Virus record (IMG/VR): IMGVR_UViG_3300034008_000048
Span: 1-46,127 of that record
Strand: one strand, 5' to 3'
DNA from: a virus
Taxonomy: Duplodnaviria; Caudoviricetes
DNA length: 46,127 nt
The first letter of the stretch is position 1. Every line of letters begins with the position of its first letter. The translations under genes and the position numbers were made by a program. The notes under the pieces were generated by a model, which was not told where the DNA came from, made no database searches, and saw nothing but the letters and a program-made list of their open reading frames with translations. Shown piece by piece: positions 1 to 46,127 of the stretch.

Positions 1-127
1 TCGTCGGAGTCGACAAGTGGTATGAGCAATCTCGTAAGAGCACGTTCATCCGCGCCAACGACTTCTACCTGCCATGGACCGTCGCCAGCACTGCCGGCTA
101 CTTGGTCAAAGACACCTTAAGCACGTT
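1..127. repeat. Terminal redundancy: identical to 46001-46127 (circular assembly overlap)
   Basis: Exact 127-nt match read directly; the capsid ORF reads through the junction. Confidence 0.97.
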
Positions 128-139
128 TTAGGAGGACAC

Positions 140-415
140 ATGAAAGTAGTACTTACATCTCCAGTTGATCACGACGGCACCCGGTATAACGTCGGCCAGG
201 AGGTCGATGTCACCAAGGCACAGGCCGAAGCGCTTGTGCTTGCGCGATCGGCAGAGGTCGCTGCTCCCACCGAAGAACGACACCAGCCAACTAAGGCAGA
301 ACTGCTCGCCGAAGCCAAAGCCGAGGGTTTGACGCTCGAAGGCGTCACGGACAAGAGCACGAAGGCCGAGATCGAGGCGGCGATCGACGCTGCACGAGCT
401 GCGAAGCGCGACTAG
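140..415 (+). CDS. Small head-associated protein with C-terminal HeH/LEM-like motif
   Basis: GGAGG RBS then ATG at 140; directly after capsid gene; PTKAELL...KSTKAEIEAAI motif typical of post-capsid genes. Confidence 0.7.
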   Translation: MKVVLTSPVDHDGTRYNVGQEVDVTKAQAEALVLARSAEVAAPTEERHQPTKAELLAEAKAEGLTLEGVTDKSTKAEIEAAIDAARAAKRD

Positions 416-453
416 CGCGGACGGCAGCTACGGATGGGCGCTCGAGAGGGCGC

Positions 454-957
454 CTATTTCGTTGCTGATCTTAGCTCTATCCTCACCGCCTTTATAAAGG
501 CCTCCCGACGGTCATCGAAGTGCTTTACATACGTTTCATCTTCGTCATTTTTAAGATCTGCGGAATCGACCATGATTTCGGCCGATATGTGGAGCTCGCG
601 TGCAGCGTCGCTAACCATTTGTGGCGCAATGAGGGTAAGCCGGTATACGTCACCAGACAGCGATAGATTAAGCGCCAACTGTGCGGTTCCCCTGGCCACC
701 ATGTCAGGAATGTATCGATCGCTGTCCGGGACGGCTGTCATAATCAGAGCAAATAACCCCTCAAGGAACTTGGTCGACGTATCGAGGATGTCTTTGTCCC
801 AACGAGAAATCTCAGCTTGACGTAACTCTCGCCCTTTAATTCTCCAGTTGGCTACGAAGGTGAGCAGACCTCCCAAGATAAGAAACGCACCCGCGACGAC
901 CGGCACGCCCCACCACGGCGCAGGATCGGTTGCGGCAGCCGCCACGAGTGTCATCAC
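454..957 (-). CDS. Moron, N-terminal TM membrane protein
   Basis: 167 aa with hydrophobic PWWGVPVVAGAFLILGGLLTFVANW segment; antisense to the late operon. Confidence 0.7.
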   Translation of the reverse strand: MMTLVAAAATDPAPWWGVPVVAGAFLILGGLLTFVANWRIKGRELRQAEISRWDKDILDTSTKFLEGLFALIMTAVPDSDRYIPDMVARGTAQLALNLSLSGDVYRLTLIAPQMVSDAARELHISAEIMVDSADLKNDEDETYVKHFDDRREAFIKAVRIELRSATK

Positions 958-993
958 CGGCCAGAGGCTAGCAGCGCTGCTACCGTTTCACCC

Positions 994-1194
994 ATGCCTG
1001 AGTACCGAGTGGTTGAGGTGTCGGAGGTCGGCAGGCCGATGGCGAATATCCATGAGTTTCGTAAAGCTCAGGACGTCATGAACAGGTGGGCGCGAGCAGG
1101 GTGGACGGTCGTGTCGACGACGGCCGTGGCAGTGCCCGGTGCTGCTCCAAGGGACACGCATCGGTGCCTCTACATCACCTTCATGAAACCGTGA
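994..1194 (+). CDS. Small DUF4177-like protein
   Basis: MPEYRVV...MNRWARAGWTVVS...LYITF pattern resembles DUF4177. Confidence 0.55.
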   Translation: MPEYRVVEVSEVGRPMANIHEFRKAQDVMNRWARAGWTVVSTTAVAVPGAAPRDTHRCLYITFMKP

Positions 1195-1236
1195 GGGACG
1201 CCCTACCGCGCCCTCAGCATAATAATCAGTATGTGA

Positions 1237-1527
1237 TCAGGGAACGACACCAATGCATCGTTCGTACGCCGCGTCAGCTATTCGTTCTTGTTTCGGCGTT
1301 TCAGCCAATGCGGCTCTGCTAAATTCCTCTTCACACGGTTCCTCAGACGAAACGCTTAGATAGATAGCCAGGGCAACCAGAAGGACCACAGCGACGGCCG
1401 CCGCTTTCAGCAGTTCGCCGGTGGTCTTCCCCGGAGGCGTGCAGTCTGGACACAGCCCGCCCTGTGCGCGCTTGATGTCAATTGGCTCTCGGTGAGCATG
1501 CACAAGGTGACAATTTCTGCAAAGCAT
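1237..1527 (-). CDS. Moron, Cys-pair plus TM protein
   Basis: ATG at 1527: CRNC...CPDC followed by a TM helix. Confidence 0.5.
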   Translation of the reverse strand: MLCRNCHLVHAHREPIDIKRAQGGLCPDCTPPGKTTGELLKAAAVAVVLLVALAIYLSVSSEEPCEEEFSRAALAETPKQERIADAAYERCIGVVP

Positions 1528-1654
1528 GAGATGTAGAGCCCCCCTTAGATCTACCCCGGAACCACGCCTACGGTGAGAAGCCAAGTAGAGACTCAGCTTT
1601 CACAGAGCTGCCTGAGGACACGATAATAGGTTCGCGCGGCTCACTGTCCGTTAT

Positions 1655-1664
1655 GTGCTTAAAT
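1655..1664 (+). promoter_or_regulatory. Candidate late/leaderless promoter motif GTGCTTAAAT
   Basis: 9 nt before ATG 1674; same motif and spacing at 14407 and 39317. Confidence 0.5.
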
Positions 1665-1673
1665 AAGCCATAG

Positions 1674-2216
1674 ATGCAGTTCGATTCTCACCCCAACCTC
1701 GCCGCAGGCACCCTTCTCACCCCGCCTAACCCGGCCCTAAGCGGCACGACCTTCCAGCTGTACCCCGGTGACGGCAGCGCCTTCGAGCCCAATATGCCGG
1801 TCACCCTCGCACCGCCTGACGTGCAGCCCGACCGCGACAACGCTGAGATCGGGTACGTCACGGAGGTCGAGGGTGACACCCTCACGATCCAGCGCGCTCA
1901 GGAGGGCACCGCTCCCCTGCCGGTGCAGGCAGGCTGGCGCGTGTACGGCACCGCGACGCGCAAGACGTTTGAGGACATCGAGGCCGCGATCAGCGGCATG
2001 TCGGGGTCATCGCTCATTTTCACCACGCCTAACGAGGCGCCTAATGGCGTCCGGGCCACCTTCACGACACCGAGTGCTTACTTCCCCGGATCACTTGGCG
2101 TATGGCTAAACGGCATAAAAGAAGGCTTCGTGACAGAGGCGACCACCAGTAGCTTCACGTTTGAGGATGCGCCTAAGGTAGGCGACACGATCCAACTTAT
2201 GTATAATTCGAACTAA
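1674..2216 (+). CDS. Virion fibre/appendage protein
   Basis: TLTIQRAQEGT motif and C-terminal NG-x4-FT...VWLNG beta domain common in phage fibre proteins. Confidence 0.65.
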   Translation: MQFDSHPNLAAGTLLTPPNPALSGTTFQLYPGDGSAFEPNMPVTLAPPDVQPDRDNAEIGYVTEVEGDTLTIQRAQEGTAPLPVQAGWRVYGTATRKTFEDIEAAISGMSGSSLIFTTPNEAPNGVRATFTTPSAYFPGSLGVWLNGIKEGFVTEATTSSFTFEDAPKVGDTIQLMYNSN

Positions 2217-2218
2217 GC

Positions 2219-3316
2219 ATGGCAGTAACCCAAATTGATCTCGACAGGCAGGCGAAGGCAAAAACTTTCGCTTTCGGTACCACGTCAGCGAGCGGTGAAG
2301 CCACCGTCACCATCAACAAGGGAACCGCCGCCACCTCAACTGTTGTCCTAGACGTCAAGGGATCAGCGAGCGTCGCAGGTGATCTAAACGTCACAGGCGA
2401 CATCAAGGTAACCGGGGCGATTGACTCGGTTTCAGTCACCAACACGAACGTCAAAGACAAGACGATCACGCTCAACGACGGCGGCACGACGGCTGGTGCT
2501 GCTGGTGGTGGCCTGATAGTCGAAGGTGATAGCGGCGCGACTATCGGTGCGCTCACCTACGCGTTAGGCTCGAGTAGCAAGTTCCAAATCGGGGACGGCA
2601 CAACCCAGTACGACGTGCTCAACAGCAACTCGACACTCACCGGCTCGAAGGTCAGCGGCAACATTGCTGGAAACGCCGCCAACGTCACCGGCACGGTTGC
2701 AGTCGGCAACGGTGGTACTGGCGCGACAACACTTACCGGCTTGGTCAAGGGCAACGGCACCTCAGCCATGACAGCCGCCACAGCGGGCACCGACTACACA
2801 GCGGGCACCTCGGCGCTTGCAACCGGCATCCTCAAGAACACAACCGGCACGGGTGCCCACACCATCGCCGTTGCTGCTGACTTCCCGACTCTCAACCAGA
2901 ACACGACGGGCAATGCCGCCACCGCGACTGCGGCCACGACAGCCACCTCAGCGACAACTGCTACTACTGCCACCGCGGCCAACGGCTTGAACTCAGCGAC
3001 CACGACTGTCGTTGTCAACGGCGCGACCGCTCCTACAGCCGGTCAGGTGCTCACTGCTACTAGCTCGACCGCCGCCGTCTGGTCAGCGCCAGGTGCAGCT
3101 GCCACCTTCAAGCGCACGACGATCACCGGCACGCTGAACGGCGTCAATACGTCGTTCACACTCGGCAACACTCCCCTCACCGGCTCAGAGATGATCGTCC
3201 AGAACGGACTGACGCTGAACCCAGGCGGAAACGACTACACGCTGTCCGGTACGACGGTCACGTTCACCGTCGCGCCACAGTCGACCGACACGCTGTTGGT
3301 TTGGGCGACGTACTAG
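2219..3316 (+). CDS. Fibre protein, Gly/Ala/Thr-rich shaft
   Basis: VAVGNGGTGATT and GNAATAT repeats; C-terminal domain similar to that of 1674-2216. Confidence 0.7.
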   Translation: MAVTQIDLDRQAKAKTFAFGTTSASGEATVTINKGTAATSTVVLDVKGSASVAGDLNVTGDIKVTGAIDSVSVTNTNVKDKTITLNDGGTTAGAAGGGLIVEGDSGATIGALTYALGSSSKFQIGDGTTQYDVLNSNSTLTGSKVSGNIAGNAANVTGTVAVGNGGTGATTLTGLVKGNGTSAMTAATAGTDYTAGTSALATGILKNTTGTGAHTIAVAADFPTLNQNTTGNAATATAATTATSATTATTATAANGLNSATTTVVVNGATAPTAGQVLTATSSTAAVWSAPGAAATFKRTTITGTLNGVNTSFTLGNTPLTGSEMIVQNGLTLNPGGNDYTLSGTTVTFTVAPQSTDTLLVWATY

Positions 3317-3326
3317 GAGCGCTCAA

Positions 3327-3806
3327 GTGGCGCAGACTCAAGTCACCGGTCAGCAGATCGCCAATGGCGCCAGTGGCGTCAATTTGACTGTCGACGTAAC
3401 CGGCACGCTGCCGGTCGCCAATGGCGGTACCAACGCAACGACGGCCGCTGCCGCACGAACGAGCCTGGGCATATCCAGAGCCGATACGCCTGTGAGGAAC
3501 GCTTATGTCGCTTCGAGCGCTACACCGACACCCGCAGCGGACTTCTATGACCAGTACAACCTGACAGCTCAAGCCGCCGCTGCCGCCATCGCCGCACCAA
3601 CAGGCACCGTCACTGACGGCACGAGTTTGATCTTCCGCATCAAAGACAACGGCACCGCACGCGCTCTCACCTGGAACGCCGTCTATCGGGCAATCGGTGT
3701 CACCTTGCCGACCACAACGGTTGTTAGCAAGACGCTTTACGTCGGTTGCAAGTGGAACAGCACAGACGCCGTATGGGACGTTCTGGCGGTGTCTCAGCAG
3801 GCGTAA
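3327..3806 (+). CDS. Fibre/appendage protein
   Basis: LPVANGGTNATTAAAARTSLG motif; RIKDNGTARALTW C-terminal domain. Confidence 0.65.
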   Translation: MAQTQVTGQQIANGASGVNLTVDVTGTLPVANGGTNATTAAAARTSLGISRADTPVRNAYVASSATPTPAADFYDQYNLTAQAAAAAIAAPTGTVTDGTSLIFRIKDNGTARALTWNAVYRAIGVTLPTTTVVSKTLYVGCKWNSTDAVWDVLAVSQQA

Positions 3807-3809
3807 GCA

Positions 3810-4487
3810 ATGCCAGCAGCCTTCGTCAAATCAGCCTCAACCGGCAGCACTGCCGCGTCGCCTACCACGGGCACTTTCAGTGCGGCGACGACATCTGGCA
3901 ACTCAATCATCATCGGCATCGGTGATGACTCAGCGCTCACGACGCCGATCAGCTCGGTGACCGACAATAAGGGCAACACCTACTCACGCACCGACACTGT
4001 GAAGGTCAATGCCAGCAGCATCCAGATGTGGGCGGCGCACAATATCGTTGGCGGTTCATCCCACACCATTACGGTGGCATGGAGCGCCACGGCAACTGGC
4101 CGCGTTGTCGTCCTAGCTCAAGAGTTCTCCGGACTCGCTACGACATCGACGCTCGACAGGGTGGCAAGCGCCACGGGCAGCAGTACGACGGCCTCGGGCG
4201 GCACGACGGCCTCGATAACGCAAGCCAACGAGCTGGTCGTCATGTGTTCATCCCATAGCGGCACCACTGCGGCCTACACGGTCGGCTCTGGCTACTCAAA
4301 CCTAATCACGGTCAATGTTGCGAACGCAGCTACCGCCATGCAATCGAAGGTCGTAAGCGCAGTCGGTACTCAGACCGGGACGATGACAATTGCCACTAGT
4401 CGTATATGGGTTGGCATCATTGCGACGTTCAAGGCAGCAGACGGCGCTACCCCTATGGCGACGGGCAATTGGTTCGCATTGCTATGA
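3810..4487 (+). CDS. Virion beta-sandwich protein (fibre tip-like)
   Basis: Ser/Thr-rich two-repeat protein with SVTDNKGNTY motif; coupled to fibre genes. Confidence 0.6.
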   Translation: MPAAFVKSASTGSTAASPTTGTFSAATTSGNSIIIGIGDDSALTTPISSVTDNKGNTYSRTDTVKVNASSIQMWAAHNIVGGSSHTITVAWSATATGRVVVLAQEFSGLATTSTLDRVASATGSSTTASGGTTASITQANELVVMCSSHSGTTAAYTVGSGYSNLITVNVANAATAMQSKVVSAVGTQTGTMTIATSRIWVGIIATFKAADGATPMATGNWFALL

Positions 4488-4500
4488 CGGGAGGCATGGC

Positions 4501-4785
4501 ATGTTCGGCGCATCTCTAGTCGCAGGCCTCATCTTCGGTGCTCCCTTGATTCACAGCCGTCGAGCCGCCGACGGCGTTGTCGTCATTCTCGCGTCTAGCG
4601 ACGACAGTGCTCTACTGGCCGCGCGCGAGCTCAGCGCGCTGGCCGTTGTCACCGACGCATCGAACGTTATGGCGGCGCATAATCAGGCCGCCGTCATCCA
4701 CACGACCACGACGTACCAAGCACCTACCGAGAGCGACTGCGTCACTTTGTTGTCTCCGGCTTCGTCGGTGACGGTTCTGCTGTAG
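4501..4785 (+). CDS. Small structural/hypothetical protein
   Basis: GGGAGG RBS, ATG 4501, starts MFGASL. Confidence 0.45.
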   Translation: MFGASLVAGLIFGAPLIHSRRAADGVVVILASSDDSALLAARELSALAVVTDASNVMAAHNQAAVIHTTTTYQAPTESDCVTLLSPASSVTVLL

Positions 4786-5407
4786 GCGAGGTGTCATTGC
4801 CTGTGGGTGTCATGGACTTGATGATCTGCTGCACCGCCTCGGCACGTTCCGCTTCGGGCAGGACCTCGACAAGCCGCTCGGCGCCGAGAACGCGCAACAG
4901 CTCTACCGGTTGCGAGAAGAACTGACGTAACTGGCTGGAGGCTTCTGTCTGCGACTTCAAGAAGGTCGCGCCGATCAGCCCGCTCATGGCCGCGCCGGCA
5001 ACTCCCACGGCGGCCGCTGCGATGGACGCGGTGCCATTCTTTGCGAAAGCGGCAAGGAACCCGACGCCGATCACTGACAGAAACCCGATGATCATAGCGA
5101 TCTGACCGTTGCGGAAGCTCTTACGGGACTGCTCAAGGGCAATCTCATGATAGAAGTCAATGCGCTTCTGAGTGACGGGCCAGAGGCTTGCTAGGTCGAG
5201 CCCACCATGATCTTTAGCTTCCGTAGCAACGGCGCTCTCTTGCTCTTGAAGCGCGTTAGTCGCTTGTAGTCTCTTGTCAGCATCTTGCTTAGCGCTTCTG
5301 TCAGACTGCAAAGTAAATAGCAGAGCGGACAAAGGTGCGAGTGTCACAAGAAATGCAACAGCAGCGGCGGTTGGATCGTCTCTTAGGAATGTTGTCAGCT
5401 CCTCCAT
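4742..5407 (-). CDS. Moron, multi-TM protein resembling TRADD-N-associated 2TM domain
   Basis: YHEIALEQSRKSF followed by two TM helices; antisense to late genes. Confidence 0.6.
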   Translation of the reverse strand: MEELTTFLRDDPTAAAVAFLVTLAPLSALLFTLQSDRSAKQDADKRLQATNALQEQESAVATEAKDHGGLDLASLWPVTQKRIDFYHEIALEQSRKSFRNGQIAMIIGFLSVIGVGFLAAFAKNGTASIAAAAVGVAGAAMSGLIGATFLKSQTEASSQLRQFFSQPVELLRVLGAERLVEVLPEAERAEAVQQIIKSMTPTGNDTSPTAEPSPTKPETTK

Positions 5408-5430
5408 AAAGGCGCATACTAGCCCAAGTA

Positions 5431-6330
5431 ATGGCGACCACGCTCAAAGTCCAATCCTTCGCCGCTAGCAACGTCCGTGAAGAACGGACGACTTTGGACG
5501 CCCCACTGACTGCCGGTGCCACGTCGATCATCGTCAAGAGCAGCGCTGGCTATAAGGCCGGCGACATCATCTACGTCGGCACGCTGGCTCAGGACGGCTG
5601 CGAGCGCGCGGTTGTGCAGTCGGTACCGGACGCGACGCATCTGGCCCTCTCGGGGCCTCTCACGCTGCCTCACGGCGAGTTCGAGCCGGTTACCGGCGTG
5701 CTAGGCGACCGCATCCGCATCTACCGTGCCGTCAACGTCGACGGCACGGTTCCAGCTGACGGCATGTTCAGCGTGCTCGCTACCCGTTCGATCGACCCCG
5801 ACCAGCAGATGACCTTCTACACAGACAGCTCGGGCTCGAGCAACTACTGGTACCGCTGCACCTACTTCAACGAGACGACTTTGGACGAGACAAGTCTCAG
5901 CGAGACGGTGCCCGTGCGCGGCGACGACTTCGGCCACTACGCCGACCTGGGCGCGATCCGCCGCGAGGCGGGCTTCGAGGATGCGGTCAATCTCAGCGAC
6001 GTCGACGTCGACCAGCAGCGCCGCGCGGCCGAGGCTGAGATCAACACCAAGCTCGGCAACCACTACACGGTGCCGTTCAAGCCGGTGCCCGAGATCATCA
6101 AGACCATCACGATCAAGTTGGCGGCTGGGTTCCTACTGCAGTCGCAGTACCGGGGCCAGAGCAGCCTGGGCGACACGTTGGTGAAAGACGCCCGCGCCAT
6201 GATGGACAGCGCCGCGATGGGTCAGAGCAACCTCGACGACGGCACGGGCGTGAACGCGGTCAGCGGCGGTATCAGCGGCTGGCCAAACGACGACACCGGT
6301 CGGATGTTCCGCATCGAGGACGAGTACTAG
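5431..6330 (+). CDS. Head-tail adaptor (Mu gp36-like C-terminus) with ~165-aa N-terminal extension
   Basis: C-terminal YADL...AEAEINTKLGNHYTVPF..VPEIIK pattern; position before gpG-like gene. Confidence 0.75.
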   Translation: MATTLKVQSFAASNVREERTTLDAPLTAGATSIIVKSSAGYKAGDIIYVGTLAQDGCERAVVQSVPDATHLALSGPLTLPHGEFEPVTGVLGDRIRIYRAVNVDGTVPADGMFSVLATRSIDPDQQMTFYTDSSGSSNYWYRCTYFNETTLDETSLSETVPVRGDDFGHYADLGAIRREAGFEDAVNLSDVDVDQQRRAAEAEINTKLGNHYTVPFKPVPEIIKTITIKLAAGFLLQSQYRGQSSLGDTLVKDARAMMDSAAMGQSNLDDGTGVNAVSGGISGWPNDDTGRMFRIEDEY

Positions 6331-6780
6331 ATGGCCGAGATCACAGTCACCCTCAGTGGCGACAAGGAGGCGATGGAACGGCTTCGTCGCATTGGTGGCG
6401 GCGTCTTAGACCTCTCGAGCCCCATGTCCAGCATTGGCCGCTACCTGACCGGCTTCTTCAGCGGCGAAGTCTTCGCCTCACGTGGTGGCGTCATCGGCAA
6501 GTCGTGGCGTCCTTTGAACAACCAGTACGCCGCGCGTAAGGCAAGGACGTTCCCTGGTCGACCACCCCTCATCCGCACTGGCGTGATGAACCGAAGTTTC
6601 AAGGCGAACGCCGGCCGCGCCTCGGTCCTACTACTCAACAGCGACCCGAAGTTCGCCTTCCACCAGAGCGGCACCAGTCGCATCCCTGCGCGCACGATGA
6701 TGGCCGTCGATCAAACTCGTGAGCGCCGGATCGTCGACATCATCGACGCGCATCTGGGACGTGTCATGGGGGCCGCGTGA
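6331..6780 (+). CDS. Virion morphogenesis/tail completion protein (Mu gpG-like)
   Basis: WRPL...LIRTG.M..S...FHQSGT.RIPAR motifs. Confidence 0.8.
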   Translation: MAEITVTLSGDKEAMERLRRIGGGVLDLSSPMSSIGRYLTGFFSGEVFASRGGVIGKSWRPLNNQYAARKARTFPGRPPLIRTGVMNRSFKANAGRASVLLLNSDPKFAFHQSGTSRIPARTMMAVDQTRERRIVDIIDAHLGRVMGAA

Positions 6781-7268
6781 AGGACAGCGTGCAGTTGGTG
6801 CTCGACCTGCTTCGAGAACGATTGGACGGCGCAGGTGCCTTCAAGTCCTTCTACGACGGCGACCCCGACTTGATACCGACCATGAACCTGCCCGCGCTCG
6901 TCGTCACCAAGACGTCGGACACCAGTGAGCCAGCGACACAGGACCAGGACGACGTCACTGACACCATCGTTGTCAAAGCGATACTGAACAAGGCCGATGA
7001 CTGGGGCAACGACAGGGCCAAGACGAAGGAGCTGACCGAAGCGAAGCTGCGGCGCTGGATGGAAGAACGCGACCCCGTGACTCGTCGCTGGAAGCCGACG
7101 ACGATCAAAGGTGCGCTGCGTCAAGGGTTGGATGGAGACCGCCGCATCGGTCAGCGCATGTCGCTGGAGATCGGTGTGACACCCCGGCCCGGCGACCTCG
7201 TCACGCACGAGGCCCACCTGACTATTACCGTCGAATATATCGTAAACGTCGATCTTAATATTCAATAA
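6777..7268 (+). CDS. Tail terminator-like protein
   Basis: Synteny; GTGA overlap with the previous gene; LPALVV motif. Confidence 0.6.
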   Translation: MKDSVQLVLDLLRERLDGAGAFKSFYDGDPDLIPTMNLPALVVTKTSDTSEPATQDQDDVTDTIVVKAILNKADDWGNDRAKTKELTEAKLRRWMEERDPVTRRWKPTTIKGALRQGLDGDRRIGQRMSLEIGVTPRPGDLVTHEAHLTITVEYIVNVDLNIQ

Positions 7269-7295
7269 CCTCATGGAAGGTGATATTGTAAAACC

Positions 7296-7442
7296 ATGAG
7301 CAAGAAAGCTACGCAAAAGGCCGACGAGACGCCGAAGACTAAGTACTTCGTGCCCTCTACCGGCGAAGTCGTTGTAGCAACAGACTTAACGAAGGTGCCG
7401 AATGCACCGGCTTCGGCCCAGGAGAGCGGTGATGGCGAATGA
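7296..7442 (+). CDS. 48-aa protein upstream of tail tube (not in ORF track)
   Basis: MSKKATQKADETPKTKYFVPSTGEVV...; fills the gap and overlaps the tube start. Confidence 0.55.
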   Translation: MSKKATQKADETPKTKYFVPSTGEVVVATDLTKVPNAPASAQESGDGE

Positions 7443-8424
7443 GTTCACTGGACGACGCGAGAGCGTAGGACTTGGTATTGAAGCGACGGCTGGCACAGCG
7501 GTCGCACCACAAGCTTGGGTTCGCCACCTTAGTAGCAGCTTCATGCCGAAGCACACCACGATCGAGAACGACAGCGCCATGGGCCGTGTCGAGCGGGTCA
7601 ACGAAAGCGCCCTCGACACTCGCTGGGCCGAGGGCACCCTTGAAGGCAAGGTTGCCGACGCCAGCTTCGGCTACCTGCTAGCAGGCATCTTCGGTCTGCC
7701 GGTCACAACGGACAACGCTGATAGCAACGCGGCCGTCAAAGACCACACCTTCGACTTCGCACAAAGCAACACACCGAAGTACCTGACCGTCACGGTTAAG
7801 AACCCCGTCGCTGACAAACGGCACGCTCTCGGCGTCATTGACACCCTCAAGATCAGCGGTGAGCGCGGTCAGTTCGTGCAGTTCACAGCCGACATGAAGG
7901 CGAAGGTCGGCGTGACCGCCAGCAGCACCGTCGCCTACCTGGTTGGCGAGAACGAGTTCACGATGAACCACGTCAGCCTGAAGCTAGCGAGCAACCTTGC
8001 TGGCCTGAGCGGTGCGAGCGCGCTGGACATCAAGAAGTTCGAGCTGAACATCGAGCGTAAGACCGAGCCGCACTTCCCGGCCCTCTCCCCCGACCCGACC
8101 TATTTCACCTCTGGCGACGTCGACGTAACTGGTGAGTTCCTGATCCGCTACAACAGCACGCTGCATGAGGACAACTTTCTCAGCAACTTGGCACAATCCA
8201 TGCAGCTCAGCATCGTGAACACGGACGTCGTGATCGGCGCTAGCGCTCGTCCTGGCGTCGTCTTCACTGCTCCCCAGATTCGGTTGGCTGAGTTCGATCG
8301 CAGCAACGACCTTGGCGGCATCGTCGAAGCAACAATCGGTATCCGCACCGAACTGAGCCTCTCTGATGGCTACATGCTGCGCCCCGTGCTTACCAACACT
8401 CAGGCAAGCTACGTCTCAGCCTAA
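7432..8424 (+). CDS. Major tail tube protein
   Basis: ATG 7432; GLGIEATAGT N-terminus; position before chaperone and tape measure genes. Confidence 0.8.
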   Translation: MANEFTGRRESVGLGIEATAGTAVAPQAWVRHLSSSFMPKHTTIENDSAMGRVERVNESALDTRWAEGTLEGKVADASFGYLLAGIFGLPVTTDNADSNAAVKDHTFDFAQSNTPKYLTVTVKNPVADKRHALGVIDTLKISGERGQFVQFTADMKAKVGVTASSTVAYLVGENEFTMNHVSLKLASNLAGLSGASALDIKKFELNIERKTEPHFPALSPDPTYFTSGDVDVTGEFLIRYNSTLHEDNFLSNLAQSMQLSIVNTDVVIGASARPGVVFTAPQIRLAEFDRSNDLGGIVEATIGIRTELSLSDGYMLRPVLTNTQASYVSA

Positions 8425-8843
8425 TGTCTGATCGTCGCCTCGGGATTGTCAGTCGCATCAGTCTTACCGGGCAAGCCGAAGGCTGGGATGACTGCTTCGT
8501 TTTATCGTCACCAGTCACCTATAGCGAGCTCAAGATGTTTAAGGCAATGAAGACTCAGAATTTGACCGACGAGCAGGGCGTTGACCTCATGCTCGACTTC
8601 ATTCGCAAGCACATCATCGGCGGCACCGTCAAGCTTCTCGAGGGATCTAAACTGATAAACGGTGACCTGCTACCAGATGACGTTGATGCCATGAGTTCCA
8701 CAATGATCAATCACATCTTCAAAGAGATGACCGGGGTGGGGGCGCAGTACCTTGACCCAAAAGTCTCGACGTCCGTCACCCCGCCTACGAGCGGGACTTC
8801 GAGCGAATCAGCGCCGCTCGACACCCCTACTACCAACTCATAG
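8424..8843 (+). CDS. Tail assembly chaperone (G)
   Basis: Between tube and tape measure genes; contains slippery site C CCA AAA at 8756-8762. Confidence 0.75.
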   Translation: MSDRRLGIVSRISLTGQAEGWDDCFVLSSPVTYSELKMFKAMKTQNLTDEQGVDLMLDFIRKHIIGGTVKLLEGSKLINGDLLPDDVDAMSSTMINHIFKEMTGVGAQYLDPKVSTSVTPPTSGTSSESAPLDTPTTNS

Positions 8844-9046
8844 TCCAGGGCGACCGTGACGGTGTACCCGACCATGTCGTTGATGAAGTGCAAGCCTTCC
8901 GATACCGGCAGGCTTTTCAACTGTCTGCTCGTCAGCTTGAGGATGAACCGGCTGAGGCTATTGCGCAAGCGTCCGCCATATGGGCGTTAGACGCAGAAAG
9001 TGATAACGTAAAGAGTAAGCGAGAGAGTTTCAAGAACTCTGGCTGA
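8424..9046 (+). CDS. Tail assembly chaperone GT (-1 frameshift product)
   Basis: -1 frame after 8762 is open for 94 codons (SLDVRHPAY...ESFKNSG) to TGA 9044-9046, just before the tape measure gene. Confidence 0.75.
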
Positions 9047-9054
9047 ACACCCGC

Positions 9055-11085
9055 ATGGCGTCAAATACAATCTCAATACTCATCAAGGCGAAGGACGAAG
9101 CGTCGCGGACTATCGGCGACGTTAATAAGCAGCTCGATAAAGCGTCTGATTCGGCCGACAAGTCGGGTAGTGCCTTCAGTGGCGCACGAGGCAACCTGGC
9201 CGCGTTCGCAGCCGCAGCTGGTGCCGCTGTCATGGCGGCGGGCGGCTTCGCGATCAAAGCGGGCGCTGACTACGAACGTTCGCTCAACGTTTTCCAATCA
9301 GTCAGCGGCGCAAGCGCCGACCAAATGAAGCGTGTAGCCGACACTGCACGCGCACTCGGCAAGGACATGACGCTACCTGGCGTTAGTGCCAAGGACGCCG
9401 CGCTTGCCATGGTCGAGCTGGCGAAGGCCGGTCTCAACGTCAACGACACGCTTGGCGCATCGAAAGGTGTCTTGGCGCTGGCCAAGGCCGGCAATCTCGA
9501 CACTGCTCAAGCCGCTGAAATCGCGGCCAGCGCATTGAACGCGTTCAACCTCAAAGGGACTGAGGCAACACGTGTAGCCGACCTCCTGGCGGCCGCTGCC
9601 AACGCATCAAGCGCCGACGTCACTGACATGGCGTACGCGATGCAGATGTCCAGTGCAAGTGCCGCTGCCGTCAAGGTGCCGGTGCAAGACCTGACTACGG
9701 CAATCGCCCAGATGGCAAACAACGGCATCAAGGGATCAGACGCCGGTACGTCGCTCAAGACGATGTTCAACGCGCTGACGCCGACGACGACCAAAGCCAA
9801 GGAGGCGATGAAACGCCTAAGCCTCGACTTCTATGACGCTAAGGGCAACTTCGTCGGCATGCGTGAAGTCGTGCGTCAGCTTGAGGCTGGCACGAAAGGG
9901 CTCACCGATGAGCAGAAGTCGCAGGCAATCGAGACGATCTTTGGCTCAGACGCTATGCGGGCAGCCAATGTGCTACTCAAAGAAGGTGTTGCCGGTTACG
10001 ACAAAATGTCCGGCGCTGTCCAGAAGCAGGGTGCAGCGGCCGAACTGGCAGCAGCTCAGAATGCTGGCTTCTGGGGTGCTTGGGATGCCCTGAAGAGCAA
10101 TATTGAGACAGCGGCCATCGACCTAAGCACGCGCATTTTGCCGGGCGTCACGGGCGCACTCATTGGCATGGGCCAAACGGTTAGCGACATCTCCCCTCTC
10201 TTCTTCACCTGGCTCGATTCGACCATCCCGAAACTTCAGCAGCTAGGTCGCGAAATATGGGACTACCTTGGACCAAAGCTTGCCGCGCTTGGTGCAGCCA
10301 TCCGTGACGAACTCATTCCGATCCTCTCGGACCTGTGGCACAACGTGCTCGAGCCGCTTATCCCTGTCATCGGAGACACGCTGGTTGCAGCGTTTGGGTT
10401 AGTTGTCGACATCATCACCGGGACGATCGAAGCCCTGGGCTTCGTGTATCAGAAGGTGCTGGACGGCGACCCCGTTTGGACAGGGTTGATCACTACTCTC
10501 GGGCTCGTTGCCGGTGCCCTGGCCATGAGCGCCGCCTTCAATGCGTTCAACGGGGGCATGGCCTTCATTCAAACAGTAACCATCCCGGCTGTCGCCGCCA
10601 GGTTCGCTGCCCTTGCAGGTCTGATTGCCAGCCCGATCCTCATGCCAGCTCTGGTCATAGCAGCGGCCCTCGCATCTCTCTACCAAGTAGTCAAAGCAGT
10701 AGACGCGGTGAAGGGCGCAGTTGACGCGCTCAACAACGCAGCCGCATCAAAGGCAGCGGCCATCGAGTCTGAGAACGACGCAATCCGCCGCATCCAGGCT
10801 TCGAACCAACCAGCGGAGTGGAAAGCCCGCAAAATCAATGAAATCCGAAGTGCCTCAACGCGCGCGATGGGTGGGCCTGTCGCGTCCGGCACCACTTACC
10901 TCGTCGGTGAGCGGGGGCCAGAGTACTTCACGCCGAGCACGTCAGGTCGCATCACTCCTGGTGGTGGCGGAGGTACGACCGTCAACATCAACGGCACGAT
11001 CAACATCAGCACCCCCGAGGCCGCTGACGCGTTCTGGAACCGCATCGACAAGACGCAGCGGCTTGCCGCAGTAGGTATGGCATGA
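9055..11085 (+). CDS. Tape measure protein (TP901-type core)
   Basis: Ala-rich helical protein; LAKAG, GIKGSDAGTSLK and GERGPE motifs. Confidence 0.92.
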   Translation: MASNTISILIKAKDEASRTIGDVNKQLDKASDSADKSGSAFSGARGNLAAFAAAAGAAVMAAGGFAIKAGADYERSLNVFQSVSGASADQMKRVADTARALGKDMTLPGVSAKDAALAMVELAKAGLNVNDTLGASKGVLALAKAGNLDTAQAAEIAASALNAFNLKGTEATRVADLLAAAANASSADVTDMAYAMQMSSASAAAVKVPVQDLTTAIAQMANNGIKGSDAGTSLKTMFNALTPTTTKAKEAMKRLSLDFYDAKGNFVGMREVVRQLEAGTKGLTDEQKSQAIETIFGSDAMRAANVLLKEGVAGYDKMSGAVQKQGAAAELAAAQNAGFWGAWDALKSNIETAAIDLSTRILPGVTGALIGMGQTVSDISPLFFTWLDSTIPKLQQLGREIWDYLGPKLAALGAAIRDELIPILSDLWHNVLEPLIPVIGDTLVAAFGLVVDIITGTIEALGFVYQKVLDGDPVWTGLITTLGLVAGALAMSAAFNAFNGGMAFIQTVTIPAVAARFAALAGLIASPILMPALVIAAALASLYQVVKAVDAVKGAVDALNNAAASKAAAIESENDAIRRIQASNQPAEWKARKINEIRSASTRAMGGPVASGTTYLVGERGPEYFTPSTSGRITPGGGGGTTVNINGTINISTPEAADAFWNRIDKTQRLAAVGMA

Positions 11086-11858
11086 GTGGTGTCGGAATCG
11101 GCGTCAAGTTCGGCAGCTACGACATGCAAGATGACGGCGTCGTCGTGAGCGAGACCGACGTCTACTCGGCACCGCCCAACGACATCCAGGCGGTGGAGCT
11201 GGCCGGCCGTGACGGCGCCCTCATCGTCCAGCAGCGCTACAAGTCCAAGCGCTTCACAGCTGACGGTCACATCCAAAAGGACACCATCGTCGAGCTGGAG
11301 ACGACGCTGGACGCGTTCAAGGCGGCCATGGCGTCCAAGAACCAAGCGTTCGACATTGACTACGCCGGGGGTGTTCGCCGCTTCCTGGCAAGCGCTGAGA
11401 ACATCATCATCGCGCGGAAAGGGCCGACCACCTGTGGCTTCAGCGTCGAGTTTCTGAGCCCGGACGGCATGGGCTGGGACATCGACGGCATTGCACTGCT
11501 GTCGCCCACCAGCGTCAGCGCCTCAGCTCAGACGTACGCCGTCACGGTAGGCGGGTCGTACATGGCTGAACCGCTGCTGACATACACGCTTAGCTCCGTA
11601 ACAGGCGGAACCAATAAGACGGTGACGCTGAGTAATGGCGGCAGTCTCCGGGGCCTCAGCGTGACGCGCACCTGGTCGAGCGGCGACGTTCTCGAAGTCG
11701 ACTCACTCAAGAAGACTGTGTACGTCAACGATGTACCGACCGACTTCTTAGGTCAGTTCCCGACCTGGCAACCCGGCGCCGGGACGCTCGACTACCTCGA
11801 CGACTTCACTACCCGGACCGCATCGGTCCAGATGACTTACACACGGAGGTACCTATGA
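11082..11858 (+). CDS. Distal tail (Dit) protein
   Basis: Follows tape measure gene; GRDG motif; FPTWQPG C-terminus. Confidence 0.7.
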   Translation: MSGVGIGVKFGSYDMQDDGVVVSETDVYSAPPNDIQAVELAGRDGALIVQQRYKSKRFTADGHIQKDTIVELETTLDAFKAAMASKNQAFDIDYAGGVRRFLASAENIIIARKGPTTCGFSVEFLSPDGMGWDIDGIALLSPTSVSASAQTYAVTVGGSYMAEPLLTYTLSSVTGGTNKTVTLSNGGSLRGLSVTRTWSSGDVLEVDSLKKTVYVNDVPTDFLGQFPTWQPGAGTLDYLDDFTTRTASVQMTYTRRYL

Positions 11859-12262
11859 ACACCCTTTACACGAAAGGAAAGCAGGCGCTACTCGACGGCT
11901 CGGTCGCCTGGACGACGAGCAACATTAAGGTGCTGCTGGTGGACGTCGCCAGTTACACGGTCAACCTGACGATGCACAGCACGCTCAGCGACGTCCCTAG
12001 CGGCGCTCGCGTGGCGACGAGCCCGGTCCTGGCTAACCGCACCGCGGTCGATGGCATCGCCGAGGCGGACGACATCGTGATTTCAGCCGTGACCTTTGCG
12101 GGAACCATCGACGCCATGATCGTCTTCGACGACACCGGCAACCCGGCGACGTCGAAGCTGCTCGTCTACATCGATAGCGACGGCTCGAGCGTGCTGCCGT
12201 TCACGCCTAACGGCGGTTCGGTGAAGATCAAGTGGCACAGTAACGGCGTGTTCCGTTTGTAG
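11855..12262 (+). CDS. Minor tail protein
   Basis: IKVLLV...LLVYID...TPNGG.V.I.W pattern; synteny. Confidence 0.65.
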   Translation: MNTLYTKGKQALLDGSVAWTTSNIKVLLVDVASYTVNLTMHSTLSDVPSGARVATSPVLANRTAVDGIAEADDIVISAVTFAGTIDAMIVFDDTGNPATSKLLVYIDSDGSSVLPFTPNGGSVKIKWHSNGVFRL

Positions 12263-12268
12263 GTCGGC

Positions 12269-14407
12269 ATGATCGCGTTCACCGCGTCCAACAACCAAGG
12301 CGCCACCAATACCGCCATCACCTTCATCGGTGCCAGCGTCTCGCGTGGCCAGTCGTTCGTGCAACCGACCGACGCCGAGCTGCGGACCGCCATCTTCTAC
12401 ATGTACGTCAACGGAAGCCCGACCGGCAGCATGCAGGTCAAACTGTACGAGTCGACTGGGACCTACGGCGGCGGAAGCAATGGCCTCGGAGCACTGCTGG
12501 CAACGTCAAATGTTGTGTCTGCTTCGACTCTGTCCGGGACTTACTCGTATGCGTACTTCAACTTCGTTGGCGCTCAGCGCTATGCGATGACAGCCGACAC
12601 TCCCTACGTCGCGATGATCACCTACTCGGGCGGAACGCTGGACAATCATGTGCGTTTCGGGACCTACCAGCCGAGCAACTATCCCGGCACCATCATCATC
12701 TCTGACGGCACGACGACCACCGCTCTGGACGCTTATGACGCGCTCTTTTACATCGAGACAGATACGGAGCCCTTGGCTCAGGTCGGGGTGAGCACCGGCG
12801 CTGGTGATGTGCCCCTGACCGTCGACTTCTATGACACGTCGCTGTACAACCCCACGAACTGGTACTGGGACTTCGGCGACGGCGGGACCAGCACCCTTCA
12901 AAACCCGAGCCACACGTACACCTCTCCAGGCATCTACTCGGCATACCTGGGCGCTGAGAACAGCTACGGTCTTGACGAGACGGACTACCTCGACATCGAC
13001 GTCTATTGGCTCGTCACGCCGACCGCAGTGAGTTCTACGGCCAGTGTGCCGCAGCCGACCATCGAGCTAAGCGACCCGCCTCCCCCGCCTGACACCGACT
13101 GGACAGCGCTGGGCAAAGAGGATGAGAAGACCTACATCTACAAGGTGTACAAGCCGGACGGCACGTTTGTCGGTGTCTGGGCCGATGTCGTTGACGATCT
13201 CAAGTTCACTCAACGCATCAACACGCCAGGCACAACGACGACCGTGCAGTTGGGACGTTCGGCCGACAACCGCAAAGAGATCCGCGATACCCGCGTCACT
13301 GAGAGCGGTGACACGCGCCAGACCGAAGACGGAGACACCCGCGTCATCGTGTACGAGACGTCCTACACAGTCGGAGAAGGCACCGACGTTGAGCTGGGCT
13401 ACCTCGTCGACGTCTACGTGCATTACGGCGACTTCGCCGATCGCATCACCGAAGACGGCGACATCAGGATCACCGAAGACGGTGATCGGCGCATCGTCAT
13501 GGAAGGTGCCCCGCTAGGTACTCGCGTGTTCAGCGGCTACATCCTGGACTACGACGCCGGCTACGGACCAGGCGACGAAGGTGTCACCGTCACGGTGGCC
13601 GCTCATGGCATGGAGTTGTCTCAAGAAATCATCCGCAGCGGCACCACGACGACGGTTGCTTTCAGCACGACAAGCCTGGAGGCGATTACGAAGTCGATCC
13701 TCGACACCAACCCCGGCAAGATGACGTACTCAACAGCGAGCATCGGGACGACCGGAGTATCGGAGACGATGAAGTTCCCTCTCAACACCAAGCTCAAGGG
13801 TATTGAGAGTGTCTACGACCAGACGCCGGACGGATGGTTTTGGTACGGCAATGTGGCGGAGAACCTCGTGTACCTGCAACCGGTGAGCACCGACTACGAC
13901 CATCTGTTCATCAAGGATGAGCACATTCAGAACCTGCGCCTCAAGCGATCAATTGAGGACCTGATCAATGAGGTCTACTTCGTCGGCGGTGAGGCGTCAG
14001 GGACCGTCGTGTACAAGAAGTACAGCGACGCCGTGTCGCAAGCGGCCTGGCGTAAAGGCGTCAACGTCATCACTGACCGGCGCTACATCTTGCCCGCGTC
14101 AATGCAGCGCCGTGCCGACAAGCTCATGGGCCGCTACAGCCAGCCGATCTTCACCACGCCGCTGACTATCTCCAGCGCCCGGTACGACATCGAGTCGATT
14201 CGGTTGGGGCACACGGTCGGCTTTCGAAACTTCGGCAACTTCATCGACCAACTGCCTCCCCTCCAGATCGTCAGCCTTTCATATACGCCCACCGCCGTGA
14301 CGGTTCAGATAGGCGAATTACAGATGAGACAGGTGGACAAGATCGCCGAAGCGGAGGACGAATTGCAAACGGAGCAATTCGAAAACCTACCCAATGCACC
14401 AAGCTAG
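12269..14407 (+). CDS. Tail tip/hub protein with N-terminal beta domain and PKD domain
   Basis: PKD signature WYWDFGDGGTSTLQNPSHTY; C-terminal hub-like region. Confidence 0.75.
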   Translation: MIAFTASNNQGATNTAITFIGASVSRGQSFVQPTDAELRTAIFYMYVNGSPTGSMQVKLYESTGTYGGGSNGLGALLATSNVVSASTLSGTYSYAYFNFVGAQRYAMTADTPYVAMITYSGGTLDNHVRFGTYQPSNYPGTIIISDGTTTTALDAYDALFYIETDTEPLAQVGVSTGAGDVPLTVDFYDTSLYNPTNWYWDFGDGGTSTLQNPSHTYTSPGIYSAYLGAENSYGLDETDYLDIDVYWLVTPTAVSSTASVPQPTIELSDPPPPPDTDWTALGKEDEKTYIYKVYKPDGTFVGVWADVVDDLKFTQRINTPGTTTTVQLGRSADNRKEIRDTRVTESGDTRQTEDGDTRVIVYETSYTVGEGTDVELGYLVDVYVHYGDFADRITEDGDIRITEDGDRRIVMEGAPLGTRVFSGYILDYDAGYGPGDEGVTVTVAAHGMELSQEIIRSGTTTTVAFSTTSLEAITKSILDTNPGKMTYSTASIGTTGVSETMKFPLNTKLKGIESVYDQTPDGWFWYGNVAENLVYLQPVSTDYDHLFIKDEHIQNLRLKRSIEDLINEVYFVGGEASGTVVYKKYSDAVSQAAWRKGVNVITDRRYILPASMQRRADKLMGRYSQPIFTTPLTISSARYDIESIRLGHTVGFRNFGNFIDQLPPLQIVSLSYTPTAVTVQIGELQMRQVDKIAEAEDELQTEQFENLPNAPS

Positions 14408-14425
14408 TGGTTAAATAGGTAGAGC

Positions 14426-14932
14426 ATGGCATTCAAGAAAATAACCGACCTGACTGCGCTGGCAAGTGCGGATGCCAATGACATGTTCGAGGTTGCCGAT
14501 GTGTCCGCCGCCCTCAGCAAGAAGGTGACAGCCGCCGGCATTGCGGCCGCCGTTGTCGGGAGCACCCCTAGTAACTCCATCACATTCACCATGCTGCTAT
14601 CTACACTCTTTGGTGGACAGGTGGCCTCCTACGCGAATGCGGGCACGGCCGGTGGCACGTTTTATTACATCGATTTGAAGGGCATGAAGTTGTTGTGGGG
14701 AAAGACGGCCTCACAAGCAATCGGCATGGGTGGAGGCAATTGGACCGTTACGTTGCCGGGAAGCTTCTTCAGTTCGATTCAATCGTCCATCGTCACACTC
14801 GACACTATCGGCACTGAGCCGAAGCAGTGGTGCTACGTATCAGCTATCACCAACTCGACGCTGACGATCGGGGCCACCAGTAGCACAAATGGCGCATCGC
14901 AGGTGAATAGTGTGTTCATTATGGGGACATAA
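14426..14932 (+). CDS. Short tail fibre/receptor-binding-like protein
   Basis: KKITDL N-terminus; GMKLLWG...VTLP..F C-terminal domain. Confidence 0.6.
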   Translation: MAFKKITDLTALASADANDMFEVADVSAALSKKVTAAGIAAAVVGSTPSNSITFTMLLSTLFGGQVASYANAGTAGGTFYYIDLKGMKLLWGKTASQAIGMGGGNWTVTLPGSFFSSIQSSIVTLDTIGTEPKQWCYVSAITNSTLTIGATSSTNGASQVNSVFIMGT

Positions 14933-15223
14933 ATGCTTGAGTCAGTGTTGACATCGCTAGGCATACTCGCTTCAGTCGTCCTGATGGTGCTCTGTTTCGC
15001 ACTCGCGCATCGCCGCAATATCCATTTACAGATCGTCGCCGGTCAGACAGTGTTCGCTTGGATGGGTGTGGTTCTCCTGGCAGTCACTCTCTCCCGTCTC
15101 GCAACTTTCCTGTTCAACATGCCCGCTGATGCGGCCCGTCAGATCACAGGTGCGGTGTATGTCCTCTGTGTCATAGGGATAATTTGGAGCGTCGCCCGCC
15201 ATGCGAGACGAACAACCGACTAA
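14933..15223 (+). CDS. 3-TM membrane protein in lysis region
   Basis: Three hydrophobic segments. Confidence 0.6.
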   Translation: MLESVLTSLGILASVVLMVLCFALAHRRNIHLQIVAGQTVFAWMGVVLLAVTLSRLATFLFNMPADAARQITGAVYVLCVIGIIWSVARHARRTTD

Positions 15224-15494
15224 CGCCGACATCATGCGCGAGGTCAAGAGTGTGCATAGCATTCTTGAGGATCACGAGTCGCGCTTGAAGGCTGTGGAAG
15301 TCTATAAGACTTCTCAGGAGGCCGTGGCAAATTACGTCGCCAAGTATGGAACGCGGGAGCAGAAGGAAAGTAGCAGCAACAGCGCCACCGTGGATATCAA
15401 CAAAGACCTCTTGGCACTCATGACCAAAATCATTGGCGTTGTAGCGACACTGGGAACGGTCCTCTATGTTCTCGCCAATAGGAGCTCGCTCTGA
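15201..15494 (+). CDS. Coiled-coil plus C-terminal TM protein (lysis cassette)
   Basis: EDHESRLKAVE coiled coil, C-terminal TM, TGATG overlap with endolysin. Confidence 0.6.
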   Translation: MRDEQPTNADIMREVKSVHSILEDHESRLKAVEVYKTSQEAVANYVAKYGTREQKESSSNSATVDINKDLLALMTKIIGVVATLGTVLYVLANRSSL

Positions 15495-16114
15495 TGATTC
15501 GCCCAGCACAAGGTGGCATCGGACAGGAGTTCTCGGCCGCACACCAGGCGGTTGACCTAGGAAGCGCTAATGAGTTTGGTACGCCAATTGTCGCCCCTTA
15601 TGCGGGCACCATCACGGCGGCGGGTCAGATGGGGAGTGGCACGAATGACGCCGGGCTAGCCATCGACGTCACAAGCTTGGACGGAAAATTCTTGTCTCGG
15701 CTTGCTCATAACGATCGCATCCTCGTGTCAGTCGGCCAGCAGGTATCTAAGGGCCAGCAGCTTGGCACGATGGGCTTCACCGGCTACACCATCCCCAACG
15801 ACACAAAAGGTGGTACCCATTGTCACTGGGTGCTCTGGGTCGACGGCGTGCGCGTGAACCCACTTGATTACGTAACCGAAGAAAGAGGTGATGACGTGAA
15901 GTTAACCAAAGAGCAAATTATCATGATTCACAAGCTGGCGTTCCAGGGCGCGGAGCCTGGACCTGGACTCATAGAGGGCTGGGTCGGCCGCGAGCTGGAC
16001 GACTACGTGAACGCCCTGTGGAGTGATCCGACGTATGCCAAGTTCGTTTCGCGAGACCGTGCGAGCTTGAGCAGAGAATCGGTCATCAACTATCTGCAAA
16101 CCAATCTGAACTAG
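15494..16114 (+). CDS. Endolysin, M23 peptidase
   Basis: HQAVD (HxxxD), LAH and HCH (HxH) zinc motifs; VSVGQQVSKGQ. Confidence 0.85.
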   Translation: MIRPAQGGIGQEFSAAHQAVDLGSANEFGTPIVAPYAGTITAAGQMGSGTNDAGLAIDVTSLDGKFLSRLAHNDRILVSVGQQVSKGQQLGTMGFTGYTIPNDTKGGTHCHWVLWVDGVRVNPLDYVTEERGDDVKLTKEQIIMIHKLAFQGAEPGPGLIEGWVGRELDDYVNALWSDPTYAKFVSRDRASLSRESVINYLQTNLN

Positions 16115-16123
16115 GGAGGTGAT

Positions 16124-16345
16124 ATGAACAAGCCACAAATCGAAGCACTAAAAGAGTTCGGACGCGTCGTCCTGATCGCGGCCGTATCAGCCGGTCTGGT
16201 TGCAGCTCAGGCGGCAGTCGGACTCATCACGGACCCGATCACTAACGTGGGGCTCGCCACGCTGATCGCCGCGCTCATCAAGGCATGGGACAAGTATGTG
16301 CACAAGAACCCGGCCATCGACGCGAACGGCGTCGTCCCATTCTAG
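16124..16345 (+). CDS. Holin
   Basis: GGGAGGT RBS; two TM helices; follows endolysin. Confidence 0.7.
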   Translation: MNKPQIEALKEFGRVVLIAAVSAGLVAAQAAVGLITDPITNVGLATLIAALIKAWDKYVHKNPAIDANGVVPF

Positions 16346-16503
16346 TGGCCGAGTTCCGCAGCCGACTGGTCTACGCCTTGATCATGGCGGGCCTGACCTT
16401 CGTGATTGTGTGGCTAGTCCTAGAGCCGTCCACGTTGCACGCCACGTTCTGGGCGGGGTTGCTCGCCGTACTGGTCGGCCTCTACGCGCTCGCGCGAGGC
16501 TGA
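16345..16503 (+). CDS. Small 2-TM protein
   Basis: GTG overlapping holin stop; MAEFRSRLVYALIMAG...; two TMs. Confidence 0.5.
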   Translation: MAEFRSRLVYALIMAGLTFVIVWLVLEPSTLHATFWAGLLAVLVGLYALARG

Positions 16504-16535
16504 CATAGCCAGCCTCGCGTCGTCTCGCAGGCGCT

Positions 16536-16570
16536 GAGCCACGTTCACAGTCGGACGTGGCTCTTTACTT
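16536..16570 (+). terminator. Intrinsic terminator ending the late operon
   Basis: GAGCCACGT/ACGTGGCTC stem followed by TTTACTT. Confidence 0.65.
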
Positions 16571-16788
16571 GCCCGCACACAAAAATTGTGCGACAGGGGC
16601 GCTCAGAGCGTGCACATATTGACAACGGTTCGCAGACGTTTTATCGCTTCCCTTCCGTTTTCGCCGATTCTATGTCGTAAAATGTTGCGACCCCTGTTAC
16701 GAGTCGACCCAAGTCCCCCGGGGAAGGGGGTTCTAACAGTTCAAACTCGCTTTTTTGGCGCGCCCCAACCATCGGGGAAGGGGTAGTG

Positions 16789-17355
16789 CTACGCTCCCCC
16801 ACTAACACCACCCATACGTGTAGGAGTACCGGTAGGGCTATGCCTCATTCCTGATCGCAGCGCCGCCCGCTTCGCATGGTAAGCAGCGTTGCTCCGGTCA
16901 TTCACACAGCGACGACAGATACGTTCGAGGTAGCTTCCCTTATGTCGTACCCGCAAGTTCCTGCCGCTCAGCTCATGTCCTTGCTTACAGTGAGTTCTAC
17001 GAGTCCTTACGACGGCTGCCCTACGGTTGTTTTCCGCTCTGCTTACAGCTTCTAGGTGAGAGGGTTCAATGCAATTCTTGTACCTACACCCACGCGCATA
17101 GACGTGGTCAATCGTCAGGCCGGAAGGAATCGGACCGTAGGCTTCTTCGTACGCGATCCGGTGAGCGGGTCGGTGGCTGAGATAGCCATACCCGCTCACC
17201 GGATTGATCGACCCGAGGTAAAGCAAACAGCCGGTTTCTTCGTTCCGCCACGCACCCATGTCGGCAAGGGTCGCTCGCTTCCGCGCCTCGTTGTGGCCGT
17301 GGATGTAGCGATTGCCCGGCTTAGTTTCGTGTCCGCAGTTGCATAGGCACTTCAT
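16789..17355 (-). CDS. HNH endonuclease with zinc-binding modules
   Basis: CLCNCG; AHRIAY...IDH...C...[15 protein letters not shown]; THCKQGH...CRRC. Confidence 0.85.
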
Positions 17356-17424
17356 ACATGTCAAACTCCGCTTAGTGTTCCACTAAGTGTAGAACGACTC
17401 TCATTCTTGGGAAAGGGCAACCTG

Positions 17425-17781
17425 ATGGCACAGCGTGTAGTAACGCAGTTGATCTCCGACCTGTCGGGCGACGAGATGAAACCCGGTGAAGGACGGACCA
17501 TCGAGTTCTCAGTAGATGGCATCTCTTATTCCATCGACCTCACTGACAAGGAAGCGGCGGGCTTCGACAAGGCCATCGCCATGTACTTGGAGCACGCCAC
17601 GAAGGTCGGCGGTCGCACCCGCAAGGCGTCCACCAACTCGTCATCGAACGGCTCCGGCAGGACGAAAGATGAGCTGCAAGCTATCCGCGCCTGGGCTCGT
17701 GAGAACGGTCACGACGTGAGCGAGCGTGGGCGCATCAAGGCCGATGTCGTGAGTGCTTACCACGCCGCGAATGGCGGCTAG
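17425..17781 (+). CDS. lsr2: Lsr2 nucleoid-associated protein
   Basis: SDLSG, YSIDL dimerisation domain; [19 protein letters not shown]-binding domain. Confidence 0.95.
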
Positions 17782-18044
17782 TAGCTACCCGACATGCGGC
17801 CGAGTTCACCGACCTTGACGCGTAGGTGTTCCACCGACATGTTGATGTCCGACGCTGCGGCGCTTAGTCTCGTTAGCGCGTCCTGGGCGCTAACGGCATT
17901 GGTAATGCGTTTCGCGCTGGCGAAGCCGTTATGGTGGTGAGTGTCGATTTCCCATGTGATGGCCTCGAGTCGAGACTTGAGGTCCGTGACATAGTCGTCT
18001 AGAGCTTCTGTAACTTCGAGCTCGAAAGAGCCTTCGTCTGTCAT
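17778..18044 (-). CDS. Hypothetical helical protein, last gene of leftward operon
   Basis: ATGA overlap with relaxase stop. Confidence 0.6.
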
Positions 18045-18736
18045 TGCTTACCTGCTTTCTGTGCTGTGATGGCGGTCAAGAACTCGTCGAGCGTGTAGAC
18101 CGTGACGAGTTCGCGGTGGTGTGGCTGCATGAGGCGGCCGATGCGCCACTTCAAGTAGTCGTCCCGTGCCACGAACGCCACCTCGGGATAGAAGCCGCCC
18201 TGCGCGTTCTCATAGGCTTCCCAGTGCGCGGTGAGCTTCTGCTTGATCAGGTCGGCCCTGGCGTGCTCCTGGACCTCGACGTAATACGGGCGTCGCTTGC
18301 TGAGGGCTGGCAGTCCGAAGTCCACGTACAGGTCGACACGCATGTTGCCCACGACGTGCTCAATGTCAGTCGCCGGCAACAGCTTGATGGTGCCTGCTCT
18401 GTCCAGCTCGACGAGCTTGGTGAAGATATCAGCGATGTGCAGGCTGTGCTCGCGGATAGCCGTGATGCTGGGGTACTCCCCCTGGCGGCGCAGATACCAC
18501 CAGCCTTTAGGACCGAGCACGTAGACGCTGGGCGGTGTTCCCTTGCTCTGTCCCCTTGCCCGTGCTCCCAGCCGCTTGATCAGCTTGTCGTCGCGTAGGC
18601 GTTTGATGCAGCGGTCCATGCTGATGCGGTTGACGTCAGCGAACAGCAGCGTCTTCAAGTGCATAGTGCTTACTTGGCCCAGCCGCGACACCATGATGAC
18701 GACTTGCCGGTCACGGTCAGACAGCTCGAACTTCAC
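18041..18736 (-). CDS. Replication-relaxation (Replic_Relax)-family protein, wHTH plus PD-(D/E)XK-like domain
   Basis: LSDRD N-terminus; RCIKRL; VYVLGPKG; HSLHIAD; RVD...YVEVQ; coupled to the ATPase. Confidence 0.75.
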   Translation of the reverse strand: MKFELSDRDRQVVIMVSRLGQVSTMHLKTLLFADVNRISMDRCIKRLRDDKLIKRLGARARGQSKGTPPSVYVLGPKGWWYLRRQGEYPSITAIREHSLHIADIFTKLVELDRAGTIKLLPATDIEHVVGNMRVDLYVDFGLPALSKRRPYYVEVQEHARADLIKQKLTAHWEAYENAQGGFYPEVAFVARDDYLKWRIGRLMQPHHRELVTVYTLDEFLTAITAQKAGKQ

Positions 18737-21027
18737 GCGTCGTCCTCCCAGTCGACTTCGCCCACGACAGGCCGATCATCGGTGTCCCCGACGCCGAGCT
18801 GGCGACGCCGGATAAGGGCGGCGTTCACGTCGGCCACGCTGCGGCCGTAGCGAGCACGTGAGCGTTCCTTGGCCTGCTTGCCGTAGTTGTACGGCTCTAA
18901 GGGCGGCAGGGTGCGGCCAGTGAAGGGCGGGCTGATGCCGTCCTCGGACGCGACCCGCGCCATGAACTCGTACTTGCCGAGCATCTTCATGTCGTCGGGC
19001 GTGACTGGCTTGCCGAACTCCATAGAGAAGGTGCTGGCGTCCTTGAGTCCGCGCTGAAACACCACCTTATTGACGGCGTTGTTCATGACGCCGTCTGCCA
19101 CAGGTTGACGTCCCTGTAGCTGGTCGAGGCCCTGGTGCATGAGGTGGAACTGGGCGCCCGCGCTGCGGCCCTCTTGCAGCATTACGTCAATCGGCACTGG
19201 GCTGTGGACGAAGTGCTGGAACTCGTCGAGCATGATGGCGAACGGGTTGGCTTCGTTCGTGTAGCCCGCTCTCAGCGCGTGCCAGATGTTGTTGATCAGC
19301 ATGGAGCCGATTAGCGAGGCGACTTCCTCGGGCAAACCCTTCAAATTGACGAAGAGCAGCTTGTTGTTCTTGACGATGTCGAGCAGGTCAATGCTGCTCT
19401 CCGTCTGCCCGATGATGTTGCGAATCTCGGCGCGGCTGTTGAGCTGCCAGATCCTCGAGCGCAGACTCTCGAAGTAGGTGTCACGCTGCTTCGGTGCCAG
19501 CTTGTCTATGTTGTGCCACCACCCCTTGATGTACGGGTCGGTCAAGCCTTCGATGATTGCCTTGCGGAACTGCTGCTCTTGCCGAGTACTTGGTGAGATA
19601 AGCGGCACGATGTCGACGAACGCGAACGGCCCCGGTGCCTTCGTCGTCATGAGCGTGATGAGCAAGTGGTACAGCGTCTCGGGCACTCGAACAGCGCCCG
19701 TGTCCCGGTAAATGCTGGTGAAGATTGTCTGCACGTCCGAAGCCACGGTCTGCGGGTTGCCTTGGGTAAGCAGGTTCAAACCGACCGGCCTGAGCGTGTC
19801 AGTGACGTCGAAGACGATGACGTCGTCCAGGCGGTCACGTGGGACGTAGTCGAGTAGGCCGTTGAACAGGTCGCCCTTCGGGTCGATGCCTAGTAGGCCG
19901 CGTCCCTCCTGCATGATCTGGGCGGCCAAGTTGAGCCCGAGTGTCGTCTTGCCTGAGCCGGTCCTCCCGACGATGTGCCAGTGCTTGGAGCTGTCGACGA
20001 CCGACACCGCCAACTTGCGCGGGTTACTCGGGTGATTGCTTTCGCCGAATACGCGGCCCTTACTGAGGACGCCGGGGCTTGCGGCGAGCGGCCGGGTGGC
20101 TGCACCTGGTAGACCGGCAATCTGCGCGCCCTTGATGCGCCAACCGAGCAGGGCGGCTAACTCCATGGTGCTGAGCTGCACCATGCTGTCGAGCGCAGAG
20201 GGGCGGACGGCGCGTGCGGCCCTGATGTCACTGACTACCGTGTCGAGCTTGCGGCGGTTGAGTTGCCAGTGCGTCTCACCGCTCGCCGTGGCGGCAAAGC
20301 GGTGACGGACATCTTGGACGAGCTGGCGAGCCTTGGGCTCCGTTTTCGCGTGCGCGCCGACGCGAAGGATGCCCCGGTAGTTTGGCTCGCTGAGCTTGCT
20401 GCGCCTAGACGACACCTCGTCACGACTGGCACTGCGGGGCGCGTGTAGGACGTTGCTGTAGCGGAACACGTCGGACAACACATCGTCACCTGGTGGGCGC
20501 TGACGTCTGGCTGGACTGAGCACGAACTGGACGACGACGTACTCCCCCTCGCTCAGCGCGTCGATCGACTTCAGGATGCTGGTGCTGATGTCGGCCGCGT
20601 GCCTGGTGTCTTTGATGTCGAGCGGCTTGCTGGGGCTGGTCATGCCAACCTCGACCGCGTAGGTGAGCGAGTAGTCGAAGGGTTCCTCGACGACGCCAGC
20701 CGCCATGCCAGGTATGGAACCGTGGAGTTGACGGATGATGCCGCCCGCCAGCACGTGAGGTAGCCGGATGAACGCACGGATGCGGTTGCCGTCTGCGTGC
20801 AGCTCGAAGGCCGTCGTCATGACGCCGCCAAGCTTGCGAGCGGGGGGCACGGCGCTGACGTTTCGCAGAAAGGCGATAACGCGGTCCACTTCTAAGTCGT
20901 TAGGGAAGGTGAGTTCATATGTGGCGCGATCTTTGTCGCGTCGTTTCTGGTTGAACGATTTGAGCAAGGCGGCTCCTGTTGGTATAAACAGTCCGGAAAG
21001 CAGTAGGAGGATAAACAGGGCGGCCAT
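18733..21027 (-). CDS. VirD4/TraD-like type IV coupling ATPase
   Basis: N-terminal TM; HWHIVGRTGSGKT Walker A; IDPKGD; MLDEFQHF Walker B; EGRS...HQ.L.QL; PFTGRT. Confidence 0.85.
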   Translation of the reverse strand: MAALFILLLLSGLFIPTGAALLKSFNQKRRDKDRATYELTFPNDLEVDRVIAFLRNVSAVPPARKLGGVMTTAFELHADGNRIRAFIRLPHVLAGGIIRQLHGSIPGMAAGVVEEPFDYSLTYAVEVGMTSPSKPLDIKDTRHAADISTSILKSIDALSEGEYVVVQFVLSPARRQRPPGDDVLSDVFRYSNVLHAPRSASRDEVSSRRSKLSEPNYRGILRVGAHAKTEPKARQLVQDVRHRFAATASGETHWQLNRRKLDTVVSDIRAARAVRPSALDSMVQLSTMELAALLGWRIKGAQIAGLPGAATRPLAASPGVLSKGRVFGESNHPSNPRKLAVSVVDSSKHWHIVGRTGSGKTTLGLNLAAQIMQEGRGLLGIDPKGDLFNGLLDYVPRDRLDDVIVFDVTDTLRPVGLNLLTQGNPQTVASDVQTIFTSIYRDTGAVRVPETLYHLLITLMTTKAPGPFAFVDIVPLISPSTRQEQQFRKAIIEGLTDPYIKGWWHNIDKLAPKQRDTYFESLRSRIWQLNSRAEIRNIIGQTESSIDLLDIVKNNKLLFVNLKGLPEEVASLIGSMLINNIWHALRAGYTNEANPFAIMLDEFQHFVHSPVPIDVMLQEGRSAGAQFHLMHQGLDQLQGRQPVADGVMNNAVNKVVFQRGLKDASTFSMEFGKPVTPDDMKMLGKYEFMARVASEDGISPPFTGRTLPPLEPYNYGKQAKERSRARYGRSVADVNAALIRRRQLGVGDTDDRPVVGEVDWEDDA

Positions 21028-21072
21028 GCCACTAATACGATGACATAGCCGCCCCGTTGTCCATAGACGTTT

Positions 21073-21189
21073 CTACTTGATCAGGTTCCCGAGCAATCCC
21101 CGCTTCGGGCATCTGAACTTGTGCTGGTTGAGTTTCACGGCGTCGGTGAATCTCAAGCCGCAGCGACTACAGGTGTACGTCGATGTCAC
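21073..21189 (-). CDS. 38-aa C2HC zinc-finger microprotein (not in ORF track)
   Basis: GGAGGT RBS, GTG start; YTCSRCGLRFTDAVKLNQHKFRC. Confidence 0.75.
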   Translation of the reverse strand: MTSTYTCSRCGLRFTDAVKLNQHKFRCPKRGLLGNLIK

Positions 21190-21226
21190 GTTGTCTCACC
21201 TCCCGTCGGACGGCCGCAGCTTGGGC

Positions 21227-21334
21227 TCACTTCGGGCACTTGGCGATATGGGCGTAGTAGGCCCGGGTGTCGCCGGTCAGCCACTTGGCACCGCAGCCCT
21301 TGTGGCAGTAGGTGTAGTAGAGCGCCATGGTCAT
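21227..21334 (-). CDS. 33-35-aa CCHC zinc-finger microprotein (not in ORF track)
   Basis: GGAGGT RBS; TGATG coupling (alternative ATG 21328); YCHKGCGAKW...YYAHIAKCPK. Confidence 0.7.
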   Translation of the reverse strand: MTMALYYTYCHKGCGAKWLTGDTRAYYAHIAKCPK

Positions 21335-21492
21335 CACCTCCCCCGCGGCTTATGAGCACGCTCGACGTGCCGGATGAGGACCTGCGGACTTCGGAAGATA
21401 TGACCGCAGGTGATACAGCCATACAGATAACCCGGTCGCTTGCGAGCTTCATTAGCTGGCTGCTGGTCGGGTGTAGACTTCGGGTTGGACAT
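21334..21492 (-). CDS. 52-aa classical C2H2 zinc-finger microprotein
   Basis: GGAGAGG RBS; YGCITCGHIFRSPQVLIRHVERAH. Confidence 0.75.
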   Translation of the reverse strand: MSNPKSTPDQQPANEARKRPGYLYGCITCGHIFRSPQVLIRHVERAHKPRGR

Positions 21493-21670
21493 TTTGGGCC
21501 TCTCCGCTTGATGTGTCCCGAGTGGCGGCCGGATTGCCCCCGGCCGCCACTTTTTTGTTGATCTGGTTTGCTGCGTCGATGAGCGCTGACCGATCACTCA
21601 CCTTGAGTGGTACGCCTGACTTCGTCGTTGAAGCCGCGACGTACCGTTCAAGATCGAACTCACTTACCAT
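21452..21670 (-). CDS. Hypothetical protein
   Basis: Overlaps upstream stop; part of the coupled operon. Confidence 0.5.
   Translation of the reverse strand: MVSEFDLERYVAASTTKSGVPLKVSDRSALIDAANQINKKVAAGGNPAATRDTSSGEAQNVQPEVYTRPAAS
21521..21556 (+). terminator. Rightward intrinsic terminator inside the leftward operon
   Basis: 12-bp perfect stem AGTGGCGGCCGG/CCGGCCGCCACT followed by a T run. Confidence 0.65.
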
Positions 21671-21816
21671 CGACGTCTAAAGATGTAGCTATAAACGACG
21701 ATGAGCGCGAAGGTGATGGCGATGATGGGAACTGCTGGTTCAAGCACCCACCACAACACCTTGATGACGATTGCGACGAGCAAGACCAAGTAGAGTGCCG
21801 CCTTCACCCGGGCCAT
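21664..21816 (-). CDS. 50-aa 2-TM protein (not in ORF track)
   Basis: MARVKAALYLVLLVAIVIKVLWWVLEP...IFRRRW; TGATG coupling. Confidence 0.7.
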   Translation of the reverse strand: MARVKAALYLVLLVAIVIKVLWWVLEPAVPIIAITFALIVVYSYIFRRRW

Positions 21817-21989
21817 CAAGACAGTCCGTTCAGCGCAAACTCGTCCATGAAGTAACCCATGTAATTCAAGTAGCGAGTGAGGTCATCTTGCGACGCTTCC
21901 CACATAAGATGTTCGGTATCGACTAGAAGTTGAAGCTCTAGATCGATACATGCCGAGCAGCGACCGCACCTTAAGTGAAAGTGCTTCAT
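21816..21989 (-). CDS. 57-aa CxxCxxC protein (not in ORF track)
   Basis: MKHFHLRCGRCSAC...; ATGA and TGATG overlaps with both neighbours. Confidence 0.6.
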   Translation of the reverse strand: MKHFHLRCGRCSACIDLELQLLVDTEHLMWEASQDDLTRYLNYMGYFMDEFALNGLS

Positions 21990-22201
21990 CGCATGTCCGT
22001 ATCGTCGTCTTCGATGAGGCGGCGTGTATTCAGGTAATCCCGAAACATCGCGCCCAAAGCTTCGTCAGAGTCCCTTTTAGGTGCGACCTGGTCTCTAATG
22101 GCGCGCGCAACCAGTCCGACCATGAAGCCAAAGGCAACGAACATGAATCCCAGGACGCCGAGAACTCCCCATAGTTGATCGTCGGTGAACGCGATGGTCA
22201 T
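21986..22201 (-). CDS. Single-TM protein
   Basis: ATGA overlap; TM helix. Confidence 0.65.
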   Translation of the reverse strand: MTIAFTDDQLWGVLGVLGFMFVAFGFMVGLVARAIRDQVAPKRDSDEALGAMFRDYLNTRRLIEDDDTDMR

Positions 22202-22548
22202 GTTCGCCGTCGATTCAGACGGGCATTGTTCCGCTCGTCCATGTCGTCGAGTCGCCGAAGCGCTCGTTCTAGGCCACGCTGAGTAACAGCCCTACGCATG
22301 GCCTTGGCCTCGGTTGCGGTGTAGAGCACGTCAGCCGCGTCGACTTCGATCTGATCGTTCTGCATCTGCCGAACGATGGTCTCTGTCTCCTGGTCAAGCG
22401 CTACACGTGCCAGGTAACCCTGGGCGTGCAACTGAATCTCACTCGACCTGGCTTGCTCCACTAGCGCCCGAGACTTCCGGTTGAGGTTGGTCGGATGGGG
22501 CAAGGCGGGCAGGTTGGCTGCCCGGTACTGCTCCATGTCAGATGACAT
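22198..22548 (-). CDS. Helical hypothetical protein, first gene of leftward operon
   Basis: AGGAG RBS before ATG. Confidence 0.7.
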   Translation of the reverse strand: MSSDMEQYRAANLPALPHPTNLNRKSRALVEQARSSEIQLHAQGYLARVALDQETETIVRQMQNDQIEVDAADVLYTATEAKAMRRAVTQRGLERALRRLDDMDERNNARLNRRRT

Positions 22549-22784
22549 GATTGTCTCCTAGTAAAGAGTCGGTTGATGGAGACGCAGCCAGCTGATGCTT
22601 GCGGGCGCGTAGAACGCCACGAGTAGCGCAGCCGTGCTGCGTCATCTGAACGCTGTTGAGTTCTCAAGTTGCTGGCGGCGACCGGCCCCAGTCTTTTTGG
22701 GATGCCGTACCGGTGGTTGGTAACTGCGCTCCCGAGCGTGCCATCGAACATGGGCCTAGACTTGGCAGAAAGTTTGCAACCGCC

Positions 22785-23657
22785 ATGGAGGGCGTCTTGA
22801 ACGATCAGGATGACTCGGTCGATGAGCCAAGAAGCACTCTGATCAGAGAACTATTGTCGCTTTTTAGAACGCAAGATCGACTTCTGCCAACTCATCTTGC
22901 TAAAGCGCCAACGATAAAGGACATGCTTGGGGGCGGGGATATAGAGCTGGCCTATACCACTCTTTTAGATCTCGCAGACCGCTATGCAGCCGAAGATTCC
23001 GACCTAGCAGCATGGTTCGCGGCCGCAGGCGTTACTAGGAGTGAGAGAGGTGTGAAGGCGCGGCTTGACCACTACGGCTCGAACCTGAAACCATCGAAGT
23101 CTTGGTGGACCGTGCGACGGTGGGCTTCGGAAAAGGGTGTCGAGAAATTGGCCAATATCGTGGTCGAACTTAGAGAACATTTGCAACATCGGTTCATTGT
23201 TCTGCTTATACCCGCCAGTGAAACGGAGGACCGCTTACCCGAAGTCAATATCGGACGGCCAGTCATTTACTTCGATGAACCAGAATCAACACCACAGTTC
23301 TCACTCGATCCCCTGTATGAAGTTCCCGAATTGGGGCCACTCGGTGTTAGGTGCCTACCGACTGGGGGTCGCGTCAGGCGAGACAAAACCATGTGGGCGC
23401 GCTCGCTAGAGGCTGACGTCGAACAATTCGAGTTCCTTTTCAGTTGGAGATCCAACGGAACGGTTCACTTCGATGTCCGATACAGCAACGACTTTCCATT
23501 CGCCGTACGCGACGAGCGCCACGACCGCCAATTGCATCTACTCCTTCGGCGCCTCCCCGAAGGGGATCTCTACGAGCATCCAGGCTTCGACGACGCGGAC
23601 CAGGAGTCATGGAACAGGTACTTTGCTGAGTACCTGAACGACGACCCCCGTCCGTGA
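22785..23657 (+). CDS. Hypothetical protein, possible regulator
   Basis: Long ORF (ATG 22785 or GGAGG-TTG 22797) divergent from the leftward operon and next to the integrase; helix SWWTVRRW. Confidence 0.6.
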   Translation: MEGVLNDQDDSVDEPRSTLIRELLSLFRTQDRLLPTHLAKAPTIKDMLGGGDIELAYTTLLDLADRYAAEDSDLAAWFAAAGVTRSERGVKARLDHYGSNLKPSKSWWTVRRWASEKGVEKLANIVVELREHLQHRFIVLLIPASETEDRLPEVNIGRPVIYFDEPESTPQFSLDPLYEVPELGPLGVRCLPTGGRVRRDKTMWARSLEADVEQFEFLFSWRSNGTVHFDVRYSNDFPFAVRDERHDRQLHLLLRRLPEGDLYEHPGFDDADQESWNRYFAEYLNDDPRP

Positions 23658-23674
23658 AGCCCATAGGGTGACTC

Positions 23675-23703
23675 TTGCGAACGCAAACGTGCAGCTATAG
23701 GCT
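23675..23703 (+). promoter_or_regulatory. Integrase promoter (leaderless) overlapping a palindrome/possible attP
   Basis: TTGCGA-N17-TAGGCT, 6 nt before ATG 23710; TTGCG-AA-CGCAA dyad. Confidence 0.55.
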
Positions 23704-23709
23704 CCATGG

Positions 23710-25137
23710 ATGCCCGCCATCCTGTACCTCCGTATTAGCCAAGACCGCGTCGGTGACGAGGCCGGGGTCACGCGCCAACGTGAGGACGCTGAGCGCCTGG
23801 CAAGGGCGCGAGGACTAGAGGTGGTTGACGTCCTGACCGACAACGACCAGTCGGCGCTCAGGTCCGCCAAGCGCCCCGGCTTCGAGCGGTTGATGGAGCT
23901 GATTGGGGCCGGGGCGGCTGACACCGTCGTGGCTTGGTCATTCGAGCGTGTACTGAAGACTCGAACCGACCAGCTGCGCTTCATAGAGCAAGGCCAGGTT
24001 CGAGGTGTGCGCCTGATTTTAGTACGCGGCGCAGAACTTGATATGAGCACTCCTGGTGGCCGCCTCCTGGCCGACATCCTGGCGAGCATTGCCAGGAACG
24101 AGACTGAGCTGAAGTCAGACCGGCAGAAGCGAGCCAACCGGCAGCGAGCCGAACAGGGACTCCCCCACGTCGCCCGCCGCGCCTTTGGCTACGAGCCGAG
24201 TGGCATGGAGATACGTGAAGACGAGGCCGAGCTAGTGCGTCAGATGGTCGAGCGCCTGCTATCCGGCTGGACGGTGCGCGACATAGTGCGCTGGCTCAAC
24301 GACGCCGGCCACCGCTCGACGGACGGCAAGGACTTCACGATCAAGGTGGTGAAGGACCATCTGACCAGCGCCCGCAACGCCGGGCTGCGCGTCTATGAGG
24401 GTCAGAGCTATCCCGCCGTCTGGCCGGGGATCATCGACGTCGCGACTCGTGAGCGTGTCCTGGCCGAGTTCGAGCGCCGTAAAGGGGCGTCGCGATCTGA
24501 GACGCCCCTTGCTCGCAAATACCTGCTCACGGGACTGCTCTATTGCGGCCGCTGCGGCGCTCCCATGGTCGGGCACGCCAAGAAAGACCCACGGTCAGAT
24601 GAAGCGCGGCCGAAGTATGTCTGCCCGTCCTACCCGCACGGGGCGTGGTGCGGTAACAACACGCGACTCTCGGTGCCGCTCGACCACCTAGTAACTGAGG
24701 CGCTGCTGTACAGGCTCGACACGGACGCGTTGGCGCGGCTATTACAAGGTGAAGGGGCAGTACAAGCTGTACTCCCCCTTGATGACCGTGACCGCCTCCG
24801 TGCTCGACTCGATCAACTCTTGGACGATTACGCAGACGGCACGCTGACCAAACCTGAGTTCACCAGAGCGCGTCAGCGCGTGCAGAACGAGCTGGACGCA
24901 GTCGAGGCAGAGATCGCCGCCATATACGCGTCACAGGACGCCACGCGCATGCTGAGCGCGGGTGAGAGTGTGCGAGCCGCGTGGGAACGCGAACCGGTCG
25001 CGTGGCGGCAACGGCTCATGAAGTTGATGATCGAGCGTGTCGTTGTGCAGCCAAGTAGAAAGCGCCCGACGTACTACGTGGGCGCTGAGGGCTATAGATT
25101 TGACTGGAACTCAGTCGAGATTAGCTGGTTGGTTTGA
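23710..25137 (+). CDS. int: Large serine integrase
   Basis: YLRIS catalytic Ser; RPGF; recombinase domain FGY; LLTGLLYCGRCG zinc ribbon; coiled coil. Confidence 0.95.
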   Translation: MPAILYLRISQDRVGDEAGVTRQREDAERLARARGLEVVDVLTDNDQSALRSAKRPGFERLMELIGAGAADTVVAWSFERVLKTRTDQLRFIEQGQVRGVRLILVRGAELDMSTPGGRLLADILASIARNETELKSDRQKRANRQRAEQGLPHVARRAFGYEPSGMEIREDEAELVRQMVERLLSGWTVRDIVRWLNDAGHRSTDGKDFTIKVVKDHLTSARNAGLRVYEGQSYPAVWPGIIDVATRERVLAEFERRKGASRSETPLARKYLLTGLLYCGRCGAPMVGHAKKDPRSDEARPKYVCPSYPHGAWCGNNTRLSVPLDHLVTEALLYRLDTDALARLLQGEGAVQAVLPLDDRDRLRARLDQLLDDYADGTLTKPEFTRARQRVQNELDAVEAEIAAIYASQDATRMLSAGESVRAAWEREPVAWRQRLMKLMIERVVVQPSRKRPTYYVGAEGYRFDWNSVEISWLV

Positions 25138-25285
25138 TTTTACCGTCTGACTTGGTGAACGACTTGCCCCGTGGTTTGTTCTTCCAGTGCCCCCGGCGCT
25201 GCAACTCGGCTTTGACGAGTTTGTAGATGGGGGAGTGCGGCTTCATCTGCCGCAACTCTTCTTCGAGTTCTCGGAGCAGGATCAT
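25121..25285 (-). CDS. 54-aa basic protein (not in ORF track)
   Basis: ATGA overlap; MILLRELEEEL...RRGHWKNKPRGK. Confidence 0.55.
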   Translation of the reverse strand: MILLRELEEELRQMKPHSPIYKLVKAELQRRGHWKNKPRGKSFTKSDGKIKPTS

Positions 25286-25515
25286 CGCTTAATCACCTTG
25301 CCGGTGGCGTCGTCGACCTTGTAGTAGAAATCAGCCAACTCACCCGCGTCTAGGTCGTAAGCGTTGATGACGATGTCACGCACACCGGCTGTGTGCATCT
25401 CGTGAGCTACCTTGACGGCTTCGCGGTAGGTTTGACAGGTGTCCTCTAAGAATTGACCGGCCTGAGTTCCATACCAGGATTGACCTGGCATGACAGTGTA
25501 ATCGTACTTGCTCAT
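25282..25515 (-). CDS. Hypothetical protein
   Basis: ATG 25515 overlaps upstream stop (ATGA). Confidence 0.6.
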   Translation of the reverse strand: MSKYDYTVMPGQSWYGTQAGQFLEDTCQTYREAVKVAHEMHTAGVRDIVINAYDLDAGELADFYYKVDDATGKVIKR

Positions 25516-25787
25516 CGCCGGTCGTATGCCTTCCATGGGTCAACCGGCCGGACTGAGCTGTAGTCACCAGTAACCCAGAAGCTCTTGGTTCGCGTGGTGC
25601 TTGGCGTGCCGTCTTTCTTGGTAAGGGGGGCGGTGACGAAGTGGTAGCCGTCAAGGAAGTCAACCGTCGTCACGTCCCCGCTGACGAAAGTGATGTGGTA
25701 TTGCTGACCATCGGACATCTGATAGGGCGTACCCTTCCAGGTCAATAGCGTGGTTCCGACTTGTGGCTTGAGTTCAGTTGCTTGCAT
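25512..25787 (-). CDS. Hypothetical protein
   Basis: GGGGA RBS; first of a three-gene coupled unit; KKDGTPS motif. Confidence 0.65.
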   Translation of the reverse strand: MQATELKPQVGTTLLTWKGTPYQMSDGQQYHITFVSGDVTTVDFLDGYHFVTAPLTKKDGTPSTTRTKSFWVTGDYSSVRPVDPWKAYDRR

Positions 25788-25953
25788 GGTGTGCGTCCCC
25801 GTTTATCTTTACTATACTTAGTTTAGCGAACGCAAACACGACTGCATAGTGTGGAATAGACAACTCGCCATTGACCAATCTGCACGTGTGCGCCATAACT
25901 AAGCGGCAGAACCGAAGGCATCAGGTTTTCGGTCGTACATGAAAGGCATTGTC

Positions 25954-26271
25954 ATGGCCGTGGTGCAGAGTCGCGTCTCTGACGTGAGCGGCAAAGTCGG
26001 CAAGGACGCCGATTTCGTCGAGGTGGTCATCAGGTCGGGGCTGGACTTCGACAAGCCGATGAAATTCGACGCGCTCCGTGCCGAGGTCAAGGACCTCCAA
26101 GGCGCTGCCGACTACATCGAGCTAGAGGTCAAGGACAACGGCGACACCCGTTCGATCATCCTCACCGCTGAGCAGTTCGCCAAGCTGGTCGGTGACGTCG
26201 AGAAGGTGAAGTCCGCCGCTCGCCCTACCAGAGGCCGCCCTATGGGTTGGAGTCCCGCCGCCAAGTCGTGA
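25954..26271 (+). CDS. Lsr2-like N-terminus with C-terminal AT-hook
   Basis: GAAAGG RBS; MAVVQSRVSDVSG resembles Lsr2 [15 protein letters not shown]; ends RPTRGRP. Confidence 0.65.
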   Translation: MAVVQSRVSDVSGKVGKDADFVEVVIRSGLDFDKPMKFDALRAEVKDLQGAADYIELEVKDNGDTRSIILTAEQFAKLVGDVEKVKSAARPTRGRPMGWSPAAKS

Positions 26272-26292
26272 GCCCACCCGGTTCGCGTCCTC

Positions 26293-26328
26293 AGCCCCAT
26301 CAACCAGACCGGTTGGTGGGGCTTCTTA
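26293..26328 (+). terminator. Intrinsic terminator
   Basis: AGCCCCATCAACC/GGTTGGTGGGGCT stem followed by TCTT. Confidence 0.6.
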
Positions 26329-26352
26329 CATCTCACGGCGGCGCGATCAATT

Positions 26353-26413
26353 TATCGAGCGCTTTCCGCCCCTGTCGGACACGCCTATCGAAAATTTATC
26401 GACTACTTATCGA
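26353..26413. repeat. Four phased TATCGA direct repeats
   Basis: Starts at 26353, 26386, 26397 and 26408 (spacing 33, 11, 11). Confidence 0.7.
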
Positions 26414-26566
26414 TTCGTTCTAGGCACTTTTTACTACCCTATAGATAGGGCTAATTCGTGTCGTTAGCGTCGCTTCTTGCCTCGTCCAGGACGAAGGCCG
26501 GGGGGGAACCTTCGATCGGGGGTCCTGGGCGAGGTCTCAAATCCCCCCCACAGAAAGATGCTATAT

Positions 26567-27193
26567 ATGCGCGTCTTAATGGCCGCGATTTTGTCGGCCT
26601 CATTGATAGGGCTTACGCCGCCAGTTCAGGCGGCCGATACCACCCCGACCGTCCGGCAGGCGTTACGCCACGTCGATAACGGCACGTGGACGACTGCCGA
26701 TCTACGGGTCATCAAGCGTCACCCTAGGATCGCCGCCAAGGTGGCCGACCCTCGAGCGCCTGAGCAGTCGGGAAGTCGCAGCGGTTCTAGCGCGACTGTC
26801 GAGCGTCAGATGACGAGAGGCATTTCTACCGTAGCCAGGGCCAGGTTGGGTCGATGCGGTTACTGGTACCTGGCATGGTTCCGTAAGCGCTCGCTGCTGC
26901 GGAACACGATGTACAAGTACTACCACCGCGTCGACTACTGCAAGACCAGTCGGAGGATAACGCGCTGGCAACATCGGACGGACTTCTGGCGGGAACCCGA
27001 CACTATCGCCTACTGGCGTGAGCTGGTCGAGAACCGGCGCAGAGGACGCGGCACACGGGTCGCCTACTCAACGCGTATGCGTCACATCGCGTTCTGCCTT
27101 GTGAAGCTAGGTTGTTACCAGTCGTTCTATCCTTGGGTCACTCTGACCATCCGGGCGAACGGTCGGAACCGGTATCGCGGGAGCGCCGGATGA
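26567..27193 (+). CDS. Secreted, highly Arg-rich protein
   Basis: Signal peptide ending VQA; four Cys in the C-terminal domain. Confidence 0.7.
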   Translation: MRVLMAAILSASLIGLTPPVQAADTTPTVRQALRHVDNGTWTTADLRVIKRHPRIAAKVADPRAPEQSGSRSGSSATVERQMTRGISTVARARLGRCGYWYLAWFRKRSLLRNTMYKYYHRVDYCKTSRRITRWQHRTDFWREPDTIAYWRELVENRRRGRGTRVAYSTRMRHIAFCLVKLGCYQSFYPWVTLTIRANGRNRYRGSAG

Positions 27194-27366
27194 TCGCGCT
27201 ACTCGTCAAGGGCGTACTGGGATTGCTCAACGGCTTCATCCTGATAGTCCTGTTGGGCATGCTAGGTGTTCCGCTGGGGCCAATCGAGGTCAGCATCCTC
27301 TTGGCGTTTAGTGTGGTGGCCTTGCTGTTCGTTACGAGGAATCGTAAGACCATGTGCCAGCAGTAA
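27190..27366 (+). CDS. 58-aa 2-TM protein
   Basis: ATGA overlap; two TMs. Confidence 0.65.
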   Translation: MIALLVKGVLGLLNGFILIVLLGMLGVPLGPIEVSILLAFSVVALLFVTRNRKTMCQQ

Positions 27367-27383
27367 GAGAGCTGCACCCCTGT

Positions 27384-27440
27384 GTCCCCCAGTAGGTTAC
27401 GTATGCGCTTGCGACGTAACCTACTGGGGGACTTTTCTTT
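27384..27440 (+). terminator. Strong intrinsic terminator
   Basis: 19-bp perfect inverted repeat 27384-27402/27414-27432 followed by TTTTCTTT. Confidence 0.8.
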
Positions 27441-27469
27441 GTCTCCGCACGGCGTATAACTAGTGGTAG

Positions 27470-27595
27470 ATGGAGTTTTTTGAAGAGCACGAAAGGTCAG
27501 AGCAGGGCGTGATTCCACGCGAGGTCATCATTGTGACCCCTGAGGTGTTAGCAATTCGCGCGCTGATCGATCACTTCGGCCTTGATGAATCTTGA
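27470..27595 (+). CDS. 41-aa acidic microprotein, possibly leaderless
   Basis: TATAAC 9 nt upstream; MEFFEEHERSEQGVIPREV... Confidence 0.35.
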   Translation: MEFFEEHERSEQGVIPREVIIVTPEVLAIRALIDHFGLDES

Positions 27596-27717
27596 CGCTT
27601 GTGCGTAAATGGACGCAACTGAACGACTCACCAGACATGAGTCAAGTAGGGGGTAAAAGTAGGTGAAAATGAAAGAGAGACGCGTTACGCGCCCCTCATG
27701 TTTACTGTGTTTGTTAG

Positions 27718-27745
27718 GTGACTCACCAGACACTTACAGTATAAT
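27718..27745 (+). promoter_or_regulatory. Promoter for the large ncRNA
   Basis: GTGACT-N16-TATAAT. Confidence 0.5.
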
Positions 27746-27751
27746 TCATAG

Positions 27752-28732
27752 CAGCACTTTTGCAAATACTTTGACATCTCCCAGGTAGTAGTCCTGGGTT
27801 CATACAGTCACATGGCGATGCAAGTTGGCGTAATGAGAAATTGGTATCGAGTCCCGAAAGGGTAGCCCTAGTGCAGGTTCGAGTCCTGTCTTGCATCGTC
27901 GCTCGTGTGTAGTAGTGCGGGTAGTAAGACGCCCCAGCTAATGTAGCGAAGCGCGATGCTGAAGGCTTAGCGGCTGGAGCGACAGGCAAAGCAGAGGGCC
28001 CCTTGCGAAGTAGTTAGCGCGATGAACGTGGGGATTAATGTGAGCTAGCGTTAGCTGCGGGGTTTTGCTACTGGCACCATACACACGAGCACGCGGGAAT
28101 GGGAGGGCAGCCCAAAAAGAGTGATCTGCGGCAGGGTGCGGCCTTCGGGCCAATCTGCTATCCGGCCAGGCTCATCCCGCACCATGTGACTGTATGAAGA
28201 TAAGGTAGCTGTGAGGTGGCAAACGTCCTCATGAGTCGTTAGAGCTTGTCTCTTGCCTTAAACGCAAGTCATGCTTGCGGCCTCTCACATACCTTCAAAC
28301 CAAGGTCCGGGTTACCCCGGGGCTTGAAAACTATAGTGCGTGCCACATTCCCTGCCCCAGCGCATAGTCCCTGACCGTACAGCGAGCGTTCTCAGGCTTG
28401 GCCCACCGTGACTAACCATCAACGGGCCCGACTTACAGAGCGCTTGAGTTGCTGATCATCCTGTTGGAACAGACCCCAACTGGCAAGGCCGGAGCAGTCC
28501 GTGAGCACTTGGCAGGATGAGAGAGCAAGATGTCATTGGTTCGCAGTTCTCGTCTCCTGCAAGTAGTAGGGGAAGTCGGGGATATTGTCTTAGGTAAAGC
28601 ATTAGCGTATATTGCCAGTAACGGGACAGCACCGTCGTACTTAAATCAGACACCAGAAGCTTCCAAGCTTCCAAGCTTCATACACACATTCTCTTGACAC
28701 CGCCTCAGCCCACCCGAGGCGGTGTTTCTTTT
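27752..28732 (+). ncRNA. Large ornate structured ncRNA (GOLLD/ROOL-class candidate) with embedded tRNA-like domain
   Basis: No credible ORF; 17-bp and 11-bp perfect nested helices, many hairpins, UUCG/GAAA tetraloops; promoter and terminator bound it. Confidence 0.75.
28696..28732 (+). terminator. Intrinsic terminator of the large ncRNA
   Basis: GACACCGCCTC/GAGGCGGTGTT followed by TCTTTT. Confidence 0.8.
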
Positions 28733-28733
28733 G

Positions 28734-28762
28734 TTGACGGTATCTAACTGACCCGTCACAAT
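28734..28762 (+). promoter_or_regulatory. Promoter for the second ncRNA
   Basis: TTGACG-N17-CACAAT. Confidence 0.55.
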
Positions 28763-28767
28763 TGATC

Positions 28768-29056
28768 GTGTCCACTACGGACCGCATTGACGGTGAGCTT
28801 GCATGGTGCTCCCGTTATCCCACTGCTGGACAAGACGACGCTGCACCCTCGGCGTCGTCTTTCGTTTGCCAGAGCTGCGGCCGATCTGAGCCGGATGTAA
28901 GCGGTAGCTCCTGTTCGTCGCCCAGTCCAGTGACTTTGCTACTACTACAGAGGTCATCTTCGCTGCTCAGCGGCCTAGTGGGTGCTGTCATTGGACAGCA
29001 TTGAGCCAGCGGGCCTAACCAGCAAGGGGGTGTTCAGATCGAACACCCCCTTTTTC
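28768..29056 (+). ncRNA. ~290-nt multibranch structured RNA
   Basis: 5' end pairs with 28976-28985; 10-bp hairpin 28832-28861; ends at terminator 29024-29056. Confidence 0.6.
29024..29056 (+). terminator. Intrinsic terminator
   Basis: 12-bp perfect AAGGGGGTGTTC/GAACACCCCCTT followed by TTT. Confidence 0.75.
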
Positions 29057-29151
29057 CACAGCCTTTTATAAGTCTTGTATTGCCATTTGGTTAGCCACGT
29101 GTTTAAGTGAATGCATAACCTAATCCATGCAAAAGGGGGCCACCGACTTAC

Positions 29152-29388
29152 ATGACAAAGCAACCAGCCAGGAAACGCAGCACCGTCCTGGCGATCCGTA
29201 CCCGACCAGTCATCAAGGCGTTCGTGCAAGACCAGGCCAAGGCCAACAGCATAAGCGTCCGCGAGTACGTCGAGGAGGTGCTCATTAGAAACACAGCGTA
29301 TACACGCTTCAAAAAGCAGTGGAGGGACACACATGCCAAGCCAGACCAAACGAGAAACGATCACGACGACGGTGACGCGAGCAGCTAA
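29152..29388 (+). CDS. Ribbon-helix-helix DNA-binding protein
   Basis: VLAIR strand followed by two helices, ISVREYVEEVL; first gene of the rightward early operon. Confidence 0.6.
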   Translation: MTKQPARKRSTVLAIRTRPVIKAFVQDQAKANSISVREYVEEVLIRNTAYTRFKKQWRDTHAKPDQTRNDHDDGDASS

Positions 29389-29677
29389 CGGCCGCTTCGC
29401 ACCTAAGCGGATCGCTAACAGGCTCGCCACGACGCGCAACGAGCGACGGCGCACCGAGAACATGGAAGCTATGAACACGCCAGTCACAAGTGACTATGAG
29501 AATACGGCGATACGAAAGGCACCAAAGCGCACGTCGAACGGGCAGGGCCACGTCGATACATCCAGCTTGTGGCCATCTGAGTTCCAGGTAGGCGTGGTTG
29601 TTGGTGGACTTGCCACGGCCGCTCTGATCTTTCTCGGCATGATCCTTAAGGCGGTGATGGACGTACAGGCTGTATGA
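29333..29677 (+). CDS. C-terminal TM protein
   Basis: GGAGG RBS; RAANGRF motif; TM helix. Confidence 0.6.
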   Translation: MPSQTKRETITTTVTRAANGRFAPKRIANRLATTRNERRRTENMEAMNTPVTSDYENTAIRKAPKRTSNGQGHVDTSSLWPSEFQVGVVVGGLATAALIFLGMILKAVMDVQAV

Positions 29678-30612
29678 GTGACACGAAGAAACGGTCCGGC
29701 AGCCTCGACCCCGTCGCACCTGATAGCAGTGCCATCGAGCGCTACGAAGCTGAGCAGCCAAACGCGATCTCCATTCGCTCTATTGACGACATCAAACGCA
29801 TGTCCCTGATCTTCGTCCAGAGCGGCATGTTCAAAGGCGATACCCGCCTCAGTGAGCAGACCAAGATGTACCAGGCCGGGGTCAAGATCATCGCCGGTGT
29901 CGAGTTCGGCATTCAGCCGTTCGCGGCTATGCGCGGTATCAACATCATCAACGGCAACGCTGAGATGTCCGCCAACCTCATGGCAGCCAAGGTAAAGAAG
30001 CACCCGAAGTACGACTACCGCGTCACCAAGTGGGACCAGGATGGCTGCGCCATCGACTTCTACGAACTGCCGCACCCGAACGCACCGCGCAAGGAATGGG
30101 ACAAGCTTGGCGAGTCATCATTCAGCGCCGACGACGCTATAGCCGCTGGGTTATCTACAGGAAAGAATGCCGACACTTGGCGAAAATTTGCTCGCAACAT
30201 GTACTTCGCCAGGGCCATCAGCAACGGCGTCCGTATCTACACACCTGACGTGTTCTATGGGGCTCCGGTCTACGTTGAGGGCGAGATCAGCGGCGAGTTC
30301 GGGGACACGCCCCAAGAGGCAGACAAAGCGCCAGCGCAGGAGGCTGAGCTTGTTGACGCAAGTACGCCTACTCCAGAAGTGACTACGAACGGAGTGACGC
30401 GCGAGCAGCTAGGAGTCATGAAGGCCGGGTTTGAAGACCTCAATATCAATGAGCAGAGCGACATGCTCAATTACGTCGGCACTGTGATTGCCCGTCTCGT
30501 CGCCAGCGCGACAGAGCTGACAGAGGATGAGGCAAATCGTGTGATCAGCAAGATGGCATCTGATGTCGAACTGCTTGCTGGTGACGCGCCGGACTACGGA
30601 GCGTCAGCATGA
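29674..30612 (+). CDS. RecT-like single-strand annealing protein
   Basis: G.EFGIQPFAAMRGINII.G and W.KF.RNM.FARA motifs. Confidence 0.7.
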   Translation: MSDTKKRSGSLDPVAPDSSAIERYEAEQPNAISIRSIDDIKRMSLIFVQSGMFKGDTRLSEQTKMYQAGVKIIAGVEFGIQPFAAMRGINIINGNAEMSANLMAAKVKKHPKYDYRVTKWDQDGCAIDFYELPHPNAPRKEWDKLGESSFSADDAIAAGLSTGKNADTWRKFARNMYFARAISNGVRIYTPDVFYGAPVYVEGEISGEFGDTPQEADKAPAQEAELVDASTPTPEVTTNGVTREQLGVMKAGFEDLNINEQSDMLNYVGTVIARLVASATELTEDEANRVISKMASDVELLAGDAPDYGASA

Positions 30613-30776
30613 TCTCTGCCGTCACGCTGATGGTCCTGATGCTGCTTGCCGTCCCCGGTACGCGTTACCTGATAATCCGGCTCGACAAGCGCCGCGAGAC
30701 GCGTCGTCAAGAGGACGAGCTTGCCGGCCGCATCGAGAAGGCGTTCGGTATCAGGTCGTCGAGGTTGTGGCGATGA
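30609..30776 (+). CDS. 55-aa TM protein (not in ORF track)
   Basis: ATGA overlaps on both sides. Confidence 0.55.
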   Translation: MISAVTLMVLMLLAVPGTRYLIIRLDKRRETRRQEDELAGRIEKAFGIRSSRLWR

Positions 30777-31123
30777 ACGAGATCTACAGGCGGCTGAAGC
30801 TCAAGGGTTTCGACATGAGTTGGTACGAGCGAGGCAAAGCGAGTCTCGTCACCCCACTTGAGGACGACGCATGTTCGAAGGCTTCGATCTATCTGATGAA
30901 GGCGAACGGCACCGTTTGGACGCTCAGACTCAATGAGCGGGTTCACGACCGTGAGGACGGGACTGCGGTGGTGACCTACGAGGGTCAACCGCATCGCCAG
31001 GTGCGAGATACCGGCAAGACGCTGCCACAGGCCACGTACGTCTGTATGCACACCAAGACTGGCTATAGCGACCTCACTGTTGCGATGAGCCACGATCAGT
31101 GCAAATTGGAGACGACGACATGA
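30773..31123 (+). CDS. Hypothetical protein
   Basis: GAGG RBS; ATG 30773. Confidence 0.55.
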   Translation: MNEIYRRLKLKGFDMSWYERGKASLVTPLEDDACSKASIYLMKANGTVWTLRLNERVHDREDGTAVVTYEGQPHRQVRDTGKTLPQATYVCMHTKTGYSDLTVAMSHDQCKLETTT

Positions 31124-31359
31124 GTGTCGTCATGCTGCCGCCAGCCATCTGGGAGCTAGTGATCGTTCTGTCGATCAGCGGAGTCGTCGGGATTGTGGTG
31201 GCGTTTTACGCGGTCATATCGGTGCTGGGCCTTGGTGGGAAGGGTGACAGACGCCATCGCGTACTGGCTGAAGGACTGGCGACTGTGGCGGCAAGCGAGG
31301 CGAGAAGGGTATCCGGCCGACAAGGTCGAGCAGATGAAGATGATAAAAGCAATGAGTAA
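31120..31359 (+). CDS. TM protein
   Basis: ATGA overlap; one TM. Confidence 0.5.
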   Translation: MSVVMLPPAIWELVIVLSISGVVGIVVAFYAVISVLGLGGKGDRRHRVLAEGLATVAASEARRVSGRQGRADEDDKSNE

Positions 31360-31375
31360 ATGAAGGAGGTGATAG

Positions 31376-31864
31376 ATGATGAAGTTCAAGATAGGTGATC
31401 GTGTGAGGTTTAGTGATAAGAAACAAGAGATCACCGGAACAATCGTGATGACCAGAGCGGATGGTCACAACTACCGAGATAGCAAGGGAAGATATTTTTC
31501 ACCTCCGATCATATGCGACTACCGCGTTGCTCGAGACGTTGACGGCTACCCACAATTGATTGATGAGCAGGATCTCGAGTCAGTCAGAAAAGATTGGGAC
31601 AACCTGCAGGTCGGTGACATCCTGGTCGACAAAGAAGAAAACGAAGATCGAGTCATTGGTGTCTGTGGTGAAGCGATCTTCATTGGCTATGTGGACGGCT
31701 CGAGGGCCGCGAATTACTACTACACCGCTGCCGAGCTACGAAAGGGCGGCTGGACCATCAAGGGCGCTGGCACCGACGACACCGTCGAGCTGTCCATAGC
31801 CGAGCTTGAGCAGAAGCTTGGGTACGAGGCGGGCTCGCTGCGGGTGAAGAAGGACGCAGCGTGA
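31376..31864 (+). CDS. Protein with tandem KOW/SH3-like modules
   Basis: AAGGAGGT RBS; FKIGDRV and LQVGDIL. Confidence 0.7.
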   Translation: MMKFKIGDRVRFSDKKQEITGTIVMTRADGHNYRDSKGRYFSPPIICDYRVARDVDGYPQLIDEQDLESVRKDWDNLQVGDILVDKEENEDRVIGVCGEAIFIGYVDGSRAANYYYTAAELRKGGWTIKGAGTDDTVELSIAELEQKLGYEAGSLRVKKDAA

Positions 31865-32262
31865 GTCGGCTGTCTCAGCGCGGCGACGCGGTCGATGTGC
31901 TGATAGGACTTTTCGGCGTTGGCTCCGTGCTCCTGCTTATCGCTTCCATCGGGTTCGCGATCTGGTATCCATTGGCGACACATCGCCAGGAGACCATGAC
32001 CGTCACCAAGATGGAGCGGATCAACGCCGGCAAGACATCGAAGTATCTGGTCTTCACCAAGTCTGGTGTCTATGAGAACACCGACAGTCTCTTGAACTGG
32101 AAGTTCAACAGCTCCGACCTGTACAACGACCTACTCGTCGGGATGACTTACGACTGCGATGTGTACGGCTGGCGCGTCCGATTCTTGTCTTGGTACCCGA
32201 ACATCGTCGACTGCCAGAGTCGCGAGAGAGCGCTGGAGACAGCTGCCCGGAGCGCAATATGA
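31861..32262 (+). CDS. Membrane-anchored DUF1523-like protein
   Basis: YLVFT..GVYENTDS...KFNSSD...YGWRV.FLS.YPNI. Confidence 0.7.
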   Translation: MSRLSQRGDAVDVLIGLFGVGSVLLLIASIGFAIWYPLATHRQETMTVTKMERINAGKTSKYLVFTKSGVYENTDSLLNWKFNSSDLYNDLLVGMTYDCDVYGWRVRFLSWYPNIVDCQSRERALETAARSAI

Positions 32263-32570
32263 CCGGCCGCAAAGTTCTCGCCGTGACAGCGTGCGCCGCC
32301 CTAGTGGCCTTCTGCCTGGGCGCAGCGGCGGCCGGTGAGCCGGAGACACAGACCAGGGTCGAGGAACGCGTCGTCACTAGAGAAGTGCCCGTGACCAAGA
32401 CGGTCGAGAAGACCCCGGCGTCGTGTAAGACGGCGCTGGACATCGACAACCAGATCTTCACCAAGGTGGGGACGGCTTTGCAGACGATGGAGTTCACGGA
32501 AGCCAACGCGTATATGGAGAGCGTGCAGGCCAAACGGACGGCGAACTACGGGGACTGCATCAGCAGATAA
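32259..32570 (+). CDS. Secreted/membrane-anchored protein
   Basis: Signal-like N-terminus; VTREVPVT; TPASC. Confidence 0.6.
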   Translation: MTGRKVLAVTACAALVAFCLGAAAAGEPETQTRVEERVVTREVPVTKTVEKTPASCKTALDIDNQIFTKVGTALQTMEFTEANAYMESVQAKRTANYGDCISR

Positions 32571-32628
32571 GCGAAACGGGACCCCGGCACTTCCCCTCCA
32601 AGGTCCCGTCCGCCAGAGCTGGCGTCAG

Positions 32629-32862
32629 CTAGCCCTTAGAAGATCGAGGATCACTCGACCGGGGATACGTGTTCTTCTGTGCGATTTGGCCGTCCTTGTT
32701 GTGGACGACGTGCTCACCACCGGACTTGATGGTGCTCGCGCGACCGGCAGCCTGAGCTGCGGCCTTGGTGGGCGCGGGGTCGAAACCCCGCGTGGAACCC
32801 TCGGTGCGGTTGATCCAACCGTCATCACCGTTGGGCACTGTGTGAACTGTGCGTCTAGTCAT
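32629..32862 (-). CDS. DUF2188-family protein
   Basis: VHTVP...W...TK..A...GR...VHNKDGQI...NTY..DP..SKG. Confidence 0.8.
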   Translation of the reverse strand: MTRRTVHTVPNGDDGWINRTEGSTRGFDPAPTKAAAQAAGRASTIKSGGEHVVHNKDGQIAQKNTYPRSSDPRSSKG

Positions 32863-33113
32863 GTGTCACCTCCTAGGTCGACTAGTTACTGGCGAGTATA
32901 CCGGACAAATGACAGCGGTGTAGTTCGTCGTCCACAGGCGGCACCGGCTGCGGCCGTCCAGCTCGTCCAGGAGGATCACTACGTCGCACAAGATGTCTTT
33001 TACGAGGTTGCTAACAGTGGTCGCCGGTGCGACGTATACGAGAACATAAAACCGGAGAGTTGTCGTCAACAGGGGTGACGCCCTTGAAATATTGCGCCAG
33101 TGTGATTAAATCC

Positions 33114-33641
33114 ATGCATACCAAACTAAATAGTAGACAGCTGCAAATCATGGCCCAAATAGAGCTCGGATCGAAGGATGTGATCAAGCCGTACGTCATT
33201 GTTGACGAAGACCTACTTGATTACTTGTCACAATATAAGTGGCGTTGGCAAAGTGGATATGCTGCCACTACCATCACAGCGGAGGATGGTAGCCGCAAGA
33301 CAGTGAAAATGCATAGACTTATCGCAGGTGCCAAGCCGGGCGACATCGTCGACCACATCAACCGGGTTCGCTATGACAACAGGCGTGCAAACTTGAGACT
33401 CGCCACGGTGCTTGAGAACTCGCATAACAAGGGGAAAATCTATGGCCCGTTCGTTAGCTCCGACTATGTAGGCGTGTCACTCTACGGAACAACGAAAAAA
33501 CCTCGCTGGAAAAGCACCATCGCAGGCAACGTTCTTGGCATCTTCGACGATGAGCAAGAAGCTGCGTATGTCAGAGATCAGGCAGCGTTGCAGCTACACG
33601 GTGAATTCGCGTACACGAACTTCGATTACGCGGAGGCCTAA
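33114..33641 (+). CDS. HNH-AP2 endonuclease
   Basis: MHRLI; VDHINRVRYDNRRANLR; YVGVS; AAYVRD.AA..LHGEFA.TNF. Confidence 0.88.
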   Translation: MHTKLNSRQLQIMAQIELGSKDVIKPYVIVDEDLLDYLSQYKWRWQSGYAATTITAEDGSRKTVKMHRLIAGAKPGDIVDHINRVRYDNRRANLRLATVLENSHNKGKIYGPFVSSDYVGVSLYGTTKKPRWKSTIAGNVLGIFDDEQEAAYVRDQAALQLHGEFAYTNFDYAEA

Positions 33642-33680
33642 GTAACAACTAACGTGGACTCATCCACAAGGAACAGCAGC

Positions 33681-33926
33681 ATGAGCAAACATTCGCGAAA
33701 ATGGTACTTCAGGAATAAGAACATGTTTGATCCACTCACCGTTCAGGTGAGTAAGACCATAACTCCGTGGCAACGGTTCCTGCTTATCTTCCGGCCCTGG
33801 CGCATGAGCGTCGACCGAAGTGGCCCCTTTATCACGGTCACTTACTACAAGACGCTGCGAAAGACGGGATATGTGTTGAAGGTCGTCCGTCGTCGTGAGA
33901 GCGCAAGCAAGGCTGGTGATGCTTAG
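33681..33926 (+). CDS. Basic hypothetical protein
   Basis: AAGGA RBS. Confidence 0.5.
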   Translation: MSKHSRKWYFRNKNMFDPLTVQVSKTITPWQRFLLIFRPWRMSVDRSGPFITVTYYKTLRKTGYVLKVVRRRESASKAGDA

Positions 33927-34284
33927 CCCGTCACCCAACGGGCCGAACTGCGCCGACCTACCGCCACAGGCCATCGACAAGATGTTCAACGGTGAGGGCG
34001 AGCCGAAGTCCGTATACACCAAGGCTGCCAAGAACATCTGCGCTCGCTGCGTCGTCGTCCAGGAGTGCCGAGACGACGCACTGTACGGACCGACACCGAT
34101 CAAGCGCGGAGTGCGAGGTGGCCTAGCCGCCAACGAGCTGAGGCGTGCCCGAGCCTGGCTGAGCTACGAGCAGGGTGTCACCGACAAAGTGCCACGCGAG
34201 GGCCGCCCGGAGTGGCTACCAAGGGCTGAGTCGGCCGAGATCGTCGAGTCGATCCGTTCTAGTGACGAGGCGGGTGATGACTGA
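33919..34284 (+). CDS. whiB: WhiB-family Fe-S transcription factor
   Basis: C...AKNICARCVVVQEC four-Cys pattern; GVRGG turn. Confidence 0.85.
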   Translation: MLSPSPNGPNCADLPPQAIDKMFNGEGEPKSVYTKAAKNICARCVVVQECRDDALYGPTPIKRGVRGGLAANELRRARAWLSYEQGVTDKVPREGRPEWLPRAESAEIVESIRSSDEAGDD

Positions 34285-35086
34285 ACGAGCCACCAAAGCC
34301 CCGCAGCACGAGCTTGACTGGTCCGGCCTGCTCAGCGCCGCCCTCGAGATACCAGGCTCAGTCGGCAACAGCTTCCGACGTCTCTACAACTACAGCATGA
34401 GCAACTGCGCGTTCCTCTATATGCAAGGTGTCGCGCCTCAGCCAGTCGCTACGTACAACAGGTGGAAAGAGGTCGACCGTCACGTCAAACGTGGTGCTAG
34501 CGGTCGCTACATCATCCGGCCGATAACGGTGAAGCTGAAAGACGAGCTGGACGAGACGGGCCAACCGAAGACACTGACCCGCTTCAAGCCGGTCAAGGCC
34601 GTCTTCCCGATCAGCGACACCGAGGGTGAACCACTACCAGACATGGAGTTGCCGGAGTGGAGCCGCAAGCGAGCCCTAGGAGCACTCAGCATTCGCGAGG
34701 TGGCCTTCGAGCACTTCAACGGAAACATCGCCGGGTACAGCCACGGCAGGGACCTAGCGATCAACCCGGTAGCCGTAGACCCTGAGTTGACGTGGTTCCA
34801 CGAGGCCGCTCACATCCTGCACGGCCACACGACAGAGCGCCAGTCGGACCACCAGGGCGTCGTCGAGTTCGAGGCAGAAGGGTCGAGTTACCTCGTCGGC
34901 CACGAGCTGGGCGTCATGAACGACGCAGCGGCTGAGCGAAGCCGAGGGTACTTGCAAGGATGGTTAGGCGGCGTAGCAATAGAGCCGAAGTCAATCCGCT
35001 CGGTGTTCAAGGTATCGGACCAGATTGTCACAGCCGGCCGAGTTATCCCCACCGACGTTATTACCATTGTCAGCGACGAACAATAA
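34277..35086 (+). CDS. ArdC-like ssDNA-binding/antirestriction protein with metallopeptidase-like domain
   Basis: YS..N...ATY..W...R.VKRG; VFPISDTEG; HEAAH; EFEAE..SY. Confidence 0.8.
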   Translation: MTERATKAPQHELDWSGLLSAALEIPGSVGNSFRRLYNYSMSNCAFLYMQGVAPQPVATYNRWKEVDRHVKRGASGRYIIRPITVKLKDELDETGQPKTLTRFKPVKAVFPISDTEGEPLPDMELPEWSRKRALGALSIREVAFEHFNGNIAGYSHGRDLAINPVAVDPELTWFHEAAHILHGHTTERQSDHQGVVEFEAEGSSYLVGHELGVMNDAAAERSRGYLQGWLGGVAIEPKSIRSVFKVSDQIVTAGRVIPTDVITIVSDEQ

Positions 35087-35130
35087 AGCGATAATAAATC
35101 AGGCACCTGTTCCTTTCACAAAGCGGTTAG

Positions 35131-35310
35131 CGTGCTGCGTGTCCGTGCAGTATCGGACACCCAATTGCGGCACGTATCCCCGGTCGGTCACCTGCGAAGA
35201 CCGATCAGACGCCCATTACCTCGTCGGTAGTGGTAGGACCAGTTCGGATGCCCACCCTCCAGCTGGCCCTACCACCGCCGATGAACAAGCGCGGATTAAA
35301 TGGAGGGTGG
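35131..35310 (+). promoter_or_regulatory. Structured leader with anti-SD loop
   Basis: Three hairpins; loop CCACCCTCCA complementary to TGGAGGGTGG before ATG 35316. Confidence 0.55.
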
Positions 35311-35315
35311 ACCTC

Positions 35316-35564
35316 ATGCAACACAACAAACCAACTCATACGGACGGCGACTGTCGAGCTTGTCGTCCCGGCAACCGAAAGGGCGCGTCGTACTACCGCA
35401 CGATGCAACTGATCGCACAGGTTTTCGAAGGGCCGCGCTGCGCTCATGTGAAGACCAGGACCGTCATCGTGCCCGACACCGAGAACGAGCAGGGACTCGT
35501 GGTCGAGGGCGACGTCATGACGATGTGCGTCAACTGTGGTGCCCCGGTGGAGAGTCGATCATGA
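35316..35564 (+). CDS. Cys/His-rich small protein
   Basis: GGAGG RBS; CRAC, CAH and CVNCG. Confidence 0.6.
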   Translation: MQHNKPTHTDGDCRACRPGNRKGASYYRTMQLIAQVFEGPRCAHVKTRTVIVPDTENEQGLVVEGDVMTMCVNCGAPVESRS

Positions 35565-35628
35565 CCCGCGTGCTAAATACGCCGCGCCATGGTCCTGGCC
35601 AACAAACTGGGAACTACCCACCTGCGTG

Positions 35629-36003
35629 CTAAACAATGCGGGTAAGAAGGTCTTTTGTCGCATGGTAGGCGAGGGCTCCAATGAGCCAAGCTGCACCCAA
35701 ACCCAGTGCCAAAAGCATACCGGCTAAGCTCACGTCTAACCGCTCAGACCTACTGAGCCCACTTATCCACATAAACCATGGTGTCCCAACAACGATTGCG
35801 GCAAGGACTCCCGCAACGCCGCTCACTATATTGATAAGGGCTGGGGGGTCGAAGAAACCGAAAATGACACCGGCTACGTAGGTGGTCATAGCTATCAGGG
35901 CAGCACTCACAAAGTTTGTAAAGATGTCGTACCAGAACTGCTCGCTGTGCACCCAACGGTTCACGTACGGCCATGGCTTCTTCACCCTGGCAAGGCTAGT
36001 CAC
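35629..36003 (-). CDS. 3-TM membrane protein (paralogue of 38674-39063)
   Basis: EQFWYDIFTNFVSA motif; three TMs; start uncertain. Confidence 0.6.
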   Translation of the reverse strand: MTSLARVKKPWPYVNRWVHSEQFWYDIFTNFVSAALIAMTTYVAGVIFGFFDPPALINIVSGVAGVLAAIVVGTPWFMWISGLSRSERLDVSLAGMLLALGLGAAWLIGALAYHATKDLLTRIV

Positions 36004-36130
36004 CCGGCCGATCGAGCCGACGATCAGGACTGGTCTCGTCCAGCCTGACCTGGCGCCGCGCCGCACACCTGACCTGCGCCCGAAGACGCGAGAGGTAGCG
36101 TGGCGGCGGACGTCACGAGCGGGAGGGCAC

Positions 36131-36952
36131 ATGGCAGAGCGGAAGCTGCGTAAGCGACCTGACGGCGCTTCAACCAACGGTGTCGTGCACAGCTCCCATG
36201 TTGGGGAGAACGCCCCCCTGTTTGCGCAGATTCTCCGACTGTTCGTGCCTGTAGGTTCGGTGGTTGCGGACGTCACCTGGGGCAAGGGAGCGTTCTGGCG
36301 CGACGTGGCACCTGGCACCTACAAGGTGCTCGGCACCGACCTCCAGACCGGCGTTGACTGCCGCGACCTTCCCTACGAGGACGCGTCACTAGACGCTCTC
36401 GTCCTAGACCCTCCGTACATGGAGGGTTTGTTCCGTCAGACCACCGTGGAGATGGCCGGCGGTGGGTCGCACTCGGCGTTCCGCGAGCGCTACAGCGATA
36501 GCCAAGCCACCGACCACGTTGAAGGCGCGCCGAAGTACCACGCTGCCGTCCTAGACCTGTATTTAAAGGCAGGACTTGAGGCCAAGCGAACCCTGCGCAA
36601 CTACGGCATCTTCATCGTCAAGTGCCAGGATGAGGTCTCAGCCAACCGCCAGAACCTGACTCACGTCGAGCTGATCAACGCGTGGGCCGACGACTTCTAC
36701 TGCAAAGACTTGTACGTCGTGACTCGAACCAATCGGCCGGGCATTGTGCGGCTCGTCAAGCAGGAGCATGCTCGCAAGAACCATTCATACTTTTTAGTCT
36801 TCATCAAGCGGAACCCTGAGTTCCCTAAGCGCATCCGACCGTCGACGCGAGAATTGAAGGCTTTGATGGCCGAAGAGCGTTACGCATCGATCCCAGTGGT
36901 CGATGTTCCCGAAGCCTTGCTGCCTGAGTCTGAGCAAGGAACGCTTCTTTAG
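36131..36952 (+). CDS. Amino (N4/N6) DNA methyltransferase
   Basis: GGGAGG RBS; motif I DVTWGKG; motif IV DPPY; IVKCQD. Confidence 0.88.
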   Translation: MAERKLRKRPDGASTNGVVHSSHVGENAPLFAQILRLFVPVGSVVADVTWGKGAFWRDVAPGTYKVLGTDLQTGVDCRDLPYEDASLDALVLDPPYMEGLFRQTTVEMAGGGSHSAFRERYSDSQATDHVEGAPKYHAAVLDLYLKAGLEAKRTLRNYGIFIVKCQDEVSANRQNLTHVELINAWADDFYCKDLYVVTRTNRPGIVRLVKQEHARKNHSYFLVFIKRNPEFPKRIRPSTRELKALMAEERYASIPVVDVPEALLPESEQGTLL

Positions 36953-37278
36953 ACGCCGCCGCGTCCGCCCTTACCGCCCTTGGCACCCTGCTTGGCACGT
37001 GCAGCGGCCCGTGAGGCTCCACGCGCGGAGATGATGTCGTTGAAGGCCCGCTCCTTGTTGATCCGCTCGCGGCCGGCTCGCAGCTTGGGTTCAGCCTCGA
37101 GGATCTCTTCCTCAGCCATCTCGAGGTACGCAAGCGCGATGGTGTCGCTCGGAGCAGAGTTGATCACCTCGCCGTGGCGGGTGAGGTAGTACCGGCCGTC
37201 GTCAGGTACCGAGTCAGTGCCGTGCTCGATCGCCAAGCCGAGGTAGGTGATCTTCTTGACGATGTGACCTTGAGTCAT
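36949..37278 (-). CDS. Hypothetical protein co-transcribed with the nuclease
   Basis: Starts 9 nt after nuclease stop; Gly/Lys-rich tail. Confidence 0.65.
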   Translation of the reverse strand: MTQGHIVKKITYLGLAIEHGTDSVPDDGRYYLTRHGEVINSAPSDTIALAYLEMAEEEILEAEPKLRAGRERINKERAFNDIISARGASRAAARAKQGAKGGKGGRGGV

Positions 37279-37287
37279 GGAGACAGG

Positions 37288-37959
37288 CTACGCGCCGTCC
37301 TCCTCTTCATCCTCGATGTCATCGATCGCCAGGACCGGGGCCGTGCCCTGCCTGCGCGCCTCAATCAGCTCGTCCAGCAACACGAAAGGGTCCGCGTTGT
37401 ACGGGTGGATGGGCGGGTTCATCATGGGCATCGTGCCCATCAACAGGTTGCTGCGTTGGTATTGGGTGTAGTCCCTGGACTTGCCGCGTAGCCCGTTGAC
37501 GCGCGGCAAATCCGCGTTCTTGGCGAAGGTGAAATCCCACTCACCCTCGAACGAGTGCAGGTTGACGGCCAAGAGGTCGAACTCACCAACCAGCAGGCAA
37601 GTGGTCTCGATCGTGGACCCGTCCTTGAACTTGACCCACCTACGATCGCTCGCATCGCACTGGAACTTGGCGCTCATCACCGGTCCACCTAGGAGCCGCT
37701 TCAGGCTGTTGGTTTGCAAACTCTTGACCTCAACCGTGAAGGGCTGGTCACGGTAGGTGAACGCGATGTCACCCTTGAGCACGCGGTCGTGATCGTCGTA
37801 CTTGGTTAGGCTCGTTATCTCTGGGTGGTCCTCGAAGAACATGCGACGACACTTCATCTCAGCGGCGTAGCCCATGACGAACGAGCGCAGGCTCGGGTTG
37901 TCCGTCAGCAGCTCATTGATCTCGTCGTAGCTGAGATCCCAGTCTTCTAGAAACCCCAC
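37288..37959 (-). CDS. Type II-like restriction endonuclease (PD-(D/E)XK)
   Basis: GYAAE; KGD...VEVKS; FDLLAVN; convergent with MTase. Confidence 0.7.
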   Translation of the reverse strand: MGFLEDWDLSYDEINELLTDNPSLRSFVMGYAAEMKCRRMFFEDHPEITSLTKYDDHDRVLKGDIAFTYRDQPFTVEVKSLQTNSLKRLLGGPVMSAKFQCDASDRRWVKFKDGSTIETTCLLVGEFDLLAVNLHSFEGEWDFTFAKNADLPRVNGLRGKSRDYTQYQRSNLLMGTMPMMNPPIHPYNADPFVLLDELIEARRQGTAPVLAIDDIEDEEEDGA

Positions 37960-38080
37960 TGCTCCCCCATGATCGCGTCAGACAACCGGCATTGATCTGT
38001 CGCGGTGAAGCGACGCATCAAGCGTGCCACATCCGGGGGGTTAGAAAGTAGGAACCAACGTGGCGACGCGGCACGAAAAA

Positions 38081-38105
38081 TGACCCCCAGTTTCGTCGGG
38101 GGTCA
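38081..38105 (-). terminator. Intrinsic terminator
   Basis: TGACCCCC/GGGGGTCA stem followed by TTTTT on the minus strand. Confidence 0.6.
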
Positions 38106-38125
38106 GGCACGGCGTCTACGACGCA

Positions 38126-38380
38126 TCAGATGAGATTGGGAAGCACCGGACTACCGAGCAGCAGCTCGACGAACTGACGTGCCGCTGGCCAGTCGTCGAG
38201 ACTGATGCCAGTATCGTCGTGCGAACTGAGCAGATCGGCCGCGAGCGTGTAGCTAAGCCGTTCCAGCCCACGGGGCTTCGCCAGGGCGAGAGCCTTGAGT
38301 AGCGCGATTTCATCGGCGTGGTCGGTCGTGCGGAAGTGGTGCCGAGCATCACCGGGTAGACGGCGGGCCATTAGAGCCAC
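38126..38380 (-). CDS. Hypothetical protein
   Basis: Overlaps upstream gene; followed by terminator. Confidence 0.5.
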   Translation of the reverse strand: MALMARRLPGDARHHFRTTDHADEIALLKALALAKPRGLERLSYTLAADLLSSHDDTGISLDDWPAARQFVELLLGSPVLPNLI

Positions 38381-38583
38381 CAGGTGAAATCAGGATCGTC
38401 ACCGATGTCGAACATGTCCTTGCGGGTCGTCCTAGACCGGTGTCCACACGCCTCGCATTGCATGCCGATCCATTCGCCCATTTTCCAGGTCTCGTGGCCG
38501 TCTTCGTTGATCCACGGGTCACCGATGACCTGGACCTTCATAATCCATTCAGTGCTACCGCACTTACAACATTGAGGCATCAT
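38371..38583 (-). CDS. Zinc-ribbon protein
   Basis: GGAGG RBS; CCKCG...CEACG. Confidence 0.65.
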   Translation of the reverse strand: MMPQCCKCGSTEWIMKVQVIGDPWINEDGHETWKMGEWIGMQCEACGHRSRTTRKDMFDIGDDPDFTWWL

Positions 38584-38673
38584 GACTGCCCTCCATAACT
38601 AGGTACTGCCATTAGCGGGTGCCAATAGCTGCACTTAGTTATGAAGCAAAAAGGCCATAACGTAAAGCCACGT

Positions 38674-39063
38674 TCAGAGCGACTGAAACAAAAAGACGGC
38701 GGTGATTACGAGCACCAGCATTGCAAATATAGAAAAAAGTGCCCCAGCAATTGATTCTATGCGCAATTTCCAGTCCTTCTCTCGACGGCCTCGCCCAAAC
38801 TCGACCAGGTGAAAGAGAGTCGCAAAATACATGAGGGGAGTCCCGATGAGTACGATGACCCAGAGGCCTAAGGTTATTCGGCGTTGTGGCACTGCGATGT
38901 AACCACTAAAAACGGCGAATAGATACACAATTACGAGCGTCAGTACCGCGCTGACCGTTCGAGTAACGATGTCCTGCAAGAATTTTTCCTGTGTCCACCA
39001 GCTCGCAAATATCTGCCATTTGGTTCGCTCAGGGACTGGCTGCTCGTCGCTCACGGCAGGCAT
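38674..39063 (-). CDS. 3-TM membrane protein (paralogue of 35629-36003)
   Basis: EKFLQDIVTRTVSA motif; three TMs. Confidence 0.65.
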   Translation of the reverse strand: MPAVSDEQPVPERTKWQIFASWWTQEKFLQDIVTRTVSAVLTLVIVYLFAVFSGYIAVPQRRITLGLWVIVLIGTPLMYFATLFHLVEFGRGRREKDWKLRIESIAGALFSIFAMLVLVITAVFLFQSL

Positions 39064-39134
39064 ATTATCAGTAGGGACATCGTTTCATGGAAACCCCCGC
39101 GCGGCTAACCACGCGGGGGCTCAGGACACTGAGG

Positions 39135-39218
39135 TCACTTGTTACTCCATACTTGATAGACCATGACGCACAACTGCATCGCGGCGACCACTAGAGTCAA
39201 TAGGGCAATAGTAAACAT
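39135..39218 (-). CDS. 27-aa hydrophobic peptide (type I toxin-like)
   Basis: TATAAT and GGAGGT upstream; MFTIALLTLVVAAMQLCVMVYQVWSNK; GC hairpin 39094-39119 downstream. Confidence 0.45.
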   Translation of the reverse strand: MFTIALLTLVVAAMQLCVMVYQVWSNK

Positions 39219-39335
39219 TCATATCCCACCTCCGTTCCATTCAGATAGTTCTATTATATCGCTGTATCGTTCCCAAGGCGGAATTTGCGAGGCATTCTTG
39301 CCGTATTCAGAGCGTTGTGCGTAAATGAAAGCAAT

Positions 39336-39857
39336 ATGGCAGAACCGCAAGACGAACCCAATACTCAACCAGTCGGTCGACCACTTACATACGAGACCAT
39401 CGAAAAGCTAGACGCCGCGATCGCGGCCTACTTCGATATGTGCGATCCGCACGTCGAGCCGCGCATGGTTGACGGAGGCGTCAACCAGAAGGGCGAGACG
39501 ATCTGGCTCCGGCGAGCCGTCCTGACCGAGCAGAAGCCGTACACCATGACGGGGCTCGCCAGGGCGCTTGGAGTGGACCGCAAGACGCTTCTGAACTACA
39601 AGAACCGCGACGAATATTTCCCCTCGATACAGGGGGCGCTCAACCGCTGCGCCGAGTACGCCGAGACGCAGCTGTTCGGTCCATACGCCAACGGGGCCAA
39701 GTTCGCGCTGACTAACAACTACGGCAGCGATGGCGCCGAGTGGTCTGACAAGAAGGCGGTTGACCACACTACGGCGGGTCAGCCGATGAAGGCCCTAGTG
39801 GAGTTCGTGGGCGATGGAGACGACGACTCCGACGGTCAAGATCCAGTTCCTGACTGA
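39336..39857 (+). CDS. terS: Terminase small subunit
   Basis: VGRP..Y...YF; PYTMTGLA.ALG.DR.TL.NY; GAKFAL.N. Confidence 0.85.
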   Translation: MAEPQDEPNTQPVGRPLTYETIEKLDAAIAAYFDMCDPHVEPRMVDGGVNQKGETIWLRRAVLTEQKPYTMTGLARALGVDRKTLLNYKNRDEYFPSIQGALNRCAEYAETQLFGPYANGAKFALTNNYGSDGAEWSDKKAVDHTTAGQPMKALVEFVGDGDDDSDGQDPVPD

Positions 39858-41115
39858 GTTCAAGGAACTGTTTAACGAGCGCTGGCGCGCCATCGTCTTC
39901 CATGGGGGCCGCGGCTCCGGTAAGTCGCGTCACGTCGCCTTGGCGCTCGTTCTGCGCGGCCGTCAGAAGCGGCTACTTATCCTGTGCACCCGTGAGTTGC
40001 AGAACACCATCGCAGACTCCGTGCACAAACTACTGAACGGCATCATCGACGAGTATGGCTTCACCGACTACGAGATCACCGACAAGGTCATCCGCAACCG
40101 CCTGACCGGCACTGAGTTCATCTTTAAGGGCCTGCGCCACAACGCGACGGAGATCAAGTCCACCGAGGGCATCGACATTGCTTGGGTTGAAGAGGCTCAG
40201 TCCATCAGCGAGGCCAGTCTGGATGTCCTGGTGCCAACCATCCGTAAGCCGGGCAGCCAGTTGATCTACACGTTCAACCGCCGCGACGAACTCGACCCGG
40301 TGTACGTGCGCTACGTCCTCACGTCGCGCAAGCGCACCTACGTTCGTCAAGTCAACTACGACGTCCTGGAGCGTGCTGGGTTGTTCCCGGCCGACCTGCG
40401 TGAAGAGATGGAGGCAGACAAGGCCGACCCGGAGAAGTACGCCCACGTGTGGCTTGGTGAGCCGCTGTCGCAGGCCGATAGAGCCATCCTGGGCCGTGGA
40501 CGCGTCTTGCAGGCCATGCAGCGCACCGTGAGCGACGAGGGGGCCGTAGAGATCGGCGTCGACGTCGCGCGCTTTGGAGACGACCGCACCGTGTTCCGCA
40601 AACGCAAGGGCCTGCGCAGCCTAGAAACTCGGACCTTCACGAAGCTGCGGACGACAGAGATCTGCGACCAGCTCGAGGCCTTCGCTGGCTACGACAAGTC
40701 AGTCCTGATCAAGGTGGACGACACCGGCGTCGGGGGTGGCGTGACCGACGAACTGGTGAAACGCGAGTACCAAGTCATGGCCATCAACTTCGGTAGCGCA
40801 GCCATGGATTCCGACAAGTACCCCAACCTCATCAGTGAGGCGTGGTTTTACCTGGCCAGCATCGTCGACACCATTCAGATCGATATGGACCCCGACCTGC
40901 TACAGGAGGTGTCGAGCCGTTTGTGGAAGCAGGACACCAAGGGTCGGCGGGGAGTCGAGAGTAAGGACGACTACAAGAAGCGCGGCTACCGCAGCCCAGA
41001 CAAGGCCGATGCACTCATTCTTTGCTTCTACACGCCGCCGAAGTTGATGCCCGACTTCTCGTTTAGCGCCACGGTGTCATCACTGACCGATCAATTGCAG
41101 GACGTCGACGGTTAG
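39814..41115 (+). CDS. terL: Terminase large subunit (PBSX-like)
   Basis: GGRGSGKS; WVEEA; GVDVARFGDD; SPDKADAL. Confidence 0.95.
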   Translation: METTTPTVKIQFLTEFKELFNERWRAIVFHGGRGSGKSRHVALALVLRGRQKRLLILCTRELQNTIADSVHKLLNGIIDEYGFTDYEITDKVIRNRLTGTEFIFKGLRHNATEIKSTEGIDIAWVEEAQSISEASLDVLVPTIRKPGSQLIYTFNRRDELDPVYVRYVLTSRKRTYVRQVNYDVLERAGLFPADLREEMEADKADPEKYAHVWLGEPLSQADRAILGRGRVLQAMQRTVSDEGAVEIGVDVARFGDDRTVFRKRKGLRSLETRTFTKLRTTEICDQLEAFAGYDKSVLIKVDDTGVGGGVTDELVKREYQVMAINFGSAAMDSDKYPNLISEAWFYLASIVDTIQIDMDPDLLQEVSSRLWKQDTKGRRGVESKDDYKKRGYRSPDKADALILCFYTPPKLMPDFSFSATVSSLTDQLQDVDG

Positions 41116-41130
41116 CGTACATTTGTGGTA

Positions 41131-42465
41131 ATGGCTAAAAAGCAGTCCCCGGCAATAAAGATCACGCAAGAAGAAATCGGCGACTCAGGTACGCAAATCT
41201 TCGGGGGCTATGTTCGCACTGGCGAATACAACCCCGACTTAGCTGGCACACGCGGGCTACGCGTCTGGGACGAGATGCGCCTGGGCAACACGACGGTCCA
41301 GTCGACACTGTGGGGCTTCAAGCTCCCGATCGTGCAGGCGAACTGGTCGCTGGAGAACGATGACGACTCAGACCAGCAGGTCAAGGTCGTCAGCTTTCTC
41401 GAGCACAACCTGTTTGATCGGCTCCAGTGGCCCACCGTTGTCGAGGACAGCCTGACCCACCTCGATATGGGCTTCTATGTAGCCGAGCTGGTCTTCGAGC
41501 CGATCACGTGGGAACGCCAGACCCGGATCGGCATCAGCAAGGTGGCCTTCCGCAAGCAGACCTCGATTCAGAAGTGGGAAGCTGCTGACGGCAAACCCGG
41601 CATCACGCAGACCAAGGCGGACGGCACGCAGGTTGGTATCCCCCAGATCAAGCTGGTGCACATCGCCAACCGACAAGAGGGTGACAACCCGTACGGCGTT
41701 TCAATACTGCGCAGCGCTTGGCAGAACTGGCGCTACATCCAGGCGTTCTACCGCTTCGAGTCGATCGGCTACGAGCGCCAGTCAGTCGGCATCCCGATCG
41801 CCGCGTACCCACCCGGAACCGGCAAGGGGGAACTGGCCAAGCTCGAAAATCTGCTCCGCAACCTGCGCACCAACGAGCAGGCCTACCTTACGTTCCCAGC
41901 TGGCACCGAGGTCGGCTTCATGGATATGAAGGGCCACACCGTCCGCAACCCCCGTGAAGCCATCGAGCACCACGACCGCGAGCTGAGTGAAGCGCTATTG
42001 ATGTCGATGATGAAGCTCGGCGGTGCCCACGGCACCGGCTCACAGTCCCTCAGCAGCGACATCAGCCGCTTGACCGCCCTGGCGCAACAAGCCGTCGCCG
42101 ACAAGATCGCTCAGGCGTTTACTGAGACGCTGATCAAGGTCCTAGTCGAGCTGAACTTCACGGGTGCCGCCATCCCTCAGCTGCGCTGCAACGACATCAC
42201 CGACACCGACATCCCGATGATGTCGACAGCCGTCAAGACGTACGTGGAGGCAGGCGCGCTCAAGCCACGACCGGAAGACGAGAACCTGGTCCGGCGCCAG
42301 ATCGGCTGGCACGAACTGTCCGACGAGGAGGTCGAGGAACGCAAGGTCGAGGTGGACGACAAGACTGACGACACCAAGCCCGACGAGGCGACGGTCACCG
42401 AGCTCAAAGCGATGCGAGCCAGCGTCGAGAAGGCGCTGTATGCCGACACGAGCCGGGCTGCTTGA
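41131..42465 (+). CDS. Portal protein (Mu gp29/DUF935-like)
   Basis: After terL; GF.VAELV; NPYG.SILR; LVELNF. Confidence 0.85.
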   Translation: MAKKQSPAIKITQEEIGDSGTQIFGGYVRTGEYNPDLAGTRGLRVWDEMRLGNTTVQSTLWGFKLPIVQANWSLENDDDSDQQVKVVSFLEHNLFDRLQWPTVVEDSLTHLDMGFYVAELVFEPITWERQTRIGISKVAFRKQTSIQKWEAADGKPGITQTKADGTQVGIPQIKLVHIANRQEGDNPYGVSILRSAWQNWRYIQAFYRFESIGYERQSVGIPIAAYPPGTGKGELAKLENLLRNLRTNEQAYLTFPAGTEVGFMDMKGHTVRNPREAIEHHDRELSEALLMSMMKLGGAHGTGSQSLSSDISRLTALAQQAVADKIAQAFTETLIKVLVELNFTGAAIPQLRCNDITDTDIPMMSTAVKTYVEAGALKPRPEDENLVRRQIGWHELSDEEVEERKVEVDDKTDDTKPDEATVTELKAMRASVEKALYADTSRAA

Positions 42466-43231
42466 CGCTCACGCCGTTCTAACGGCCGCGATACGAGCTA
42501 GTGAGGCGTGGGAAAAGAGCTACACCGACTCCCCCGCCACGTTTAAGCGACTGCTGCGCGAAGAAGCCAAGTTGCAGGCGTCCGTGCTCGACTACCTGAG
42601 TGGTCTGAGTGAACGCGCTCCACGGCTAGTGAACTGGTCCGAGGTACAACTGCGGCCGATGACCGCGAGCCAGGTGCCACCGGCAGACGACAAAGCCTGG
42701 ACCGAAGAACAGGCCCGATTACTGGCCGCCATCTACCCATCCCTGATCGAACTGATGGTGGTTGGCGCCAACGCCGGGGAGGACATCTACGGCGTTCCTC
42801 TGAGCATCACCACGCTCGACGAAGCGATTATCAAAGGCGCAGACCGATACACAGCTGGTCTGGTCAAAGACGTCACGGACACGACGCGGCGCAAGATCCA
42901 GTTGGCCATCAAGCAAGCGATCAAGCAGGGTGAGAATGCCACTGCGACCATCGAACGCATCCGCAAGTTGGTCGCCAGTCCGGTCAGGGCCGAGATGATC
43001 GCGCAGACGGAGAGCGTCAACGCTTACCAGAGCGGCCTCGACATCTTCGGTGAGGCGTCCGGCGTCAAGAGTTGGACATGGGACGCGCTGTTAGGCGCCT
43101 GCAAGCTGTGCGCACCGCTCGACGGCGTGACGAAAGTAGTCGGGAAACCGTTTGTGCTCGGCAACGGCAAAGAGGTGATGCGACCAGCGGCGCACACGCG
43201 GTGTCGCTGCGGGCGTATCGCCAACTACTAG
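42440..43231 (+). CDS. Head morphogenesis protein (Mu gpF/SPP1 gp7-like)
   Basis: RAEMIAQTE; CKLC.PLDG; PAAH.RCRC. Confidence 0.88.
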   Translation: MPTRAGLLDAHAVLTAAIRASEAWEKSYTDSPATFKRLLREEAKLQASVLDYLSGLSERAPRLVNWSEVQLRPMTASQVPPADDKAWTEEQARLLAAIYPSLIELMVVGANAGEDIYGVPLSITTLDEAIIKGADRYTAGLVKDVTDTTRRKIQLAIKQAIKQGENATATIERIRKLVASPVRAEMIAQTESVNAYQSGLDIFGEASGVKSWTWDALLGACKLCAPLDGVTKVVGKPFVLGNGKEVMRPAAHTRCRCGRIANY

Positions 43232-43434
43232 AACCACTTGCGCGGACCGCGCCACTGTGCCTTGCGCGCCCATAAAGTGCCCCAGAAGAATCCGAACCCC
43301 AGAATCACGAGAACTTTCATGCCGACCGATACGTCTGGCATGGCGACGCGCGCGACGATGACCGCTGTGATCACTAGACCGATCAACACAATTACCAGCT
43401 TCTGTCTCGCAGTAAAGCCATTCACAGTTGGCAC
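43228..43434 (-). CDS. Moron, 2-TM protein
   Basis: Two TMs; antisense within head operon. Confidence 0.5.
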   Translation of the reverse strand: MPTVNGFTARQKLVIVLIGLVITAVIVARVAMPDVSVGMKVLVILGFGFFWGTLWARKAQWRGPRKWF

Positions 43435-43514
43435 TCTAGCGCATCCTCACGGCTTCGGATCTCGCGCATCATGCTTGACGAATAAGGGTTAGCGCTTCAT
43501 ATTTACAGGTAAGC

Positions 43515-44720
43515 ATGGCTCGACAAGGCATACAACAATTGATCAAAGTCCAGGCGGACGCCTCCGGTAACCCGCCGACTTCGATTCACGTTATGTCGGC
43601 TGGCCATTGGCACGCACCGTGGCACGGCAACTTCGAGATGACCCCCGACGACCTCGCCGAGATGGTTACTCACTTCGCTGACGGCGTCGGCATGGTGCAG
43701 GGCAGCAACAAGCTGCCGATCAACTACGGCCACGACCTGAGCGGCAAGGCTGCCGGGTGGATCACCGCGCTGCGCACCGAAAGCGGCGGTAACGAGCTGT
43801 GGGCCGACGTTGAGTGGACGCCCTACGGCACGCAGATGTTGGCCGATGCTGAGTTCCGCTACATCTCGCCCGAGTGGAACCCCCGCTCATTTCCGTATCA
43901 GGACCCGGAAGACGAAGACCTATGGCTGAACAACGTTTTTACCGGTGCCGGACTGACCAACATCCCCCTATTCAAGAAGCTGAAACCCATCATGGCCTCC
44001 CGGGTCACTGGGAGCAGTGAGAAACCAAGTAATAAGCAAGGAGACGCTATGGACCTGAAAGAGGTACGAGCCAAGAAACCCGACGAACTGACCGAGGACG
44101 AGAAGACGTTCCTTCACGAACACAAAGCGGAGCTTACCGATGACGAGCGCACCACGTTCGGGCTGGTCGACGCAGACGCTGACGCGAACGCCAAAGTTGA
44201 TGCCGACGCGGCTGCGAAGGCTCAAGCCGACAAAGACGCTGCGGATGCCGCTGCTGCCGAGGAAACTGCAAGCGGTCAGCAAGCCAGTGCGGGTGTGCCC
44301 GGCCTCAGCGCCGCCCAGGTCGCACAACTGCGGGCTGACGCTGCCGCAGGACGTGCCGCTTCGCAAGAGCTGCTTAGGACCCGCCTCACGGCTTCGGTCG
44401 ACACAGCCATCAAGCGTGGCGCGATCAGAAGCGACCAGCTCACTCCCACTGTCGATCTACTCATGGCGTCGAGTGAGGGCCAGCGCGACAAGTTGACCGC
44501 TTGGATCGAGGCACTGCCGACGCACCCAATCTTGGCCAGCGAGCAAGGCGACGGTGGTACGAGCAGCGACCAATCGGCCCAGGACGAGCTCAACAAGCGC
44601 GCAGCGAAGCTCGTCGCCGACTCAGGCGGAAAGCTCAGTTATAGCGACGCGGTCGTCGGCGCAATGCAAACAGACTCCGCTCTACGTGACCGGGTCACCG
44701 CAGAACGTAAGCAACAGTAA
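43515..44720 (+). CDS. Mu gpI-like prohead protease/scaffold
   Basis: INYGH; AAGWI; VEWT; FRYISPE; LTNIP. Confidence 0.88.
   Translation: MARQGIQQLIKVQADASGNPPTSIHVMSAGHWHAPWHGNFEMTPDDLAEMVTHFADGVGMVQGSNKLPINYGHDLSGKAAGWITALRTESGGNELWADVEWTPYGTQMLADAEFRYISPEWNPRSFPYQDPEDEDLWLNNVFTGAGLTNIPLFKKLKPIMASRVTGSSEKPSNKQGDAMDLKEVRAKKPDELTEDEKTFLHEHKAELTDDERTTFGLVDADADANAKVDADAAAKAQADKDAADAAAAEETASGQQASAGVPGLSAAQVAQLRADAAAGRAASQELLRTRLTASVDTAIKRGAIRSDQLTPTVDLLMASSEGQRDKLTAWIEALPTHPILASEQGDGGTSSDQSAQDELNKRAAKLVADSGGKLSYSDAVVGAMQTDSALRDRVTAERKQQ
44049..44720 (+). CDS. Nested in-frame scaffolding protein (Mu gpZ-like)
   Basis: Internal AAGGAG RBS before in-frame ATG 44049 at the protease/scaffold boundary. 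Confidence 0.6.
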   Translation: MDLKEVRAKKPDELTEDEKTFLHEHKAELTDDERTTFGLVDADADANAKVDADAAAKAQADKDAADAAAAEETASGQQASAGVPGLSAAQVAQLRADAAAGRAASQELLRTRLTASVDTAIKRGAIRSDQLTPTVDLLMASSEGQRDKLTAWIEALPTHPILASEQGDGGTSSDQSAQDELNKRAAKLVADSGGKLSYSDAVVGAMQTDSALRDRVTAERKQQ

Positions 44721-44744
44721 CCGGTAAGGAAGGACTTTACCTAT

Positions 44745-45107
44745 ATGCACATCAATGAAAGCGGCTACAAGAGTTACGTTGCCAACGTCAACATCCCAGC
44801 CGGCACCGCGGTCAAACTAAGCGGCGGCAAGGTCGTTGCATCCGCAGCGGCAACGGATCTCACGATCGGCACCATTCACGCCGACGCGAAAGCCAACCAA
44901 GCAATCGACGTCCGCCTGCGATCTGCTCAGGGGACGCTAAACATCGTCGCAGGCGGCGCGATCGCGGTTGGTGATGCCGTCACGGCTAATGCCTCTGGCC
45001 TAGGCGTTGCGACGACTACCACAGGCAACCACATCATCGGCTACGCCCTCGAGGCCGTATCAAGTGGCGCGTGGGTCGAACTGCTACCAACCATGGCGAA
45101 ATACTAA
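44745..45107 (+). CDS. Capsid decoration/cement protein (DUF2190-like)
   Basis: AGGAIAVGD.V...ASG; IIGYALEA. Confidence 0.75.
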   Translation: MHINESGYKSYVANVNIPAGTAVKLSGGKVVASAAATDLTIGTIHADAKANQAIDVRLRSAQGTLNIVAGGAIAVGDAVTANASGLGVATTTTGNHIIGYALEAVSSGAWVELLPTMAKY

Positions 45108-45138
45108 CGATAGCGAGAAGGACACATAGAACACCCCT

Positions 45139-46127
45139 ATGCAAGACACCTCACAGGTCTACAAAGACCAACTACTCACCAACGTATTCCTCGGATACAA
45201 GCAGCAGGGCTTCGTCGCTGAAGAAATTTTGCCGACACTGAACGTGCCCGATCTGACCGGCGTCGCGTTCCAGCTCGACGAGACCCACCTCCGCGCGCCC
45301 GCGCCAGGGCTGTCAGAACGCACTGGCTTCGCCCGCGCCAACCGCATCAATCTGAACCTGAGCCAGGTCCCTTACGGTCCACTGCGTGAGCACTCGCTAG
45401 AGATTGGCGTCACCGACTTGCTGCGACGCGTCTACCGGAACAACGTGCTCACCCCTGAGATCAACGCGACCAACGCCGTCAGCGGCCAGCTCTTGATTGA
45501 AAAGGAAGTAGCAGTCCGCGACCAGCTGACGACGGCCGCCAACTTCCCTTCAAGCAACAAGGTGACCTTGAGCGGCACCAGTCAGTTCGACAACGCTGCC
45601 TCTGACCCGGTCGCGCTAGCTACTACTGCAAGACGCGCGGTGAAGCTGGGATGCGGCAACGACGCCAACGTTGTGATCATGAACCCTGACGTTCGTGACG
45701 CCCTGCGCAACAACGCTGCGGTCAAAGCACGTATCCAGTACGCCTCGAAGCTGACACGCGACGAGTTGGACGCTCAAATCGCTGACCTGCTTGGCGTAGA
45801 GCGGATCATCGTCGCCAGTGCCGTCACCACGACCCAAGTCGAGGGCAGCACCACAGCCGGTACTAAGAGCTACATCTGGTCTGACGACATGCTGTTCGCC
45901 TACGTCACCCCCGCACCAGCGCTCGAGACGCTGTCGCTTGGTTACCTGCTTCGCCTTGATCCCGCGAACGAAGTGCCAAACGAAACGGGACGCCCCGTCT
46001 TCGTCGGAGTCGACAAGTGGTATGAGCAATCTCGTAAGAGCACGTTCATCCGCGCCAACGACTTCTACCTGCCATGGACCGTCGCCAGCACTGCCGGCTA
46101 CTTGGTCAAAGACACCTTAAGCACGTT
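45139..46127 (+). CDS. Major capsid protein (330 aa, completes at 128-131 across the junction; absent from ORF track)
   Basis: ATG 45139 MQDTSQVYKDQLLTNV...; open to window end and in frame with TAG at 129-131; synteny. Confidence 0.9.
   Translation, partial: MQDTSQVYKDQLLTNVFLGYKQQGFVAEEILPTLNVPDLTGVAFQLDETHLRAPAPGLSERTGFARANRINLNLSQVPYGPLREHSLEIGVTDLLRRVYRNNVLTPEINATNAVSGQLLIEKEVAVRDQLTTAANFPSSNKVTLSGTSQFDNAASDPVALATTARRAVKLGCGNDANVVIMNPDVRDALRNNAAVKARIQYASKLTRDELDAQIADLLGVERIIVASAVTTTQVEGSTTAGTKSYIWSDDMLFAYVTPAPALETLSLGYLLRLDPANEVPNETGRPVFVGVDKWYEQSRKSTFIRANDFYLPWTVASTAGYLVKDTLST

Follow-up and report, generated by a model that had tools for sequence, protein, structure and literature searches.

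A predicted large, modular and tRNA-derived RNA of a temperate phage, and its possible role as a multivalent decoy

The DNA analyzed here (46,127 bases, hereafter the window) comprises one entire virus record, which carries direct terminal repeats. Its genes encode terminase, portal, and tail proteins, a serine integrase, a WhiB protein, a Replic_Relax protein, and a RecT-like protein, and the phage is temperate. Close relatives of the RecT-like protein that bear a name come from actinobacteria (Gordonia, Rhodococcus, Dietzia, and Streptomyces), so the host probably belongs to the Actinomycetota. A RecT profile run over 401 genomes of one actinobacterial family matched in two of them. The Replic_Relax gene is a marker of the whole phage family and, together with a gene for a TraG/TrwB/HerA-like ATPase, occupies 18041-21027 within this tailed phage. 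An assembly of a biocrust sequencing run, possibly the record's own source, spans 26500-30000 unbroken and with zero differences. Three sequencing runs are listed as containing the unit described below; all are DNA runs and none is an RNA run, and one of them may be the source of the record.

The unit in question is preceded by a promoter-like site and closed by a terminator-like hairpin (Table 1). A preliminary description, made from the sequence, had placed here a TATAAT promoter, a strong terminator, and no credible open reading frame (ORF) between the two, and each of these statements holds: the promoter-like site carries the TATAAT element, the 10-bp hairpin (28697-28706/28716-28725) is followed by a U-tract, and just two plus-strand ORFs of at least 35 aa lie within the unit (42 and 55 aa). 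The hairpin was missed by the terminator scan because its loop measures 9 nt. Promoter-like sites, read by eye, also lie 5' of the RNAs of three relatives (L013, L271, and L282). An exact 13-nt direct repeat (27625-27637/27720-27732), the second copy of which covers the -35 region and spacer of the promoter-like site, is a possible operator; it has two exact copies, a count that is not significant once two mismatches are allowed. Several further features flank or adjoin the unit ends. A 7-nt unit in short tandem (about three copies) forms a hairpin just 5' of the terminator (28656-28681). Downstream, a second small unit (28734-29055) comprises a promoter-like site (28734-28762), a single ORF of 80 aa that falls into no family, and a strong hairpin of terminator type with a U-tract (29026-29050), and is possibly an sRNA or a small peptide gene. 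Upstream, a strong hairpin at 27375-27415, 3' of a small membrane-protein gene (z = -4.9 in 27300-27499), is likely a terminator.

Table 1. Features of the predicted RNA and its borders in the window
Feature	Position	Strand	Basis
Sigma-70/sigma-A-type promoter-like site, GTGACT-16-TATAAT	27718-27745	+	10/12 consensus matches
Predicted non-coding transcript, ~980 nt	27752-28733	+	Ends inferred from promoter and terminator
Domain A: closing helix P0 (27799-27815/28182-28198, 17 bp) around a three-arm junction	27799-28198	+	z = -4.97
Arm 1: degenerate type-II (Ser/Leu-like) tRNA	27813-27901	+	Rfam tRNA, ARAGORN, homologous arms
Arm 2: conserved two-part helix (socket) with 123-nt cargo	27901-28090	+	Socket common to L282, L285, L288, L217
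Arm 3 (module X): 80-nt three-way-junction module	28093-28180	+	15 matches in 11 contigs
Three local hairpins, weak fold	28202-28368	+	No homologue found
Domain B: conserved structured element (~220 nt) whose loops include invariant stretches	28371-28592	+	Homologues L271, L289
Intrinsic-terminator-like 10-bp hairpin, then U-tract	28697-28733	+	In sequence

The unit folds better than shuffled controls on its plus strand (z = -4.54) and less so on its minus strand (z = -1.53; 20 shuffles each), in keeping with the structure claimed at the outset. The signal is located in the 5' domain, the 3' half reaching z = -1.37. Four helices that had been drawn by eye are exact reverse complements, namely P0, 27901-27911/28080-28090, 28093-28098/28175-28180, and 28456-28463/28513-28520, and P0 is the longest plus-strand long-range stem among the 24 listed of at least 12 bp in the window. 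Closing helices resembling P0 occur in six relatives (L005, L217, L223, L271, L285, and L286). Module X, domain B, and socket are names coined in this analysis.

Arm 1 combines an acceptor stem (27818-27824/27890-27896), extended to 12 bp, and an altered D-arm with a canonical T-arm (27873-27889) that directly precedes the 3' strand of the acceptor. It lacks CCA: the acceptor runs on as a paired helix, with no free 3' NCCA end. Its Rfam tRNA score of 12.8 bits, the only Rfam tRNA match in the genome, is below the 29-bit cut-off; likewise, ARAGORN called it as the genome's only tRNA at the 95% threshold, as tRNA-Ser(cga), and called none at 97% or 100%, and the assignment to Ser is weak. Across arm 1 and its homologues, the 7-bp acceptor, a mostly D-arm-like start, and the T-arm next to the acceptor 3' strand are retained; the anticodon and the CCA end have been altered or have disappeared. 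The RNA of L231 contains a tRNA-Ser(GCU) that is intact and has its CCA (56.6 bits), and this is the only one of the 11 arms compared with NCCA right after the acceptor. In the helix of arm 1, L288 and L285 carry clear tRNA bodies, degenerate as in the window, and L286 and L182 carry tRNA bodies with T-loop inserts of 67 and 82 nt, respectively. Read from sequence, this series from intact tRNA through degenerate body to T-loop insert shows the tRNA ancestry of arm 1. Two related candidates were dropped. A CCA sequestered at the ends of socket helices was rejected, as CCA occurs 19 times on 3' strands versus 12 times on 5' strands in 17 RNAs (L288, near-identical to L285/L286, being omitted), a skew smaller than that of many other trinucleotides; a T-arm-like hairpin at 16905 of L182 lies inside a coding gene.

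Arm 2 is a socket of conserved helices, for the 123-nt cargo of which no homologue was found; in L282, L285, L288, and L217, the same socket holds different cargo of 48-184 nt. The outer socket helices have changed in sequence and yet remain paired, at 11-12 of 14 positions in five of five cases, and the cargo within the conserved helices is swapped from phage to phage. Four relatives without module X (L182, L184, L185, and L231) have an ORF-free, folded stretch of 650-900 nt at the matching place before the early genes, tied to the carriers of module X via other shared segments. By a rough estimate from eight shuffles, the second RNA of L271 and the stretches of L184, L185, L282, L231, L182, and L285 fold with z of -5 to -16, and the antisense strand folds about equally or better in four of nine relatives' stretches (L184, L185, L282, and L182). 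A table of motifs in 18 RNAs has modules and sockets in varying combinations. At least three more conserved RNA modules, none of them in Rfam, occur in relatives and are absent from the window (L182 18095-18270, L184 18680-18840, L185 17986-18142, L231 6113-6236, L005 14038-14142, and L217 2327-2430). Separately, an element of about 100 nt with inverted-repeat ends of 13-18 bp, possibly a regulatory or origin element, is present in L182 (6191-6291), L185 (7478-7576), and L230 (17124-17227), which are clearly alike, and in L184 (6933-7038), which is less so.

In module X, an outer helix (P1) leads through a purine internal loop and a GGC/GCC stem (P2) to a three-way junction with two hairpins, one GNRA-capped (13 of 15 alignment rows) and the other mostly UUCG-capped. 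In the 15-row alignment, 16 of 19 pairs have changes on both sides and 97.9% of cells are paired, a result reached by 0 of 500 shuffles, and slid controls pair at 19-43%; these figures lean upward because the model guided the alignment, 10 of the 15 rows went into building that model, and several rows were found with patterns that fix part of the stems. The invariant bases lie mostly in stems (among them a U-A pair in P1), with few in loops, a pattern more in keeping with an architectural or protein-binding module than with a catalytic core. No fixed pairing between the two linkers was found in the 13 of 15 rows used, and a likeness to the SRP S-domain loop was set aside, as the covariation supports another register.

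The distribution of module X is patchy. L005, one of three RecT relatives, matches 28091-28156 with 79% identity within an ORF-free 1-kb stretch (fold z = -5.68), and a three-copy model retrieved two further diverged copies there unaided. RNAs with the module hold one to three copies (three in L005, two each in L217 and L285), the other relatives have none, and such variation in copy number suits a binding site. The module is present in 7 of 25 Replic_Relax loci, 19 of which were also searched as whole records with two modules recovered and two weak ones missed; it was not found in three of the five records first tested, nor in 80 kb around the G039 prophage. Further copies were added by the Replic_Relax search and by pattern scans, the true matches of which numbered 2 of 13, 7 of 23 (four identical), 4 of 4 (one new), and 3 of 27 (none new). 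Two more scans gave nothing new in 36 and 49 matches, and a scan of GTDB genomes gave 71 matches, none true and all GC-rich chance occurrences. A match in G010 was rejected as chance, in a coding region, and weak matches in L203, L207, L211, and L222 were dropped as coding. At L224 964-1042, and identically in L208, L213, and L219, the module overlaps the end of a 49-aa ORF, whose UGA stop in L224 falls within the GUGA tetraloop and is closely followed by the next ribosome-binding site.

Domain B was recognized when 28382-28636 was compared with the 25 Replic_Relax loci and matched L271 (E = 2e-26) and L289 (E = 4e-15); it is present in 2 of 22 whole records searched, and its motif was not found in 401 sampled Actinomycetota genomes. 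The three sequences are 63-77% identical, and changes on both sides affect 14 of 56 predicted pairs, a covariation count drawn from these three sequences; an added helix (28449-28453/28524-28528) has compensatory changes in 4 of 5 pairs. Four stretches of 8-13 nt are invariant, with loops held constant as stems vary. The stretch folds weakly (z = -1.4 in the window, -3.2 in L271, and -1.6 in L289). Of two separate domains drawn here earlier, that at 28380-28454 is supported by the homologues and the pair changes; for that at 28456-28520, the helix is exact and the homologues support it in part only. The three sequences contain no covarying pseudoknot, though an invariant stretch of 5 bp (28432-28436/28501-28505) could form a crossing pairing. 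A likeness to the P4 region of RNase P was set aside because the strand order does not fit. In L271, domain B stands alone in its own unit, with a convergent gene downstream and a domain-A-type RNA about 1.5 kb away; the most fitting view of the window RNA is therefore that two units, domain A and domain B, have been fused. For the stretch between them (28202-28368), no homologue was found among the relatives compared.

Three non-nested complementarities proposed as pseudoknots are unsupported. Pairings of 6-8 bp are at chance level here because 1-kb slices of the window each hold 4-23 perfect stems of at least 8 bp, and none of the three is kept in homologues: ACTGGCAA/TTGCCAGT is not among the helices common to all three domain-B sequences, the GGC of GGCAGGG (28130, proposed to pair with 28350) is already used by the covarying P2 stem of module X, and both strands of 28216/28341 lie in the stretch without homologues. 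Of the ornate single fold first envisaged, what stands is a large structured phage RNA with a tRNA-like arm, supported by folding, homologues, and covariation; in place of one pseudoknotted fold, the data favor separable modules on a tRNA-derived scaffold.

Comparison with known families, proposed in the preliminary description, was made with cmscan against Rfam 15; nothing in the window reached the gathering score. The suggested membership in GOLLD (RF02032) or ROOL (RF03087) is not borne out: the GOLLD model had 0 matches at E<=10 in the genome and none in cmscan of the window or relatives, and ROOL had no cmscan match and 0 in a single-family search, whose control was equally silent. Likewise, no Rfam match in the window was found for tmRNA, RNase P, OLE, group I/II introns, or known ribozymes and riboswitches in their unpermuted forms. 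At E<=10, 27400-29200 gave three unrelated sub-threshold matches, none within module X or on the tmRNA, RNase P, OLE, intron, ribozyme, or riboswitch families. The relatives' RNAs matched nothing in Rfam apart from one true tRNA, ARAGORN detected no tmRNA, and BLAST against GenBank phages and plasmids returned no real homologue, the single match inspected being unrelated. The family was also not found in a literature search that covered the smaller part of the subscription papers, so an earlier description outside Rfam is possible.

Taken together, these observations make it very probable that the unit specifies a real, selected structured RNA. For its role, the favored reading, with a probability of roughly 40%, is that of a new family of modular, tRNA-derived phage RNAs serving as putative multivalent decoys. 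The gene-free unit from promoter to terminator would yield the RNA of about 980 nt, a tRNA-derived helical scaffold with exchangeable modules. Since the unit in the window phage contains no ORF and ends at a terminator, the RNA may act in trans, as a decoy for host proteins that recognize tRNA or other RNA (defence nucleases, toxins, or stress sensors), in early infection or lysogeny. Arms with T- and D-like loops and without CCA would not be chargeable and could thus be mimics, and the shuffling of modules could reflect selection by differing host defences, much as in accessory-gene hotspots. The multivalent decoy fits best because the tRNA elbow is kept and charging features are lost, because module X varies from zero to three copies, and because the early region is variable, the family RNAs being located behind promoter-like sites in the early-gene region. 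Two reports describe tRNAs as targets of bacterial immunity and an anti-CRISPR that acts as a protein-RNA complex (PMC12851939, PMC11662646). Against the decoy reading stand the antisense strands that fold as well in four of nine relatives' stretches, the upward lean of the module X figures, the sub-threshold tRNA score of arm 1, and, for domain B, its three sequences and weak fold. Most relatives' RNAs also continue directly into an ORF on the same strand, and no terminator was seen between the two (L005, L013, L217, L237, L182, L184, L185, and L231), so a cis role fits them too.

A broader proposal, more doubtful than the decoy itself, is that a tRNA cluster has given rise to a combinatorial platform in which acceptor-like helices act as sockets. 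The swappable modules, which include the tRNA mimics, module X, and domain B as well as three or more others present in relatives, would each counter a different host system as decoy or effector. If true, such a platform would parallel, at the level of RNA, the islands of anti-defence proteins, and domain B could be a new class of ribozyme or aptamer.

That the RNA forms an RNA-only multimer or cage in the manner of GOLLD or ROOL, with the GNRA and invariant loops as intermolecular contacts and the tRNA-like arms as cargo, is unlikely. GOLLD is described as a large RNA of phages or prophages, often >800 nt, whose function is unknown and some members of which bear a tRNA in a linker, and a large phage RNA with an embedded tRNA-like part recalls those linkers (10.1101/2024.12.08.627333, PMC12990946). 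Moreover, the GNRA loop of module X and the invariant U-A pair of P1 could form a loop-receptor pair, and the loops of domain B are invariant on varying stems. However, the family has no universal core, with module X in only 7 of 25 loci and domain B in 2 of 22 records, in contrast to the 3' region of GOLLD, which is reported to be universally conserved (10.1101/2024.12.08.627333). The absence of any covarying pseudoknot among the three domain-B sequences also speaks against a cage.

Somewhat less probable is a processing or catalytic cassette, in which the tRNA-like arms and long helices would direct cleavage by RNase P or RNase III; alternatively, module X or domain B would be a new self-cleaving ribozyme or a ligand-binding aptamer. 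Self-cleaving ribozymes often stand nearly alone between ORFs, and module X has just such a placement in L224. Helices of 13-21 bp are common, and domain B has its four invariant stretches at 63-77% overall identity. Opposed to this are the lack of any Rfam ribozyme or riboswitch match, the few invariant unpaired bases of module X, and the want of a common gene downstream of domain B.

A cis-acting leader of the early operon, for example a put-like antiterminator that carries transcription through two terminators (28697 and 29026) to reach the early genes, is distinctly improbable. Most relatives' RNAs do lie between a promoter-like site and same-strand early genes, and two terminator-like hairpins separate the window RNA from such genes; nevertheless, the downstream unit has a separate promoter-like site after the first terminator, domain B of L271 has no same-strand gene behind it, and three copies of module X on a scaffold of 0.5-1 kb would seem to exceed the needs of such a signal. 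Least probable of all is that the unit lacks any function as RNA and is either a tRNA cluster in decay or an inverted-repeat element acting at the DNA level, for although the arms are degenerate tRNAs and sense and antisense energies are close in several relatives' stretches, compensatory changes mark modules X and B, UUCG and GNRA loops lie on the promoter strand, loops are kept while stems change, and the outer socket helices still pair.

Large structured bacterial RNAs are rare, and their biochemistry is often unusual. The present family is absent from Rfam 15 and stands apart from GOLLD and ROOL because it lacks a fixed core and fits the same helices with differing cargo. The graded series from intact tRNA to loop-inserted tRNA bodies would document, in nature, how tRNA gives rise to new RNA domains, and the two small, covariation-supported modules (80 and 220 nt) are directly testable for catalysis, ligand or protein binding, and self-assembly.

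Finally, the family can be placed beside known systems. Like GOLLD, the window RNA is phage-borne (here in a 46-kb record), similar in size, and associated with a tRNA-like arm; unlike GOLLD, its family has no universally conserved 3' domain and exchanges modules, and its tRNA-like parts are the scaffold arms themselves and mostly non-canonical. ROOL, which one report describes as a large multi-junction RNA frequent in prophages near tRNAs (PMC5737381), shares the large multi-junction architecture, yet it has one fold of ~581 nt with three pseudoknots, whereas no covarying pseudoknot was found among the three domain-B sequences of the window family, whose length ranges from ~80 to 1000 nt. With phage tRNA genes and clusters (RF00005), arm 1 has in common an acceptor stem and T-arm, and one relative has the intact tRNA-Ser(GCU); in contrast to them, arm 1 scores below the cut-off, lacks CCA, and extends its acceptor into the junction, and the relatives' arms bear large D- and T-loop inserts. 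In the tRNA-like domain of tmRNA and in the YrlA Y RNA, a tRNA elbow is fused to an unrelated RNA structure, and the window family likewise joins a tRNA elbow to unrelated RNA structure; it differs from both in having no match to the Rfam tmRNA or Y RNA models and in carrying, in L285 and L217, several tRNA-like arms per molecule.
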